DNA from: an uncultured delta proteobacterium
GTDB lineage: Bacteria > Myxococcota > Myxococcia > Myxococcales > Anaeromyxobacteraceae
Assembly (NCBI GenBank): GCA_963814585.1
Contig: CAWFDF010000014.1
Location: forward strand, 256,001 to 320,000
Direction of reading: 5' to 3'
Length of the DNA: 64,000 nucleotides
Positions 1-64,000 of the stretch are shown here, piece after piece. The position numbers and the translations under genes were made by a program. The notes under the pieces are model-generated. The model was not told the origin of the DNA, ran no database searches, and worked only from the letters and a program-made list of their open reading frames with translations. Every line of letters starts with the position of its first letter. Within the stretch, counting starts at the first letter, position 1.

Positions 1-765
1 CCAGGTGCCGAGGAGCACCCGCAGCGCCAGCAGCAGCAGCAGCGTCACCACGCCGTTGAGCACCTGGAACCGCTGCAGCCCGAGCTGGGCGAAGTGCTCG
101 AAGGCGGCGTTCCCGGAGACCAGCAGCTGCACGCCGGGCTGGGCCTCGATCAGCTCGGCCCGGCAGCGCCGCTCCAGCGCGCCGATGGGGCGTGGGTCGA
201 AGCGGCCGAAGCGCGAGCCGCCCGGTGTGTCGCGGAAGACCAGCTCCACCAGCACGTCGCGCCCCGCTCGGTCGGTGAGGATCCCGGCCCAGGGGCTGGC
301 CGCCACGGCCCGCAACGCCTCCGGGGTGGCCGCCGGCATGATGGGGACGAGCCGCAGCCGGTCGTCGACCCGTGAGGGACGCAGCGCCTCGAAGGGCGAG
401 GTGATCCGCACCAGCTCGCTGTTGCGGCCCCGCTCCAGCTCGATCCAGGCCCGGATGGCCTCCAGCTCGGCGGCGGTGAAGGACGCCGCCCTCGGCGTGA
501 AGAAGAGCACCACGCCGTGGCCCGGGCCGAAGTCCCGCTCCATCTCCGCCTGCCAGCGGCTGGCGGGAAGATGGGCGTCGGCCATCTCCCGGATGGAGAG
601 GTGGACCTGGGTGCGCGACGCCTGGGTGGCCAGCGCCACCAGCAGGCCGGCGGCCAGGGCCAGCGTGAGGCGAGGCCGATGCAGGGCCGCCCGGTGCAGC
701 CGAAGCAGCGACCACGCCAGCGGGCGGAGCAGGCGGCGGCCGAGGATGGTGGCTCCGCTGCGCAC
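1..765 (-). CDS. MMPL/RND-family transporter, N-terminal part (runs off the window edge)
   Basis: Not in the ORF track. Manual translation from GTG at 765 (GGAG RBS at 771-774) is open to position 1. It shows one N-terminal TM helix, a soluble loop and then SGNAAFEHF...NGVVTLLLLLALRVLLGTW, the typical MMPL layout. Confidence 0.7.
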   Translation of the reverse strand, partial: MRSGATILGRRLLRPLAWSLLRLHRAALHRPRLTLALAAGLLVALATQASRTQVHLSIREMADAHLPASRWQAEMERDFGPGHGVVLFFTPRAASFTAAELEAIRAWIELERGRNSELVRITSPFEALRPSRVDDRLRLVPIMPAATPEALRAVAASPWAGILTDRAGRDVLVELVFRDTPGGSRFGRFDPRPIGALERRCRAELIEAQPGVQLLVSGNAAFEHFAQLGLQRFQVLNGVVTLLLLLALRVLLGTW

Positions 766-774
766 GCCTGCTCC

Positions 775-1605
775 TCACGCGCCGCGGCGCCGGGTCCCGG
801 CCAGCGACCCCCGATCGGCCACGGACGCGGGAGCGCTGCCGGGGGCCGATCCAGTGGACCGGCCGGGTCGTCGCCTCGTCAGGAACGCCGCCACCGCGTG
901 CCGGGCGAAGTCGCGCCAGCGGATCTCGGCGATGCAGGCCAGCTCCTGCCCGTCGCGCCAGCCGGGGTTGCGATCGAGGAAGAAGCGCACCCCCGGGTCG
1001 GCCAGCGCCTGCGCCGATGGCTCGGCCAGGCGGCCGCGCACCGCCCCGTGGCTCTCGCCGAAGTCGATGATGCCGCGGGCCGGGTCGAAGGCGCCGGGGT
1101 AGCGGGACGTGTAGTAGGCCTCCAGGACCCGCTGCAGGGACGGCGGCGTGGGGGCGTCGTGGCGCGGGAAGCCGCGCGGGAAGTGGTGGCTCAGGAGCAG
1201 GTAGGTCTTGAACCCCTTGCTGATGAGCATCCAGTACACGGGACCCAGCGGGTGGCGGAGCCGGGTGCGGAGCATGAGGAGGAAGAAGGCCCGCTGCAGC
1301 ACCCCCTTCCCCTGCCAGGACGCGTCCACCACGGTGTCACCGGAGAAGAGGCAGGTGGCTCCCGGGACCCCCGGCACCGGGCCGCGCCCGGCCGTGCTGA
1401 AGCCGACCAGCCGTCCCGGCCAGCGGCGTGGCCGGCCGGGCTCGGGCGCGAAGAAGAGCAGCGCGTGCGTCTTCTCCCGCAGGTCGGCGAGGAAGCGCTC
1501 GATCGTGACGTCGACGTAGGAGCGCTCGAAGAGGTCGAACATGCGCCGCGCGTCCAGCTCGTCGAGAGCCGGGACCGGCATCGTCCTGGAGACGACGTGG
1601 GGCAT
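775..1605 (-). CDS. Hypothetical protein, probable GNAT-like fold
   Basis: ATG at 1605 with a GGGGAG RBS. LVGFS...LFSGDTVVDASWQGKG resembles GNAT motif A. Lies 10 bp upstream of the MMPL gene. Confidence 0.7.
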   Translation of the reverse strand: MPHVVSRTMPVPALDELDARRMFDLFERSYVDVTIERFLADLREKTHALLFFAPEPGRPRRWPGRLVGFSTAGRGPVPGVPGATCLFSGDTVVDASWQGKGVLQRAFFLLMLRTRLRHPLGPVYWMLISKGFKTYLLLSHHFPRGFPRHDAPTPPSLQRVLEAYYTSRYPGAFDPARGIIDFGESHGAVRGRLAEPSAQALADPGVRFFLDRNPGWRDGQELACIAEIRWRDFARHAVAAFLTRRRPGRSTGSAPGSAPASVADRGSLAGTRRRGA

Positions 1606-1703
1606 CCTGCTCCCCCGCCAGGGCCTCACCGCTCTCTGGCGACCGGGGGCATGATAGCCCGACCCGGGCTGGAGGTGGGGCGGGGTCCGGGAAAGGGGAG
1701 CCG

Positions 1704-3278
1704 GTGCAGGGCCTGTTCGCTCGGATCGCCGTGGCCAGCCAGCGCCCGGCCTGGCGCCGCTTCCGGCGCGCCCTCGACGACGTCGAGGGCGCGCAGCGCC
1801 GCTGCCTGGCCCGGCTGCTCCCCTCGGCGCTGGCCTTGAACCCCGGCGCCGCGGCGCGCCTCGGACCTGGGGCCTCCTGGGAGGAGGTGGGACGAAGGCT
1901 TCCGCTCACCACCTGGGAGGACCACGCCGGCTGGATCGGGGCGCTCCGGGCGGCGCCCCCCGGCCCGGCCGGACCACTTCGCTTCGAGCCCACCAGCGGC
2001 TCCACCGCGGCCCGAAAGTGGATCCCCTGCCCGCCCACCTTCCTCGCCGAGCTCGACGAGGCCGCCTCGGCCTGGATGGCCGGCGCCGCCGATGACCACC
2101 CGGGGATCCTGGGTGGACCGCACTACTGGTCGCTCTCCTGGCTTCCCGACGACCTGCGCGCCGCGGGCCAGGGGAGCGATGATCTCGCCCTGCTCCCGCC
2201 GCTGGCCCGGCTGGTGCTGCGGCGGCTCATGGCGGTGCCCGGCGCCATCGCCCGCCTGCCCAGCTCCGAGGAGGCGCTGGCGGCCACCCTGGTCCACCTG
2301 GCGGCGCGCCCCGACCTGGCGCTGGCCTCGGTCTGGAGCCCGACCTTCCTGCTGCGGCTGGTCGAGGCGCTGGCGGCGCGGCGCGAGCAGGTCGCGGCGG
2401 TGCTGGCGTCCGGGCGCTGGGAGGCCGGCGGGCTCACCATCCCCTGGGCGGCGCCGCGTGCTCCCTCGGCGGCGCGACGGCTGCGCGAGGCGGGCCGCCA
2501 GCCCGGCCCATCCCTGACCCGGGCGCTCTGGCCGCGGCTGGCGCTGATCAGCGCCTGGGACTCGGCCTCCTCCCGCCCTTACGCCGCGGCGCTCCGCGCC
2601 CTCGTCCCCCACGCCGCCTTCCAGCCCAAGGGGCTGTGGGCCACCGAGGGGGTGGTCTCCATCCCCTTCGCCGGCGAGCACCCGCTCGCCCTCACCAGCC
2701 ACGCGCTGGAGTTCCGCTGCCTGGCCAGCGGCGCGGTGCTGCCGCCCTGGAGGCTGGAGGCCGGGCAGGAGGTGCAGCCGGTGGTGAGTGGCGCCCACGG
2801 GTTGCTCCGCTACCAGCTGCCGGACCGGCTGCGGGTGTCCGGCTTCCTGCATCGCGCCCCCTGCGTGGAGTTCCTCGGGCGGCTCGGCGGCGTCGACCTG
2901 GTGGGCGAGAAGGTGGACGCCGTCCTGGCCCAGCAGGTGCTGGAGCTCCTGGCTGCCGAGGGGCTGGCCCGCCCCATCGCGCTGCTGGCCGGGCCGGTGG
3001 GCCAGGGTCTCCCCTGCTACCGGCTGCTGGCAGCCCCCGGGGAGCGCGGCGCGGCGCCGGAGGCGGTGGCCGGGCGGGCCGAGGCCCTGCTGCTGCGCCT
3101 GCACCACTACCGGCTGGCGCGCGAGCTGGGCCAGCTCGGTCCGGCCCGGGCCGAGGTGCGAGCCGACGCGCTCGAGGAGTACCATCGCCTGGTGGGCCGC
3201 CCGGCCGGAGCCGACGGGCAGGTGAAGGTCGAGCCGGTGGTGGCGCTGCCGGCGGCGAGGGGGGACGCGTGCGGTTGA
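1704..3278 (+). CDS. GH3 family (acyl acid-amido synthetase-like) adenylating enzyme
   Basis: GH3-type motifs: LPLTTWED, FEPTSGST, GLWATEG, GLLRYQLPD, EFLGR...DLVGEKV. Confidence 0.85.
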   Translation: MQGLFARIAVASQRPAWRRFRRALDDVEGAQRRCLARLLPSALALNPGAAARLGPGASWEEVGRRLPLTTWEDHAGWIGALRAAPPGPAGPLRFEPTSGSTAARKWIPCPPTFLAELDEAASAWMAGAADDHPGILGGPHYWSLSWLPDDLRAAGQGSDDLALLPPLARLVLRRLMAVPGAIARLPSSEEALAATLVHLAARPDLALASVWSPTFLLRLVEALAARREQVAAVLASGRWEAGGLTIPWAAPRAPSAARRLREAGRQPGPSLTRALWPRLALISAWDSASSRPYAAALRALVPHAAFQPKGLWATEGVVSIPFAGEHPLALTSHALEFRCLASGAVLPPWRLEAGQEVQPVVSGAHGLLRYQLPDRLRVSGFLHRAPCVEFLGRLGGVDLVGEKVDAVLAQQVLELLAAEGLARPIALLAGPVGQGLPCYRLLAAPGERGAAPEAVAGRAEALLLRLHHYRLARELGQLGPARAEVRADALEEYHRLVGRPAGADGQVKVEPVVALPAARGDACG

Positions 3279-4639
3279 CCCTGATCCACCCCTGCATCGG
3301 CCGGATCCCGGGACGCCGCTACATCCGCAGCTGGCAGATGGAGCCGCTGCCGGCCGCTCACCTGGCCGGGCTGACGCCGCCGGACGTGGCGATCTCCTTC
3401 TGGGACGACCGGATGGAGGCCATCCCCTACGACGCGCCCACCGACCTGGTGGCCGTGAGCGTCGAGACCTACACGGCGCGGCGCGCCTACGAGATCGCCA
3501 GCGAGTACCGGCGGCGAGGGGTGCCGGTGGTGATGGGCGGCTTCCACGCCACGCTGCAGCCCGGGGAGGTGGCCAGCTACGCCGAGGCGGTGGTGGTCGG
3601 CGAGGCCGAGGAGACCTGGCCGCGGCTGCTCGAGGACGCCCGCGCCGGGCGGCTGCAGCGCGAGTACCGGGCCGGCGCGCGGCCGGACATCTCACGCACC
3701 CTGCCCGACCGCCGCCTCTTCCGCGGCAAGCGCTACCTGCCGGTGGCGCTGGTCGAGGCGGGGCGCGGCTGCACGTTCCGCTGCGAGTTCTGCGCCATCC
3801 AGAGCGCCTTCGGCGCCACCCAGACCCGGCGTGGCGTCGAGACCATCGTCCGCGAGATCGCCGACATGCCCGATCGACGGCGACTCTTCTTCTTCGTCGA
3901 CGACAACGTGGTGGCCCACCCGCGCGAGGCCAAGGAGCTGTTCCAGGCGCTCATCCCGCTGCGCATCCGCTGGGTGGGCCAGGCCACCGTCACCATGGCC
4001 CAGGACGAGGAGCTGCTCGACCTGATGCGGCGCAGCGGTTGCCAGGGCGTGCTCATCGGCCTGGAGAGCCTCGACGCCCGCAACCTGGCCGACATGAACA
4101 AGTCCTTCAACGCCGATCGGCTGCCGCCGGCCCAGGTGGTGCGCCGGCTGCACGCCCATGGGCTGCGGGTCTACGCCACCTTCGTCTTCGGCTACGACCA
4201 CGACACCGCCGAGAGCTTCGAGGAGGCGATCGACTTCGCGGTGGGCGAGCGGATCTTCATGGTGGCCTTCAACCACCTGACGCCGTTCCCGGGCACGCCG
4301 CTCCACGACCGGCTGGAGCGCGAGGGGCGGCTGATCTACCCGCGCTGGTGGCTCGACCCCCGCTACCGCTATGGCCAGGTCCCCTTCCACACCGCCGTGC
4401 CGCCGGAGGAGATCGACCGCCGCTGCGTGGCGCTGCGCAAGCGCTTCTACTCGCCCGGCTCCATCCTGCGCCGGATGGGCAACCTGACCAACGTGGCCAG
4501 CGGGAAGATGCTGCACCACTACCTCTTCATCAACCTGCTGCTCCGCCGCGAGGCGGCGGAGCGCGAGCAGTACCCGCTGGGCGATCGGTCCTTCCGGGGA
4601 TCGCTCCTCCCGGTGGCCGGCGCCCCGGCCCTGGACTGA
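3269..4639 (+). CDS. B12-binding domain radical SAM protein
   Basis: GTG at 3269 overlaps the GH3 stop. B12-binding domain (VVMGGFHAT, VVVGEAE), CxxxCxxC (GCTFRCEFC), FVDDN, IGLES and TPFPGT motifs. Confidence 0.92.
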   Translation: MRLTLIHPCIGRIPGRRYIRSWQMEPLPAAHLAGLTPPDVAISFWDDRMEAIPYDAPTDLVAVSVETYTARRAYEIASEYRRRGVPVVMGGFHATLQPGEVASYAEAVVVGEAEETWPRLLEDARAGRLQREYRAGARPDISRTLPDRRLFRGKRYLPVALVEAGRGCTFRCEFCAIQSAFGATQTRRGVETIVREIADMPDRRRLFFFVDDNVVAHPREAKELFQALIPLRIRWVGQATVTMAQDEELLDLMRRSGCQGVLIGLESLDARNLADMNKSFNADRLPPAQVVRRLHAHGLRVYATFVFGYDHDTAESFEEAIDFAVGERIFMVAFNHLTPFPGTPLHDRLEREGRLIYPRWWLDPRYRYGQVPFHTAVPPEEIDRRCVALRKRFYSPGSILRRMGNLTNVASGKMLHHYLFINLLLRREAAEREQYPLGDRSFRGSLLPVAGAPALD

Positions 4640-4643
4640 TCGG

Positions 4644-5759
4644 GTGGCCGGGGTCGAGCTCTACCTGGCGGGACCCGCCGACGACGCCGGCCTGCGGGCG
4701 CTGCTGCGGGAGCTCTCCAGCGGCGGCGCCCTGCGCCTGGCGCTCTGGCACGAGCCGGACTACTTCGCGGCCATCGAGGTGGAGGGGCGCGATCCGGTCG
4801 TCGTCACCGGGCGCGGGCCGGACGGCCGCATCGTCGTGGTGGGGGTCACCACGTGGAGGGACGTCTACGTCAACGGCGCGCCGGCCACCGTCGGCTACCT
4901 GAGCGGCCTCCGGTTCCACCCGCGGCACCGAGGCCGCGGGATCATCCAGCGCGGCTTCGCCCTGGCCCACGGCGAGCACGCCAGGCGGCCGGCCCTGCTC
5001 TTCCTCTCCACCATCATCGAGGGCAACGCCCCGGGCCGGCGCGCCCTGGGCGGGCGGCGCCCCGGCCTGCCCCACTTCGCGCCGCGCGGTACGTACCTCA
5101 CGTTCACCTACGCGCCGCGCGGCGATCCCTGGCGGGCCCGTGCCGCCCGGGGCGTGGAGGTGGCGGCGGCGGACGGCGCCGACCTGGAGCCGCTGGCCGC
5201 CCTGTGGCGGGCCGAGGGGCCGCGGCGGCAGTTCTTCCCCGTCTACCGGGCCGACGACCTGCGCCGGGCCGACGGCCTGCTGCGCGGCCTCGCCCCCCGA
5301 GACGTGCTGGTGGCCCGGGAGGGCGGTCGGGTCGTCGGCACGCTCGGGCTCTGGGACCAGCGGCCGTTCCGGCAGTGGGTGGTGGCCGGCTACTCGCGCC
5401 CCCTGGCCGTGTCGAGGCCCTTCTACAACGCCTTCGCCGCCGTCACCCGGCGGCCGCCGCTCCCGCCCCCTGGCGGGATCCTCGACCTGCGGCTCGGGGC
5501 GCTCCTCTGCACCGAACGGGACCGACCGGAGGTGCTGGCTTCCCTGCTCTCGGCCGCCTGGCGAGCCCTGCAGGCGAGGGCCCCGGGAGCGCTCCTCTCC
5601 ATCGGCGTGCACGAGCGCGACCCGCTGCGCCCACTGCTCGGCGCAGCGCCGCACCGGCTGCTGCGCAGCCGGCTCTACGTCCCCCACTGGCCGGAGGGGA
5701 CCGCGGCCCACGCCGCGCTCGACGATCGCTGCCCCTTCCTCGAGCTGGGCTCGCTCTGA
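4644..5759 (+). CDS. GNAT-fold protein (probably two GNAT-like domains)
   Basis: VGYLSGLRFHPRHRGRG matches the acyl-CoA-binding motif A. Starts 4 bp after the radical SAM stop. Confidence 0.7.
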   Translation: MAGVELYLAGPADDAGLRALLRELSSGGALRLALWHEPDYFAAIEVEGRDPVVVTGRGPDGRIVVVGVTTWRDVYVNGAPATVGYLSGLRFHPRHRGRGIIQRGFALAHGEHARRPALLFLSTIIEGNAPGRRALGGRRPGLPHFAPRGTYLTFTYAPRGDPWRARAARGVEVAAADGADLEPLAALWRAEGPRRQFFPVYRADDLRRADGLLRGLAPRDVLVAREGGRVVGTLGLWDQRPFRQWVVAGYSRPLAVSRPFYNAFAAVTRRPPLPPPGGILDLRLGALLCTERDRPEVLASLLSAAWRALQARAPGALLSIGVHERDPLRPLLGAAPHRLLRSRLYVPHWPEGTAAHAALDDRCPFLELGSL

Positions 5760-5801
5760 CTTGACAATCGTTGCCCCTTCCTCGAGCTGGGCTCTCTCCG
5801 A
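5718..5801 (+). repeat. Imperfect 42-bp tandem duplication of the gene 3' end
   Basis: 5718-5759 versus 5760-5801: 37 of 42 bases identical, with a shared core tgccccttcctcgagctgggctc. Confidence 0.9.
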
Positions 5802-5819
5802 GCCTGGCGGGCCGGCGCC

Positions 5820-7271
5820 CTACCCGCAGGACGCGCCGCGCCCGGCCGGCGCGTCCGCGCCGACGAGGTGGACCCCGGCCGGAAGCACCTCGCCTGGCTC
5901 GGGCAGCGCGGGCGCCTCCTGCCCGGCGCCCACCGCCGCCGTCGGCCCCCCATCGCCGAGGAACCAGTCGCAGGTGTAGAAGCGCTGCAGGTTGCGGGCG
6001 TAGAAACGGTAGCCGAGGTTGGCAGCCAGCGAGACCTGGGGGGCCACCCGGGCCCGCCAAAGGCGCGAGGCGATGGCCGAGAGCGAGTAGGTGTGCCTCC
6101 AGGCCCACTCGTGACCCCGCTGCAGCGCCTCCGGCGTCATGTGGCGCGGGCGGAAGACCACGTGCTGCGCGTCGTAGAGCTCCCAGTTCCGGTGGAGGAT
6201 GCGCCCCTCGGCGTCCAGCCGGCGGTGCAGCGGCGTCCCCGGGAACGGCGTCACGATGGCGAAGCGCGGCAGGTCGATGGCCGCATCGACGGCGAAGCGG
6301 GCGGTCCTCTCGAAGACGTCGGGGGTGTCGCCGTCGAGGCCGAAGGCGAAGCAGCCCATCAACGAGATGCCGTGGCGGTGCAGATCGGCCACCATGGCCT
6401 TGTAGCGCTCCGGATCGTTGAACCCCTTCCGGGTCTGCCCCAGCGAGGCCTCGCAGAGCGACTCCAGCCCCATCAGCAGCCCGGCGCAGCCGCTGCGCGC
6501 AGCCAGCTCGAGCAGCTCGCGCTCCAGGGCGATGAGCGTGGTGGCCAGGCCGTACCAGCGGACCTTCAGCGGGATCAGCCCCTCGAAGAGGCGGGCCGCA
6601 TAGCGCGGATCGGACACGAGGTTGAGGTCGACGAAGAGCACCCGGCGGGCCCCGACCTGCCGGATGTCGGCGATCACGTCCTCGACCGGCTTCTGGTACT
6701 GCTTCCGCCCCCAGGCCGCCGGGGCCACGCAGAACTCGCAGTCATGGGCGCAGGAGCGGGTGGCCTCGAAGACCGCGCTGGTCAGGTAGCGGCCAGGATC
6801 GAGCAGCTCGCGCCGCGCGAAGGGCAGCCCGGCCAGGGAGAGGTCGACCCCCTGGAGGTAACGCCGCCGCAGCCGCCCGGCGCGGAAGTCGCGCAGCAGC
6901 TCCGGCCAGGTCTGCTCGGCGTAGCCCACCACCACGGCGTCGGCGTGGCCGGCCGCCTCGTCGGGGAGGAGCGTCGGGTGCGGCCCGCCCAGCACCGTCG
7001 TGACGCCGCGGGCCCGCAGCCGGTCGGCCAGCTGGTAGGCGCGCGGGGCGTTGCCGGTGATCAGGGTGATGCCCACCAGGTCGGCCTCGAGGCGATCCGG
7101 ATCGACCTCGGCGATCCCCTCGTCGACGATCTCCACCGAGGCCCGCAGCTCGGCCGGGACGTAGGCGGCCAGGGTGGTCAGGGTCAGCGGCGCGTAGCGC
7201 AGCGATCGCGGGAAGATGCCGCCGCGGTGGCGGTAGAGCGGCCCCTTGGGCGAGATCAGCGCGATGCGCAC
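5820..7271 (-). CDS. B12-binding domain radical SAM protein (second copy)
   Basis: GTG at 7271 with a GGAGG RBS. VLGGPHPT, SCAHDCEFC, MGLES and TPFPGT motifs. Confidence 0.92.
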   Translation of the reverse strand: MRIALISPKGPLYRHRGGIFPRSLRYAPLTLTTLAAYVPAELRASVEIVDEGIAEVDPDRLEADLVGITLITGNAPRAYQLADRLRARGVTTVLGGPHPTLLPDEAAGHADAVVVGYAEQTWPELLRDFRAGRLRRRYLQGVDLSLAGLPFARRELLDPGRYLTSAVFEATRSCAHDCEFCVAPAAWGRKQYQKPVEDVIADIRQVGARRVLFVDLNLVSDPRYAARLFEGLIPLKVRWYGLATTLIALERELLELAARSGCAGLLMGLESLCEASLGQTRKGFNDPERYKAMVADLHRHGISLMGCFAFGLDGDTPDVFERTARFAVDAAIDLPRFAIVTPFPGTPLHRRLDAEGRILHRNWELYDAQHVVFRPRHMTPEALQRGHEWAWRHTYSLSAIASRLWRARVAPQVSLAANLGYRFYARNLQRFYTCDWFLGDGGPTAAVGAGQEAPALPEPGEVLPAGVHLVGADAPAGRGASCG

Positions 7272-7419
7272 GGGCCCCTCCCTCCCGGACTCCACGCCCA
7301 GCATGGCACGGCCCGCGGCCGGGAGCGCCCCCTCGTCCGGGCTGCTCCCATCTGCCGCAGAGGCGGACGCCTGCGCCAGGCCCGTGGTGGTGGACCGGTC
7401 CGTCCGGGCCCTGGACGCC

Positions 7420-7872
7420 CTAGGTGTCCAGGCTCGCCAGCAGCACCTTGCGCATGCGGACGTGGGGGACGCCCTCCTCGAGGAAGGTCTCCCCCTCCTG
7501 CGTGTACCCGCGCCGCTCGAAGAACCTCACCGACGGGAGCTGGGCGTGCAGCACCACCTCGGCGATGCCGCGCAGCACCGCCATCCGCTCCAGGGCGTCC
7601 ATCACCAGCGCGCCGACGCCATGGCGACGGTGCTCGGCGGCGACCGCCATCCGGCCGATCTGGACCACGCGGTTGTCGCGCCGGACGAAGCGGCCCGTTC
7701 CGACGCAGCGCCCCTTCTCGTCGAAGGCCACCACGTGGTTGGCCTGGTGGTCGAGCGCGTCGCGGTCGAGGGGGCGCGGGACGTTCTGCTCGACCTCGAA
7801 GACCTGCTGCCGGAGGGCGTAGGCGGCCTCGCGATCGGCCTCGGTGGATGCGTAGCGGACGGAGTAGGTCAT
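7420..7872 (-). CDS. GNAT N-acetyltransferase (ElaA/YjcF-like)
   Basis: LRQQVFEVEQNVP, IGRMAV...RRHGVG and LHAQ...FFERRGY...FLEEGVPHVRM. Confidence 0.9.
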   Translation of the reverse strand: MTYSVRYASTEADREAAYALRQQVFEVEQNVPRPLDRDALDHQANHVVAFDEKGRCVGTGRFVRRDNRVVQIGRMAVAAEHRRHGVGALVMDALERMAVLRGIAEVVLHAQLPSVRFFERRGYTQEGETFLEEGVPHVRMRKVLLASLDT

Positions 7873-7981
7873 GCCCCATTCCTAACCGAACCGGGGCCGG
7901 CTCCGCCACCCGGCCATCGCCGGCGGGGTCGCCGCGGCCGGGAGGTTGCCTGCGGGCGGCCGCTGGGCTACCACCGCGGTC

Positions 7982-10288
<2,307 letters not shown>

Positions 10289-10314
10289 CGGCCGCCGTGG
10301 TCAGGGATCGGAGG

Positions 10315-10749
10315 ATGCTCGCCGTGAGACGAATCGCCTGCGTCGCCCTGCTCCTCGCCGCCGCTTGCGCCGGCCCGCGCGACGGAGTCCACGACCAGGA
10401 CCCGGGATCACCGCCGCCCCCGGTGGCCTACGAGGGCGACATCATCCGGCTGGGCGCCGGCAACCCGGGGTACCAGCGCCCGCGGCTGGAAGAGGACGAC
10501 TGCCTGCCCGGCGCGCTGCGCCGGGCCACCGGCGCCGCCGGCGTCGACAACAAGGTCAGGTTCGCGGTGCTGCGGGACGGCAGCCTGGTCCGGTTCTCGT
10601 ACCTGGCGCCGGTCACCCCGGAGCAGGCCCGCTCCATCGAGGCGGCCTTCGCGTCGTGCCGCTGGATCCCCGGCCTCGATCCGAAGGGTCAGCCGGTGGC
10701 GGTGTGGGTGATCCAGCCCATCAAGGTGGTGGGCGCCTCGAGCCCCTGA
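10315..10749 (+). CDS. Lipoprotein with a TonB C-terminal-like domain
   Basis: Lipobox LAAAC. VRFAVLRDGSL...CRWIPG...GQPVAVW resembles TonB_C. Start uncertain (10315 or 10324). Confidence 0.55.
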   Translation: MLAVRRIACVALLLAAACAGPRDGVHDQDPGSPPPPVAYEGDIIRLGAGNPGYQRPRLEEDDCLPGALRRATGAAGVDNKVRFAVLRDGSLVRFSYLAPVTPEQARSIEAAFASCRWIPGLDPKGQPVAVWVIQPIKVVGASSP

Positions 10750-10810
10750 CCGGCCCGGAGCGCCGGCGAGGTCGCGGCCCGCCCCCCCTTCCCGGCCAGG
10801 GCCACCCTCC

Positions 10811-12627
10811 TCAGGCGGGCCTGGCCTGGCCGCCGGCCGGAGGCGCCTCGGCGCGCCTCCAGAAGCGCCGCGGCGCCAGGGCCAAGGCCATCAGGGCCAG
10901 CTGCGAGGCGCAGAAGGCCGCGAGCGACCAGAAGGCCTTGTCCATGAAGCCGTAGGAGTGGAGCCCAACGCCCAGCATGTTGACGCCGAACCAGGAGAAG
11001 CGCGGTGATGACGTTGCCGAAGATGGCCATGGTCATGATGCCGCGGTCTGGCGCACGTAGCCGCCCCAGCGGGCGTGCAGGATGACGGCGTTCCAGAGCA
11101 CGATGAGCAGGGCGCCGTTCTCCTTGGGATCCCAGCCCCAGAACCGGCCCCACGACTGGTCGGCCCAGATGCCGCCGAGCACGGTGCCGACGAAGCTGAA
11201 GAAGAGCGCGAAGCAGATGACCCCGTAGACCATCGACACCAGCGCCTTGTCGGTGGCCGGCAGGAGCCTCGGCGCCAGGTGCTTGCGCAGCGCCCAGCCG
11301 ATGGCGATGGCCGCCGGCCAGGAAGGTCGCCGGAGTAGCCGATGGTGATGATGGTCACGTGGGTCGCCAGCCAGAAGTTGGAGTCGAGCACCGCCCGCAT
11401 CATCTCCATGGTGTCGCCGTCACCGGTCAGGTGGTGCGCCACGATCAGCGAGGCGAAGCCGACCGAGGCGGCCACCGCGGTGCCGAAGCCCTTGCGGTAC
11501 ATGCGCTCGAGGATCACGCCGAGCACCACCGCGCCCCAGCCGACGAAGACCGCGGACGAGTAGAGGTTGGTGACCGGCGGGCGTCCCTGCAGGATGACCC
11601 GCGAGACCAGCCCGCCGGTGTGGACGATGGTGCCGGCGAGGAGCAGCGCGAAGGCCGAGGACTGCAGCAGCTCCGGTCGCCAGAGCCAGGAGGCGAAGAC
11701 CAGCAGCAGGGCCGCCACGTAGATGACCATGCCGGAGTAGAAGGGATCGACGCGGTTGAAGGCGATCTCGTGGTCGCCCTGCGCCACCGCCTCGGGCTTG
11801 GCCGCCACGCCAAAGGCCCGCAGCTCGGCCACGGCGGCGTTGAAGCCGGCCACGTCGCCGGCGCTCCAGGCCGCGCCGACCCTGGCCAGGGTGGCCAGCC
11901 CGGCGTCGGCCCGGCCCCCCCCGGCGGCGTCCCGCAGCGCCTCGCCGACGCTGCGCCAGCCGGCCTGCAGGTCGCCCTGCGGCGGCAGCGGCCGGAAGAA
12001 GGCGGCGCCGGCGAGGAGCGCGTGGCGCTGGCTCGCCGTGGGCTCGGTCACCGCCGCCAGCTCCGCGGCCAGCGGCCGGTTGCCCGGCACCTGCACGGTG
12101 TTCTGCAGCCGCAGGTAGAGGTCGATCCGCTGGTAGAGGTTGACCACCGCCCCCTGGAAGCGGCTCCGCTGCTTCGGGTCGATGGGCTCGGCCACCGCGG
12201 CCTGGTTCTGGATCTCGCCGAGGTACGGGCGGATGTCCCGGAAGGCGAAGTAGCGGTTGGACTGGGAGAGCTTCTGCCCGATCAGCGAGAGCACGTCCGG
12301 ATCGTTGATGACGAAGGCCGGCTGGGCGTCCGCCACCTCGGGCCGGAAGAGGACGTCGAGGATCCACTCGTCGGCCCCCACGGTGTGGGCCCTCTTCTGC
12401 CCGCCGGCCTCCTCCTCGAAGCGGAAGCTCATCTGGCTGCGGATCATCAGCAGCGAGTTGCGGGCCACCGAGTCGATGGGCTTGATGCGCCCGCCCTCCA
12501 GCACCGGCAGCCGCCCGAAGGCGTCCACGTCCATCCCGCGCACCGGCGGGGCCGGCCGCAGCCCGGAGGCGACCCACGCCAGCGCCAGCGCCCCCACCAC
12601 CCACGGCCCGTACTTGGCGAGCTTCAT
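10811..12627 (-). CDS. ccsA: Cytochrome c biogenesis protein CcsA/ResC (long form), frameshifted as sequenced
   Basis: GRPPVTNLY, LDSNFWLATHV, the WWD domain WADQSWGRFWGWDPKE and GVGLHSYG are spread over several frames. Indels near 11330, 11313, 11048 and 11001. Confidence 0.88.
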
Positions 12628-12628
12628 G

Positions 12629-13801
12629 TCATGCCTCCGCGGCGGCACGCCGCCTGAGCGCCCTGCGCAGGGAGATGCCGAAGTGGACCATCAGCCCGAT
12701 CCCGACCAGCACGCAGGAGATGTAGGGGAGCAGCCAGCCCGGGTTCTCCACCACCTGGAGGATGGAGAGCGTGTCGTTCTTGCCGAAGCTGGACTGGTAG
12801 AAGGCCTTGCCGCCGTAGCGCAGCGGCTGGTTCATGTAGATGAGGACGTCGCGGGACTCGCCCTCCCTCGGGTTGGAGAGGTGCACCAGGCTGGAGAAGT
12901 TCTTGGGGATGGTGGTCCCCTCGTAGACGTCGTGGCTGAAGTTCTTCAGCGTCATCGAGTAGGGGAGGTACTGGCGCCGGGGGCGCATCGCCATCGAATA
13001 GGTGCGCCCCTCGTGGATGAACCCCTGCGGCGCGCCGAGCTGGCCGGAGACCAGCCAGGCGCCGTAGCTGCGCCCGCCCGCCACCGGCTCCACCACCGCC
13101 GCCGGGACGTTGATGCGGTCGTCGGCGACCACCGCCCGGAGCGGCTGGACCGCCACGCCGGCGCCGACCCCCATGTTGGCGACCGGCTGGAACCCCGGGG
13201 CCGCCATGGAGAGCTGCGCGTTCTCCCAGTAGCGGCGGACCCGGAGGACCAGCGGCGTGCCCGGGACCTGCACCAGCCCGCCGTCGGCCAGCAGGCCCTC
13301 GGGGATGGAGTGGACCACGTCCCAGGCCGGATCGGTGGCGTCGACGACCACCAGCTCCTGCTCGCGCGTGTGCTCGACGTAGTTGACCGTCTGCCCCTCC
13401 TCGATGGCCAGCTGGGTCTCGACCTGGAAGACGCCGGTGACGAACTCGCCGACGAAGAGCAGGATCAGGCCGGCGTGCACGATCCAGATGCCGGCCTTCT
13501 TCCAGGAACGCTCCAGCCGCTGGCCCTGGGCCGCGGCCAGGTTCACCATCAGCACCAGGCCCACCAGCGCCCCGCCGGGGAAGACCGCGAGCGACCAGCC
13601 GGTGCCGGGGACCTGCCACCAGACCAGGAAGCTGCGCATGTAGAGGTTGACGGCGCCGAGGACGCCGAGCTGGACCTGCGCCAGCGTGCAGGCCACCACC
13701 AGCGCCATGAGGAGCGCCAGGCAGACGATGGTGAGCTTGAGGGACGTCAGCACGTCCCAGAGCCGGTGCGCGGCGAAGCTGGCGGAGTTGGACTCAGTCA
13801 C
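12629..13801 (-). CDS. resB: Cytochrome c biogenesis protein ResB/Ccs1 family
   Basis: LTSLKLTIV, IVHAGLILL, PKNFSS and IYMNQPLRYGGKAFYQSSF motifs. Directly upstream of ccsA. Confidence 0.88.
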   Translation of the reverse strand: MTESNSASFAAHRLWDVLTSLKLTIVCLALLMALVVACTLAQVQLGVLGAVNLYMRSFLVWWQVPGTGWSLAVFPGGALVGLVLMVNLAAAQGQRLERSWKKAGIWIVHAGLILLFVGEFVTGVFQVETQLAIEEGQTVNYVEHTREQELVVVDATDPAWDVVHSIPEGLLADGGLVQVPGTPLVLRVRRYWENAQLSMAAPGFQPVANMGVGAGVAVQPLRAVVADDRINVPAAVVEPVAGGRSYGAWLVSGQLGAPQGFIHEGRTYSMAMRPRRQYLPYSMTLKNFSHDVYEGTTIPKNFSSLVHLSNPREGESRDVLIYMNQPLRYGGKAFYQSSFGKNDTLSILQVVENPGWLLPYISCVLVGIGLMVHFGISLRRALRRRAAAEA

Positions 13802-14477
13802 GGTGGAGGCTCTCCAGCAGCTTGAGGAAGGCGGGGCGGGCGGCGGCGACCGGCTCGGCGTCACCGGTCAGCTTGAAGAACCAGGAGCTGCCGTCGACCA
13901 TGAGGATGGCGGCGATGAGGCGGCTCTTCCTGGTCCCCTCGCTGGTGAAGTCGTAGACGTTGGCCGGGCCGACCCTCGTCCTGAGCGAGGTGCGGGCCGC
14001 GGCGAGCCCGGCCGCGTCGGTGGGGCCGAGGCCAATCTGGCCGCGCCACCGGTTCACGTTGGCCAGCTCGCCGCCGGCGTCTCCGGGCAGCGTCACCACC
14101 GAGCCGTCGATGGTCCCGGCGCCCGGGACCTTGAAGGTGGCGAAGCGCATGCCGCCCGGGAAGCTCTGGCCCCAGCCACCCGGCAGCGACCACTTGAGCG
14201 CGTCGGCGCCGCTCGGCGTCGGTGGCATGGGGACGTCCCCGGCCATGCCGGGGGGAGGGGCCTGGGGCGGTGCCGGACGGTGGGACGTGCCAACCGGGTC
14301 ACCGCCGGCGGCCTGGGCGGCCGGCGGAACGGCCTTGGCGACGCGGTAGCTGGTCACCTCGTCGCGCCGGCAGCCGCCCACGACGAGGAGCATGGCGCCG
14401 GCCACCAGCCAGGCACCCCGCCCGGGCGAGCGGGGTGCGTCGAGCCGAGGCTGGAAGGCGTGGTCATCCGGGTGCAT
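13794..14477 (-). CDS. Hypothetical lipoprotein, first gene of the resB-ccsA operon
   Basis: ATG at 14477 with an AGGAG RBS. Lipobox VVGGC, NVNRWRGQIGL and WFFKLTG. Overlaps the resB start by 8 bp. Confidence 0.75.
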   Translation of the reverse strand: MHPDDHAFQPRLDAPRSPGRGAWLVAGAMLLVVGGCRRDEVTSYRVAKAVPPAAQAAGGDPVGTSHRPAPPQAPPPGMAGDVPMPPTPSGADALKWSLPGGWGQSFPGGMRFATFKVPGAGTIDGSVVTLPGDAGGELANVNRWRGQIGLGPTDAAGLAAARTSLRTRVGPANVYDFTSEGTRKSRLIAAILMVDGSSWFFKLTGDAEPVAAARPAFLKLLESLHRD

Positions 14478-14532
14478 CGAAGCTCCTGGTGGAGGATTTT
14501 CCGGTTCGGGCGGCGGGACATTACGCTGGAGC

Positions 14533-14546
14533 CTGATCCTGATCAA
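14533..14546. promoter_or_regulatory. Possible FNR/Crp-family box
   Basis: The minus strand reads TTGATcaggATCAG, 9 of 10 matches to TTGAT-N4-ATCAA, between the divergent ccs operon and the DAHP synthase gene. Confidence 0.35.
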
Positions 14547-14647
14547 CCGGCCCGGCCTGGTTCTAATCCCACGGCCCAAGGGTGCAATACGACTTGGGAT
14601 CGGCTATGCCAGAACAGGATTCGATCCCCCCCCCGGAGTGCGTCCAG

Positions 14648-15724
14648 ATGCAGCAGACCGAGAACCTCAACGTAGCGGCGTTCGACCTCATGCCCTCCCC
14701 GGACGAGGTCCACGCCCGGGTGCCGCTCTCCGAGCAGGCGGCGGCCACCGTGGTCGCCGGCCGCCGGGCCGTGGAGGCCATCCTCGACGGCCGCGACCCG
14801 CGCCTCTTCGCGGTGGTCGGTCCCTGCTCGATCCACGATCCGGTCGCGGGCCTCGACTACGCCCGCCGCCTCCGCGGGCTGGCCGACGAGCTGGCCGACA
14901 CCCTGGTGCTGGTGATGCGCGTCTACTTCGAGAAGCCGCGGACCTCGCTGGGCTGGAAGGGGTTCATCAACGACCCCAATCTCGACGACTCCTTCCGGGT
15001 CGACGAGGGCATGGAGAAGGCCCGCAAGTTCCTGCTCGACGTCAACGAGCTGGGGCTGCCGGCCGGCACCGAGGCGCTCGACCCCATCGCCCCCCAGTAC
15101 TACATGGACCTGGTCAGCTGGACCGCCATCGGGGCCCGGACCTCGGAGTCGCAGACCCACCGCGAGATGTCGTCGGGCCTCTCCACCCCGGTCGGCTTCA
15201 AGAACGGCACCGACGGCGACGTCGACGCCGCGGTCAACGCCATCCTCTCCGCCAGCGGCGCCCACGCCTTCCTCGGCGTCAACGGCCAGGGGAGGACCGC
15301 CATCATCCGCACCCGCGGCAACCGCTACGGTCACGTGGTGCTCCGCGGCGGCGGCGGCCGCTCCAACTACGACTCGCTGTCCATCTCGCTCGCCGAGCAG
15401 GCGCTCACCAAGGCCAGGCTGCCGCGCAACCTGGTGGTCGACTGCTCGCACGCCAACTCGCTCAAGAAGCCCGAGCTCCAGCCGCTGGTGCTGCGCGACG
15501 TGGTGCACCAGATCCGCGACGGCAACCGCTCCATCGTCGGCGTGATGGTGGAGAGCTTCATCGAGGCGGGGAACCAGCCCATCCCCGCCGACCTCACCCA
15601 GCTCCGCTATGGCTGCTCGGTGACCGACGGCTGCGTCGGCTGGGACACCACGGTCGAGATGCTGCGCGAGGCCCGCGCGGTGCTCAAGGACCTGCTGCCG
15701 AGGCGCCGGAGGTTCGACGGATGA
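14648..15724 (+). CDS. 3-deoxy-7-phosphoheptulonate (DAHP) synthase, class I-alpha (AroF/G/H family)
   Basis: GPCSIHD, RVYFEKPRT, AIGARTSESQTHR, GFKNGTDG, DCSHAN and YGCSVTDGC. Confidence 0.95.
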   Translation: MQQTENLNVAAFDLMPSPDEVHARVPLSEQAAATVVAGRRAVEAILDGRDPRLFAVVGPCSIHDPVAGLDYARRLRGLADELADTLVLVMRVYFEKPRTSLGWKGFINDPNLDDSFRVDEGMEKARKFLLDVNELGLPAGTEALDPIAPQYYMDLVSWTAIGARTSESQTHREMSSGLSTPVGFKNGTDGDVDAAVNAILSASGAHAFLGVNGQGRTAIIRTRGNRYGHVVLRGGGGRSNYDSLSISLAEQALTKARLPRNLVVDCSHANSLKKPELQPLVLRDVVHQIRDGNRSIVGVMVESFIEAGNQPIPADLTQLRYGCSVTDGCVGWDTTVEMLREARAVLKDLLPRRRRFDG

Positions 15725-17476
15725 GCCACGGCGGCGTGGAGGAGCCGATGCCGGAGACGAAGCCCCCTGGCGCCGAGCCGGTCGAGGTGCTGGTCAACCC
15801 CTGCGCCGAGGCCGTCGCCCGCACCATGTTCGAGGGGATGCCGATGGGCATCTCCGTCATCGACCGCGACTTCCGCATCCGGCAGGTCAACGAGTACACC
15901 GCCAGGTGGCTGAAGCGCACCCCGGAGGAGATGAGCGGGAAGCAGTGCTTCGGCCTCATCCACGACGCCGACCAGCCGTGTGCCGACTGTCCGTGCATCA
16001 CCACCTTCCGCACCGGCGAGTCGGCCACCACCGTCCACACCGGCCTCGACGCCCGGGGGGAGATCACCTACGCCGAGATCGTCTCGCTCCCGGTGCGCGA
16101 CGCCACCGGCCAGGTCACCCACGCCCTGGAGGCCATCCGGGACGTGTCCGAGCGCGAGCGCCATCTCGCCCAGCTCGGCAAGCTGGTGGACGACCTGAAG
16201 GCCTCCGACGAGCAGCTGCGGCGCCGCAACGAGGAGCTGGAGATCCTCAACGGCCTCATGCTCCGCGCCGGCGGTCCGCTGCGGATGACCGACCTGCTCG
16301 ACGCCCTGCTCTCGGCCGCGCTGCGCGTCGCCGGCCCGGCCGCCACCGGCGGGATCTTCCTGCTCGACGAGGCCCGGCGCGAGCTGCGGTTGGCCGCCAC
16401 CCGCGGGCTGGACGCCGACTTCGTGGCCCGGGAGCGCTCGGTGAGGCTGGGCGAGTGCCTCTGCGGCGAGGCCGCCCTCTCCGGCGACCTGGTCATCACC
16501 GGGCCGGGCCAGGACGCGCACCACACCCGGCCGGTCCACGGCGCCCACGGCCACGTCGTCATCCCCCTCACCTCCCATGAGCAGGTGCTGGGGGTGCTCT
16601 TCATCCACCTGCCGCAGGGCCAGGCCGCGCCGCCCCAGGAGCGGGAGCGGCTCTTCCGGCTGATGGGGCGACAGAATCGGCATCTCCATCGAGAACGCCC
16701 AGCTCTACCAGCGCACCGACGCCCAGCTCCACCAGAAGGTGGGGGAGCTGACCCGGGCCCTCTCCACGGTGGAGCGGGAGCGGGCCCGCGCCGAGCAGAG
16801 CGAGCGGATCAAGGAGGAGTTCGTCTCCATGGTCTCGCACGACCTGCGCTCGCCGCTCACCGTGATCCTCGCCGACTCGGGCGACTACGCCTCGGCCTGC
16901 CGGGATCCCGCCTGCGTCGAGTCCCGGGCCTCGGTCCGGCAGTCGGCGCGCCGCATGGCGGTGATGCTCAACGAGCTGGTCGACTCGGCGCGGCTGGAGT
17001 CCGGGACGCTCGAGCTGCACCGGGAGGCCATCGCCCTCCCCGACCTGCTGCGCGGACTGGCCCTCCAGAGCTTCGCGGTCCACGAGCGGTCCCGGCTGCG
17101 GCTCGCCGATCCCCTCCCGGAGGCGCAGGTGGCGGGCGATCGCTCCTGGCTGGAGCGCGCCCTGGTCAACGTCATCGGCAACGCCATCAAGTACGCCCCC
17201 GACGACAGCCCGATCCGGATCGCGCTGGCCGTCGAGGGCGAGTGCGCCGTGGTGACGGTGACCGACCAGGGGCCCGGCATCCCCCCTGACGAGCTGCCCA
17301 TGGTCTTCCAGCGCTTCTACCGGGCCTCCAACACCCGGCGGCGCGTCGACGGCTCCGGGCTGGGCCTCTTCATCGCCCGGAAGGTGGTGGAGGCCCACGG
17401 CGGCGAGGCCTCGGTCCATGGCGCCGAGGGCGGCGGCACCACCATCCGCTTCAGGCTGCCGCTGCACGCCGGCTGA
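15721..17476 (+). CDS. PAS-GAF sensor histidine kinase, with a +1 frameshift near 16675
   Basis: PAS and GAF in one frame. Removing one A from cagaatcggc restores QIGISIENAQLY and joins HisKA (SHDLRSPL) and HATPase (NAIKY, DQGPGI, GSGLGL). Confidence 0.85.
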
Positions 17477-17554
17477 ACGGCGGACGGAGGCGTCCGCCCG
17501 GCGAAGCCAGGCAGCGTGCGCCGCAGCAGGGCTCGGGCCAGGTGAGTGGCGCCA

Positions 17555-19183
17555 TCACGCGGCCCGGACCACCACGCCGCTGGCGGTCTCGGCGAAGGCG
17601 AGCTCGGGGTGGAACTTCTCGGCGGTGCGGAGCGCCCAGTCGCGATCGAAGAGGACCACCAGCCGATCGCGGACGTCGAGCACCACCTGGCCCTCCACCG
17701 CCGCGGCCAGCTCGTCGGGGGTCAGCGGCGCGCCGTCGACGCGGCTGGCCCAGCGGGCCAGCTGCCAGGGCACGGCCTCGACGCGCACCTCGACGCCGTA
17801 CTCGGCCTCGAGCCGGTACTTCACGACCTCGAACTGGAGCTGCCCGAGGGCGCCCAGCACCAGGTCGCCGTAGCGGCCGGCCGGCGGCCGGTAGAGCTGC
17901 ACCGTCCCCTCCTGGGCCAGCTGCTCGATGCCGGTGCTGAACTGCTTCCGCCGCATCGGGTCGACCAGCGCCAGCCGCCGGAAGTGCTCGGGCGCGAAGC
18001 TGGGGATGCCCTCGAAGGCGAAGCCGGAGCCGCCGGTGAGCGTGTCCCCGATCTCGAAGGTGCCGGTGTCGTGGAGCCCCACCACGTCGCCGGCGTAGGA
18101 CTCCTCCACCGTGGCCCGATCGCGGGCCAGGAACTGGGTCGGGTTGGCGAGCCGGACGTCCCGGCCGCTGCGGACGTGGTGGACCTTCATCCCCTTCACC
18201 AGCTTCCCCGAGCAGATCCGCACGAAGGCCACCCGGTCGCGGTGGGCCTTGTCCATGTTCGCCTGGATCTTGAAGACGAAGCCGGAGAACTCGCCGCTGG
18301 CCGGATCCACCAGCCCCTGATCCGAGCGGCGCGGGCTGGGGGAGGGCATCAGCTCGCAGAAGGTCTCGAGGAAGGCCTCCAGCCCGAAGTTGTTGACGGC
18401 CGAGCCGAAGAACATGGGCGAGAGCTCGCCGGCCAGGAACTTCTCCTCGTGGAAGCCGTCGCCGGCGGCGTCGAGCAGCTCGGCGTCGTGGCGGAGCTGG
18501 TCGTAGCCGCGCTGGTCGAGCGCCTCGCGCACGAGGGGATCGTCGATGCCGGTCACCTCCACCGGCGGGCGCTCCGCGCCGCTGGTGGAGGAGGAGTTGG
18601 CGCGGTCCGACTCGAACAGGTACACGCGCCGGCGGAGGCGGTGGTAGACGCCGCGGAAGGTGCCGGCGCGGAAGATGGGCCAGGTGACCGGGTAGACGCC
18701 GATGCCGAGGACGCTCTCCACCTCGCCCACCAGCTCGAAGGCGTCCCGGCCGGGCCGATCCAGCTTGTTGACGAAGGTGAAGATGGGGATCGACCGCTGC
18801 CGGCAGACGCGGAAGAGCTTGCGGGTCTGGGACTCGACGCCCTTGGCGCAGTCGAGCAGCATCACCGCGCCGTCGACGGCGTGGAGCGTCCGGTAGGTAT
18901 CCTCGGAGAAGTCGGCGTGGCCCGGGGTGTCGAGCAGGTTGAGCTGGAGCCCGCGGTAGGGGAAGGCCAGCACCGAGGTGGTGATGGAGATGCCCCGCTC
19001 CCGCTCCATCTCCATCCAGTCGGAGACCGCGTTGGCGCGCCCGCGCTTGGCCTTGACGGCGCCGGCCAGCTGGATGACGCCGCCGTAGAGCAGCAGCTTC
19101 TCGGTCAGCGTGGTCTTGCCGGCGTCGGGGTGCGAGATGATCGCGAAGGTCCGGCGTCGGCCGACCTCGTGCTGGGCGCTCAT
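17555..19183 (-). CDS. prfC: Peptide chain release factor 3
   Basis: RRTFAIISHPDAGKTTLTEKLL, DTPGHADFSEDTYR and FKIQANMD..HRDR. Confidence 0.97.
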   Translation of the reverse strand: MSAQHEVGRRRTFAIISHPDAGKTTLTEKLLLYGGVIQLAGAVKAKRGRANAVSDWMEMERERGISITTSVLAFPYRGLQLNLLDTPGHADFSEDTYRTLHAVDGAVMLLDCAKGVESQTRKLFRVCRQRSIPIFTFVNKLDRPGRDAFELVGEVESVLGIGVYPVTWPIFRAGTFRGVYHRLRRRVYLFESDRANSSSTSGAERPPVEVTGIDDPLVREALDQRGYDQLRHDAELLDAAGDGFHEEKFLAGELSPMFFGSAVNNFGLEAFLETFCELMPSPSPRRSDQGLVDPASGEFSGFVFKIQANMDKAHRDRVAFVRICSGKLVKGMKVHHVRSGRDVRLANPTQFLARDRATVEESYAGDVVGLHDTGTFEIGDTLTGGSGFAFEGIPSFAPEHFRRLALVDPMRRKQFSTGIEQLAQEGTVQLYRPPAGRYGDLVLGALGQLQFEVVKYRLEAEYGVEVRVEAVPWQLARWASRVDGAPLTPDELAAAVEGQVVLDVRDRLVVLFDRDWALRTAEKFHPELAFAETASGVVVRAA

Positions 19184-19290
19184 GGACTCCTCGTGGAAAA
19201 TGCGGGCCCCCGGACCGCGTGGGCGGCCGGGGGCGACGGTCCTCTAGCACATCCCGGCCGGGGCCGTCAGGCCCGGGCCCCCGGGGTCGC

Positions 19291-21759
19291 TCAGGGAACC
19301 AGCCCGTGCGAACCAGGGACGGAGAGCGAGCCGGTCGCGCCGCCGTGGCAGGTGGCGCAGGCCTCCACCCCACCGACGGTGTAGGCGGCGGCGTGGGAAC
19401 GCCCCGGCCCGGTGTCGTGGCAGCTCATGCAGGCCGACTGGAGCGGGCCGATGCGCGCCTCGCTGGAGGGGTGCAGGGCCGAGGCCGAGTGGACGATCGT
19501 GGCGGACTCGTTGGCCACCGTGGACCCGGCGGTGGCCGGCACCGCCTCGAGCCGGTAGCTCTCCTCGACGTGGCAGAGCCGGCAGTCGGCGAGCCGGCCC
19601 GGGAAGCGGACGTCGTCGAGGAAGATCGGGGAGCCCCCGTAGACGACGTGCGGGGCGGCCGCCTGCAACCCGGCCACGCCGGTCGACTCGCCGGTGTGGA
19701 TGCGGTGGACCATCACCGTGAAGTGGATGGACCGCTCCTCCCGGCCGTCGTAGGTCCCGAGGACGTTGCCGGAGGGGATGGCGAGGTTGACGTTCCCGTT
19801 CACCTTGGGCCGCCGGCTCCAGTCGGTCCGATCCGGGGCGTGGCACAGCACGCAGTACTCCGGGTCGTGGCGGGCGCCGTGCAGGGCGAGCCGGCCGTGG
19901 CACTGGTTGCACCGGTCCGCCGCCACCACCCTGCGGCGCGGGGCTGGGCTCCCGGTCCACATGCTGCCGGTGGCGGTGTCGACGTACTGGACCCGGTTCT
20001 CGGCGGTCTCGCTGATCGACTCGCCGGTGTAGGGCCAGGGGAAGGCGTCGTTGGGGGCATCGTAGTGGACGGTGGCCAGCGTCCGGCGGCCCTCCATGCC
20101 CACGGCCCAGGTGCCGCCGGCATCGGCCGGGAGCGCATTGCCGAAGGCGTAGCTGTACTGCCCGCTGGCGTCGGCCGCCAGGGTGAGCGGCACCGGCTCG
20201 ATGGCCGGCAGCACGTTGCCCACCGCGAAGTTCCGGGTGACCGCGTCGGTGGCCGGGCCCGAGATGATGACGCTGAGCCGGGTGAAGCCGCGTGGCACCG
20301 GGCTGACCCCCGCCAGCGTGTTGCCGTTGAGCGGTGAGATGTCGCCGTTCCGGTCCCGGGCCCTGAAGACCACCGTCGGGCGCTGCCCCGGCCTCAGGTC
20401 CTGCACCTGCACCACGTCGAGCTGGGGCTTCTCGTACCTGGCGCTCAGGTAGATGGGAACGTGGACGTCACGGGTGTCGGCGTAGAGCTTGAACGGGGCC
20501 GCCCCGCCCGGGCTGACGTGGCACTTGGCGCAGTCGCCGTCGTCGGGCTGCGGGCCGCCGAGGTGCGCGAAGTGGAACTGGTCGGTGCTCCCCTGGCCGA
20601 ACCAGACGTCGGGGTGGCAGCTGCCACAGGTGCGGCGCGAAATGGCGTTGACCTGCTCGTCGGCCTGCGGCGCATCACCGTGGCAGACCTCACAGTCACG
20701 GAGGTTTCGCGGGAAGCCGATCCCCTCGGCCACCACCCTGGCCGGCTGGTCGTTCTCGGCCCGGCTGACCACCTTGCCGACCACCAGCTCCTCGCTCCGA
20801 TACCCGATGATGGAGTAGCGCCGGCCCGCCACCGGGGCGTTGCGGCCCGGGAGGAACGGGAGCGGCATGAGGCTGTTGGACGCCAGCGGCGGCGCCGGCA
20901 GCGTGTTGCTGCTGGCGAGGTAGAGCGTGGGCATGTTCTTGCCGCGGTGGATGCGGTGGACCAACCGCCCCAGGTCGAGGGGGTTGGGATTGCTGGCGGC
21001 GGTGGCCCCGGCCATGGCGGCCGGGTCGATGGTGTCGGGGTCGGCGTTCTGGACGGTGTGGCAGGTGAGGCAGAGCCGCACCCCGTGGCGGACGCCGTGG
21101 GCCACGACCTGGCCGTGGCAGGTGTTGCAGCTGGCGTCGAGGACGGTGTCCCGGACCCGGGCCGTCCCACCCGCCGGCACGAAGTCGAAGGTGGTCGCCG
21201 ACCGGTCCGAGACCGGCGCGCCGTTCAGCCAGGCCCCGATCCGCATGGTCTCGGTGGGGACGTAGTCGAACGGCGGCGTGGCGGGAAGCGCGTTGAGGAA
21301 GGTGTACCGGAAGGTGCCGCCCCCCAGGTCCTCGACCGAGCCGGTCCTCTCGGAGCCGGGCTGCTTGCCGCTGTCGAGGAACTCCGGCGGCGTCCCCGGC
21401 CCTGCGATGGGGTTGCTGGTGAGCGTGGCGCTGCCGGTGCGGAGCAGGCTCTTCCAGGCGGCCAGCCCGTTCACCGGATCGGTGGAGAGGGCGGCCACCG
21501 TCCAGTTCGGCATCACCGTGGCGGCGGTGAGCTGGTTCAAGGAGGCGGGCGAGCCGTCGGCGGTCACGGCGTAGTCGACCACCACCACGTTCCCGGCGGC
21601 CGCCGCCGTGACCGTCGCCCCGGTGATCTCGATCGAGTAGACGCTGGCCGCGGGCGCCGGCACGACCGGCACCTCGTCCCACGTCACCGGCGTGCAGGCA
21701 GCCGACGCCATCGCCGCACCGAGCGCCGCCACCCTCCACCTTGCCGAACGGCTCTGCAT
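19291..21759 (-). CDS. Decaheme c-type cytochrome lipoprotein, OmcA/MtrC family
   Basis: Ten CxxCH motifs in two groups of five, each group with VHRIH and preceded by a heme-free domain. Lipobox SAAC. Confidence 0.9.
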   Translation of the reverse strand: MQSRSARWRVAALGAAMASAACTPVTWDEVPVVPAPAASVYSIEITGATVTAAAAGNVVVVDYAVTADGSPASLNQLTAATVMPNWTVAALSTDPVNGLAAWKSLLRTGSATLTSNPIAGPGTPPEFLDSGKQPGSERTGSVEDLGGGTFRYTFLNALPATPPFDYVPTETMRIGAWLNGAPVSDRSATTFDFVPAGGTARVRDTVLDASCNTCHGQVVAHGVRHGVRLCLTCHTVQNADPDTIDPAAMAGATAASNPNPLDLGRLVHRIHRGKNMPTLYLASSNTLPAPPLASNSLMPLPFLPGRNAPVAGRRYSIIGYRSEELVVGKVVSRAENDQPARVVAEGIGFPRNLRDCEVCHGDAPQADEQVNAISRRTCGSCHPDVWFGQGSTDQFHFAHLGGPQPDDGDCAKCHVSPGGAAPFKLYADTRDVHVPIYLSARYEKPQLDVVQVQDLRPGQRPTVVFRARDRNGDISPLNGNTLAGVSPVPRGFTRLSVIISGPATDAVTRNFAVGNVLPAIEPVPLTLAADASGQYSYAFGNALPADAGGTWAVGMEGRRTLATVHYDAPNDAFPWPYTGESISETAENRVQYVDTATGSMWTGSPAPRRRVVAADRCNQCHGRLALHGARHDPEYCVLCHAPDRTDWSRRPKVNGNVNLAIPSGNVLGTYDGREERSIHFTVMVHRIHTGESTGVAGLQAAAPHVVYGGSPIFLDDVRFPGRLADCRLCHVEESYRLEAVPATAGSTVANESATIVHSASALHPSSEARIGPLQSACMSCHDTGPGRSHAAAYTVGGVEACATCHGGATGSLSVPGSHGLVP

Positions 21760-21854
21760 CCTCGCCCCTCCGCGGAATGGCGGCATGCTATCCCAATCCG
21801 CTCCCCAGCACGCCTTTCCGGCCGCCCCCGGTCGCCGCCAGGTGGGAGCCTCCC

Positions 21855-22352
21855 CTACCCCACCAGCTCCTCGAAGACGCCGCTCTCCCGGTTCTTCCGG
21901 ACCTGGTCGCCCCGGAAGACGCGCCCGTTCATGGCGACGTAGACGCCGGCGGGGAGCACCTGCGCGAAGGAGAGCGCGCTGCCGAGGTTGAAGAGCCCGT
22001 CCGAGCTGCCGAAGGCGTAGGGGACCATGGCCCCGGTGAGCACCACCGTCTTGCCGAGACCGGCCACCTGCAGCGCGCGAGCGGTCTCGGCCATGGTGTC
22101 GGTGCCGTGGGTGACCACCAGCCGGCCCTCGGCGCTGCTCCGGCAGCGCTCCACCACGCGCGCCCGATCTTCCCCGGTCATGTCGAGGCTGTCGATCATC
22201 ATCAGGGTCTCGACCTGCACCGGGATGCGGCAGCGGGCCAGGCGGAGCATCTCGGGGAGGTGGGTGTCCTTGAAGAAGAGCCGCCCGCCCAGCTCGTCGT
22301 ACTCCTTGTCGAAGGTGCCGCCGGTGACCAGGACTCGGATGGTGGGGTTCAT
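21855..22352 (-). CDS. Short-chain asparaginase-family protein
   Basis: VTGGT, HGTDTM, VLTGAM and VYVAMNG motifs; 165 aa. Confidence 0.9.
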   Translation of the reverse strand: MNPTIRVLVTGGTFDKEYDELGGRLFFKDTHLPEMLRLARCRIPVQVETLMMIDSLDMTGEDRARVVERCRSSAEGRLVVTHGTDTMAETARALQVAGLGKTVVLTGAMVPYAFGSSDGLFNLGSALSFAQVLPAGVYVAMNGRVFRGDQVRKNRESGVFEELVG

Positions 22353-22439
22353 GGGGTGGCTCCCTGGCTTCCCGGCCGGCGGTGGGGGCCCGGGCCGGCG
22401 CCGATGATACGGCCCGGCGAGGCGCGCCGGAAGCGCGGT

Positions 22440-22892
22440 ATGTTCCGGGGCGTGCCCCTCTTCTCCAGCCGCCTGCCCGCCGTCGTCACCCGCGCCGACC
22501 TGGCGTGGCTCGTCACCCCCACCTACGCCGAGGCGCTCTCGGTCGAGGACGACGAGGCCCACGAGCGGCTGGAGCGGGCCCTCGCCCACCCCGACCTGGT
22601 CGACGACCTGCTGTGGGGGATCTCCGAGGCGCTGCCCGCCAAGCAGGGGGCCCGCACCAGCGACGACCAGCTGGTCGACCGGCTCTCCAGGGCGCTCCAC
22701 GCCCGCCGCGGCAAGGTGACGGCGGCGCCGGCCGGGCCGGCGGTCTCCGCGGTGCTGGTGAGGATCAACGTCGAGCTGGGGCTGGCGCCCGAGCCGATGC
22801 GCGCGACGCTCCAGACCGACAAGGGACGGAAGCTGCTCGACGAGGGGCTCCGCACGCTCGGCGCCCATCTGGTGAACGAACTCCTGAGGTGA
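22440..22892 (+). CDS. Hypothetical protein
   Basis: Protein-like composition and coding-type third-position GC bias. Fills the gap upstream of the ADH gene. Confidence 0.65.
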   Translation: MFRGVPLFSSRLPAVVTRADLAWLVTPTYAEALSVEDDEAHERLERALAHPDLVDDLLWGISEALPAKQGARTSDDQLVDRLSRALHARRGKVTAAPAGPAVSAVLVRINVELGLAPEPMRATLQTDKGRKLLDEGLRTLGAHLVNELLR

Positions 22893-22915
22893 ACCCGCGC
22901 CTGGGAAGGACCGCC

Positions 22916-23959
22916 ATGCCGAAGACCAAGGCCTACGCCGCGCTCTCCCCCACCACCCCGCTGGTGCCGTTCGAGGTCGAGCGGCGCGAGCCGGGCCCCG
23001 CCGACGTGGTCATCGACGTGGCCTGGTGCGGGGTCTGCCACTCCGACATCCACCAGGCCCGCAACGAGTGGGGCGGCTCGCTCTTCCCCATGGTGCCGGG
23101 CCACGAGATCGTCGGCACGGTGGTGCGCGTGGGGGACGCGGTGAAGCGGTTCGCGGTGGGAGACCGGGCTGGCGTCGGCTGCATGGTCGACTCCTGCCGC
23201 ACCTGCGACAGCTGCCGGCACGACCTCGAGCAGTTCTGCTGGAAGGGCGCGGCCTTCACCTACAACGGCACCGAGATGGACCGGAAGACGCCCACCTTCG
23301 GCGGCTACTCGAAGCAGGTGGTGGTGACCGAGGCCTTCGCGCTCCGGGTCTCCCCGGAGCTCGATCTGGCCGCCGCCGCGCCGCTGCTCTGCGCCGGCAT
23401 CACCACCTGGTCGCCGCTGCGCCACTGGAAGGCCGGCCCGGGCCAGCGAGTCGGCGTGGTCGGCCTGGGCGGGCTGGGCCACATGGCGGTCAAGCTGGCC
23501 ACCTCGCTGGGCTGCGAGGTGACCATGCTCTCCACCTCGCAGGGCAAGGAGGCCGACGCCCGCCGCCTCGGGGCCACCGAGTTCGGCCTCACCACCGAGA
23601 AGGCCACCTTCAAGCGGCTGTCGAGGCGCTTCGACCTGATCCTCGACACCATCTCGGCGCCGCACGACTACAACGCCTACCTCGGCCTGCTCAAGGTGGA
23701 CGGGACCATGGTGCTGCTGGGGGTCCCGCCCCAGCCGGCGCCGGTGGCGGCCTTCGCCCTCATCGGCGGGCGGCGCAGCCTGGCCGGCTCCTCCATCGGC
23801 GGCATCGCCGAGACGCAGGAGATGCTCGACCACTGCGCCCGGCACGGCATCACCTCCGACGTCGAGGTGATCCCGGTGGCCCAGGTGAACCAGGCCTACG
23901 AGCGGATGCTGAGGAACGACGTCCGCTACCGGTTCGTCCTCGACCTGGCGACGCTGTAG
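22916..23959 (+). CDS. Zn-dependent NAD(P)-dependent alcohol dehydrogenase (cinnamyl-ADH/YahK-like)
   Basis: CGVCHSD, GHEIVG, a four-Cys structural Zn site, PLLCAGIT and GLGGLGH. Confidence 0.95.
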   Translation: MPKTKAYAALSPTTPLVPFEVERREPGPADVVIDVAWCGVCHSDIHQARNEWGGSLFPMVPGHEIVGTVVRVGDAVKRFAVGDRAGVGCMVDSCRTCDSCRHDLEQFCWKGAAFTYNGTEMDRKTPTFGGYSKQVVVTEAFALRVSPELDLAAAAPLLCAGITTWSPLRHWKAGPGQRVGVVGLGGLGHMAVKLATSLGCEVTMLSTSQGKEADARRLGATEFGLTTEKATFKRLSRRFDLILDTISAPHDYNAYLGLLKVDGTMVLLGVPPQPAPVAAFALIGGRRSLAGSSIGGIAETQEMLDHCARHGITSDVEVIPVAQVNQAYERMLRNDVRYRFVLDLATL

Positions 23960-23968
23960 CCGCCGCGA

Positions 23969-24322
23969 CTACCGCGGCATGTCGCCCAGGCCGCCGGCGT
24001 TCACCACCTGCGCGAAGCCGGCCTGCTTCAGCATGCGGGCCGCCATGCCGCTGCGGGCGCCCGAGGCGCAGTAGAGCACCACGGCCTGGTCCTTCTTGAC
24101 CTCGCCCATGCGCCGGGCCAGCTCTCCCACCGGGATGTTCACCGCGCCCGGGTAGAAGCCGTCCCGGAACTCCTCCGGTGAGCGGACGTCCACGATCTGT
24201 GCACCGGCCTTGACCAGCTCGACCACCACGTTCTGAGCCACCTTGCCTCCTTTGAGGAACCTTCTGCCGACGAGCCACACCGCCACGGCGACCACCGCCG
24301 CGGTCACTGGATCGATGTTCAC
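23969..24322 (-). CDS. Membrane-anchored rhodanese domain protein
   Basis: N-terminal TM helix, IVDVRSPEEF and YCASGARS. GTG start overlaps the upstream stop. Confidence 0.88.
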   Translation of the reverse strand: MNIDPVTAAVVAVAVWLVGRRFLKGGKVAQNVVVELVKAGAQIVDVRSPEEFRDGFYPGAVNIPVGELARRMGEVKKDQAVVLYCASGARSGMAARMLKQAGFAQVVNAGGLGDMPR

Positions 24323-25980
24323 GCGCCCTCCACGTCGAAGCCGCCCTCGAGCTCCATGCTCACCCAGCCGCCGGTCACGTTGGCGACGTCGCGGTATCCA
24401 TTCTCCGCCATGGCCCGGAGCGCCAGGTGGGCGCGGAAGCCGGTGCGGCAGTGGAGGACGATGCGCCGGTCGCGCGGCAGCTGGGCCAGCTCCCAGCGGA
24501 CGTCGTCGACCGGCAGGTGCTGCGCCCCGGCCAGGTGGCCCCGGGACCACTCCCCCAGCGTCCGGACGTCGACCACCAGCGGCGGCTTCGGCCCGGCCAG
24601 CTCCGCCTTGAGCTGAGCGGCGGTGACCAGCGGAGAGAAGCCGGAGAGGTCGTTGCCGGCGATGAAGGCCGCCAGGTTGACCGGATCGTTGGCCGAGGAG
24701 TAGGGCGGCGCGTAGGCGAGATCGAGCTCGGCGAGATCGTGCACCGTCAGCTTCCCGTGCAGCGCCGTGGCCAGCACGTCGATCCGCTTCTCGACGCCGG
24801 CGTGCCCGAAGGCCTGGGCCCCGAGCAGGCGGGCCGTCTTCCGGTCGTGGACCAGCTTGAGCGAGAGCTCCCGGCCGCCCGGGTAGTAGCCGGCGTGGTG
24901 GTCCTTGTGGATCACCGCCACGCCCACCTCGAAGCCGGCCTCACGCGCGGCCCGCTCGGTCAATCCAGTGGAAGCCGCGGTGGCCTCGAAGATCTTCACC
25001 ACGCTGGTGCCGCTGGCGCCACCGTAGCGCATCGACCCGCCGAGCGCGTTGGTGGCGGCGATCCGACCCTGGCGGTTGGCCGGTCCGGCCAGGGGGATGC
25101 GGACCTTCCTGCCGGAGACCCGGTGGAGGATCTCGACCATGTCGCCGGCGGCGTAGATGTCCGGATCCGAGGTCTGGAGGCGATCGTCCACCAGCAGCCC
25201 GCCGGCCGGTCCGAGGGTGAGGCCGGCCGACTTCACCAGCGTCAGCTCGGGCCGCACCCCCACCGAGAAGAGCACCAGGTCGGCGGGGAGCCGCCGGCCG
25301 TCGGAGAGCTCCACCGTCCGGTCCCCCCCGACCGACTTGACGCCGGCGCCGGTCAGCACCTGGACGCCGTGGGCGGCCAGCTCGCCGGCCACCTGCACGC
25401 CGAACTCCCGGTCCATCACCCCCATCACCGTGGGCAGCAGCTCGACCACGGTGGTCTCGAGGCCGCGCTGGCGGAAGGCCTCGGCCATCTCCAGCCCGAT
25501 GAAGCCGCCGCCCACCACCACGGCGTGGCGCGGCTTCTCGGTCTCGATGAAGCCGTCGAGCCGGTCCATGTCGGGCACGGTCCAGAGCTTGAAGACGTGG
25601 GACGCATCGGCACCCGGGAGCGGCGGCATGATGGGGTTGCCACCCTGGGCCAGGACCAGCTTGTCGTAGGCGAACCAGCGCTCGCCCTCGGGGCCGATGG
25701 CGCGAACCCGCTTGCCGGCGCGGTCGATCTCCAGCGCCTCGGTGCGCAGCTCGACCTGGACCCGGTAGCGGGCGTCGAAGCCCTCCGGCGTCTGCAGCAG
25801 CAGGTCGGAGCGCTTCTGGATGTCGCGCGAGATGAAGTAGGGCAGGCCGCAGTTGGCGTAGGAGACGTACGGCCCCCGCTCCAGCACCGTGATCTCGGCG
25901 GTCTCGCTGAGCCGCCGGGCCCGGGCCGCGGCGGTGGCGCCACCGGCGACGCCTCCGATGATGAGCAGTCTCGTCGTCAT
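24319..25980 (-). CDS. CoA-disulfide reductase / rhodanese fusion (Npsr-like)
   Basis: GGVAGG, SYANCGLPY, GGGFIG, YAPPYS and a C-terminal rhodanese domain with HCRTGFRA. Confidence 0.92.
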   Translation of the reverse strand: MTTRLLIIGGVAGGATAAARARRLSETAEITVLERGPYVSYANCGLPYFISRDIQKRSDLLLQTPEGFDARYRVQVELRTEALEIDRAGKRVRAIGPEGERWFAYDKLVLAQGGNPIMPPLPGADASHVFKLWTVPDMDRLDGFIETEKPRHAVVVGGGFIGLEMAEAFRQRGLETTVVELLPTVMGVMDREFGVQVAGELAAHGVQVLTGAGVKSVGGDRTVELSDGRRLPADLVLFSVGVRPELTLVKSAGLTLGPAGGLLVDDRLQTSDPDIYAAGDMVEILHRVSGRKVRIPLAGPANRQGRIAATNALGGSMRYGGASGTSVVKIFEATAASTGLTERAAREAGFEVGVAVIHKDHHAGYYPGGRELSLKLVHDRKTARLLGAQAFGHAGVEKRIDVLATALHGKLTVHDLAELDLAYAPPYSSANDPVNLAAFIAGNDLSGFSPLVTAAQLKAELAGPKPPLVVDVRTLGEWSRGHLAGAQHLPVDDVRWELAQLPRDRRIVLHCRTGFRAHLALRAMAENGYRDVANVTGGWVSMELEGGFDVEGA

Positions 25981-26070
25981 GGCGGGTGGGAGCCCCCGGC
26001 TCCCCGAAGGATTCGGCGGGGCGGCCACTTGACCGCCCGCCCGCCCTCCAATACGACGGGGGCGCACCGC

Positions 26071-27420
26071 ATGGTCAACTCCCTGGAACCCCTGCTCGCC
26101 GATGGCGTCATCGACGAGGTCCTCTCCCGGCTCAAGAGCGGCAAGGAGGCGGACCTCTGGCTGGTCCGCCACGGCGAGGAGATCGTCGCCGCCAAGGTCT
26201 ACAAGGCCCGCGAGGCCCGCTCGTTCAAGAACAACTCGGCCTACCTGGAGGGTCGGCGCGTCCGGAACAGCCGGACCCAGCGGGCCATGGACCGGGGCAG
26301 CCGCTTCGGCCAGGCGGCCTCCGAGGAGGCCTGGAAGACCAAGGAGGCCGACGCCCTCCACGCGCTGCACGCCGCCGGGGTCCGGGTGCCCCGCCCCGTC
26401 CTCTTCTACGAGGGGGTGCTGCTGATGGAGGTGGTGGTGGACGCGGCCGGCCGCCCGGCGCCCCGGCTCATCGAGGCCCAGGTGGGCCGTGACCAGGCCG
26501 CCGGCCTCTACGCCGGCCTCCGCTCCCAGGTGGTGCGGATGCTGTGCTGCGACCTGGTCCACGGCGACCTCTCCCCCTACAACGTGCTGCTGGCCTGGGA
26601 CGGGCCGGTGATCATCGACTTCCCGCAGGTGGTGGGGGCGGCCCACAACAGCCAGGCCGAGGGGTTCTTCTTCCGCGACCTCGCCAACCTGCGCCACCAC
26701 TTCGAGGCCATCGATCCGGCGCTCCGGGCCGCGGCCGGCGACGGGCGGGAGATCTGGCGGGCCTACGTGAAGCGGGAGCTGACGCCCGACTTCGTGCCCC
26801 CGCCGCCGCGCCCGGGCGCGCCACCGCCGGTCGAGCCGCGCCTGCAGCAGCCGCGGCGCCCCCAGCAGCAGCCGGCCCAGCCGCAGCGGTCCGGCGGGGC
26901 GGGACGCCCGGCCCACCAGGAGCGACCGCTGCAGCATCACCGCGCTCACCAGACGACCCGCCCACCACACCAGCAGGCGCAGCGCCCGGCCAGGCCGCCG
27001 CAGCAGCCGCAGCGTCCCGCTCAGCCCGGGCGGCAGCCCCAGCCGCAGCGTCCGGCCCATCCAGCTCACCAGCCAGCGCGTCAGCCACAGCGCCCGCCGC
27101 AGCAGCAGCCGCAGGACTCCGGCCAGCCGGGGCGTCAGCCGCAGCAGCAGCGACCGGCCCAGCCTGTGCGCCAACCCCAGTCCCAGCCGGAGCGATCGCC
27201 CGCCCAGGGTCGCCAGCAGCAGCCGCGGCGCCAGGGTGGTCCCGGTCAACCGCCACGGGGCCCGATCGTGGAGAGGCGGCCGGTGCTCGGGGTACAGGCG
27301 GCGCCGCCAGCCCCTTCGGCTCCGGAGGCCGTGGGAGTGGCACCCTCCTCCCCTGGCCAGGGACGGAAACGGGGAAGACGGCGCAGGGGTGGGCGCGGCG
27401 GTGGACCTGGCGGTCCTTAG
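26071..27420 (+). CDS. RIO1-family kinase with a Gln/Pro/Arg-rich C-terminal tail
   Basis: KSGKEA, AAKVY, VHGDLSPYNVL and IIDFPQ motifs. Confidence 0.9.
   Translation: MVNSLEPLLADGVIDEVLSRLKSGKEADLWLVRHGEEIVAAKVYKAREARSFKNNSAYLEGRRVRNSRTQRAMDRGSRFGQAASEEAWKTKEADALHALHAAGVRVPRPVLFYEGVLLMEVVVDAAGRPAPRLIEAQVGRDQAAGLYAGLRSQVVRMLCCDLVHGDLSPYNVLLAWDGPVIIDFPQVVGAAHNSQAEGFFFRDLANLRHHFEAIDPALRAAAGDGREIWRAYVKRELTPDFVPPPPRPGAPPPVEPRLQQPRRPQQQPAQPQRSGGAGRPAHQERPLQHHRAHQTTRPPHQQAQRPARPPQQPQRPAQPGRQPQPQRPAHPAHQPARQPQRPPQQQPQDSGQPGRQPQQQRPAQPVRQPQSQPERSPAQGRQQQPRRQGGPGQPPRGPIVERRPVLGVQAAPPAPSAPEAVGVAPSSPGQGRKRGRRRRGGRGGGPGGP
26840..27255 (+). repeat. Degenerate in-frame repeats encoding QP/QRPAQP low-complexity sequence
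   Basis: Recurrent cagccgcag and cagcgcccg units. Confidence 0.7.
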
Positions 27421-27598
27421 TGCCGCGCCCCAGGCAAGATGCCTACTGCGAGAGCCGATCCTCTCGCTGCGGCAGGCGGCCTCGTCGGTCCGCTGCTCAG
27501 CGTAGCGCTGCTACGCTTCCGCTGCTCCCTCCTCGGGCGCCAGCCTCGCTTCGGTCTCGGCTCTCTCGTCACGTCATCTTGCCTGGGGCGCGGCACTA
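27418..27598. mobile_element. MITE/REPIN-like non-autonomous element, 181 bp
   Basis: Perfect 24-bp terminal inverted repeats at 27418-27441 and 27575-27598. Inner IR gagagccga/tcggctctc. Central hairpin agcgtagc-gct-gctacgct flanked by a tccgctgctc direct repeat. Confidence 0.75.
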
Positions 27599-27961
27599 GC
27601 GAAGCCCGACCACGTTGTCCCCGCCCTCCCACTCGGCCAGCCGCCCCACCTGGCGGGCCAGCTCGGGCCAGGTCTCGCCGGTGCAGCGCTCCACCTCGCG
27701 GGCCAGGAAGGCCCTGAGCCTGGGGTAGTCCCACTCGAAGACCAGCAGCAGGCCTCGACCCGGCACCGCGCCCTGCCTGCCGTGGCGCCGCTCCAGCCAG
27801 CTCGGCGTCGCCACCAGCAGCTCGAACCGCTCGCGCCCGCGCAGGCCGAGCACGCCGACCTCCAGCACCAGCGGGATGGCGAACTCGCCGGGGGCGGGCG
27901 GCCGCCAGCCCTCCAGGTCGGAGATCTCGTCGCAGCGGAGGCTCTTGAGGCGGGCGCGCAT
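27596..27961 (-). CDS. Imm8-family immunity protein
   Basis: MRARLKSL...DLEGWRP...FELLVATPSWL...GRGLLLVFEWD...CTGETWPELA...WE fits the Imm8 pattern as I recall it. Confidence 0.78.
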   Translation of the reverse strand: MRARLKSLRCDEISDLEGWRPPAPGEFAIPLVLEVGVLGLRGRERFELLVATPSWLERRHGRQGAVPGRGLLLVFEWDYPRLRAFLAREVERCTGETWPELARQVGRLAEWEGGDNVVGLR

Positions 27962-28101
27962 CCGGACAATGTAACGCGCGGGGACCACCCCGGCCGCCCG
28001 AGCCATCGTGGAATGGCGCGTGGGGCGCCCGGTCAGGGACGGAAGCGGCGCATGCGGCGCGGTGGGAGCGGTGACGGGGTCGGAGACGATGCTCTTGGCT
28101 T

Positions 28102-28133
28102 GGGACGGCTCCACCAGAAGCCGGAGCCGTCCC
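28102..28133 (-). terminator. Stem-loop downstream of the beta-oxidation operon
   Basis: 11-bp stem gggacggctcc/ggagccgtccc; no clear U-tract. Confidence 0.45.
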
Positions 28134-28150
28134 GATTGGAGCCGTCGCGA

Positions 28151-29929
28151 TCAGAGCGGGTACTTGTCGGCCGCCACCGCCGCCGCCCCCAGCAGCTTCT
28201 TGGCCTCCAGCAGCCCGGAGGCGTCGTACTTGGTGAAGCGCCGGACGCCGCCCAGCATCATGGTGGCCGTGTCGCCGTCGGCGACGAAGAAGACCGCCCG
28301 CTTGGCCGCCGAGGTCACCTTCTCGACCGCGCCGAAGGTGAAGACCTTGGCCGCGGCGTTGACCAGCGCGCGCCGCTCCTCGGACAGCCTGGGCCCGATC
28401 TTCTCGGCCCGCAGCACGGTGCTCTCGATGGCGAAGATCTGGATGGCCACGTCGGCCAGGGCCAGCAGCACCTCCTGCTCGTCCTTGATCCTGTCCTGGA
28501 ACCTCTGGACCGCGGCGCCCGAGACCACCAGGAAGGCCCTCTTCAGGTTGGCCAGCGTGGCCTTCTCGGCGGCGAACGGGACCGAGGGGTCGATCTCGTC
28601 GAGGGAAGGCGTCATCATCGCCTCCATCGCCTTCATCGCCTCCTTGGTCAGCGGGATCTCGCCCTTCATGGCCCGGCGAAGGATGGTGCCGGGGATGAGC
28701 AGGCGGTTGATCTCGTTGGTGCCCTCGAAGAGCCGGTTGATGCGCTCGTCCCGGTAGAACCGCTCCGCCGGGTACTCCTGCGTGAACCCGTAGCCGCCGT
28801 GCATCTGCACCACGTCGTCCACCACGTCGGCCAGCATCTCCGAGCAGTAGACCTTGGCGATGGCGCACTCGATCGAGTACTCCTCGATGGCCGCCTGGTA
28901 GGCCTCGTAGTAGCTGGGGGCCTCCCTGGAGAGCGTCGCGAGGCGGTCGTCGATCATGCCGGCCAGCCGGTAGATGAGCGCCTCCGAGGCGAAGAGGTCG
29001 GCGCTCCGATCGGCCATCTTCTCGCGCATGGCGCCGAAGCTGGAGATGGGCACGCCGAACTGCTTGCGGACGTTGGTGTAGGCGACGCCCACGCCGAGGG
29101 CGACGCGAGCCGCGCCGGTCACCGCCGCGCCCAGCTTGAAGCGGCCGACGTTGAGCACGTTGAAGGCGATCTTGTGCCCCTTGCCGATCTCGCCCAGCAG
29201 GTTCTCCACCGGCACCTTGGCGTTCTCCAGGATCACCGTGGTGGTCGAGGAGCCCTTGATCCCCATCTTCTTCTCCTCGGGACCGATGGTGACGCCCGGG
29301 AAGTCACGCTCCACCAGGAAGGCGGTGAAGTGCTTGCGGTCGATCTTGGCGAAGACCGTGAAGAGCGTGGCCCAGCCCCCGTTGGTGATGAACTGCTTGG
29401 TCCCCTCCAGCAGGTAGTGCTTCCCGTCGGGGGAGAGGGTGGCGAAGGTGGTGCCGCTCATGGCGTCGGAGCCGGCGCCCGGCTCGGTCAGGCAGTAGGC
29501 CGCCCCCCACTCCCCGCTGATGATCTTCGGCAGGTACTTCTCCTTCTGCGCCCTGGTCCCGTAGTAGATGAGCGGCAGCGTGCCGATGCCGGCGTGGGCA
29601 GAGTAGGAGACCGAGAAGGCGCCGGCGGCGCCCATCCGGTCGGCGCTGATGACGCTGGTGACCTTGTCGAGGTCGAGGCCCCCGAACTCGACCGGCGCGT
29701 CGATCATGAGCAGCCCGGCCTCGCCGGCCTTCCCCAGGAGCTTCATGGGCAGCCCCGGCTCCTGGTGCTCGAGCCTCTCGTAGACCGGCCAGACCTCGTC
29801 GCGCACGAACTTGTCGGCGGTGTCGGCGATGGCCTTCTGCTCCTCGGTGAAGTCCTCGGGGACGAAGACCTCGTCCTTGCTGGCCTCGCTGACGAGGTAC
29901 TCCGCGCCCTTGAAGAGCCTGGCTGCCAT
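28151..29929 (-). CDS. Acyl-CoA dehydrogenase
   Basis: YCLTEPGAGSDA, GTKQFITN, KMGIKGS, QMHGGYG and RLFEGTNEINR. Confidence 0.95.
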   Translation of the reverse strand: MAARLFKGAEYLVSEASKDEVFVPEDFTEEQKAIADTADKFVRDEVWPVYERLEHQEPGLPMKLLGKAGEAGLLMIDAPVEFGGLDLDKVTSVISADRMGAAGAFSVSYSAHAGIGTLPLIYYGTRAQKEKYLPKIISGEWGAAYCLTEPGAGSDAMSGTTFATLSPDGKHYLLEGTKQFITNGGWATLFTVFAKIDRKHFTAFLVERDFPGVTIGPEEKKMGIKGSSTTTVILENAKVPVENLLGEIGKGHKIAFNVLNVGRFKLGAAVTGAARVALGVGVAYTNVRKQFGVPISSFGAMREKMADRSADLFASEALIYRLAGMIDDRLATLSREAPSYYEAYQAAIEEYSIECAIAKVYCSEMLADVVDDVVQMHGGYGFTQEYPAERFYRDERINRLFEGTNEINRLLIPGTILRRAMKGEIPLTKEAMKAMEAMMTPSLDEIDPSVPFAAEKATLANLKRAFLVVSGAAVQRFQDRIKDEQEVLLALADVAIQIFAIESTVLRAEKIGPRLSEERRALVNAAAKVFTFGAVEKVTSAAKRAVFFVADGDTATMMLGGVRRFTKYDASGLLEAKKLLGAAAVAADKYPL

Positions 29930-29985
29930 GTGGTCCTCCCTTTCGAAGCTGGTGACGTCGTCGTCGCTGCGTGGATGGGCGGGCC

Positions 29986-31158
29986 CTAGGCCCGCTCGAA
30001 GATGCCGGCGGCGCCCATGCCGCCGCCGATGCACATGGAGACGGCGCCGTAGCGAGCGCCGGCCCGCTTCAGCTCATTGAGCAGCGTGGCCGTCAGCTTG
30101 GCGCCGGTGCAGCCGAGCGGGTGGCCCAGCGCGATGGCGCCGCCGTTGACGTTGACGCGCGCGGGATCGAGGCCGAGCGCCCGCACGCAGGCCAGCGACT
30201 GGGCGGCGAAGGCCTCGTTCAGCTCGATGACCGCGAGGTCCTCCACCTTCAGCCCGGTCTTCTTGAGGACCGCCGGGATGGCCTCCACCGGGCCGATGCC
30301 CATCAGCTCGGGCGGCACGCCGCGGACGGCGAAGCCGACGAAGCGGGCCAGCGGCCGGGCCCCGGACTGCTTCAGGAAGGCCTCCGAGACCACCAGCACC
30401 GCGGCGGCGCCGTCGGTCATCTGCGAGGCGTTCCCGGCGGTGACGGTGCCGCCCAGCTTGAAGGCGGGCTTGAGCTTGCCCAGCCCCTCGGCCGTGGTGT
30501 CGCGGCGGATCCCCTCGTCGGCGGCGAACCGCTCGGTGCGGCGCTGGACCTTGCCCTTCACCAGGCCGACGGTCTCCACCTCCACCGGCACCAGCTCGTC
30601 CTGGAACTTGCCGGCGTCCTGGGCGGCGGCGGCGCGGCGGTGGCTCTCGGCCGCGAACGCATCCTGGTCGGCGCGGGAGATGGCGTACTTCTCGGCCACC
30701 AGCTCGGCGGTGATGCCCATGGAGGCGTAGGACTCCGGCCAGGTCCCCACCAGCCCCGGGTTGGCGCTGAACTTCCCGCCGCCCATGGGCACCAGGCTCA
30801 TGCTCTCCACCCCGCCGGCGATGATGCAGTCGGCCCCCCCGGTGAGGATCCGCTCGGCGGCGGTGGCGATCGCCTGCAGGCCGGAGGCGCAGAACCGGTT
30901 CACGGTCTGGGCCGGCACCTGGTAGGGCAGCCCGGCCTTGAAGGAGGCGACCCGGGCCACGTTCATCCCCTGCTCCCCCTCGGGGAAGGCGCAGCCGAGG
31001 ATGACGTCCTCGACCAGCATGGGGTCGATCCCGGTCCGCTCCAGCAGCGCCTTGATGGCGACGGCGGCGAGATCGTCGGGGCGGACGTCCTTCAGCTTCC
31101 CCTTCTTGGCCTTGCCGCCTGGGGTGCGGACCGCGGCGAGGACGTAGGCAGCGCTCAT
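29986..31158 (-). CDS. fadA: Acetyl-CoA C-acyltransferase (thiolase)
   Basis: NRFCASG, ELNEAFA, GHPLG and MCIGGGMG. Confidence 0.95.
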
Positions 31159-31209
31159 CGGGATTCTCCGTTCCTTCGAGTCGAGGGCATGGCGTGGTCT
31201 CGAGGCCGC

Positions 31210-33618
31210 TCAGTTGCGGAGCGGCTTCCCCTTCTTGAGCATGTGCTGGATGCGCTCGAGGGTCTTCTTCTGGGTGCAGAGCTTGAGGAAGGCCTCGCGC
31301 TCCAGGTCGAGGAACCACTGCTCGGTGACCACCGTCCCGGCCGGCACGTCGCCGCCGGTGATGACGCCGGCGATGGTCTTGCCGAGCTGCTCCTCGTACT
31401 CGGTGATGAAGCCGCCCATGCGCATGTTCCAGAGCTGCGTGGCGAGGCTGCCGGCCACGCTGCGCCCCGGCGCCTTGAGGTCCATGGCCGGCTGGGCGGG
31501 GCGGTAGTTGGCCGCCAGGGCCAGGACCCGCAGCTTGGCGTCCTGGATGAGCTGGTCGGCGCCCATGGTGATGGTGTCGCCCTGGCGCAGCAGCCCGGTG
31601 CCGAAGAGCTCGGCGGCCGAGCTGCTCACCTTGGCCATGGCGATGGCGCTGAAGCTCTTGAAGAGGAAGGGCGAGACGTCGGTCTCCCACTGGTCGGCCA
31701 GCCGGATGGCGCGCAGCGCCAGCTCCTTGGTGCCGCCGCCGGCCGGCAGCAGGCCAACCCCGATCTCGACCAGCCCCATGTAGGTCTCGGCGTTGGCGAC
31801 CACGGCGTCGGCGTGGAGGCAGACCTCGCAGCCGCCCCCCAGCGCCATGCCGTGCGGCGCGGCCACCACCGGTACGCGGGCGTACTTCACCGCCATCATG
31901 GCCTTCTGGAAGGCGCTCACCGTGAGGGTGACCTCGTCGTAGGCCCCCTCGGCGATGGCCATCACCAGCAGGGCGAGGTTGGCGCCGACCGAGAAGTTGG
32001 TCGCCTGGTTGGCGATCACCAGCCCCTGCCCCTCGGCCTCGGCGCGGCGCACCGCCTTGTGGACCATGGAGAGGACGTCGTTGCCGATGGCGTTCATCTT
32101 GGTGTGGAACTCGAGGGCGAAGACGCCGTCGCCGAGGTCGTGCAGCGAGGCGCCGGAGTTGCGCTCCACCACCTTGCCGGCCTTCTCCAGCAGCAGCAGA
32201 TCGACCTGGCCAGCCGGGAGCGGGACCTCCTTCCAGCCGCCGCCACCCACGTCCCAATAGCGCTTGCGGCCGTCCTGGAAGGCGTAGAACGCCTCGATGC
32301 TCTTGAGCTTCGCCGGCACCGCCACGCCGTCGGCCTCGGCGCGCTTGACGAACTCGGCCACGCCGATGGCGTCGAACATCTCGAAGGGCCCGAGCTCCCA
32401 GTTGAAGCCCCAGCGCATGGCGTTGTCGACGTTGACGACGTCGTCGGCGATCTCGGGGATGCGGTTGAAGGCGTAGATGAGCGTGTCGCGCAGGTTGCGC
32501 CAGGCCAGCTGGGCCCCCTTGTCGCTGCCGGCCAGCACGGTGCGGAGCCGCTTGCCCGGGTCGTCGATCCCCTTGCCGGCCTCGACCGAGGCGAACTTCG
32601 GGCGGCGGCTCGGGGCGTACTCGCCCTTGACGTGGTCGAAGTAGAAGGTCTCCGGCTTGTCGCCCTTGGTCTTCTTGAAGAAGCCCTGCTTCGACTTGTT
32701 GCCGAGCAGCCCCTTCGCCACCATCTGCGACATGAACTCCGGGAGCTTGAAGACCTCGCGCTGCTCGTCCTTGGGCAGCAGCTCCCAGGAGTTCCTCGCC
32801 ACGTGCATCAGGGTGTCGATCCCGACCAGGTCGGCGGTGCGGAAGCAGGCGCTCTTGGGGCGGGCGGTGGCCGGTCCGGCGACGGCGTCGACCTCCTCGA
32901 CGTCCAGGCCGAGCTCCTGCATCTGCTTCACCGCGCTGCAGATGGCGAAGACGCCGATGCGATTGGCCACGAAGTTGGGTGTGTCCTTGCCGAAGACGAT
33001 CCCCTTGCCGAGCCGGCGGCGGATGAAGCCGGCCAGCCCCTCGGCCACGGCCGGGTCGGTGTGCCGGCTCGAGACGATCTCGAGCAGCTTCATGTAGCGG
33101 GGCGGGTTGAAGAAGTGGGTGACCAGGAAGCGCGGCCGCAGCGCCTCGGGGAGCGCATCGGCCAGCTCGTTGACCGAGAGGCCGGAGGTATTGGTGGAGA
33201 GGATGGCGCCGGGCTTCAGGTTGGGGGCGATCTTCTCGGCGAAGAGGGCCTTCTTGATCCCCATGTTCTCGATGACCACCTCGATGACCCAGTCGCACTC
33301 GCGCAGGCGGGCGAGGTCGTCCTCGAGGTTGCCCACCTCGATGCGGGCCAGGTCGGCCGCGAGGAAGATCGGGGACGGCCTCAGCTTCTCCAGCGCGGCG
33401 AGGCCCGCGGCCGGGATCCGGTTGCGGACCGCGGGGTCGCTCGGCTTCAGGCCGGCGGCGCTCTCCTCGGAGGTGAGCGACGGGGGAACGATGTCGAGCA
33501 GCAGGACCTTCAGCCCGGCGTTGACCAGGTGGGCGGCGATGGTGCCGCCCATCACGCCCGCGCCCAGCACCGCCACCTTGTCGATCCGGGGGATCGAACC
33601 GCCAACCGTCGAGCTCAT
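31210..33618 (-). CDS. 3-hydroxyacyl-CoA dehydrogenase / enoyl-CoA hydratase (FadN-type)
   Basis: GAGVMG, STNTSG, HFFNPPRYM and a C-terminal crotonase domain (LGGGCE, GLLPAGGG). GGAGG RBS. Confidence 0.94.
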   Translation of the reverse strand: MSSTVGGSIPRIDKVAVLGAGVMGGTIAAHLVNAGLKVLLLDIVPPSLTSEESAAGLKPSDPAVRNRIPAAGLAALEKLRPSPIFLAADLARIEVGNLEDDLARLRECDWVIEVVIENMGIKKALFAEKIAPNLKPGAILSTNTSGLSVNELADALPEALRPRFLVTHFFNPPRYMKLLEIVSSRHTDPAVAEGLAGFIRRRLGKGIVFGKDTPNFVANRIGVFAICSAVKQMQELGLDVEEVDAVAGPATARPKSACFRTADLVGIDTLMHVARNSWELLPKDEQREVFKLPEFMSQMVAKGLLGNKSKQGFFKKTKGDKPETFYFDHVKGEYAPSRRPKFASVEAGKGIDDPGKRLRTVLAGSDKGAQLAWRNLRDTLIYAFNRIPEIADDVVNVDNAMRWGFNWELGPFEMFDAIGVAEFVKRAEADGVAVPAKLKSIEAFYAFQDGRKRYWDVGGGGWKEVPLPAGQVDLLLLEKAGKVVERNSGASLHDLGDGVFALEFHTKMNAIGNDVLSMVHKAVRRAEAEGQGLVIANQATNFSVGANLALLVMAIAEGAYDEVTLTVSAFQKAMMAVKYARVPVVAAPHGMALGGGCEVCLHADAVVANAETYMGLVEIGVGLLPAGGGTKELALRAIRLADQWETDVSPFLFKSFSAIAMAKVSSSAAELFGTGLLRQGDTITMGADQLIQDAKLRVLALAANYRPAQPAMDLKAPGRSVAGSLATQLWNMRMGGFITEYEEQLGKTIAGVITGGDVPAGTVVTEQWFLDLEREAFLKLCTQKKTLERIQHMLKKGKPLRN

Positions 33619-33698
33619 CGCGCCTCCTTCAAGGCCATCGGACCACGCTGCCGAGTCCTGCGTCGCCGGAGCGTCACTTCCGCTGAGACATGACGGAG

Positions 33699-33714
33699 TG
33701 CAACGACCTGGCCA
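33699..33714 (-). promoter_or_regulatory. Sigma54 -24/-12 promoter of the beta-oxidation operon
   Basis: The minus strand reads TGGCCAG-GTCG-TTGCA with exact GG-N10-GC spacing, about 80 bp upstream of the start. Confidence 0.75.
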
Positions 33715-33811
33715 GCTGATTCGCAGAATGGTGTCAGCCACTCATCTCTTCGTATTCACTGCTCTTAGATTCAGCTATTGACTTGACTTTACGCCGCGGT
33801 GTCTCATGGGA

Positions 33812-33829
33812 TGTCTCGTTCCTGGGACA
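33812..33829. promoter_or_regulatory. Candidate upstream activator site
   Basis: Imperfect palindrome TGTCTC-N6-GGGACA about 100 bp upstream of the sigma54 promoter, with an AT-rich tract in between. Confidence 0.45.
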
Positions 33830-33895
33830 CCGCCGTCCCAGCGCTGATTCATCAGTCAATTCGCCGCACCCTCCCCTCCACCCCTGGAGACCTGG

Positions 33896-35836
33896 ATGCC
33901 CACCCCCCTGAGCCGACCCGTCATCTGGGCCTTCAGCACCAGCCGACTCCGCGCCGGCTTCGAGAGCGTCGCCCCGCTGCTGGCCGACCAGGCCGAGGTC
34001 CACGTCTTCGACGGGGGATTCGAGGAGGCGCTGGAGACGCTGCGAGCCCGGCGCGCCGCCGGTGACCACGTCGATGCCCTGGTCGCCGCCGGGGCCAATG
34101 GCGCCTACCTGCGCGACCACGCCGAGGTCCCGGTGGTGGTGGTCGGCGCCTCCACCGTCGACACCATCGGCGCGCTGCTGCGAGCGCGCCAGTTCTCCCC
34201 CCGCATCGGCGTGGTCAACTTCTCCCGGGTGGTGAGCGGCATCGACCAGGGCGGCTTCCTCATGGGTGACGCCAGGGTCGAGCAGCGCCCGTACCTCACC
34301 CCCGAGGAGGCGCGGACGCAGGTGCTCGACCTGGCCTCCCGCGGCGTCGAGGTGATCGTGGGCCCGGGCCCGGTCTGCGACCTGGCGGAGCAGGCCGGCC
34401 TGAAGTCGGTCCTGCTCTACGGGCAGGACTCGCTGGCCCAGTCCATCCGCCAGGCCATCGAGATCGCCCGCGTCACCCGCGCCGCCGAGGCCCGCCACGA
34501 TCACCTGCGGCTCTTCCTCGACCAGTTCGAGCCGGGCGTGGCGGTGGTGGACCTCGACGAGCGGGTGGTGTCGGCCAACCCGCCACTCCTGCGCCTCCTC
34601 TCGCTGCCGGCCGGCGAGGTGCTGGGGCGGCCGCTCTCGTCGGTGGCCCCGCCGCTGGGCCTGGCGCGGGTGCTCGAGGCCGGGATCGCCGAGGCCGACG
34701 CCCTGGAGCGGATCGGCGGGCGCGCCGTGCTGGTGAGCCGGACGCCGCTCCGCGACCACGGCGCCTTGCGAGGCGCCGCGGCCCTCTGCCAGGAGGCCAC
34801 CACCATCCAGCGCCAGGAGCGGCGGCTCCGCTCCCAGCACCGGCCGCCACGGTTCGAGGCCCGCTACACGCTCTCCGCCATCGTCGGCGACTCGGCCGCC
34901 ATCCGCGGGGTGCGCGCCATGGCCGAGCGCTACGCCCGCACCGACGCCACCGTGCTCATCACCGGCGACAGCGGCACCGGCAAGGAGATGGTGGCGCAGG
35001 GGATCCACGCCGCCGGAAAGCGGCGCGACCACCCGTTCGTGGCCATCAACTGCGCCGCCTTTCCGGAGACGCTGCTGGAGTCGGAGCTGTTCGGCTACGA
35101 GGAGGGGGCCTTCACCGGCTCGCGGCGGGGGGGACGACCCGGCCTGTTCGAGGCGGCCCACCTCGGGACCATCTTCCTCGACGAGGTGGGCGACGTGCCG
35201 CTCACGCTCCAGTCACGCCTGCTGCGCGTCCTGCAGGAGCGGCAGGTGCTCCGGCTCGGCAGCAACGACCCGACCCCGGTCGACGTCCGCGTCATCGCCG
35301 CCACCCACCTCGACCTGCGCGCCGCCGTGGCGGCCGGCCGCTTCCGCGACGACCTCTACTTCCGCCTCCACATCCTCCCCATCCACCTGCCGCCGCTGCG
35401 CGATCGGCACGGCGACGTGCCGGCCATCGCCGGCGACCTGTTGAGGCGGGCCCTGGCGCGCCACGGCGTCCCCGGCGCCCACGCCCGGGCCCTCGCCCGC
35501 GTGCTGCCCCGGCTGGAGGCCTATCGCTGGCCGGGCAACGTCCGCGAGCTGGAGAACGTGCTGGAGCGGGTCGCGGTCCTCTTCGCCGACGGGGCCATCT
35601 CCGACGACGAGCTGGATCTCGAGCTGCGCGCCGCCCTCCCCGAGCTGTTCGGCGGCGTGGCGGCGCCGGCCCGGCCGGAAGGCCTGCGCGCCACCCGCCA
35701 GGCGAGCGAGCAGGCCCAGGTGGAGCGGGTGGTGGCCGAGTGCGGCGGCAACCTGAGCGAGGCGGCCAGGCGGCTCGGCGTGGGTCGCTCGACCCTCTAC
35801 CGGAAGCTGGCTGGCCAGCGCCCGGCCGGCGGGTGA
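33896..35836 (+). CDS. prpR: Sigma54-dependent activator, PrpR-like (PrpR_N, PAS, AAA+, HTH)
   Basis: ALVAAGANGAYL, GDSGTGKE, ESELFGYEEGAFTG, WPGNVREL and a Fis-type HTH. Confidence 0.85.
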   Translation: MPTPLSRPVIWAFSTSRLRAGFESVAPLLADQAEVHVFDGGFEEALETLRARRAAGDHVDALVAAGANGAYLRDHAEVPVVVVGASTVDTIGALLRARQFSPRIGVVNFSRVVSGIDQGGFLMGDARVEQRPYLTPEEARTQVLDLASRGVEVIVGPGPVCDLAEQAGLKSVLLYGQDSLAQSIRQAIEIARVTRAAEARHDHLRLFLDQFEPGVAVVDLDERVVSANPPLLRLLSLPAGEVLGRPLSSVAPPLGLARVLEAGIAEADALERIGGRAVLVSRTPLRDHGALRGAAALCQEATTIQRQERRLRSQHRPPRFEARYTLSAIVGDSAAIRGVRAMAERYARTDATVLITGDSGTGKEMVAQGIHAAGKRRDHPFVAINCAAFPETLLESELFGYEEGAFTGSRRGGRPGLFEAAHLGTIFLDEVGDVPLTLQSRLLRVLQERQVLRLGSNDPTPVDVRVIAATHLDLRAAVAAGRFRDDLYFRLHILPIHLPPLRDRHGDVPAIAGDLLRRALARHGVPGAHARALARVLPRLEAYRWPGNVRELENVLERVAVLFADGAISDDELDLELRAALPELFGGVAAPARPEGLRATRQASEQAQVERVVAECGGNLSEAARRLGVGRSTLYRKLAGQRPAGG

Positions 35837-35839
35837 CGG

Positions 35840-37606
35840 CTAGACCTTCAGCCACTCGAACCAGACCGGGTGGTTGGCCTTGTACCACTCGAGCACGTCG
35901 CGGATGGCCAGCTGCTTGTCGCGCGGCATGACCCGCTCGTCGATCCGGTCCCAGTGGACGCGGATGGACTCACCGTCGTGCTCCAGGGCCTGGGAGAGCA
36001 TGGTCTGCAGCTCGTTCCGGATGCGCCCCGAGTCGGAGATCTTGACCGGCCGCGTCCGGTGGTCGACGCCGGAGATGAAGCGGACCAGCAGCGGGCTGAA
36101 GACGTGCCGGGCCTCCTCCAGCGGCTCCATGAACCGGAAAGTGAAGGTGACGCGAGACGAGGCGCTGCGGGTGGCCAGCAGGGTGGTCACCTTGTAGACG
36201 CCCTCCCCCACCTTCTCGATGCCGCGGGCCCCGGTGTAGGGGTCGTCGTTCATGTACCCGATGCAGGAGAGGACGTGCCAGCCCTTCTCCGGGAGGAAGT
36301 CGTCGGCGTGGAGCACCTTCCGGCCGGTGGGCATGTTGGAGGCCCTCGCCTCCTCGATGGCCTCGGCATAGGCCGTGATCTGCTTCTCCCCGACCTCCTG
36401 GCCGGCGTGGAGCCGCTTCACCTGCGCGGCGAAGTCCGGCGCGGCGGGATCGAGCTGCATCAGCTGGGCCTCCTGGGCGCAGGGCAGGTCGAAGGTGGGC
36501 GAGAACATGGCCATGCTGGCGTCGACGTCGAGCACCTCGGAGAGGCTGGAGGCCTGCATGGCCTCGGCGGTGGCCGCGTAGCCGTCGCAGAGGAAGACGT
36601 GGGGCGCCCCCGCGGCGTCCTTCCAGCTGCCCACCAGGAAGGTCGGGGCGTAGGTGCCGGAGTCGGTGAAGACGGCGTGGCCGGAGGGGGCCTTCCAGCC
36701 GTCCTCGACCAGGTGGCAGCCGGTGGCCTTCCACTCCGCCCAGAGCGGCCCCAGCCGCTTCACCCGGCTCTTCCCGGACAGGGTCCAGACGTGGATGTTC
36801 CTGCGCTCGATGCCCGGGTAGGTGGCCTCGATGGCCGCCGCGACCCGCTCCCGCGGGGTCCGGTAGTCGAGCAGCACGGCGGTCCGCTCGGCCGTGTCGA
36901 CGACCGGCCGGGGCACCGTCAGGCATCCCATGTACGACTCGTAGGGCTTGGAGACGCGGAGCGGGGAGTCGAAGAGGTGGAAGACCGTCATCGGGCCGGT
37001 CGGCTGCCCCTCGGCGAAGCGCGAGGTGCACTCCAGGGTGTCCACCGCCGCGCCCCAGATGGTGATGCCCCGGTCCTTGAGCCAGCCGTGGAACTGCTGG
37101 AAGTCGTGGCCCGGCTCGTTGAGCAGGCGGCGAACCCGCCGATCGACCGTGCGCGCCACCTCGGGCCGGGCGTAGACGCGGCCGAAGCCGAGCAGCGGGT
37201 TGGCCCCCATCTCCGGCGTCTCGCCGGCCTTGGGCATCAGCCCCTCGCCCAGCGAGACCATGATGGCGTGGTCCTCCGGCAGCGTGCGGGTCAGGTGCCA
37301 GAGCCCCTCGCTCATCACGTAGGCGCTGATGGCGTCGGCCGCCTTCTTGGCCTGGTTGTAGGCCTGCTTGTCCTTCCCCTTCCCCTCGCCGAAGCCGCCG
37401 AAGAGGCGGGTGCCGAGCGCCGTGGTCGCGGCGGTGAGCGCCAGGCAGCGGGTGATGCCCCGCGGCGTGAAGCTGTGCGAGCTGACCGGATCGGCCTGGG
37501 CCCGCTCCACCTCCACGTCCTCGAGCCAGAGGTGGAAGCGGAGGAGCACGGGCCGGGTGTCGAAGGCCCACTGCGCGATGACGTTTCGCTTCTCGAGGTC
37601 GGTCAT
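35840..37606 (-). CDS. Hypothetical protein, distant GlpX (class II FBPase)-like
   Basis: 588 aa with clean coding bias. KKAADA, VSLGEG, AVDTLECT and ESYMGCL are collinear with GlpX motifs. The CDS is secure; the function is tentative. Confidence 0.6.
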   Translation of the reverse strand: MTDLEKRNVIAQWAFDTRPVLLRFHLWLEDVEVERAQADPVSSHSFTPRGITRCLALTAATTALGTRLFGGFGEGKGKDKQAYNQAKKAADAISAYVMSEGLWHLTRTLPEDHAIMVSLGEGLMPKAGETPEMGANPLLGFGRVYARPEVARTVDRRVRRLLNEPGHDFQQFHGWLKDRGITIWGAAVDTLECTSRFAEGQPTGPMTVFHLFDSPLRVSKPYESYMGCLTVPRPVVDTAERTAVLLDYRTPRERVAAAIEATYPGIERRNIHVWTLSGKSRVKRLGPLWAEWKATGCHLVEDGWKAPSGHAVFTDSGTYAPTFLVGSWKDAAGAPHVFLCDGYAATAEAMQASSLSEVLDVDASMAMFSPTFDLPCAQEAQLMQLDPAAPDFAAQVKRLHAGQEVGEKQITAYAEAIEEARASNMPTGRKVLHADDFLPEKGWHVLSCIGYMNDDPYTGARGIEKVGEGVYKVTTLLATRSASSRVTFTFRFMEPLEEARHVFSPLLVRFISGVDHRTRPVKISDSGRIRNELQTMLSQALEHDGESIRVHWDRIDERVMPRDKQLAIRDVLEWYKANHPVWFEWLKV

Positions 37607-37674
37607 GGGTGGTCGCCCGGGTGTCACGCCTGCGTGAGGCGGCATTGTAGCGTGAGTCGCGCTAAGTTGGACGG

Positions 37675-38871
37675 ATGAGCACGAAGCGAAAGCGCATCGG
37701 CATCCTCACCGGCGGCGGCGACGTCCCCGGCCTCAACTCGGTGATCAAGAGCGTCGTCTACCGGGGCTGGGAGCACGGCCTCGCGGTCACCGGCATCCGC
37801 CGGGGGTTCGAGGGGCTCACCCACGTCGACCTGGACGAGCCCGTCAGCAAGGACCGCTACGTCGTCCCGCTCGACCGGGAGAACTGCCGCACCATCGACC
37901 GGTCCGGCGGCACCGTCCTCCACACCAGCCGCGTCGGCCCCTCCAGGGTGAGCAGGCTCCCGCCGCACCTGGTCAACGCCGGCCTCCCCTCCACGACCGG
38001 GCCGAACGGCCCGTCCTGGGACCTCACCCCCCAGGTGCTCAAGAACATCGAGCGGCTCGGCCTCGAGTACCTGGTCTGCATCGGCGGCGACGGCACGCTC
38101 CGCTCGGCGGCCCAGCTCGCCAAGGTCGGCGTGAAGGTGATCGGCATCCCCAAGACCATGGACAACGACGTGCAGGGGACCGAGTACTGCATCGGCTTCT
38201 CCACGGCCATCACCCGCGCCACCGACGCCATCGAGCGGCAGCGCACCACGGTCGGGTCGCACGAGCGGATCGGGATCTTCCGCGTCTTCGGCCGCGACGC
38301 CGGCTTCACCGCGCTCTACACCGGCCACGTCACCTCCAACCGCTGCGTCATCCCCGAGTTCAAGGTCGACGTCGAGAAGTTGATCAACCTGCTGGTGACC
38401 GAGAAGCGGGAGAACCCGAGCAACTACGCCATCGTGGTCCTCTCCGAGGGGGCGACCTGGCACGGCTACGAGGTGGTCGAGTACGGGGCGGCCGACGTCT
38501 ACGGGCGGCGGCGCAAGGCCAGCGTGGCCGAGGTGCTGGCCGAGGAGTTCCGCCTCCGCACCAGCGAGGAGACCATCGTCTCCGACCTGACCTACGACCT
38601 GCGCTCCGGCGAGCCGGACTTCATCGACAAGCTGGTGGCCTCGACCTACGGCACCCTGGCGCTGGACGCCATCCTGGAGGGGAAGAGCGGCGTCATGTCG
38701 GCGCTGGTGGAGGGGACCTACCAGCTGGTGCCCATCCCCGATCCGAGGCTGGGGGCGCGCAAGGTGGACGTGGCCTCGATGTACAACACCGAGCGCTACC
38801 GGCCGCTGTACGCCAACAAGCTCGGGCTGCCCATCTTCCTCAACCGGCTCCCCGGCTCGAGGCCGGCCTGA
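37675..38871 (+). CDS. pfkA: 6-phosphofructokinase (PfkA family)
   Basis: GILTGGGDVPGLN, GGTVLHTSR, IGGDGT, PKTMDND and FGRDAG. Confidence 0.9.
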   Translation: MSTKRKRIGILTGGGDVPGLNSVIKSVVYRGWEHGLAVTGIRRGFEGLTHVDLDEPVSKDRYVVPLDRENCRTIDRSGGTVLHTSRVGPSRVSRLPPHLVNAGLPSTTGPNGPSWDLTPQVLKNIERLGLEYLVCIGGDGTLRSAAQLAKVGVKVIGIPKTMDNDVQGTEYCIGFSTAITRATDAIERQRTTVGSHERIGIFRVFGRDAGFTALYTGHVTSNRCVIPEFKVDVEKLINLLVTEKRENPSNYAIVVLSEGATWHGYEVVEYGAADVYGRRRKASVAEVLAEEFRLRTSEETIVSDLTYDLRSGEPDFIDKLVASTYGTLALDAILEGKSGVMSALVEGTYQLVPIPDPRLGARKVDVASMYNTERYRPLYANKLGLPIFLNRLPGSRPA

Positions 38872-38952
38872 CGGCGAGGGCTCGCCGGCCGGATCGGGCC
38901 GGGCCGAGCCGCCCTGGCGAGCGGCCCGACCCGACTCCAGGGCGCCTCACGG

Positions 38953-40086
38953 CTACTTGCTGCTCGGCTTGCCCTCGACGCCCTTGACGTAGAAGTCGAC
39001 GGCGCCGAGCCAGCGGTCGTCGGCCGCCACGTCCTTGGCGAGCCGCACCTTGCCGGTGTTGTCGGTGACCGGCCCCTTGAAGATGTCGAGCGTGCCGGCC
39101 TTCAGGCCGGCCTTGGCCTCCTCGACCTTCTTCCTGGCGTCGGCCGGGACGAAGTCGGGGATCTTGATGAAGTCGGTCATCCCCTCCCGGTAACCCCACT
39201 TGGTCTCGCCGGTCTTCCAGCTCTTGGCGAGCACGTCGTTGAGTGCCTTCTCGTAGTAGACGCCCCACAGCAGCATGCAGGAGCCGAGGTGGGCCTTGGG
39301 CGCGAAGGCGCTCATGTCGCTGTCCCAGCCGAAGGCGTACTTGCCTGCCTTCTCGGCCGCCTGCAGCACCGCGGTGGAGTCGGTGTTCTGCAGCAGCACG
39401 TCGGCGCCCTTGTTGAGCAGCGTCTGGGCCGCCTCGGTCTCCTTGGGCGGGTCGAACCAGCTGCCGACCCAGACCACCTTGGTCTTGACCTTGGGGTTCA
39501 CGCTCTGCGCGCCCAGGGTGAAGGCGTTGATGTTGCGCAGGACCTCGGGGATGGGGAACGACGCCACGAAGCCGAGGGTGTTCGACCTGGTCATCCGGCC
39601 GGCCACGATGCCCGCCAGGTAGGCCCCCTCGTGGATGCGTGGCTCGTAGACGCGCATGTTGGCGCTGGTCTTGAAGCCGGTGGCGTGCTCGAAGAGGACG
39701 TCGGGGAAGTCCTTGGCCACCTTGGCCATGGAGTCGCCGAAGCCGAACGAGGTGGCGAAGATCACCTTGTTGCCCTGGGTGGCGAGGTCGCGGATGACGC
39801 GCTCGGCGTCGGGGCCTTCCTTGACGCTCTCCACGAAGGTGGTGGCCACCTTGTCGCCCAGCTTGGCGGCGGCCTCCTTGCGACCCAGGTCATGGGCGTA
39901 GGTGTAGCCGGCGTCGCCGACCGGGCCGACGTAGACGAACGCGGCCTTGAGCGGCGCGGGCCTGGCCGGGGCCGGGGCCGCGACGGGGGCCGGAGCGGGT
40001 TCGGTCTTCTTGCCACAGGCGGTGAGCCCGGCGGCCGCGACGGCGGCGGCCAGCGCGAGGTGCTTCAGTGGGGGACGATTCGTCAT
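38953..40086 (-). CDS. BMP-family ABC substrate-binding lipoprotein (purine/nucleoside)
   Basis: Lipobox LTAC, FVYVGPVGDAGY, IFATSFG and WFDPPKE. Confidence 0.92.
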   Translation of the reverse strand: MTNRPPLKHLALAAAVAAAGLTACGKKTEPAPAPVAAPAPARPAPLKAAFVYVGPVGDAGYTYAHDLGRKEAAAKLGDKVATTFVESVKEGPDAERVIRDLATQGNKVIFATSFGFGDSMAKVAKDFPDVLFEHATGFKTSANMRVYEPRIHEGAYLAGIVAGRMTRSNTLGFVASFPIPEVLRNINAFTLGAQSVNPKVKTKVVWVGSWFDPPKETEAAQTLLNKGADVLLQNTDSTAVLQAAEKAGKYAFGWDSDMSAFAPKAHLGSCMLLWGVYYEKALNDVLAKSWKTGETKWGYREGMTDFIKIPDFVPADARKKVEEAKAGLKAGTLDIFKGPVTDNTGKVRLAKDVAADDRWLGAVDFYVKGVEGKPSSK

Positions 40087-40148
40087 GGCTGCGGTGCTCC
40101 TTGTGGGTGCGTGGAAGACGACCGGTGGCGAGACCTCTACCCCGATCC

Positions 40149-41069
40149 TCAGCTTCCGGGGAAGAAGGTCTTGCCGAGCGAGGCCGGCATGTTGAGCCGG
40201 ATCCAGACCGGGTTGCGGGAGATGAGGACCAGGACGACCACGGTGGCGAGGTAGGGCAGCATGCTCATGAACTGCGCGGCCACCTGGACCCCGGAGGCCT
40301 GGAGGTGGAGCTGGAGCATGGTGACGCCGCCGAACAGGTAGGCGCCGAGCAACAGCCGGCCTGGGCGCCAGGTGGCGAAGGTGGTGAGCGCCAGCGCGAT
40401 CCAGCCGCGCCCCGCCACCATCCCCTCCACCCAGAGCGGCGTGTAGACCACCGAGAGGTAGGTGCCGGCCACGCCGCAGAGCGCCCCGCCCGCCACCACC
40501 GCCGCCAGGCGGATGCGCCGCACCGGGTAGCCGAGGGCGTGGGCCGAGGTCGGCGACTCGCCGATGGAGCGGAGGATGAGCCCGCCCCGGGTCCGGTAGA
40601 GGAACCAGGCCACGCCGGCGGTGAGCGCCATGGCGAGGTAGACCACCGGGTGCTGCCGGAACAGGGCCGGTCCCAGCAGCGGCAGATCGCGCAGCAGCGG
40701 TACGCCGGCGATCTCGGACTCCTCGAGCTTCTTCCCCACGTACTCCAGCCCCACGAACGCCGAGAAGCCCGAGCCGAAGAGGCTGACCGCCAGCCCGGTG
40801 GCGTACTGGTTGGTGTTGAGCCAGATGACCAGCCAGCCGTAGAGCGCCGCCACCAGCGCCCCGGCCGCCGCGCCGGCGCCGAGCGCCGCCACCTCGCTCC
40901 CGGTCGAGAGACCGGTGGCGAACCCGGCCACCGCGGCCACCAGCATCAGCCCCTCGGCGCCGAGGTTGAGGACGCCGGCCCGCTCGTTGATGAGCAGGCC
41001 GATGCCGGCGATGGCCAGCGGCGTGCCGGCGGAGAGGGTGGCGGCGACCAGGAGCGCCAGCTCGTTCAT
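40149..41069 (-). CDS. Nucleoside ABC transporter permease
   Basis: ERAGVLNLGAEG and AGRGWIALA. Confidence 0.92.
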   Translation of the reverse strand: MNELALLVAATLSAGTPLAIAGIGLLINERAGVLNLGAEGLMLVAAVAGFATGLSTGSEVAALGAGAAAGALVAALYGWLVIWLNTNQYATGLAVSLFGSGFSAFVGLEYVGKKLEESEIAGVPLLRDLPLLGPALFRQHPVVYLAMALTAGVAWFLYRTRGGLILRSIGESPTSAHALGYPVRRIRLAAVVAGGALCGVAGTYLSVVYTPLWVEGMVAGRGWIALALTTFATWRPGRLLLGAYLFGGVTMLQLHLQASGVQVAAQFMSMLPYLATVVVLVLISRNPVWIRLNMPASLGKTFFPGS

Positions 41070-42139
41070 GGCGTGCCGCTCCGGCGCAGCCGGTAGTGGA
41101 TGAGCGTGTCGCAGGCCAGCAGCGAGAGCAGCAGCACGCCCTGGAAGACCCCGGCCAGCGCCGCGGGCAGGCCGACCCGCGACTGGGCCAGCTCGCCGCC
41201 GATGAGGAACATGGAGAGCACCACGCTGCCGAGGACGCAGCCGAGCGGGTGAAGCCGGCCCACGAAGGCCACGATGATGGCGGTGAAGCCGTAGCCGGAC
41301 GAGACGTGCGGCGTCAGCTGGCCCATGGGGCCGGCCACCTCGAAGGCGCCGGCCACCCCGGACAGCCCCCCGGAGATGAGCAGCGTGGTCCAGATGGCGG
41401 CGCGCGAGGAGAAGCCGGCGTAGCGGGCGGCCGCCGGGGCCGGGCCACCCACCTGCAGCTGGATGCCCGTGAAGGTCCGGAACAGGAAGAGGTACAGCGC
41501 CACCGCCGCGACCAGGGCCACCGCCGAGCCCCAGTGGAGGCGCATCCCCTGGATGACCCGCGGGATCTCGGTCTGGCCTGCGAAGCTGACCGTCTGGGGG
41601 AAGTTGAAGCCCTGGGGGTCCTTCCAGGGTCCGAAGACCAGCCAGGAGAGGAAGAGGTTGGCCACGTAGACCAGCATCAGGCTCACCAGGATCTCGTTGG
41701 CGTTGAAGCGGTCTCGCAGCAGCGCCACCACCCCGGCCCAGGCCGCGCCGGCCAGCGCGCCGGCCACGATCACCAGCGGGAAGAAGATCCAGCGGCTCAT
41801 CCCCAGCTCGGCGGTGGTCACCCACAGCGCCAGCCCCCCGCCGCCGATGGCGCCCATGAGGAACTGCCCCTCGGCGCCGATGTTCCAGACGTTGGAGCGG
41901 TAGCAGAGGGCCAGGCCGAGGGCGATGAGGACCAGCGGCGTGGACTTGAGCGCCAGCTCGGAGATGGCCCGCAGGCCGTTGAAGGGCTCCAGGAAGAAGA
42001 CCGAGAGCGCCTGCACCGCGTCCTTGCCGAGGGCGGCGAAGAGGCCCGCGCCGACCACGGCGGTGATGGCGAAGGCGATCACCGGCGAGAGCACGCTCAT
42101 GGCCGCGGAGGGCGTGGCCCTGGGCTCGAGCCGGATCAC
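41066..42139 (-). CDS. Nucleoside ABC transporter permease
   Basis: WNIGAEGQ, NEILVSLML and GYGFTAIIVAFVGRL. Confidence 0.92.
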   Translation of the reverse strand: MIRLEPRATPSAAMSVLSPVIAFAITAVVGAGLFAALGKDAVQALSVFFLEPFNGLRAISELALKSTPLVLIALGLALCYRSNVWNIGAEGQFLMGAIGGGGLALWVTTAELGMSRWIFFPLVIVAGALAGAAWAGVVALLRDRFNANEILVSLMLVYVANLFLSWLVFGPWKDPQGFNFPQTVSFAGQTEIPRVIQGMRLHWGSAVALVAAVALYLFLFRTFTGIQLQVGGPAPAAARYAGFSSRAAIWTTLLISGGLSGVAGAFEVAGPMGQLTPHVSSGYGFTAIIVAFVGRLHPLGCVLGSVVLSMFLIGGELAQSRVGLPAALAGVFQGVLLLSLLACDTLIHYRLRRSGTP

Positions 42140-43677
42140 GGGAACTCCCCGATGGTCGCGCCCGCGCCGTCCTCGGGGCCGGCCGGCCAGAGCCCGCTCA
42201 TCCACTCGCCGACCAGCTCGACGGTGGCGGCGCTGGTCCCGATGGAAGGCGAGAGCCGGCCCCTCGCCATCACGTGCAGCCGGTCGGTCATCTCGAACAG
42301 CTCCTCCAGCTCCTCGGACACCACCAGCAGCGCGGTCCCGGCGTCGCGCAGGGCCAGCAGCTCGGACCGGATCTGGGCGGCGGCGCCGACGTCGACGCCC
42401 CAGGTCGGCTGCGCCACCACCAGCACCCTGGGCACGGCGTCGATCTCGCGCCCCACGATGTACTTCTGCAGGTTGCCGCCCGAGAGGCTGCGCGCCACCG
42501 CCCCCGGCCCGCCCGACTTCACCTTGAAGCGCTGGATGATCGAGGCGGTCTGGTACCTGAGCGCCTGCCGGTCGATCCAGCCGAGCGCGCGCAGCGACTC
42601 GTTGCGCGTCAGCAGCATGTTGTGGGCGAGCGAGAGCGAGGGCACGGCGCCTCGCCCCAGCCGCTCCTCGGGGATGAAGTGGAGCCCGAGCCGTCGCCGC
42701 GCCCCGGCCCGCATCCGGCCGATGGGCTGGCCGAAGAGCTCGATGGCGCCGTCCGCGGCGCGCGGGTCCTCACCGGAGATGGCGGCCAGCAGCTGCTGCT
42801 GCCCGTTGCCGGAGACGCCGGCGATCCCCACCACCTCGCCCTCGCGCAGCTCCAGGGAGATCTCGTGCAGGTCGGTGCCGAACCGGTCGAGCTTCTCCAG
42901 CGAGAGCGCGTTCACCCGCAGCGCCACCTGCCCCGGCCTGGCCTCCCGCCGGACCAGCCGCGGCGGCTCGGCGCCGATCATGAGCCGCGAGAGGCTGGCG
43001 TTGCTCTCCACGGTGGGGTCGCAGGTGCCGGTGACCCGGCCGCCGCGCAGCACCGTGCACTGGTGGCAGAGGGCGCGGATCTCGTCGAGCTTGTGGCTGA
43101 TGTAGAGGATCGAGCAGCCGGTGGCGGCCACCTGCCGCAGCGTGACGAAGAGCTTCTCCACCGCCTGGGGCGTCAGCACCGAGGTGGGCTCGTCGAGGAT
43201 GAGCAGGCGCGGCTCGGCCAGCAGCGCCCGGACGATCTCGACGCGCTGCCGCTCCCCGACCGAGAGGGTGTGGACCACCCGCTCCGGCTCCAGCTCCAGG
43301 CCGTACTCGGCCGCCTTGGCCCGGATCCCGGCCACCACCCGCGCCAGCGAGAGGGCGCTGCCCATTCCCAGCCAGACGTTCTCGGCCACGGTGAGCGTGT
43401 CGAAGAGCGAGAAGTGCTGGAACACCATGGCGATGCCCAGCGCCCGCGCCTCCTGCGGGCTGCGGATCTGCGCCGGCCGTCCGTCCCAGAGGATGTGGCC
43501 GGAGTCGGGGCGGAGCGCGCCATAGATGATCTTCATCAGCGTCGACTTGCCGGCGCCGTTCTCCCCGAGGATGGAGTGGATCTCGCCTGGCTGCACCTGC
43601 AGCGAGACCTCGTCGTTGGCCACCACCGAGGCGAAGCGCTTGCTGATCCGATCGAGCTGGAGCCTGGGGACGTTCAC
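42136..43677 (-). CDS. ABC transporter ATP-binding protein (two NBDs)
   Basis: GENGAGKST, LILDEPT, LSGGNLQK and QPTWGVD. Confidence 0.93.
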   Translation of the reverse strand: MNVPRLQLDRISKRFASVVANDEVSLQVQPGEIHSILGENGAGKSTLMKIIYGALRPDSGHILWDGRPAQIRSPQEARALGIAMVFQHFSLFDTLTVAENVWLGMGSALSLARVVAGIRAKAAEYGLELEPERVVHTLSVGERQRVEIVRALLAEPRLLILDEPTSVLTPQAVEKLFVTLRQVAATGCSILYISHKLDEIRALCHQCTVLRGGRVTGTCDPTVESNASLSRLMIGAEPPRLVRREARPGQVALRVNALSLEKLDRFGTDLHEISLELREGEVVGIAGVSGNGQQQLLAAISGEDPRAADGAIELFGQPIGRMRAGARRRLGLHFIPEERLGRGAVPSLSLAHNMLLTRNESLRALGWIDRQALRYQTASIIQRFKVKSGGPGAVARSLSGGNLQKYIVGREIDAVPRVLVVAQPTWGVDVGAAAQIRSELLALRDAGTALLVVSEELEELFEMTDRLHVMARGRLSPSIGTSAATVELVGEWMSGLWPAGPEDGAGATIGEFP

Positions 43678-43697
43678 GCGCGGGGCGACGGGTCCGG

Positions 43698-44240
43698 CTA
43701 GGGTTCGCCGCGCTGCTGGCGAATGGGGGAGACGAAGGTGTAGTCGATGTCCCAGGGGAAGTAGATCCACTTCTCCTGCCGGAACTCCTTGACGAAGGTG
43801 TCGACCAGCGGACGCCCGGCTGGCTTGGCGTAGAGCGTGGCGAAGTGGGCCCGGGGGAGCCGCTCGCGGACGGCGCGAGCGGTGCGGCCGGTGTCGACGA
43901 GGTCGTCGATGAGCAGCCAGCCGGCGCCGTCCCCCTCGACCCCCTTCAGCCAGCGCAGCTCGCCCTGAGCCTTGTCGGCCGAGCCGGCCGCGCCCGCCTC
44001 GTAGCTGACGACGCAGACCGTGTCGATGAGCCGCAGCTCGAGCTCGCGCGCCACCAGCGCCGCCGGCACCAGGCCCCCACGGGTGATGGCGATGATCCCC
44101 TTCCAGTCCCCGAGCGCGTGGAGCACCCGGGAGAGGTAGCGGGCGTCCCGGTGCAGCTCGGGCCAGGAGATGACGATCTCGTCGCGGTACGGGGAAACCG
44201 GGGCGGGGCCGCCGGGGGGAGCCACGGGCTGGTTCGGCAT
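43698..44240 (-). CDS. gpt: Xanthine phosphoribosyltransferase
   Basis: WKGIIAITRGGLVP, LLIDDLVDTGRT and WIYFPWD. Confidence 0.92.
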   Translation of the reverse strand: MPNQPVAPPGGPAPVSPYRDEIVISWPELHRDARYLSRVLHALGDWKGIIAITRGGLVPAALVARELELRLIDTVCVVSYEAGAAGSADKAQGELRWLKGVEGDGAGWLLIDDLVDTGRTARAVRERLPRAHFATLYAKPAGRPLVDTFVKEFRQEKWIYFPWDIDYTFVSPIRQQRGEP

Positions 44241-44303
44241 GGAGGGCTAGACTAGGCGTTCCCTGGTCGCGCCGCGACCAGATCTTGGGACCGCGGACGA
44301 GAA

Positions 44304-44329
44304 CGCCCCCGTGGAATCCCACGGGGGCG
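44304..44329 (-). terminator. Stem-loop after the tandem paralogues
   Basis: cgcccccgtgg-N4-ccacgggggcg, an 11-bp stem with a short TTCT tail on the minus strand. Confidence 0.5.
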
Positions 44330-44354
44330 CTCGAGCTGCGGCCGGCTCGACGGG

Positions 44355-44762
44355 CTAGCCCTTGCGCTTCTCGGCCACTTCCTTCTCGAGCCTCTCGATC
44401 TCGGGCGTGACCGCCTCGTTCTTCTCCTCCCCCTCGCGGCCGCCCAGGTAGGCGGCGCCGGTGGCGTGCGGAGGCGCGACGGTGGCGGCGAAGGCGCCGG
44501 CCCGCTCGTGGAGGCGGCTGGTGACGGCCTTGGCCATGGCCAGGCCGAGCAGGGCGAAGCCGATGAAGGGGAGGAACATCAGGAAGGCCAGCCCGACCAC
44601 GGGAATCACCACGAAGAGGAGCGGGAACGGGACGGCGAAGTACCGGGTGGTGGAGGCGCCGGGCAGCGTGCCGCCGTCCTCGCCGACCACCTCGACCGCC
44701 AGGGTGCTCATCGAGAAGTAGTAGCCGCTCTTCACCTTCGAGTTGCCGTTGTAGGAAGTCAT
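44355..44762 (-). CDS. Hypothetical membrane protein (paralogue 2)
   Basis: 135 aa with a central hydrophobic segment; near-copy of 44829-45236. Confidence 0.85.
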   Translation of the reverse strand: MTSYNGNSKVKSGYYFSMSTLAVEVVGEDGGTLPGASTTRYFAVPFPLLFVVIPVVGLAFLMFLPFIGFALLGLAMAKAVTSRLHERAGAFAATVAPPHATGAAYLGGREGEEKNEAVTPEIERLEKEVAEKRKG

Positions 44763-44828
44763 GGTGTTCTCCAGTGGTGTTCCGTGGGGGGTGGGGTCGG
44801 TGGCCGCGACGACGTCGTGGCCGTGCTG

Positions 44829-45236
44829 CTAGCTCTTGCGCTTCTCGGCGACTTCCTTCTCCAGCTTCTCGACCTCGGGCGAGACCGCCTCGTTCTTCTT
44901 CTCCCCCTCGTGCCCGCCCAGGTAGGCGGCGCCGGTGGCGTGCGGCGGGGCGACCGTGGCGGCCAGCGCGTCGGCCCCCTTGGAGACGTGGCCGGTGAGG
45001 CGGCGGACGATGGCGTAGCCGAGGAGGGCGAAGCCGATGAGGGGGAGGAAGATCAGGAAGGCCAGCCCGACCACCGGGATGACCACGAAGAGCAGCGGGA
45101 ACGGGACGCTGACGTAGCGGGTGGTCGCCGAGCCCGGCAGCGTGCCGCCGCCCTCCCCGATGACCTCGACCGCGAACGAGTTGGTCGAGAGATAGTAGCC
45201 GCTCTTCACCTTCGAATTGCCGTGGTAGGAGGTCAT
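44829..45236 (-). CDS. Hypothetical membrane protein (paralogue 1)
   Basis: 135 aa with an AGGGG RBS; aligns without gaps to the downstream copy. Confidence 0.85.
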   Translation of the reverse strand: MTSYHGNSKVKSGYYLSTNSFAVEVIGEGGGTLPGSATTRYVSVPFPLLFVVIPVVGLAFLIFLPLIGFALLGYAIVRRLTGHVSKGADALAATVAPPHATGAAYLGGHEGEKKNEAVSPEVEKLEKEVAEKRKS

Positions 45237-45437
45237 GGTGTTGTTCCCCTTTCGTGATCAGACATTGCTCCCTGGCGGCGTGGTTCGCCATTGGGCGGGT
45301 GCCCGGGTCGGGCGCCTTTGATTCCGGATGTGGGCGTCGGGCAGACACCCGACCCCGGATGGGGTGGATTCGCTTGACCGCGGCCCGGCGACCGCGTCCA
45401 CTGGCCGGCGTGCAGGGCCCAAGGTCGCGGAGGCACG

Positions 45438-47057
45438 ATGGATTCCGAGCTCGACTACGACTACCTGGTCATCGGCTCCGGCTTCGGGGGAGCCGTCTCG
45501 GCGCTCCGCCTGAGCGAGAAGGGCCATCGCGTCGGGGTCCTGGAGATGGGGAAGCGGTGGCGTGCCCAGGACTTCGCCCGCACCAACTGGAACGTCCGCA
45601 AGTACCTCTGGCTCCCGAAGCTGGCGCTCTACGGGATCCAGCAGATCACCCTCCTGCGCGACGTGCTCATCTTCCACGGCGCCGGCGTCGGCGGTGGCAG
45701 CCTGGTCTACGCCAACACGCTGCTGGCCCCGCCCGACCGCGTCTTCGACGACGCCCGCTGGCCGTCCGGGATCGACTGGAGGTCGACGCTGGCGCCGCAC
45801 TACCGGACGGCGCGCTTCATGCTCGGGGCCACCGAGGCGCCGCGGGTCTTCGCCGCCGACGAGCTGCTGCGCCAGGTGGTCGAGGAGACCACCGGCCGCG
45901 GCCACACCTTCTCCAGGTACACGGTGGGCGTCTACTTCGGCCAGCCCGGGCAGGAGGCGCCCGACCCGTTCTTCGGCGGCGAGGGGCCGGCCCGCACCGG
46001 CTGCCACCACTGTGGCGAGTGCATGACCGGCTGCCGCCACGGCGCCAAGAACACGCTCGACAGGAACTACCTCTGGCTGGCCGAGCGGCGCGGCGCCGTG
46101 ATCCACGCCGAGACCCTGGTGGAGGACCTGCGGCCAAGGGCCGGGGGCGGCTACGAGCTCCGCACCGTCCGCTCCACCGACCGGCTCCTCAAGCGGCGCC
46201 GCACCTTCACGGCACGAAACGTGGTGGTGGCCGGGAGCGTGCTGGGGACGGTGAAGCTGCTGCTCGACTGCCAGCGACGCGGCAGCCTTCCGGACCTCTC
46301 GCCCCAGCTCGGCAACTACGTCCGCACCAACAGCGAGGCGCTGCTGGGGGCCAAGGCCAGGAGGAGCGACGTGGCCTACAGCGAGGGGATCGCCATCACC
46401 TCCGGCATCCACCCCGACGGCGACACCCACGTGGAGGTGGTCCGCTACGGGGCCGGGCAGGACTTCATGTCCCTGCTCACCACCGTGCTGACCGGCGGTG
46501 GCAGGCCCTGGCCGCGCTGGCTCCGCTGGCTCGGCAACATGCTGCGCCATCCCGTCCAGGCGCTCCGCGCCCACTCCCCCTTCGACTGGGCGCGCCGCAG
46601 CGCCATCCTGCTGGTGATGCAGCCGCTCGACAACTTCATGCGGCTGACGCTGCGGCGGCGGCCGTGGGGCTGGGGGCTCTCCAGCCAGCTGCAGGGAGGC
46701 CCGCGGCCGCCCACCTACCTGCCGCTGGCCAACCTGCTGGCCGCCCGGCTGGCCGAGAAGATGGACGGCACGGCCCAGAGCATCCTGCCGGAGGTGCTCC
46801 TCGACACCTCGACGACGGCCCACATCCTCGGCGGCGCCACCATGGGGCGCTCCCCGGAGGAGGGCGTGTGCGACGCGCAGGGGCGCGTCTTCGGGTACCC
46901 CGGGCTCTTCATCGCCGACGGCAGCCTGGTCCCGGCCAACCTGGGCGTGAACCCATCGCTCACCATCACCGCGCTGGCGGAGCACGTCATGGCCGCCATC
47001 CCGGCCAACCCCGCCGGGCCGGGGATCCCGGCCCCGCGTCCGCCCCCCGGTGCATGA
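45438..47057 (+). CDS. GMC oxidoreductase (cholesterol oxidase ChoD-like)
   Basis: IGSGFGG, GVGGGSLVY, CGECMTGC..GAKNTLDRNYL, AHILGG and GVNPSLTI. Confidence 0.9.
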   Translation: MDSELDYDYLVIGSGFGGAVSALRLSEKGHRVGVLEMGKRWRAQDFARTNWNVRKYLWLPKLALYGIQQITLLRDVLIFHGAGVGGGSLVYANTLLAPPDRVFDDARWPSGIDWRSTLAPHYRTARFMLGATEAPRVFAADELLRQVVEETTGRGHTFSRYTVGVYFGQPGQEAPDPFFGGEGPARTGCHHCGECMTGCRHGAKNTLDRNYLWLAERRGAVIHAETLVEDLRPRAGGGYELRTVRSTDRLLKRRRTFTARNVVVAGSVLGTVKLLLDCQRRGSLPDLSPQLGNYVRTNSEALLGAKARRSDVAYSEGIAITSGIHPDGDTHVEVVRYGAGQDFMSLLTTVLTGGGRPWPRWLRWLGNMLRHPVQALRAHSPFDWARRSAILLVMQPLDNFMRLTLRRRPWGWGLSSQLQGGPRPPTYLPLANLLAARLAEKMDGTAQSILPEVLLDTSTTAHILGGATMGRSPEEGVCDAQGRVFGYPGLFIADGSLVPANLGVNPSLTITALAEHVMAAIPANPAGPGIPAPRPPPGA

Positions 47058-47089
47058 CCGCGCCCCGCCACCGCGCTACGCTGGCACTC

Positions 47090-47476
47090 ATGGTTCGCCT
47101 CCGCCACGCCCCGCTGGTGCTGCTCGCGCTCGCCGCCTGCAAGACCTCGGCGCCGCACGGCATGGAGGCGGCCGTCATCAACACCGCCCTGGCCGCGGCG
47201 GTGGCCGGGGTCTCCGTCGCCCACGGCGGCTGCGTGGCCATGTGCACGCAGGGCTGGACCTGCAACCCGAAGACCGGCCTCTGCGAGCCGCAGCCGGAGT
47301 TCAGATGCGTCGGGGGCAACCTGAACAGCGGGCTCTGCTCCAATCGCCCCGAGGACCTGTCCGCCGCGCGGGCCGGCTCCTCCGCCTCCGGCTCCCTGCC
47401 GGCCACCCTCGGCATCTCGCCCGCCACCGGCAGCGTGCCACCGCCGCCCGCCGAGGCGTCGCCGCGACCGCCCTGA
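47090..47476 (+). CDS. Cys-rich hypothetical lipoprotein
   Basis: Lipobox LAAC followed by CVAMC..GWTCNPKTGLCE..C..C. Confidence 0.65.
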   Translation: MVRLRHAPLVLLALAACKTSAPHGMEAAVINTALAAAVAGVSVAHGGCVAMCTQGWTCNPKTGLCEPQPEFRCVGGNLNSGLCSNRPEDLSAARAGSSASGSLPATLGISPATGSVPPPPAEASPRPP

Positions 47477-47599
47477 GCGGCCACCTCCCGCACCGGTACG
47501 GCCCCCACGCGCGCCACCGTGCTTGCGCCGCGGTGGGCGGTGAGGTATCCGCCCTGACTGGCCTATCGCGGCCGGGCGCCGCGCCGCCGAGAGGAACGA

Positions 47600-48322
47600 A
47601 TGGGACGCATCTTCGAGACCCGCAAGGCCACCATGTTCGCCCGCTGGAACAAGATGGCGAAGGTCTTCACGCGCATCGCCAAGGACATCGCCATCGCCGT
47701 GAAGGCGAGCGGCCCGGACCCGCACGCCAACGCGGCGCTGCGCCGCGCCCTGCAGAACGCCCGCGGCGCCAACATGCCGAAGGACAAGGTCGAGGCCGCC
47801 ATCAAGCGCGCCAGCGGCCAGGACCAGAAGGCCTACGAGGTGGTGCTCTACGAGGGCTATGCCCCCCACGGGGTGGCCGTGGTGGTCGAGACCGCCACCG
47901 ACAACGTGGTCCGGACCGTGGCCAACGTCCGCGTCGGCTTCAAGAACCACGGCGGGAACATGGGCACCACCGGCAGCGTGGCCTTCCAGTTCAAGAAGAT
48001 GGGGGTCTTCCGGCTCTCGCCCGAGGGCATCGACCAGGACGCGCTCGAGCTGGAGCTGATCGATCACGGACTCGAGGAGATGGGAGAGGGGACCGGCGAG
48101 AAGGGGGAGAAGCAGCTGCTGATCCGCTGCGCCTTCGAGAGCTTCGGCCAGCTCCAGGCGGCGCTGGAGGAGCGCAAGCTGCCGGTCATCTCCGCCGAGC
48201 TGGAGTACGTCGCCCAGACCCCGGTCGAGCTCCCCGAGGAGCAGGCCAAGGAGGTGCTCGAGCTGGTCGACGCGCTCGAGCAGGACGAGGACGTCCAGCG
48301 GGTGTTCCACAACCTGGCCTGA
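47600..48322 (+). CDS. yebC: YebC/PmpR family protein
   Basis: [22 protein letters not shown] and [10 protein letters not shown]. Confidence 0.94.
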
Positions 48323-48378
48323 GCAGCCGGGGGGAGCTCCCCTCCGGTCGCCGCGACGGCCGGCCTGCGGGGGTCCGA

Positions 48379-49287
48379 TCAGGCGCCCGGCGCGTCCTGC
48401 CCCGGCGACTCGTACCAGGGCACCCCGGCGGCGGCGCTCGCGGAGAGCTCGGCGATCACCTGCGCACCCAGCAGCACGATGATGAAGGCTCCCTCGAGGA
48501 AGAGCAGCAGCACCACCACGGTGGCGAGCGAGCCGTAGAGCACGTTCACCATCGAGAGGGTGGCGAAGTAGGTGGAGAGCAGCGCGCCCACGCCCCGCCA
48601 GAGGCTGGCGGCGCAGAGCCCGCCGATGAAGGCCATGCGCCGGGAGATCCGCCCCACCGGCATCGCCAGGTAGACGCCGGCGAAGAGGATCACCAGCCCG
48701 GCGAAGCCCGCCAGGCGCAGCATCAGCCTGGCCGGGAGCGCGGTGGACACGGTTCGCCCGAGGACCGTCACCGCCGAGCCGCCCAAGGCGTCCGCCAGCG
48801 AGGCCAGCAGCGTCAGCCCGAGGATGGCGGCCATCAGCACCGCCATGAACAGGTAGGGGAGCAGCGCCGAGAGCGCGGCGTGGCGGCGCGCCGTCCGGCC
48901 CGAGGCGTGGAAGATGGTGGCCACCGCCTCCTCCAGCATCCGGAAGGCGACGGAGCTGAAGAAGAGGAGCGCCACCACCGAGACCACCGAGGTGGTGGCG
49001 TGGTTCTTGACGAAGGCCTGGGCCGCCTGGAGGACGGTGTCGGCGTGCTGGGGCAGGAGGAAGGCCAGCTCGCGCCGCAGGGCGCCGAGCAGGCGGGCCT
49101 CGTCGACGAGGGTGGAGAGGACCGCCAGCGTGAGGGTGAGGAAGGGGACCAGGGAGAGGAGCGCGTTGTAGCCGACCCCGCCGGCCATCAGGATGCCGCG
49201 GTTGCGCAGGAAGGCGGTCACCACCCGCCGCGCGAAGCCAAGCACCCGCCGCGCCAGCAGCGCCGGGCCGGGCAGGTCGCGGCTCAT
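48379..49287 (-). CDS. YihY/BrkB family membrane protein
   Basis: YNALLSLVPF and LYGSLATVVVLLLFL...LLGAQV. Confidence 0.88.
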   Translation of the reverse strand: MSRDLPGPALLARRVLGFARRVVTAFLRNRGILMAGGVGYNALLSLVPFLTLTLAVLSTLVDEARLLGALRRELAFLLPQHADTVLQAAQAFVKNHATTSVVSVVALLFFSSVAFRMLEEAVATIFHASGRTARRHAALSALLPYLFMAVLMAAILGLTLLASLADALGGSAVTVLGRTVSTALPARLMLRLAGFAGLVILFAGVYLAMPVGRISRRMAFIGGLCAASLWRGVGALLSTYFATLSMVNVLYGSLATVVVLLLFLEGAFIIVLLGAQVIAELSASAAAGVPWYESPGQDAPGA

Positions 49288-49303
49288 CCCCGCCCCCCGG
49301 CCC

Positions 49304-50504
49304 TCATAGATCGAAGCACTCCACGAAGATGACCTCGTCCCGGCGGGCGCGGATCCGAATCCAGCAGCGCCTCGCCGGGCCGCTCGTCGAGCTGGATGGC
49401 GCAGCAGGCCGCCGCGGCGCCGTCGAAGACGGTGTTCTGCACCTCCTCCACGTTGATGCCAGCCTCGCGGATGGCGCCGAGCACGTTGGCCAGCACGCCC
49501 ACCTTGTCGTGGTGGCGCACCATGAGGCGCGCCCGGGCCGGCGACTTCCGTGCCACGTTGACGCAGTTGGGGACGGACCCGTCCCGCACGAAGCGGGCCA
49601 GGATGCGGACGGTCTCGCCGGCGATGGCGTCCTGGGCCTGGGCGGTCGAGGCCCCGACGTGGTGCGTGCCGTAGACGTTGGGCAGCTTGCCGAGCTCGCT
49701 GTCGAAGGCGGCCTGCCCCTGGGCCGGCTCCCCGGCGAAGACGTCGGTGCCGAGCCGCAGGCGGCCGGCCCTGGCCAGCTCCAGCAGCGCGGCCTGATCG
49801 ACCAGCTCGGCGCGGGCGGTGTTGATGAGCATGGCCCCGGGGCGGAGCGCCTCGAGCACCTCACGGGAGACCAGCCCGCGCGTCTCCCTGGCGAGCGGCA
49901 GGTGCAGCGAGAGGATGTCCACCCGGGCCGCCAGCTCGCGCAGCGAAGCGGCCCGCTTCACGCCCAGGGCCGCGGCCCGGACGTCGTCGAGCGAGCGCGA
50001 CCAGGCGTGCACGTCGAGGCCGAAGGCGCGGGCCCGCCTGATGGTCTCCTGGCCGATGGGGCCGGCGCCGGCGACGCCCAGGGCGCGGCCGAAGAGGCCG
50101 TCCGCCTCCGAGAAGGCCTTCTTGTCCCACCGGCCGGCGCGCAGCGCGATGACGTTGTCGGGGATGCGGCGATCCAGCGCCACCATCAGGCCAATGGCCA
50201 GCTCGGCCACGGCGATGGCGTTCTGCCCCGGGCAGTTGGCGACGTAGACGCCCACCTTCGAGGCGGCCGCCACGTCGATGGTGTTGACCCCGGCGCCGGC
50301 GCGGACCACCAGCGAGAGCGCGTCGGCCCGCTCGAAGACCTCGGCGGTGACCTGCTTGCTCCGGACCACCAGCGCGCCGACGCCGGCCATGGCGCCGGGG
50401 AGCTCCCCGGCCGTGAGCCCGGGTCGATGATCGACCGAGAGCCCGAGGGCTTCGATCTCCGCCAGCCGCTCCCTGGGAAAAGCATCGGCGACGAGCACCT
50501 TCAT
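49304..50504 (-). CDS. serA: D-3-phosphoglycerate dehydrogenase-like protein with ACT domain; +1 frameshift near 49358
   Basis: RAGAGVNTID, LINTARA, HVGAST and an ACT domain (HHDKVGVLA). Removing one T gives the ending LDRIRARRDEVIFVECFDL*. Confidence 0.8.
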
Positions 50505-50586
50505 GGCGTCCCCTCCCGGCTGGTCCGGGGAGAGTCTCGGCCGAACCGGAGGGCGCGGCAACCGATTCTTCCAGGCGCCGGCCCGA

Positions 50587-51513
50587 TCAGGGCCCTCGGC
50601 CGGCCCCGCCTGCGCCGGCGAACAGCCGGTGCCGGGCGGCGTCCGAGATGGCGACCACCGCGGGGTGCTTGAGCCGGCGCTCGACCGAGATGGCGTAGAA
50701 GCGCTCACGCACCTCCTCGGTCCGGCCCAGCACCTCGACACCGTGCTGCGCCGCCACCTCCCGCTCGATGACCGTCGGCGCGGCGAAGATCCCCAGGCCA
50801 TCCCCGCCGAAGACCTTGAGCAGGGCGCTGTCCTCGAACTCGGCCACCACCCTGGGCCTGAGGTGATGGCGCTCGAACCACTGGTTGAGCGCCCGCCGCA
50901 GCGTCAGCGACTCGAGCGGCAGGAGCAGCGGCGCGCCCTCGAGTGAGCCCGGGAAGCCTCTCCGGTGCGCCCTGGCGAGCGGCGCGGTGCCGAAGAAGCT
51001 GACCCCGGTCTCACCGAGCAGGTGGTTGAAGGCTCGGACGCTGCTGCCGGATGGCACCGGTGCGTCGGCGATGACGACGTCGAGCGCGTGCTGGGACAGG
51101 TCGGCGAGCAGCCGCTCCTGCGAGGCCTCGCGGACGACCAGCCGCACCGGGTCCGGCAGGTCGAGGGCGGGCTGGAGCAGCCGCCGGACCACCAGCTTCG
51201 GGACCACGTCGGCGACTCCGACGTCGAGCCGCAGCGGCTTCCCGCTGGAGCGGTCCTGGACCGCATCGACCAGCTCGCGGCCCAGGGAGAAGATCTCGTC
51301 GGCGTAGCGGTAGACCGTCCGGCCCAGGTCGGTGAGGACCAGCTTGCGGCCGACCCGGGTGAAGAGCTTCTCGCCGAGCTGGCCCTCCAGCGCGTGGATC
51401 TGCGCGCTCAGCGTCGGGTGGGAGAGGCGGAGCACCTTGCCAGCCGCGACCAGCCCGCCCTCCCGGGCGACCGCCCAGAAGTAGCGGAGGTGGTGGTAGT
51501 TGAGCTGGTCCAT
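50587..51513 (-). CDS. nhaR: LysR-family regulator, NhaR type
   Basis: LNYHHLRYFWAVA, VGVADVVPK, EFEDSALLKVFG and ERRLKHPAV. Confidence 0.88.
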   Translation of the reverse strand: MDQLNYHHLRYFWAVAREGGLVAAGKVLRLSHPTLSAQIHALEGQLGEKLFTRVGRKLVLTDLGRTVYRYADEIFSLGRELVDAVQDRSSGKPLRLDVGVADVVPKLVVRRLLQPALDLPDPVRLVVREASQERLLADLSQHALDVVIADAPVPSGSSVRAFNHLLGETGVSFFGTAPLARAHRRGFPGSLEGAPLLLPLESLTLRRALNQWFERHHLRPRVVAEFEDSALLKVFGGDGLGIFAAPTVIEREVAAQHGVEVLGRTEEVRERFYAISVERRLKHPAVVAISDAARHRLFAGAGGAGRGP

Positions 51514-51517
51514 GCCC

Positions 51518-51570
51518 GGATATTATGTCGAAATTCTCTACCTGTTACGTAAACATTTCGTCATGACCAA
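51518..51570. promoter_or_regulatory. AT-rich divergent promoter with probable LysR sites
   Basis: Strongly AT-rich island between nhaR and terC, containing tcgaaattctcta (T-N11-A). Confidence 0.5.
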
Positions 51571-51600
51571 CATCGGCCGCCCTGCTAGATCCTCTCCACC

Positions 51601-52578
51601 ATGCCCTTCGAGACCATCGGATCACCGCTGCTGTGGGCCGGCTTCATCGCCTTCGTGCTGGCCATGCTGGCCATCGACCTCGGCGTCTTCCACCGGAAGG
51701 CCCATGACGTCAGCCTGAAGGAGGCGGGCGCCTGGAGTGCCGTCTGGGTTGCCCTCGCCCTCCTCTTCAACGCCGGCGTCTACGCCTGGTTCGGCCCCGA
51801 GCGCGCGCTCGAGTTCACCACCGGCTATCTCATCGAGAAGGCGCTCGCCGTCGACAACATCTTCGTCTTCGTGGTGATCTTCTCGGCTTTCGCCATCCCC
51901 ACCGTCTACCAGCACCGCATCCTCTTCTGGGGCGTGCTCGGGGCGCTGGTGATGCGCGCCGGCTTCATCCTGGCCGGAGGCGCCCTGCTCCAGCGCTTCC
52001 ACTGGGCCCTCTATGTCTTCGGCGTCATCCTGGCCGCCACCGGCGTCAAGCTGCTCCTGCAGCGCCAGCAGGAGTTGCACCCCGAGCGAAACCCGCTGGT
52101 GCGGGCGTTCCAGCGGCTCTTCCCGGTGACCCACGAGCCGGCCGGTGGCCGCTTCACGGTGGTGCGCGACGGCCGGCGCCACGCCACCCCCCTCCTGCTG
52201 GCCCTGGTCGCGGTCGAGGTGACCGACCTGGTCTTCGCGGTCGACTCGATCCCCGCCATCTTCGCCGTCACCCGGGACCCGTTCATCGTCTTCACCTCCA
52301 ACATCTTCGCCATCCTCGGCCTCCGCTCCCTCTACTTCCTGCTGGCCGACGTGATCACCCGGTTCGTCTACCTCAAGGTCGGCCTGGCCCTGGTCCTGAT
52401 CTTCGTCGGCGCCAAGATGCTGCTGGTGGACCTCTACAAGATCCCCATCGCTGCCTCGCTCGGCATCATCGCGGCCATCCTGGGGCTCTCGGTGGCCGCC
52501 TCCCTGCTCAGGCCCCGGCGGCCGGCCCGCCAGCTCGAGCCCGAGCCGCCCGCCCCCCGGCTCGGGGAGGCCGCCTGA
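51601..52578 (+). CDS. TerC/Alx family membrane protein
   Basis: GYLIEKALAVDN, DLVFAVDSIPA and SNIFAILGLRSLYF. Confidence 0.93.
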   Translation: MPFETIGSPLLWAGFIAFVLAMLAIDLGVFHRKAHDVSLKEAGAWSAVWVALALLFNAGVYAWFGPERALEFTTGYLIEKALAVDNIFVFVVIFSAFAIPTVYQHRILFWGVLGALVMRAGFILAGGALLQRFHWALYVFGVILAATGVKLLLQRQQELHPERNPLVRAFQRLFPVTHEPAGGRFTVVRDGRRHATPLLLALVAVEVTDLVFAVDSIPAIFAVTRDPFIVFTSNIFAILGLRSLYFLLADVITRFVYLKVGLALVLIFVGAKMLLVDLYKIPIAASLGIIAAILGLSVAASLLRPRRPARQLEPEPPAPRLGEAA

Positions 52579-52799
52579 GGGAGGAGTCCGGACGCCTCGT
52601 CCCCGGCGAGGTGGACCGGCGGGCCCCTCGAGGCGAGAACCGCGAAGACCCCGTATGATGGGGCGGCCGGAGCAGGCCCACGGGGCCTCTCGGACCATCA
52701 CCCGGGGGTCGCCGCGTGGTCGGAGGAGAGAGAGAGGTCGAGGCGGCGCACCGGACCGTGCTGGTCGGGCCTCCGGTCACGTCGATACGGCAGGCCTCG

Positions 52800-53688
52800 A
52801 TGGCGCTGGCCTTCTACTCGACGGAGCCCGAGGCGCGCCCACGGCCGGGCCGCGTGGATCGGTTCCTCTGGGGGCTCGGCACCTCCTTCCATGCGGCACG
52901 ACTCATGTGGCGCGACCGGAAGCTCCAGCGCTCGGCCCTGCCGCCCACGGCCCTGACGCTCCTGGGCGCGGCGACGGTCGGCCTGGCGCTCGCGTTCCGG
53001 CTGGGCGGCGTCGAGCTCGAGCTGGGCGACGAACCCTCGCCCAGGGGCCTCCAGGCCTTCCTCGTCACCTTCGTGGCGTTGGCCTCGATGCCGCCCACGC
53101 TCCTCCAGCGGCAGTGGATGCGCGTGGCCCAGGAGGCGCGCCGTGCCCTCGGCCTGGCGCCTGGGGAGGATCCCTTCCCGGGCGAGCACTACCTGTCCAT
53201 GCTCTGGCGGGAGGGTCGCAAGGTGATGCGGCAGGGGCTGGTGGTCTCCATCGGGGCTCCTCCCCCTGGTGGCCTTCATCCGGATGCTGCCGTTCGGCGA
53301 CGCGGAGGCAGCGGCCCTGGGCGCCGCGTGGGCCTTCTACTGGGTGGTGGTGGACGCGTTCGAGCTGCCCATCGAGGTCTTGCCGGGCCCGCGTCAGGAG
53401 GTGCCGCTGCCCTGGTATGCGAGGGGCTCGATCTGGCTCGGCGAGGCGGCCAGGCCGCTCCGCCTCTTCGGCTGGTTCGGCCGCCAGCTGGCGAGGCTGA
53501 CTCGCCCCTGGGGCGACGAGGTCCACTTCACCGAGCGCCACCCCTGGGAGACCGCCGGCTTCGCCGCCGGGATCGGCCTGGTGCTGGTCATCCCGGTGGC
53601 CGGCCTCTTCTTCCGCTCGGTGGCCATCACCGCCGCGACCTCGATGGTCGACCGGCTCGCCTTGCCGGAAGGAGATCGGGTCAGCTAA
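52800..53688 (+). CDS. Hypothetical membrane protein with a +1 frameshift at 53253-53256
   Basis: Removing one G from atcggggctc joins VVSIG to LLPLVAFIRML... and gives one continuous multi-TM protein. Confidence 0.65.
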
Positions 53689-53699
53689 CGTCTCCTCCC

Positions 53700-54257
53700 G
53701 TGTCGCAGCCGCCCTTCCGGCCGGTCCACGTGGCCCTGCTGGCGCTCCTCGGCGCGGTGGTGGCCGCGGTGCTCGTCCCGGGCCGGGTCCAGCGCGCCGA
53801 GCCGTCCGACGTCCTCCTCGCCCTGCAGGCCGCCCGCGGGCCCGCCCTGCCCCTGCCCGGCCGGGCCGGCGCGGTCTCGGCCACGGCGGTGACCCGTTAC
53901 GGCACGGAGACCCTGGCCGACGTCATCGACGGCGCCGCCGAGGCCTACCTCACCCGCGGCTTCACCGCCGCCGCCTTCGCCACCTACGTTTTCGGCCTGC
54001 CCGGGTTCCCGCCGGTGGAGGTGGCCGCCGAGGCTCACCGCTTCAAGACCGAGGCCGGCGCCGAGGCCCAGGCGCTGGCGGAGCGGCCGCCGCGAGCGCA
54101 GCCGCTCGAGGCGGTGCCCGGGGCCTTCTCCGACGGCTCGGTGCTGGTGGCCCGGGCCGGCCGGGAGCTGCTCAAGCTGACGGTGGTCTCGCCCGGCACG
54201 GGCGGACCCGACGCGCTCGCCGCGGTGGCGAGCGCCTGGACCAGGGAGAAGCCATGA
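53700..54257 (+). CDS. Hypothetical exported protein (DUF6599-like)
   Basis: Signal/TM segment, then YGTETLADVIDGAAEAY..RGF. Stop overlaps the DUF362 start. Confidence 0.6.
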   Translation: MSQPPFRPVHVALLALLGAVVAAVLVPGRVQRAEPSDVLLALQAARGPALPLPGRAGAVSATAVTRYGTETLADVIDGAAEAYLTRGFTAAAFATYVFGLPGFPPVEVAAEAHRFKTEAGAEAQALAERPPRAQPLEAVPGAFSDGSVLVARAGRELLKLTVVSPGTGGPDALAAVASAWTREKP

Positions 54258-55219
54258 GCGAACGCGGCGAGCGGATGGGACGGCGCGAGGCGTTGATGCG
54301 GATCTCGCAGGCGGCCCTGGCCGGCGTGGCGGTGGCGGGCGGCGCCGGGCTGCTCCTCGACCGGCGGGTGGCGCGCGCCGAGGGCCTGGTCATCCCGGAC
54401 TGGCGGGTGCCGGTCACCGGCCAGGCGGCCGCGGCGGTGGCGGCGCGTGGCGACGATCCGGCCAGGAACGTGGCCCGTGCCTTGGCGGCGCTGGGCGGCA
54501 TGGGGCAGTTCGTCAGGAAGGGCGAGACCGTGCTGGTCAAGCCCAACGTCGGCTGGGACCGGCTCCCCGAGCAGGCCGCCAACACCGACCCCGACGTGGT
54601 GGCCGAGATCGTCCGGCAGTGCCGCGCCGCCGGGGCGGCCCGGGTGCTGGTGGCCGACATCTCCTGCAACGACCCCCAGCGCTGCTTCTCCCGCTCCGGG
54701 GTGCTGGCCAGGGCGCAGGCCGCCGGCGCCGAGGTGCTCGACGCCCGCCAGCTCAAGCTGGTGCCGGCCGGCCTGGCCGGCGCCGCCGCCGGGCTGGAGG
54801 TGATCGCGCCGCTGCTCGAGGCGCAGCGGGTCATCAACGTGCCGGTGGCCAAGCACCACTCGCTGTCGCGGGCCACGCTCGGCATGAAGAACTGGTTCGG
54901 GGTGCTGGGGAGGGGGCGCAACCGCCTCCACCAGGGGATCGACCGCTCCATCGCCGAGCTGGCGGCCACCTTCCGCCCCACCCTCACCATCATCGACGCC
55001 ACCCGCGTGCTGCTCGGCAACGGGCCACAGGGCGGCAGCCTCGACGACGTCAAGGCGGTCGGGGCGATCTGCGCCGGTGTCGACCCGGTGCTGCTCGACG
55101 CCTGGGGCGCGGCGCAGCTTGGGCTGAAGCCCGGCGATCTCGCCTACATCGGCGAGGCCGAGCGGCGCGGGCTGGGGCGCAGCGACGTCGCGCTGGTGCG
55201 GGAACTCGGAAGGGGCTGA
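54254..55219 (+). CDS. DUF362 domain protein with Tat signal
   Basis: GRREALM signal, VLVKPNVGWDR, INVPVAKHH, LGMKNWFG and DPVLLD. Confidence 0.88.
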   Translation: MSERGERMGRREALMRISQAALAGVAVAGGAGLLLDRRVARAEGLVIPDWRVPVTGQAAAAVAARGDDPARNVARALAALGGMGQFVRKGETVLVKPNVGWDRLPEQAANTDPDVVAEIVRQCRAAGAARVLVADISCNDPQRCFSRSGVLARAQAAGAEVLDARQLKLVPAGLAGAAAGLEVIAPLLEAQRVINVPVAKHHSLSRATLGMKNWFGVLGRGRNRLHQGIDRSIAELAATFRPTLTIIDATRVLLGNGPQGGSLDDVKAVGAICAGVDPVLLDAWGAAQLGLKPGDLAYIGEAERRGLGRSDVALVRELGRG

Positions 55220-55222
55220 TCC

Positions 55223-56710
55223 GTGCCCCGGCCCAGCTGGACGCGCCGGATCCGCCGGCTCTGGCAGCTCGCCAGCCTCGGGCTCTTCCTCTTCCTGATG
55301 TGGGCGCTGGCCCGCGGCGAGCCCCGCGCCTTCCCCTTCGGCGTGCTCCACGAGGCCGACCCCCTCTCCGCCGCCGGGCTGGCGGTGGCGGCCGGGACGG
55401 TGCCGCGGGCGCTGCTGCTGGGCGTGGCCCTGATACTGCTGACGCTGGTGGTGGGGCGGGCCTTCTGCGGCTGGTTCTGCCCGCTCGGCACGCTCCAGGA
55501 GCTGGCCGGCCTGCTGCTCACGCCACGCTCGCGGCGCGAGTCGATCGATGCCAACCGCTTCCGTCCCTGGCAGGCCTGGAAGTACCTGCTGCTGGCCGGG
55601 CTGCTGGCGTTCGCCGTCCTCGGCTCCTGGCAGGGCGGCCTGCTCAATCCGCTCTCGCTCACCGCCCGCGGGCTGCAGGGCGGGCTCTGGCCGGCGCTGC
55701 CGGGCGGGCGGGAGGTGCCGGGGGGCTGGCTGGCGGCGGGGCTGCTGCTCGGCGTGGTGCTGGCCAGCCGCTGGGTGCCGCGCTTCTTCTGCCGGGCGCT
55801 CTGCCCGCTGGGCGCGCTGCTGGGGATCTTCTCGCGCCTGGCGCTCTTCCGCATCGAGCGGCGGGGCGCCGCCTGCACCGACTGCCGGCTCTGCACCTTC
55901 GCCTGCCAGGGCGCCGACGAGCCGCTCGCCATCCACCGGCCCGGCGAGTGCCTGGTCTGCCTGGAGTGCCTCGACGCCTGCCCCGACGGCGCCATCACCT
56001 TCGGCCTCCGCCTCTCGCAGCCGCCCGTCCCGGAGCAGCCCGACGTGCGCCGCCGCCACCTGGTGGGTGGCGCGCTGCTCGGCCTCGTGCTCGGCCCGGT
56101 GGTCCGGGCCGCCGGCGGTGGCCGAATCGCCGGCCGGCACGAGCTGATCCGCCCGCCGGGCGCGGCGCCCGAGGACGAGTTCCTCGACCGGTGCACCAAG
56201 TGCCTGCTCTGCGGCGAGGCCTGCCCCACCGGCGCCATCCAGCCGGCGCTGGGCCAGGCCGGGCTGGAGGGATTCTGGACGCCGGTGGTGGTGCCGCGGC
56301 GCGGCGGCTGCGAGCTGGCCTGCACCCGCTGCGGCGAGGTCTGCCCCACCGGCGCGATCGCCAGGCTGGCCGCCTCCCGCAAGACCGGCTACGACGGGCG
56401 GCCGGCGGTGAGCATCGGCACCGCCTTCTTCGACCGCGGCCGCTGCCTGCCCTGGGCCAACCAGATCCCCTGCATCGTCTGCGAGGAGATGTGCCCGACC
56501 GATCCCAAGGCCATCACGCTCACCGTGGCGGAGGAGCGGCGCCCCGACGGCACCGCGGTCCGGCTGCAGAGGCCGCAGGTGGTCCCCTCGCTCTGCGTGG
56601 GGTGCGGCATCTGCGAGAACCGCTGCCCGGTCGGCGAGCTGGCCGCCATCCGCGTCTCCTCGGTGGGCGAGTCGCGAGACCCGCTCAACCGGATGGTGCT
56701 GGGAGGCTGA
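55223..56710 (+). CDS. Membrane-bound polyferredoxin (NapH-like plus NapG-like fusion)
   Basis: Two CxxxCP motifs (FCGWFCPLG, FCRALCPLG), about six 4Fe-4S Cys groups and IRPPGA. Confidence 0.88.
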   Translation: MPRPSWTRRIRRLWQLASLGLFLFLMWALARGEPRAFPFGVLHEADPLSAAGLAVAAGTVPRALLLGVALILLTLVVGRAFCGWFCPLGTLQELAGLLLTPRSRRESIDANRFRPWQAWKYLLLAGLLAFAVLGSWQGGLLNPLSLTARGLQGGLWPALPGGREVPGGWLAAGLLLGVVLASRWVPRFFCRALCPLGALLGIFSRLALFRIERRGAACTDCRLCTFACQGADEPLAIHRPGECLVCLECLDACPDGAITFGLRLSQPPVPEQPDVRRRHLVGGALLGLVLGPVVRAAGGGRIAGRHELIRPPGAAPEDEFLDRCTKCLLCGEACPTGAIQPALGQAGLEGFWTPVVVPRRGGCELACTRCGEVCPTGAIARLAASRKTGYDGRPAVSIGTAFFDRGRCLPWANQIPCIVCEEMCPTDPKAITLTVAEERRPDGTAVRLQRPQVVPSLCVGCGICENRCPVGELAAIRVSSVGESRDPLNRMVLGG

Positions 56711-56716
56711 GCCGGC

Positions 56717-57400
56717 CTACCGGGGCGGGCCGCCGCCGGGCTTGCCGCCCCCGGGCCGGCCTCGGCCGCCGCCGGGGCCGCTCCGCTGGCCCTTGCAATC
56801 CTCCTTGAGCGAGTCCATGGAGAAGCCGCCGCTGGTGGGCGCACCCTTCCCGCCGCCGCCGCCGCGCCCGCCGCCCCCACCGGGGCCGCCGCGTCCGCGC
56901 TTCTCCTTCTGCATGGTCGGCACCTGGCGCATCGAGGCCGGGGCCACGTCGACCAGGTACTGGAAGCCGTTGAGCGTCTTGGCGCCGGGGACCGGCTCCT
57001 CGGCCGAGAAGACGCGGACCAGCCGGACGTCGTCGATGTGGCGGCCCGCCGCCTTGACGGCATCGCGCAGGCGATCCAGCCGGTCACCGGACAGGCCGGT
57101 GGCCGAGGCCACCGCGGCATCGAGGGCCGCCTTGACGGTCTCGCTCTCGACCTCCTCGGCCGGCCTGGAGGGCGGCGGGGCCGGCGGTGGGCCGGGCTCG
57201 GCCGGCGCGGCGGCCTGGGTAGCCGGGGCCGCCTCGCCCTCGGCGGGGGCGGCTTCGGCGGGCGCCGGCACGGCGGTCGCTGCGACGGCGGCGGGCGGCT
57301 CCTCCCGGGGGAGTGACCGCTTCGCCGCGGCGATGGCCGCCGCTGCCGTCCTGAGGGTGATGCCGCTGAGCTCGGTGAGGGTCTTCATGCGCGCAGCCAT
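56717..57400 (-). CDS. Hypothetical protein with Pro/Ala linker and Gly/Arg-rich tail
   Basis: Coding bias in the folded-looking segments (KTLTELSG..., DDVRLVRVF...YLVD). Confidence 0.65.
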   Translation of the reverse strand: MAARMKTLTELSGITLRTAAAAIAAAKRSLPREEPPAAVAATAVPAPAEAAPAEGEAAPATQAAAPAEPGPPPAPPPSRPAEEVESETVKAALDAAVASATGLSGDRLDRLRDAVKAAGRHIDDVRLVRVFSAEEPVPGAKTLNGFQYLVDVAPASMRQVPTMQKEKRGRGGPGGGGGRGGGGGKGAPTSGGFSMDSLKEDCKGQRSGPGGGRGRPGGGKPGGGPPR

Positions 57401-57533
57401 ACAACGCAACCGGGCCCGGCGGGAAGCCCGTCCGAGGCCGGCCAGCGTGTCCCGCCGCCTCCAGGGGATGCCTCCGGCCGGGCTCGGCCGGGACCGCATG
57501 GAGATCCGCGGAGTCGCGGCGTAGCATCCGGCC

Positions 57534-58796
57534 ATGGAAGCTCCCCGTCTCGACGTCGAGATCGTCGGCGATCTCTGGAGCCTGGCCATCGCCCTGGCCG
57601 TCGGTCTCATCATCGGCGCCGAGCGCGAGCGCCGGAAGGGGGAGGGACCGGCGAGGGCGGCGGCGGGCATCCGCACCTTCGCCGCGGTGGGCGCCCTGGG
57701 CGGAGTGGCGAGCCTGCTCGGCGTCCCCGTCATCGCGGTGGGAGGGCTCTTCGTGGGGAGCGCCGCGATCGCGGCCTACGTGGTGGGTGACCGCACCGAC
57801 CCCGGGCTCACCACCGAGGTCTCGCTGGTCCTCTGCTACGCCCTGGGAGCCCTCTCGGCCACCCGGCCGGCCGTGGCCCTGGCGGCGGCGGTGGCCACCG
57901 CGGCGCTGCTGGCGGCCCGCGGCGACCTCCACCGCTTCATGCGGGACACCTTGAGCGAGCGGGAGCTGCGCGACGGCCTGGTGCTGGGCCTGTCGGCAAT
58001 CGTCATCCTCCCGCTCTTGCCCGACCGCTTCATGGGCCCCTATGCGGTCGTCAACCCCCACACCCTCTGGAGGCTCGCCGTCGTCATGATGGGACTCACG
58101 GCGGCGGGGTACGTCGCGCAGCGCGCCGTGGGGTCGAACCTGGGACTGGCGGTGGCGGGCCTGGCCGGCGGCTTCGTCTCGAGCGCGGCGACCATCAGCG
58201 CCATGGGGGCGCGGGCCAGGGAGAGCGAGGCGGTCCGCGCCGGGGCGGTCGCCGGGGCCACGGCCTCGACGGTGTCGACCTTCGTCCAGCTCGCGGTGGT
58301 CGTCACCCTGGCCGACCCGGCCGTGGCAAGCCGGGTGGCGTGGCCGCTGGCGTGCGGGGGCGTCACCGCCGCGGCCTGCTCCGGCTTCCGGGCCTGGCAC
58401 GCGGCCCGCGGGGGCGGTCCGCCGGCGGTGCGAGGCCGCGCCTTCCGCGTCCTCCCGGCCGTGCTCTTCGCCGGCCTGGTCGGCGCGGTGGGCGTCCTGG
58501 CGACGTTCGCCGAGTCACGCCTCGGGCAGGCCGCGGTGCCGGTGACGGCGGCCATCGCCGGACTCGCCGACGCGCACGCCTCGGCGGCCTCGGCCGCCTC
58601 GCTGCACGCGGCCGGACGCATCACCGAGTCGGTGGCGGTGCTCGGGGTCCTCCTGGCGCTCACGGCCAACACCCTCACCAAGGCGGTGCTGGCCTTCACC
58701 TCCGGCGACCGCCGGTTCGCCTGGCAGGTCACGCAGGGGCTGCTCCTCGTCCTGGCCGGGACCTGGGCACCCCTGCTCGCCGGTCTCAGGCCCTGA
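57534..58796 (+). CDS. MgtC/SapB plus DUF4010 membrane protein
   Basis: GLIIGAERE, AGIRTF, GLTTE, GGFVSSAAT and ANTLTK. Confidence 0.88.
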   Translation: MEAPRLDVEIVGDLWSLAIALAVGLIIGAERERRKGEGPARAAAGIRTFAAVGALGGVASLLGVPVIAVGGLFVGSAAIAAYVVGDRTDPGLTTEVSLVLCYALGALSATRPAVALAAAVATAALLAARGDLHRFMRDTLSERELRDGLVLGLSAIVILPLLPDRFMGPYAVVNPHTLWRLAVVMMGLTAAGYVAQRAVGSNLGLAVAGLAGGFVSSAATISAMGARARESEAVRAGAVAGATASTVSTFVQLAVVVTLADPAVASRVAWPLACGGVTAAACSGFRAWHAARGGGPPAVRGRAFRVLPAVLFAGLVGAVGVLATFAESRLGQAAVPVTAAIAGLADAHASAASAASLHAAGRITESVAVLGVLLALTANTLTKAVLAFTSGDRRFAWQVTQGLLLVLAGTWAPLLAGLRP

Positions 58797-58861
58797 CTCG
58801 CCGGGACGCCGTGGGCCCGCTCAGCCTGGCCGGCCTTCGCCGGTGCGTGCCGGGCGTCCGC

Positions 58862-59224
58862 TCACCGCCGCGTGCCCAGCGAATCCCGGTCCTTCTCCAG
58901 CGCCTCGAGGGTGCCGGCGAACAGGCGCGGCCCGCTCCTGGCCCTCCAGGCGAGCGCCGCCAGCGCCAGCAGGCCGCCGCCCAGGAAGAACCCGGTGAGG
59001 AGCCCCAGCACCAGCATCCGGTTGGTGTCCCAGTAGGCCACCACCAGCCAGAACGCCCCCATCACCACCCCCAGGCCGAGGCAGAGGAACGCGACCGCCC
59101 CGAGGAGGAGGATGGAGAGGAAGCGGAGCTTGGCCTCCTCGACGTCGAGCGAGATGAGCTCCAGGCGGCCGCGGACGAGCTCCACCACGGTGCGGGCAAG
59201 CCGCTTGAGCGAGGCGACAATCAT
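58862..59224 (-). CDS. YqjE-like membrane protein
   Basis: RLELISLDVEE, two TM helices and TLEALEKDR; follows a DUF883 gene. Confidence 0.82.
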   Translation of the reverse strand: MIVASLKRLARTVVELVRGRLELISLDVEEAKLRFLSILLLGAVAFLCLGLGVVMGAFWLVVAYWDTNRMLVLGLLTGFFLGGGLLALAALAWRARSGPRLFAGTLEALEKDRDSLGTRR

Positions 59225-59231
59225 CCCCGGG

Positions 59232-59543
59232 CTACTTCCGGCTCAGCAGCCAGCCGAGGACGAACCCCACCCCGGCGCCGATGCCGACCGCCTGCCACGG
59301 GTTCTCGTGCACGTAGGTGTCGGTGGCCTTGGCGGCGGCCTTGGCCTTCTCCACCCCGACCTCGCTCAGCTCGGCCAGGCGCGCCCGGGCGGTGCGCAGG
59401 CTCTCCTCGGCGCGGGCGCGCGCGGCGAGGATCTTCTCCCCCGCCTGCCCGGCGGTGGCATGGAGCAAGCCTTCGGTGTCGTCGATCACCGCCCTCAGGT
59501 CGGCGGCGAGCCTCTCTCGGAGGATGTCGGTCTCGGTGGTCAT
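59232..59543 (-). CDS. DUF883 (ElaB/YqjD) family protein
   Basis: YVHENPWQAVGIGAGVGFVLGWLLSRK. Confidence 0.92.
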   Translation of the reverse strand: MTTETDILRERLAADLRAVIDDTEGLLHATAGQAGEKILAARARAEESLRTARARLAELSEVGVEKAKAAAKATDTYVHENPWQAVGIGAGVGFVLGWLLSRK

Positions 59544-59822
59544 CGGGCCCTCCTGGATCAGGTCAGCAGCGGGAGTCTATCAGCCCCGTGACTTCAGGTT
59601 GAGCGACCTACCCGAGATCCCATCGCACGGGCGATGGGCCGCACCCGCTTGGGGCCGCAAGCCACGCGGCCTCGGTGGGGCCCTCCCTGGTGCTCGGCCA
59701 CGGGCGCGCCCGACGGCGGCGAACGCCCGTGCGTCGAATGGCACGCCGGGCGCGATCCGGTTATGACAGCCGGGCGGCCCGCGTCCGTTCAGCCACGGGG
59801 AAGGCAGCCAGAAGGTGACTCG

Positions 59823-60791
59823 TTGACGAACGCCATCGAGACCCACGGGCTGGCGAAGGCCTTCGGGAGCACGCGCGCGCTGGACGGGGTGGACCTGCGC
59901 ATCCGGCAGGGCTCCGTGTACGGCCTGCTGGGCCCCAACGGCGCGGGCAAGACCACCACGATCCGCATCCTGGCCACCCTCCTCAAGCCAACGGCCGGCA
60001 CGGCGACCGTGCTGGGCCACGACGTCGTCCGCGAGGCGAAGTCCGTCCGGCAACGGGTGAGCCTGACCGGGCAGTACGCCTCGGTGGACGAGGATCTCAC
60101 CGGCCAGGAGAACCTCGTGCTGGTGGGGCGGCTGCTCGGCCTGGCCTGGCGCGATGCGCGACGGCGCGCGGCGGAGCTGCTCGAGGCGTTCGGCCTGGCC
60201 GACGCCGCGGGGCGCCAGGTCCTGACCTACTCCGGCGGGGAGCGGCGGCGCATCGACATCGCGGCCAGCCTCGTGACCATCCCGGACGTCCTCTTCCTCG
60301 ACGAGCCGACCACCGGCCTCGATCCGCGCAGCCGCACCCAGGTGTGGGAGCTGGTGCGCCGCATCGCCGACGCGGGGACCACGGTGCTCCTGACCACGCA
60401 GTACCTGGACGAGGCGGATCGGCTCGCCGAGCGGCTCGCGGTCATCGACCATGGGCGCGTCATCGCCGAGGGCTCGAGCCGGGAGCTCAAGGCGTCGGTG
60501 GGCGCCAACACGCTGCACCTGCAGCTGGCCCAGGGAGGCCAGCGTGCCCTGGCGCAACAGGTGGTGTCCCGGGTCCTGGGTGACGGCGTCCTGCCGGGGA
60601 CCGGACCGACGGACGTGACCGCTCGCCTGGAGGGCGCGGCGCAGGCCGCCGCCGTCCTCGCGGCGCTGGCCGAGAGCCGCGTGGAGGTGGCGCAGTTCTC
60701 GGTGGGGAGTCCCAGCCTGGACGAGGTCTTCCTGGCGCTGACGGGCCGTGCCGCGGAGGCCGCGGCTCCCGAGGCCGGGGCCGAGCCATGA
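59823..60791 (+). CDS. DrrA-type ABC exporter ATP-binding protein
   Basis: [29 protein letters not shown] and [10 protein letters not shown]. The TTG start is uncertain. Confidence 0.9.
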
Positions 60792-61591
60792 CCCCGGCCC
60801 ACCAGGTCCTCGCCATCCGGGCGCGCCCGCCACCGGCGTCCGCGCTGTCCGCCGGGCTGACGCTCGGCTGGCGAGCCATGCTGAAGATCAAGCACGTGCC
60901 CTTCCAGCTCTTCGACGTGACGGTCACGCCGATCATGTTCACGCTGCTGTTCACCTGGGTCTTCGGCGGCGCGCTGGCCGGCACGCCGCGCGAGTACGTC
61001 CAGTACCTGCTGCCGGGCATCGTGGTCCAGACGGTCGTGTTCATCACCGTGTACACGGGCGTGGGACTGAACACGGACCTGCGCAAGGGGCTGCACGACC
61101 GCTTCCGCTCGCTGCCCATGTGGCAGGGGGCTCCCATCTTCGGCGCCCTGATCGGGGACGTGTTCCGCTACTCCGTCGCCTCGCTCCTGATCCTGGTGGT
61201 GGGCTTCATCCTGGGGTTTCAGCCCCGGGGCGGTGCGCTGGGGGTGCTGCTCGCCGTGCTCCTGGTCATCGCGTTCTGCTCGGCCCTGGCCTGGCTCTGG
61301 ATCATCGTGGCCATGCTGGTCAGGACCCCCGAGTCGGTCATGACGACGAGCTTCGCCTTCCTCATGCCGCTCACCTTCGCGAGCGACATCTTCGTCGACC
61401 TGTCGACCATGCCCGGCTGGCTGCAGGCGTTCGTGAGCCGAAACCCGGTCACCCTCCTGGCGAGCGCGTCGCGCAAGCTCATGCACGGGCAGCCTGCCTG
61501 GGCCGACGCCGGCTGGGTGCTGGCGGCGTCGGCGCTCGTCTTCGTCCTGGCGGCGCCGGTCGCCATGCGGCTGTACCGAAAGGAGCGGTGA
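60788..61591 (+). CDS. DrrB-type ABC-2 permease
   Basis: YLLPGI, DRFRSLP and MPGWLQ..NPVT. Confidence 0.9.
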
Positions 61592-61751
61592 GCCTGCCTC
61601 ACGGACCCTCCCCGCGGCCAGAGCGCCAGACCGGGCCAGCGAGGTTCTCCACCCAAAGGTCGGCGCCGCCACGTGGAGGCGCCTCCCGGCCGGGCGAGAC
61701 GTCTCCGCCGATGCTGGGTTTGGTGATCCACGGCCCGACCCGCTGACTGGC

Positions 61752-62750
61752 TCAGCGCGGATGGATCAGCTTCCAGTCGTCCTTCATGCTCACCACGGTC
61801 CAGCCTCTCCTCGCGGCCTCGTCGAGCCCCTGGTCGAGGCGGCCGACGCTGGACGTCCGGTCGTAGGCCCACTCGCGCGCTGCGTCGTCGTGGTGGACGT
61901 AGAGGCAGAACGTCGGACTCCGGCCGGCCGCGGTCCACTGCAACATCTGCAGGTCGCCGTCGGAGTTGCCAAAGGCGGCGATGGGGCGGCGCCCGATCGC
62001 CTGCTGGATGCCGACCGGCTTGCCGGCCTTGTCGTCGTTGAAGTTGACCTCGGGGAGCCGCAGGAGCACTGGCACGCCATCGCGCAGCTCGAACCTGGTC
62101 TTGATGCTGCTGCCGATGATCTGCTCGGGCGGGATGCCGTACACCTGCTCCGCCCAGGGCCGCATGAACTCGACGCCGCCTCCGGAGACCAAGAAGGTCT
62201 TGAACCCGCTGGCCCTGAGGTAGGCGAGCAGCTCCAGCATGGGCTGGTAGACCATCGCGGTGTAGGGCCTCGCCGTCGTCGGGTGCCGGGCGGTGGCGAT
62301 CCAGGCCTTGACCGTCTTCTCGAACTCCTCGGTGGTCATGCCGGCGTGGGTCGCCATCAGGATCTCGACCAGGGCTCGCTCACCACCGGCCAGCGCTCCC
62401 TTCACGTCGCCCTTCAGCAGCGAGGCGAAGGGTTCCCTGGACTTCCACTCGGGATGCTGCGGGGCCAGGGCCTTGACCCGGTCGAGGGCGAAGAACACCT
62501 GGACGTACATGGGCTGCTCGGCCCAGAGCGTCCCGTCGTTGTCGAAGGTGGCGATCCGCTCGGCGGCCGGGACGAAGCCTGGCGACCCGGCCGTCGTCAC
62601 CTTCTCGACGAAGGCGACGATGGCCCTCCTGGAGGCGCCGTCGTTCCAGGACGGGAGGGGATCGGCTGCCACGACAACGGCCGGCGCTCCGAGCGCCACG
62701 AAGGCGGCCAGCGTGGCGAGCACGGTGCGGCGGTCGGGTCCTGGGCTCAT
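61752..62750 (-). CDS. Exported HAD-family hydrolase
   Basis: DRRTVL signal, FDNDGTLWAE, VSGGG and FGNSDGD. Confidence 0.88.
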   Translation of the reverse strand: MSPGPDRRTVLATLAAFVALGAPAVVVAADPLPSWNDGASRRAIVAFVEKVTTAGSPGFVPAAERIATFDNDGTLWAEQPMYVQVFFALDRVKALAPQHPEWKSREPFASLLKGDVKGALAGGERALVEILMATHAGMTTEEFEKTVKAWIATARHPTTARPYTAMVYQPMLELLAYLRASGFKTFLVSGGGVEFMRPWAEQVYGIPPEQIIGSSIKTRFELRDGVPVLLRLPEVNFNDDKAGKPVGIQQAIGRRPIAAFGNSDGDLQMLQWTAAGRSPTFCLYVHHDDAAREWAYDRTSSVGRLDQGLDEAARRGWTVVSMKDDWKLIHPR

Positions 62751-62910
62751 GGCCTCCTCGGTCACAGGAGCGCCGGGGGCGCCCGGGCCAGCGTGTCGTC
62801 CTCGCCCCCTGGCAGGGCCATCGACCAGGAGGTCATGAATCAGAGACAAGCAGCACCCTCGACGCCGGGTGCTGCCCGTCCTGGACCCTGCGCCATGCTT
62901 CGCGTCGGCG

Positions 62911-63999
62911 TCAGTTGCTGCCCTTCTGCGGGGCGCTCATGGACTCCATCACCCGGTCGAGGCTGAAGCTGCCGGGCTTCATGCGCGGCGGGAACTCGCG
63001 GAAGCTCTGCAGCCAATTTCCGACGTAGGCGCCGGCCGGCGCCAGCACGAACATGCGCTCGGCGGACCACTGAGGGTGACCCGTCGACTCGTCCGACGCG
63101 CGCTCGAAGGGGTCCATCCTGAGGTTGGTGAGCATCGGCCAGCGGAGCTCCTCGAACTGGGTCTCCCAGACCTTGATGCCTACCGAGTTCTGCCGCAGGA
63201 AGCTGATCTTCCAGTCGTTGAAGCGGAGGGCCGCGACGCTGCCTCCGTCGGTCCAGTAGAGGAACTCGTGGCGGGGCCACTCGCCCTCGCCCTTGAGCGC
63301 GGGCATGAGGTTGTAGCCATCCAGGTGGACCCTGTAGGTCATGGCGCCGACCGTCTTGCCCTTGAGCAGCGCCTCCTTGACCGCAGGATCACCCGCCGCG
63401 GCGAGCAGGGTGGGCATCATGTCCTCGTGAGCCCCGATCTGGTTGCTCACCACGCCCGGCTTGATGACGCCTGGCCACCGGATGAGCGTCGGAGCGCGGA
63501 AGCCACCCTCCCACTGCGTGTTCTTCTCCCCGCGGAACATCGTGCTGCCGCCGTCGGGCCAGTTGAAGAACTCGGCACCATTGTCGCTGGAGTACATGAC
63601 GATGGTGTTGTCCTCGACCCCGAGCTTCTTCAGCTCGCCGAGCAGCTGGCCGACCATGGCATCGTGTTCGACCATGCCGTCGGCGTAGACGCCGTACCCG
63701 GTCCTTCCCTGTGACTCCTTCTTCAGATGCGTGAAGACGTGCATCCGGGTTGAGTTCCACCAGACGAAGAACGGCTTGTTGGTCTTCACGGCCTTGCCCA
63801 TGAACTGGATGGCGCCGGCGGTGACCTCCTCGTCAACCGTCTCCATGCGCTTCCTCGTCAGCGGGCCGGTGTCCTTGCAGGTCTGCTTGCCCATCTTGCC
63901 GAAGCGCGGGTCGTCGGTGGCATCGTCCTTGTCCGAGGCGAAACAATGCAGGACGCCGCGCGGGCCGAACTTCGCCCGGAAGGCCGGGGCCTTCGGGTA
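62911..63999 (-). CDS. Arylsulfatase, C-terminal part (start lies beyond the window)
   Basis: NSTRMH, SSDNG, FRGEKNTQWEGGFR, DGYNL and NLRMDPFE. The frame is open to the window end. Confidence 0.9.
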   Translation of the reverse strand, partial: YPKAPAFRAKFGPRGVLHCFASDKDDATDDPRFGKMGKQTCKDTGPLTRKRMETVDEEVTAGAIQFMGKAVKTNKPFFVWWNSTRMHVFTHLKKESQGRTGYGVYADGMVEHDAMVGQLLGELKKLGVEDNTIVMYSSDNGAEFFNWPDGGSTMFRGEKNTQWEGGFRAPTLIRWPGVIKPGVVSNQIGAHEDMMPTLLAAAGDPAVKEALLKGKTVGAMTYRVHLDGYNLMPALKGEGEWPRHEFLYWTDGGSVAALRFNDWKISFLRQNSVGIKVWETQFEELRWPMLTNLRMDPFERASDESTGHPQWSAERMFVLAPAGAYVGNWLQSFREFPPRMKPGSFSLDRVMESMSAPQKGSN

Positions 64000-64000
64000 G

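Follow-up and report, generated by a model that had tools for sequence, protein, structure and literature searches.

A putative amide-lipid gene cassette with a GH3 ligase, two GNAT-fold proteins and four B12-dependent radical SAM enzymes in a myxobacterial genome

Introduction

What might a bacterium make with a GH3-family ligase, two GNAT-fold proteins, several B12-dependent radical SAM (rSAM) enzymes and a membrane exporter encoded side by side? Such a combination opens the window analyzed here, a stretch of 64,000 nucleotides from an uncultured member of the Anaeromyxobacteraceae (contig CAWFDF010000014.1, positions 256,001 to 320,000). The question reaches beyond this genome: the literature searched documents a proven product for a single bacterial GH3, and for most B12-rSAM families there is none.

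Organization of the locus

All six genes of the original prediction were confirmed at their positions. The cluster had been said to continue past the left edge of the window, and inspection of that flank bore this out: two more B12-rSAM genes follow the MMPL gene leftward, so that the rSAM enzymes number four (rSAM3 and rSAM4 lying beyond the edge) instead of the two first counted. The cluster is therefore larger than first described, with eight tightly packed genes over 11.4 kb. Its features are as follows, in window coordinates unless the contig is named.

Contig 251904-253272, left of the window, minus strand: rSAM4, B12-dependent radical SAM; 4-bp overlap
Contig 253269-254573, left of the window, minus strand: rSAM3, B12-dependent radical SAM, 434 aa; 4-bp overlap
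Contig 254570-256765, minus strand: whole MMPL/HAE3-like gene, 731 aa
1..765, minus strand: 5' part (first 255 codons) of the MMPL/HAE3-like membrane exporter
775..1605, minus strand: GNAT-A, 276 aa, a single GNAT-fold domain, family unnamed, core
1606..1703, no strand: intergenic stretch of 98 bp separating the divergent gene runs
1704..3278, plus strand: GH3, acyl-adenylate/amide ligase (by family), 524 aa, core
3269..4639, plus strand: rSAM1, B12-dependent radical SAM, 456 aa, directly before GNAT-B
4644..5759, plus strand: GNAT-B, tandem GNAT with NMT/Eis-like fold, 371 aa, core
5718..5802, plus strand: final 43 bp of GNAT-B with their direct repeat, which stands right after the stop codon
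5820..7271, minus strand: rSAM2, B12-dependent radical SAM (alternative ATG start at 7304)

The predicted spacing also held, with a 10-bp overlap between GH3 and rSAM1 and a 4-bp gap between rSAM1 and GNAT-B. The divergent gap, given as about 100 bp, measured 98 bp and lies between GNAT-A and GH3; rSAM2, on the minus strand, converges on the operon across 60 bp from GNAT-B, as claimed. Only 9 bp separate GNAT-A from the MMPL gene. The repeat copy behind GNAT-B is identical to the 3' end of the gene at 37 of 43 positions. No sigma-70-like promoter or terminator was matched within 1500-8000, the divergent gap included. For a small GNAT gene at 7420-7872 the only homologue lies in a same-genus locus, and for that reason the gene was not counted in the cluster. 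Four runs of one freshwater-sediment study contain 72-81% of the sequence words and could be among those from which the DNA came; no RNA sequencing run was listed in the run search.

The ligase and the two GNAT-fold proteins

The GH3 protein matched PF03321 (E 2e-14) and PF23571, the two domains scoring 54 and 39.9 bits against a cut-off of 23.6. It carries three nucleotide-binding motifs, TSGSTAARK, WATE, and GLLRYQLPD, which correspond to motifs printed for AtGH3.11 and OlsH, and residues S98, G99, K105, T314, E315, R369, and D374 were invariant among 72 homologues. The enzyme is predicted to adenylate a carboxylic acid and form an amide; OlsH makes N-acyl-ornithine from ATP and a free fatty acid (PMC12493201, in excerpt). 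In a tree, the cassette GH3s branch apart from planctomycete GH3s (30 loci, none with OlsH's printed motifs among the variants listed), except for that of locus L137, which falls inside. A complex prediction of GH3 with GNAT-A scored 0.00, which bears neither for nor against an association.

GNAT-A (1605-775) had no Pfam or NCBIfam match, yet its label as GNAT-like was upheld by a structure model (pLDDT 88) with a GNAT fold. Its best fold matches are N-terminal acetyltransferases, led by NatD (Z 13.4, rmsd 2.8, 156 aligned), and the top 50 rows of the fold search were all GNAT-fold acyltransferases. The family is large (1,467 homologues in one search). Sequence searches of the PDB gave nothing useful for GNAT-A or GNAT-B, and Atlas matches for both were only to unnamed or GNAT clusters.

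GNAT-B (4644-5759) matched PF00583 and was modeled at pLDDT 95. Tandem GNATs and N-myristoyltransferase-type (NMT) enzymes tied as its fold matches: MAB_4324 (Z 22.1, rmsd 3.5, 298 aligned), C. parvum NMT (Z 21.3, rmsd 3.7, 293 aligned), and yeast NMT (Z 21.1, rmsd 3.5, 302 aligned). The ties include acetyltransferases, and a shared fold is no proof of function. Alignments of the NMTs and of most Eis-type matches reach model residue 371, and the C-terminus stands exactly four residues past an E or D in 59 of 59 aligned GNAT-B sequences. This fixed register fits a catalytic C-terminus; in NMT, the C-terminal carboxylate is the catalytic base (PMC7048800, in excerpt). Homology to NMT was not found at the sequence level, there being no NMT among the PDB or Pfam matches of the protein or its alignment.

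The NMT-like fold and C-terminus, along with the resemblance of GNAT-A to N-terminal acetyltransferases such as NatD, would also suit lipidation of a peptide or protein, with GNAT-B acylating the N-terminus, GH3 supplying or ligating the acyl part, and the rSAM enzymes C-methylating the peptide. We consider this quite unlikely: no gap in the cluster exceeds 98 bp, which leaves no room for a precursor gene, no recurring peptidase or peptide transporter appeared among the annotated neighbor families, and the rSAM enzymes scored low against RiPP families.

Four B12-dependent radical SAM enzymes

An N-terminal B12-binding domain and the CX3CX2C radical SAM motif are kept in all four rSAM enzymes. 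Matches to the B12-binding and Radical_SAM domains each exceeded the Pfam cut-offs for rSAM1 and rSAM2, as they did for rSAM3; the B12 domain of rSAM4 scored 27.4 bits, below the cut-off of 32.1. The rSAM4 gene may be broken in this genome, judging from a frame change near codon 392, and is intact in three relatives. Members of the rSAM2 clade have GYAE in place of GEAE and DLN in place of DDN. The four enzymes represent separate orthologue groups, each with a member on a Citrobacter plasmid, and in a tree the cassette rSAMs form two clades of their own. Curated cut-offs were not reached for any of the named B12-rSAM families compared (HpnJ, HpnP/R, BchE, PhpK, ladderane TIGR04072, KedN5, and ApyD), although no HpnP model was among the match lists: no score of the four enzymes exceeded 88 bits, the cut-offs being 251-775 and the best score 87.7 against 600.

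The original prediction had proposed possible C-methylation, and an account that keeps the same amide-lipid core could make all four enzymes ordinary class B C-methyltransferases, the gene patterns described below then reflecting swapped, unrelated tailoring modules. Annotated B12-rSAMs are mostly methylases, methyl transfer being what the class most often catalyzes (PMC9204698, in excerpt); the conserved domain and motif agree with this, the four weak sequence matches in the PDB include TokK and CysS, and in some loci the rSAM genes occur together with Rieske or desaturase genes. The scores, on the other hand, fall far short of the cut-offs of all named methylase families, and the cassette enzymes match HpnJ, BchE, and the ladderane-linked family as well as or better than they match most named methylases. 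BchE and HpnJ are B12-rSAMs able to oxidize or rearrange rather than methylate (PMC9204698, in excerpt). Given also the genomic position of rSAM1, we judge uniform methylation rather unlikely.

The weak matches to HpnJ, HpnR, HpnN, and DUF4070 could instead point to tailoring or transport of hopanoids or sterols, by HpnJ/P/R-like rSAMs and an HpnN-like exporter, and SdmA is the best NCBIfam match of a neighboring Rieske type. Every one of these scores, that of SdmA included, is far below its cut-off, no squalene-hopene cyclase (PF13243) was found in the genome (91.7% complete), and we know of no place for GH3 or GNAT proteins in hopanoid or sterol pathways; this explanation is very improbable.

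A conserved core with variable tailoring and export

The genes were expected to co-occur in other genomes. Co-occurrence is wide for a core of GNAT-A, GH3, and GNAT-B; it fails for the six genes as one fixed unit, the rSAMs and the MMPL-like exporter being accessory. Among 43 fully flanked loci (at least 19 kb, found with GNAT-A), GH3 was present in 41, GNAT-B in 33, and both in 32. Across all 80 GNAT-A loci, the corresponding counts were 64, 52, and 48, with MMPL-like genes in 15 and cassette-type rSAMs in 8. Related loci are spread over many bacteria that are not close kin, with Bdellovibrio, Alkanindiges, Alcanivorax, Pseudomonas, Acidobacteria, Gemmatimonadaceae, and Myxococcales among them, and the neighboring genes encode lipid enzymes: desaturases, fatty-acid hydroxylases, PAP2, P450, and Rieske proteins.

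Immediately 5' of GNAT-B, 73 loci carried rSAM1 (23), GH3 (23), a Rieske gene (18), or another gene (9), a count in which 24 loci had been chosen for rSAM1 (inflating its share), L038 and L144 are duplicates, and kin are not independent. That rSAM1 occupies a slot filled by a Rieske oxygenase in other loci points to oxidative chemistry at least as much as to methylation. No GNAT-A locus had both an rSAM and an oxygenase (0 of 80: rSAM only 8, oxygenase only 44, neither 28), nor did any of 20 Myxococcota loci (rSAM only 7, oxygenase only 7, neither 6). Within the loci compared, rSAM1/2 were never found with the GH3-adjacent Rieske clade, which also speaks against uniform methylation. The exclusion is not absolute: a second type of Rieske gene is present in 3 of 24 metagenome loci selected for rSAM1 (L140, L145, and L147), of which L140 carries a desaturase as well, and the Citrobacter plasmid locus has a desaturase. 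Since 28 of the 80 loci lack both tailoring genes, neither tailoring step is essential. Two neighbor families are labeled 'diiron' here largely as our assumption, their only matches being AurF (E 0.006) and MiaE (E 0.07); the oxygenase counts do not depend on this label, because each locus with a member of these families contains a Rieske gene as well. The genome under study encodes a single Rieske domain and a single desaturase, neither of them on this contig. It holds other B12-binding genes; CobS was not found in it (91.7% complete), so B12 would be salvaged.

The exporter passed as an MMPL protein (PF03176), but marginally, at 20.7 bits against a cut-off of 20.5. It has about 10 hydrophobic segments and matched HAE3 at E 7e-7, with HAE3 and HpnN both far below cut-off. 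An exporter (MMPL, RND, MATE, MacB, or EmrB) was present in 24 of the 43 full loci, within 3 kb in 22, as compared with 10 of 209 windows of the same genome and 1 of 13 control loci; the queries came from cassette loci, so these counts favor kin, and with them 19 of the 43 showed no exporter. In Acinetobacter baumannii a TolC-type gene lies between GH3 and GNAT-B. The pump in this run is presumably A1S_1772/1773 (EmrAB). GH3 was not mentioned in the excerpted literature passages on it.

Such arrangements invite the idea that the cassette inactivates carboxylic acids from outside, fatty or aromatic, by conjugation and export, much as plant GH3s act on hormones, with oxygenases or rSAMs preparing the substrate and pumps removing the conjugate. 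It would account for core-only loci of Moraxellaceae and Alcanivorax flanked by an AraC regulator and an RND pump, for the HlyD, MFS, and TolC-type genes that form one run with GH3 and GNAT-B in A. baumannii, and for exporters of five families among the cassette loci. Many loci lack a pump, however, most retain two separate acyltransferases, and four or five specialized B12-rSAM paralogues with PAP2 and desaturases look biosynthetic. We therefore regard inactivation as improbable.

Proposed pathway

The best reading of the locus, predicted from genes alone, remains the exported acyl-amide product of the original prediction. With middling confidence, we propose that the eight genes form one pathway to an amide lipid that bears several acyl groups, is modified by the four B12-rSAMs in oxygen-independent steps, and is exported. 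The order of steps would be as follows: on the grounds of its family and motifs, GH3 would use ATP to convert a free fatty acid to its adenylate and then couple the acyl group to an amino acid or diamine, in the manner of OlsH. GNAT-B would then transfer a second acyl group from acyl-CoA to a free amine, with the carboxylate of its C-terminus serving as base as in NMT, a step suggested by its fold and fixed C-terminus. GNAT-A, of modeled fold, may add a further acyl group. Gene order suggests that rSAM1, whose usual partner is rSAM2, would attack an unactivated C-H bond and take over, without oxygen, the role that the Rieske oxygenase has in aerobic versions; further changes, possibly the addition of methyl groups, would fall to rSAM3 and rSAM4. 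Finally, the MMPL-like protein would export the product.

A more specific proposal can be made only tentatively: rSAM1 and rSAM2 could oxidize, desaturate, or cyclize an unactivated acyl chain without oxygen, a step that a Rieske oxygenase would otherwise perform, and the exported amide lipids, assembled by GH3 and a bacterial NMT-like enzyme, would belong to a widespread and so far undescribed family. If they do replace the oxygenase, the B12-dependent and the Rieske enzymes would constitute a new lipid-modifying pair, one for anaerobic and one for aerobic conditions. The cassette would connect an unnamed GNAT family and an NMT-like acyltransferase with five B12-rSAM groups, likewise unnamed, in one pathway. 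Versions occur in culturable hosts, namely Myxococcus xanthus (by annotation), Bdellovibrio, Alkanindiges, the Citrobacter plasmid, and A. baumannii, and thus the product should be findable by knockout and lipidomics.

Comparison with known systems

In keeping with the earlier statement that no characterised product was known, the searches made matched no characterised pathway, and no description of the cassette was found in the literature searched, which covered sources other than subscription journals and bioRxiv supplements; the putative amide-lipid cassette is likely undescribed. The homospermidine-lipid (hsl) cluster of M. xanthus was rejected as its identity because it lies elsewhere in that genome (hsl genes listed as MXAN_1676, 1678, and 1688; GH3 run at MXAN_7124-7128). 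In that run of strain DK1622, MXAN_7125 is the GH3 gene and MXAN_7124 the Rieske gene, and their expression is reported to be low.

The cassette rSAMs share a B12-binding domain, a radical SAM domain, and a length of about 450 aa with BchE, HpnJ, the ladderane candidate, HpnP/HpnR, TokK, and CysS (PMC9204698, in excerpt), but differ in their scores and separate clades. GNAT-B shares with eukaryotic NMTs and Eis-type tandem GNATs the two-GNAT fold, the alignment to the last residue, and the fixed C-terminal register (PMC7048800, in excerpt); unlike them, it is encoded in a bacterial operon, at about 10% identity and with no PDB sequence match.

The Legionellol cluster likewise places a GH3 (lpg2225) among genes for an exported acylated-diamine surfactant, but has ketosynthases and an ACP where the cassette has GNATs and rSAMs; its GH3 is dispensable, the surfactant being unchanged in the knockout (PMC5640695, in excerpt).

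The nearest known system is the OlsH/OlsI ornithine-lipid pathway (with OlsG) of Singulisphaera acidiphila, to which the cassette does not belong. No OlsI-type alpha/beta-hydrolase is among the eight assigned genes, and no OlsB/OlsF-type PF13444 was found in the genome (91.7% complete). In both systems the ligase is a bacterial GH3 of about 525 aa that carries three nucleotide-binding motifs and shares its operon with a tailoring enzyme and another enzyme that transfers acyl groups (PMC12493201, in excerpt). They differ in motifs 2 and 3 (WATE and GLLRYQLPD in the cassette, YPCSE and GMWSHLIGD in OlsH) and in the partners of the ligase: an alpha/beta-hydrolase for the second step and an N-methyltransferase for tailoring in the ornithine-lipid pathway, two GNATs and four B12-rSAMs in the cassette (PMC12493201, in excerpt).

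Genomic context and cluster layout

All six genes of the original prediction were confirmed in the window, which spans C14:256001-320000 of a 4.3 Mb host assembly of 91.7% completeness. The nearest named relatives of the window genes were a Myxococcales and an Anaeromyxobacter MAG (80% identity), pointing to a probable Anaeromyxobacter-like host, and the G+C content of the cluster (0.75) was near that of its contig (0.73). The cluster does continue past the left edge, as claimed. Both of the predicted B12-dependent radical SAM genes (rSAM1 and rSAM2) are present, but the count of two fell short: the left flank on contig C14 raises it to four.

C14:253269-254573, minus strand: rSAM3, B12-dependent radical SAM gene
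C14:251904-253272, minus strand: rSAM4, B12-dependent radical SAM gene

The minus-strand run rSAM4-rSAM3-MMPL-GNAT-A is separated by a 98-bp gap from the plus-strand run GH3-rSAM1-GNAT-B, on which rSAM2 converges; the MMPL gene, rSAM3, and rSAM4 are joined through 4-bp overlaps. A frame change was observed near codon 392 of rSAM4 in the host assembly; three related loci from other genomes or metagenomes (L027, L139, and L108) are open through the same region, and rSAM4 of L029 seemingly also loses frame late. Two further genes of the window were labeled by eye. One, a 780-aa frame (window 7946-10288), resembles glutaminyl-tRNA synthetase and continues into a long C-terminal extension. The other (window 10891-12648) resembles a cytochrome c biogenesis membrane protein; its frame is seemingly lost towards the C-terminus, pointing to indel errors in this assembly.

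The final 43 bp of GNAT-B are repeated directly after its stop (window 5718-5802; 37/43 identical), and unrelated DNA is inserted at the same point in two close relatives (about 0.65 kb in L027 and about 2.9 kb in L028); this site may thus be an insertion hot spot. Same-genus locus L027 also carries a fifth radical SAM gene, rSAM5 (2358-3752), between rSAM2 and a small GNAT; rSAM5 was not found in the host, either at window 7271-7420 or elsewhere in the assembly.

Conserved core and cassette variants

A GNAT-A profile built from 46 of 120 listed homologues was run on the species-genome collection, yielding 570 confirmed stretches, of which the best 80 were kept for counts. The expected co-occurrence held for GH3 (64/80), GNAT-B (52/80), and both together (48/80), but much less so for the MMPL-like gene (15/80) and cassette-type rSAMs (8/80). 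Within the 43 of these loci that were at least 19 kb long, the corresponding counts were 41, 33, 32, 10, and 4. GNAT-B was present in 83 of 301 genomes of the host's phylum (61/115 in one large family, 3/39 in the host's own), and GH3 in 14 of 101 genomes, the host included. Based on these counts, the core is GNAT-A, GH3, and GNAT-B, and it is patchily distributed in the host lineage. In an Acidobacteriaceae MAG (L072 9980-12391), GNAT-A and GH3, two genes in sister loci, are continuous in a single frame of about 800 aa, through either a genuine fusion or an indel in the assembly.

Three cassette types were distinguished. Type 1 is the core alone, often with an AraC regulator on one side and an RND pump on the other (Moraxellaceae, Alcanivorax). 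Type 2 (Bdellovibrionota, Acidobacteria, Gemmatimonadota, Myxococcota) adds further genes to the core: Rieske oxygenases, desaturases, fatty-acid hydroxylases, P450, PAP2, and an RnfD-ASPIC fusion. The fusion, an RnfD-like membrane domain joined to FG-GAP/ASPIC-UnbV repeats, accompanies the oxygenase-type cassette in 21 of the 80 loci, among them L037 (7083-9893), and resembles the enediyne UnbU/UnbV genes. At MXAN_7124-7127 of M. xanthus DK1622, a match to the cassette by annotation and gene order only, Rieske and GH3 genes are followed by a hypothetical gene of 774 bp and then the RnfD-ASPIC fusion (PMC9548883). Type 3, to which the window's cluster belongs, carries B12-dependent rSAMs. A Citrobacter plasmid encodes GNAT-A, GH3, rSAM2, rSAM1, GNAT-B, rSAM3, rSAM4, PAP2, a fifth rSAM, and a desaturase. 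In A. baumannii, HlyD, MFS, GNAT-A, GH3, a TolC-type gene, and GNAT-B form a single run.

Radical SAM enzymes and oxygenases

The cluster's rSAMs are 38-48% identical to one another. In a phylogeny of 111 sequences, each scoring at least 225 bits over 320 residues and with shorter sequences excluded, the core-linked enzymes all belonged to one of two clades: rSAM1/3/4, with a support of 0.999, and rSAM2/5, with 0.998. In the latter, G[YF]AE replaces GEAE and DLN or DPS replaces DDN (commonest variants listed). Since rSAM1-rSAM5 form five separate groups, each with a Citrobacter member, they are old, specialised paralogues. None of the cluster's rSAMs reached a named B12-rSAM family by family-model score, and PDB sequence matches were weak (AprD4, E 3e-10; TokK; CysS). 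That they are plain methylases seems unlikely.

From a metagenome scan with rSAM1, 80 of 427 loci were kept. A core gene was found in 16 of the first 24 and in none of the remaining 56; the eight core-less among the first 24 comprise six contigs <3.2 kb, one match at a contig end, and L150, with rSAM1 alone. Elsewhere, rSAM5 and a membrane-protein region share a single long frame, apparently as a fusion (L048 14909-18868, also with an MMPL-like match; L142 12605-16294; L051 8481-10793). Non-B12 radical SAM genes adjoin the cassette in L155 (7866-10261) and L042 (17330-18508), one of them best matching TrsS and the tetraether synthase Tes, at 130 bits where the cut-off is 450.

Immediately upstream of GNAT-B, the gene was rSAM1 in 23, GH3 in 23, Rieske oxygenase in 18, and other in 9 of 73 loci, a count that takes in the window's own locus and loci selected for rSAM1. 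rSAM and oxygenase occurred together in 0/80 GNAT-A loci and in 0/20 Myxococcota loci hand-picked from the 83 GNAT-B genomes; against exclusion, both are present in L140, L145, L147, and the Citrobacter locus. The Rieske genes of the three L-loci best match a second type, and the one in L140, unlike those in L145 and L147 long enough for the tree, falls in the separate clade of that type. In a GH3 tree of 109 sequences, the window's GH3 sits among oxygenase-type and core-only loci, and rSAM-bearing loci appear in several places; the tailoring module was thus likely swapped more than once.

Acyltransferases, export, and proposed pathway

GNAT-A is predicted to consist of a single GNAT domain extended at its C-terminus. 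Its closest structural match is NatD; LasI (Z 11.7) and FeeM (Z 10.8) score little lower, and on this model no subfamily can therefore be named. The GNAT-B model is a tandem GNAT, its structural matches tied between MAB_4324 and NMTs, and an acidic residue lies fifth from the C-terminal end in 59/59 aligned members. Eis uses its terminal carboxylate as a base. In NMT, the acceptor amine is deprotonated by the terminal carboxylate, which serves as the base (PMC7048800). We infer that GNAT-B acylates an amine. Lipidation of a peptide or protein is improbable.

An exporter, drawn from five families, was present in 24/43 full loci (in 22 of them no more than 3 kb from a core gene), in 10/209 host-genome windows, and in 1/13 control loci, a contrast overstated by taking the queries from cassette loci. 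Together with the TolC-type gene within the A. baumannii run, these counts suggest that the product leaves the cytoplasmic membrane. We doubt that the cassette serves conjugation and efflux of outside acids, and consider tailoring of triterpenoids highly improbable. In the scheme we propose, and to which as a whole we give an even chance, further acylation would fall to GNAT-A and GNAT-B, and oxygen-independent modification of C-H bonds to the rSAMs, with export of the product handled by the MMPL-like protein.

Comparison with known systems

The cassette is real, widespread, and testable. No description of it was found in the literature searched. In the available part of a 2026 amino-lipid review, GH3 is named only for OlsH, and the words 'GNAT' and 'radical' are absent (PMC12971839). 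The hsl cluster was rejected as the identity of this one. The first step is likely similar to that of the OlsH route to ornithine lipids, but the cluster is not a member of that route, because OlsI is absent and two GNATs occupy its place.
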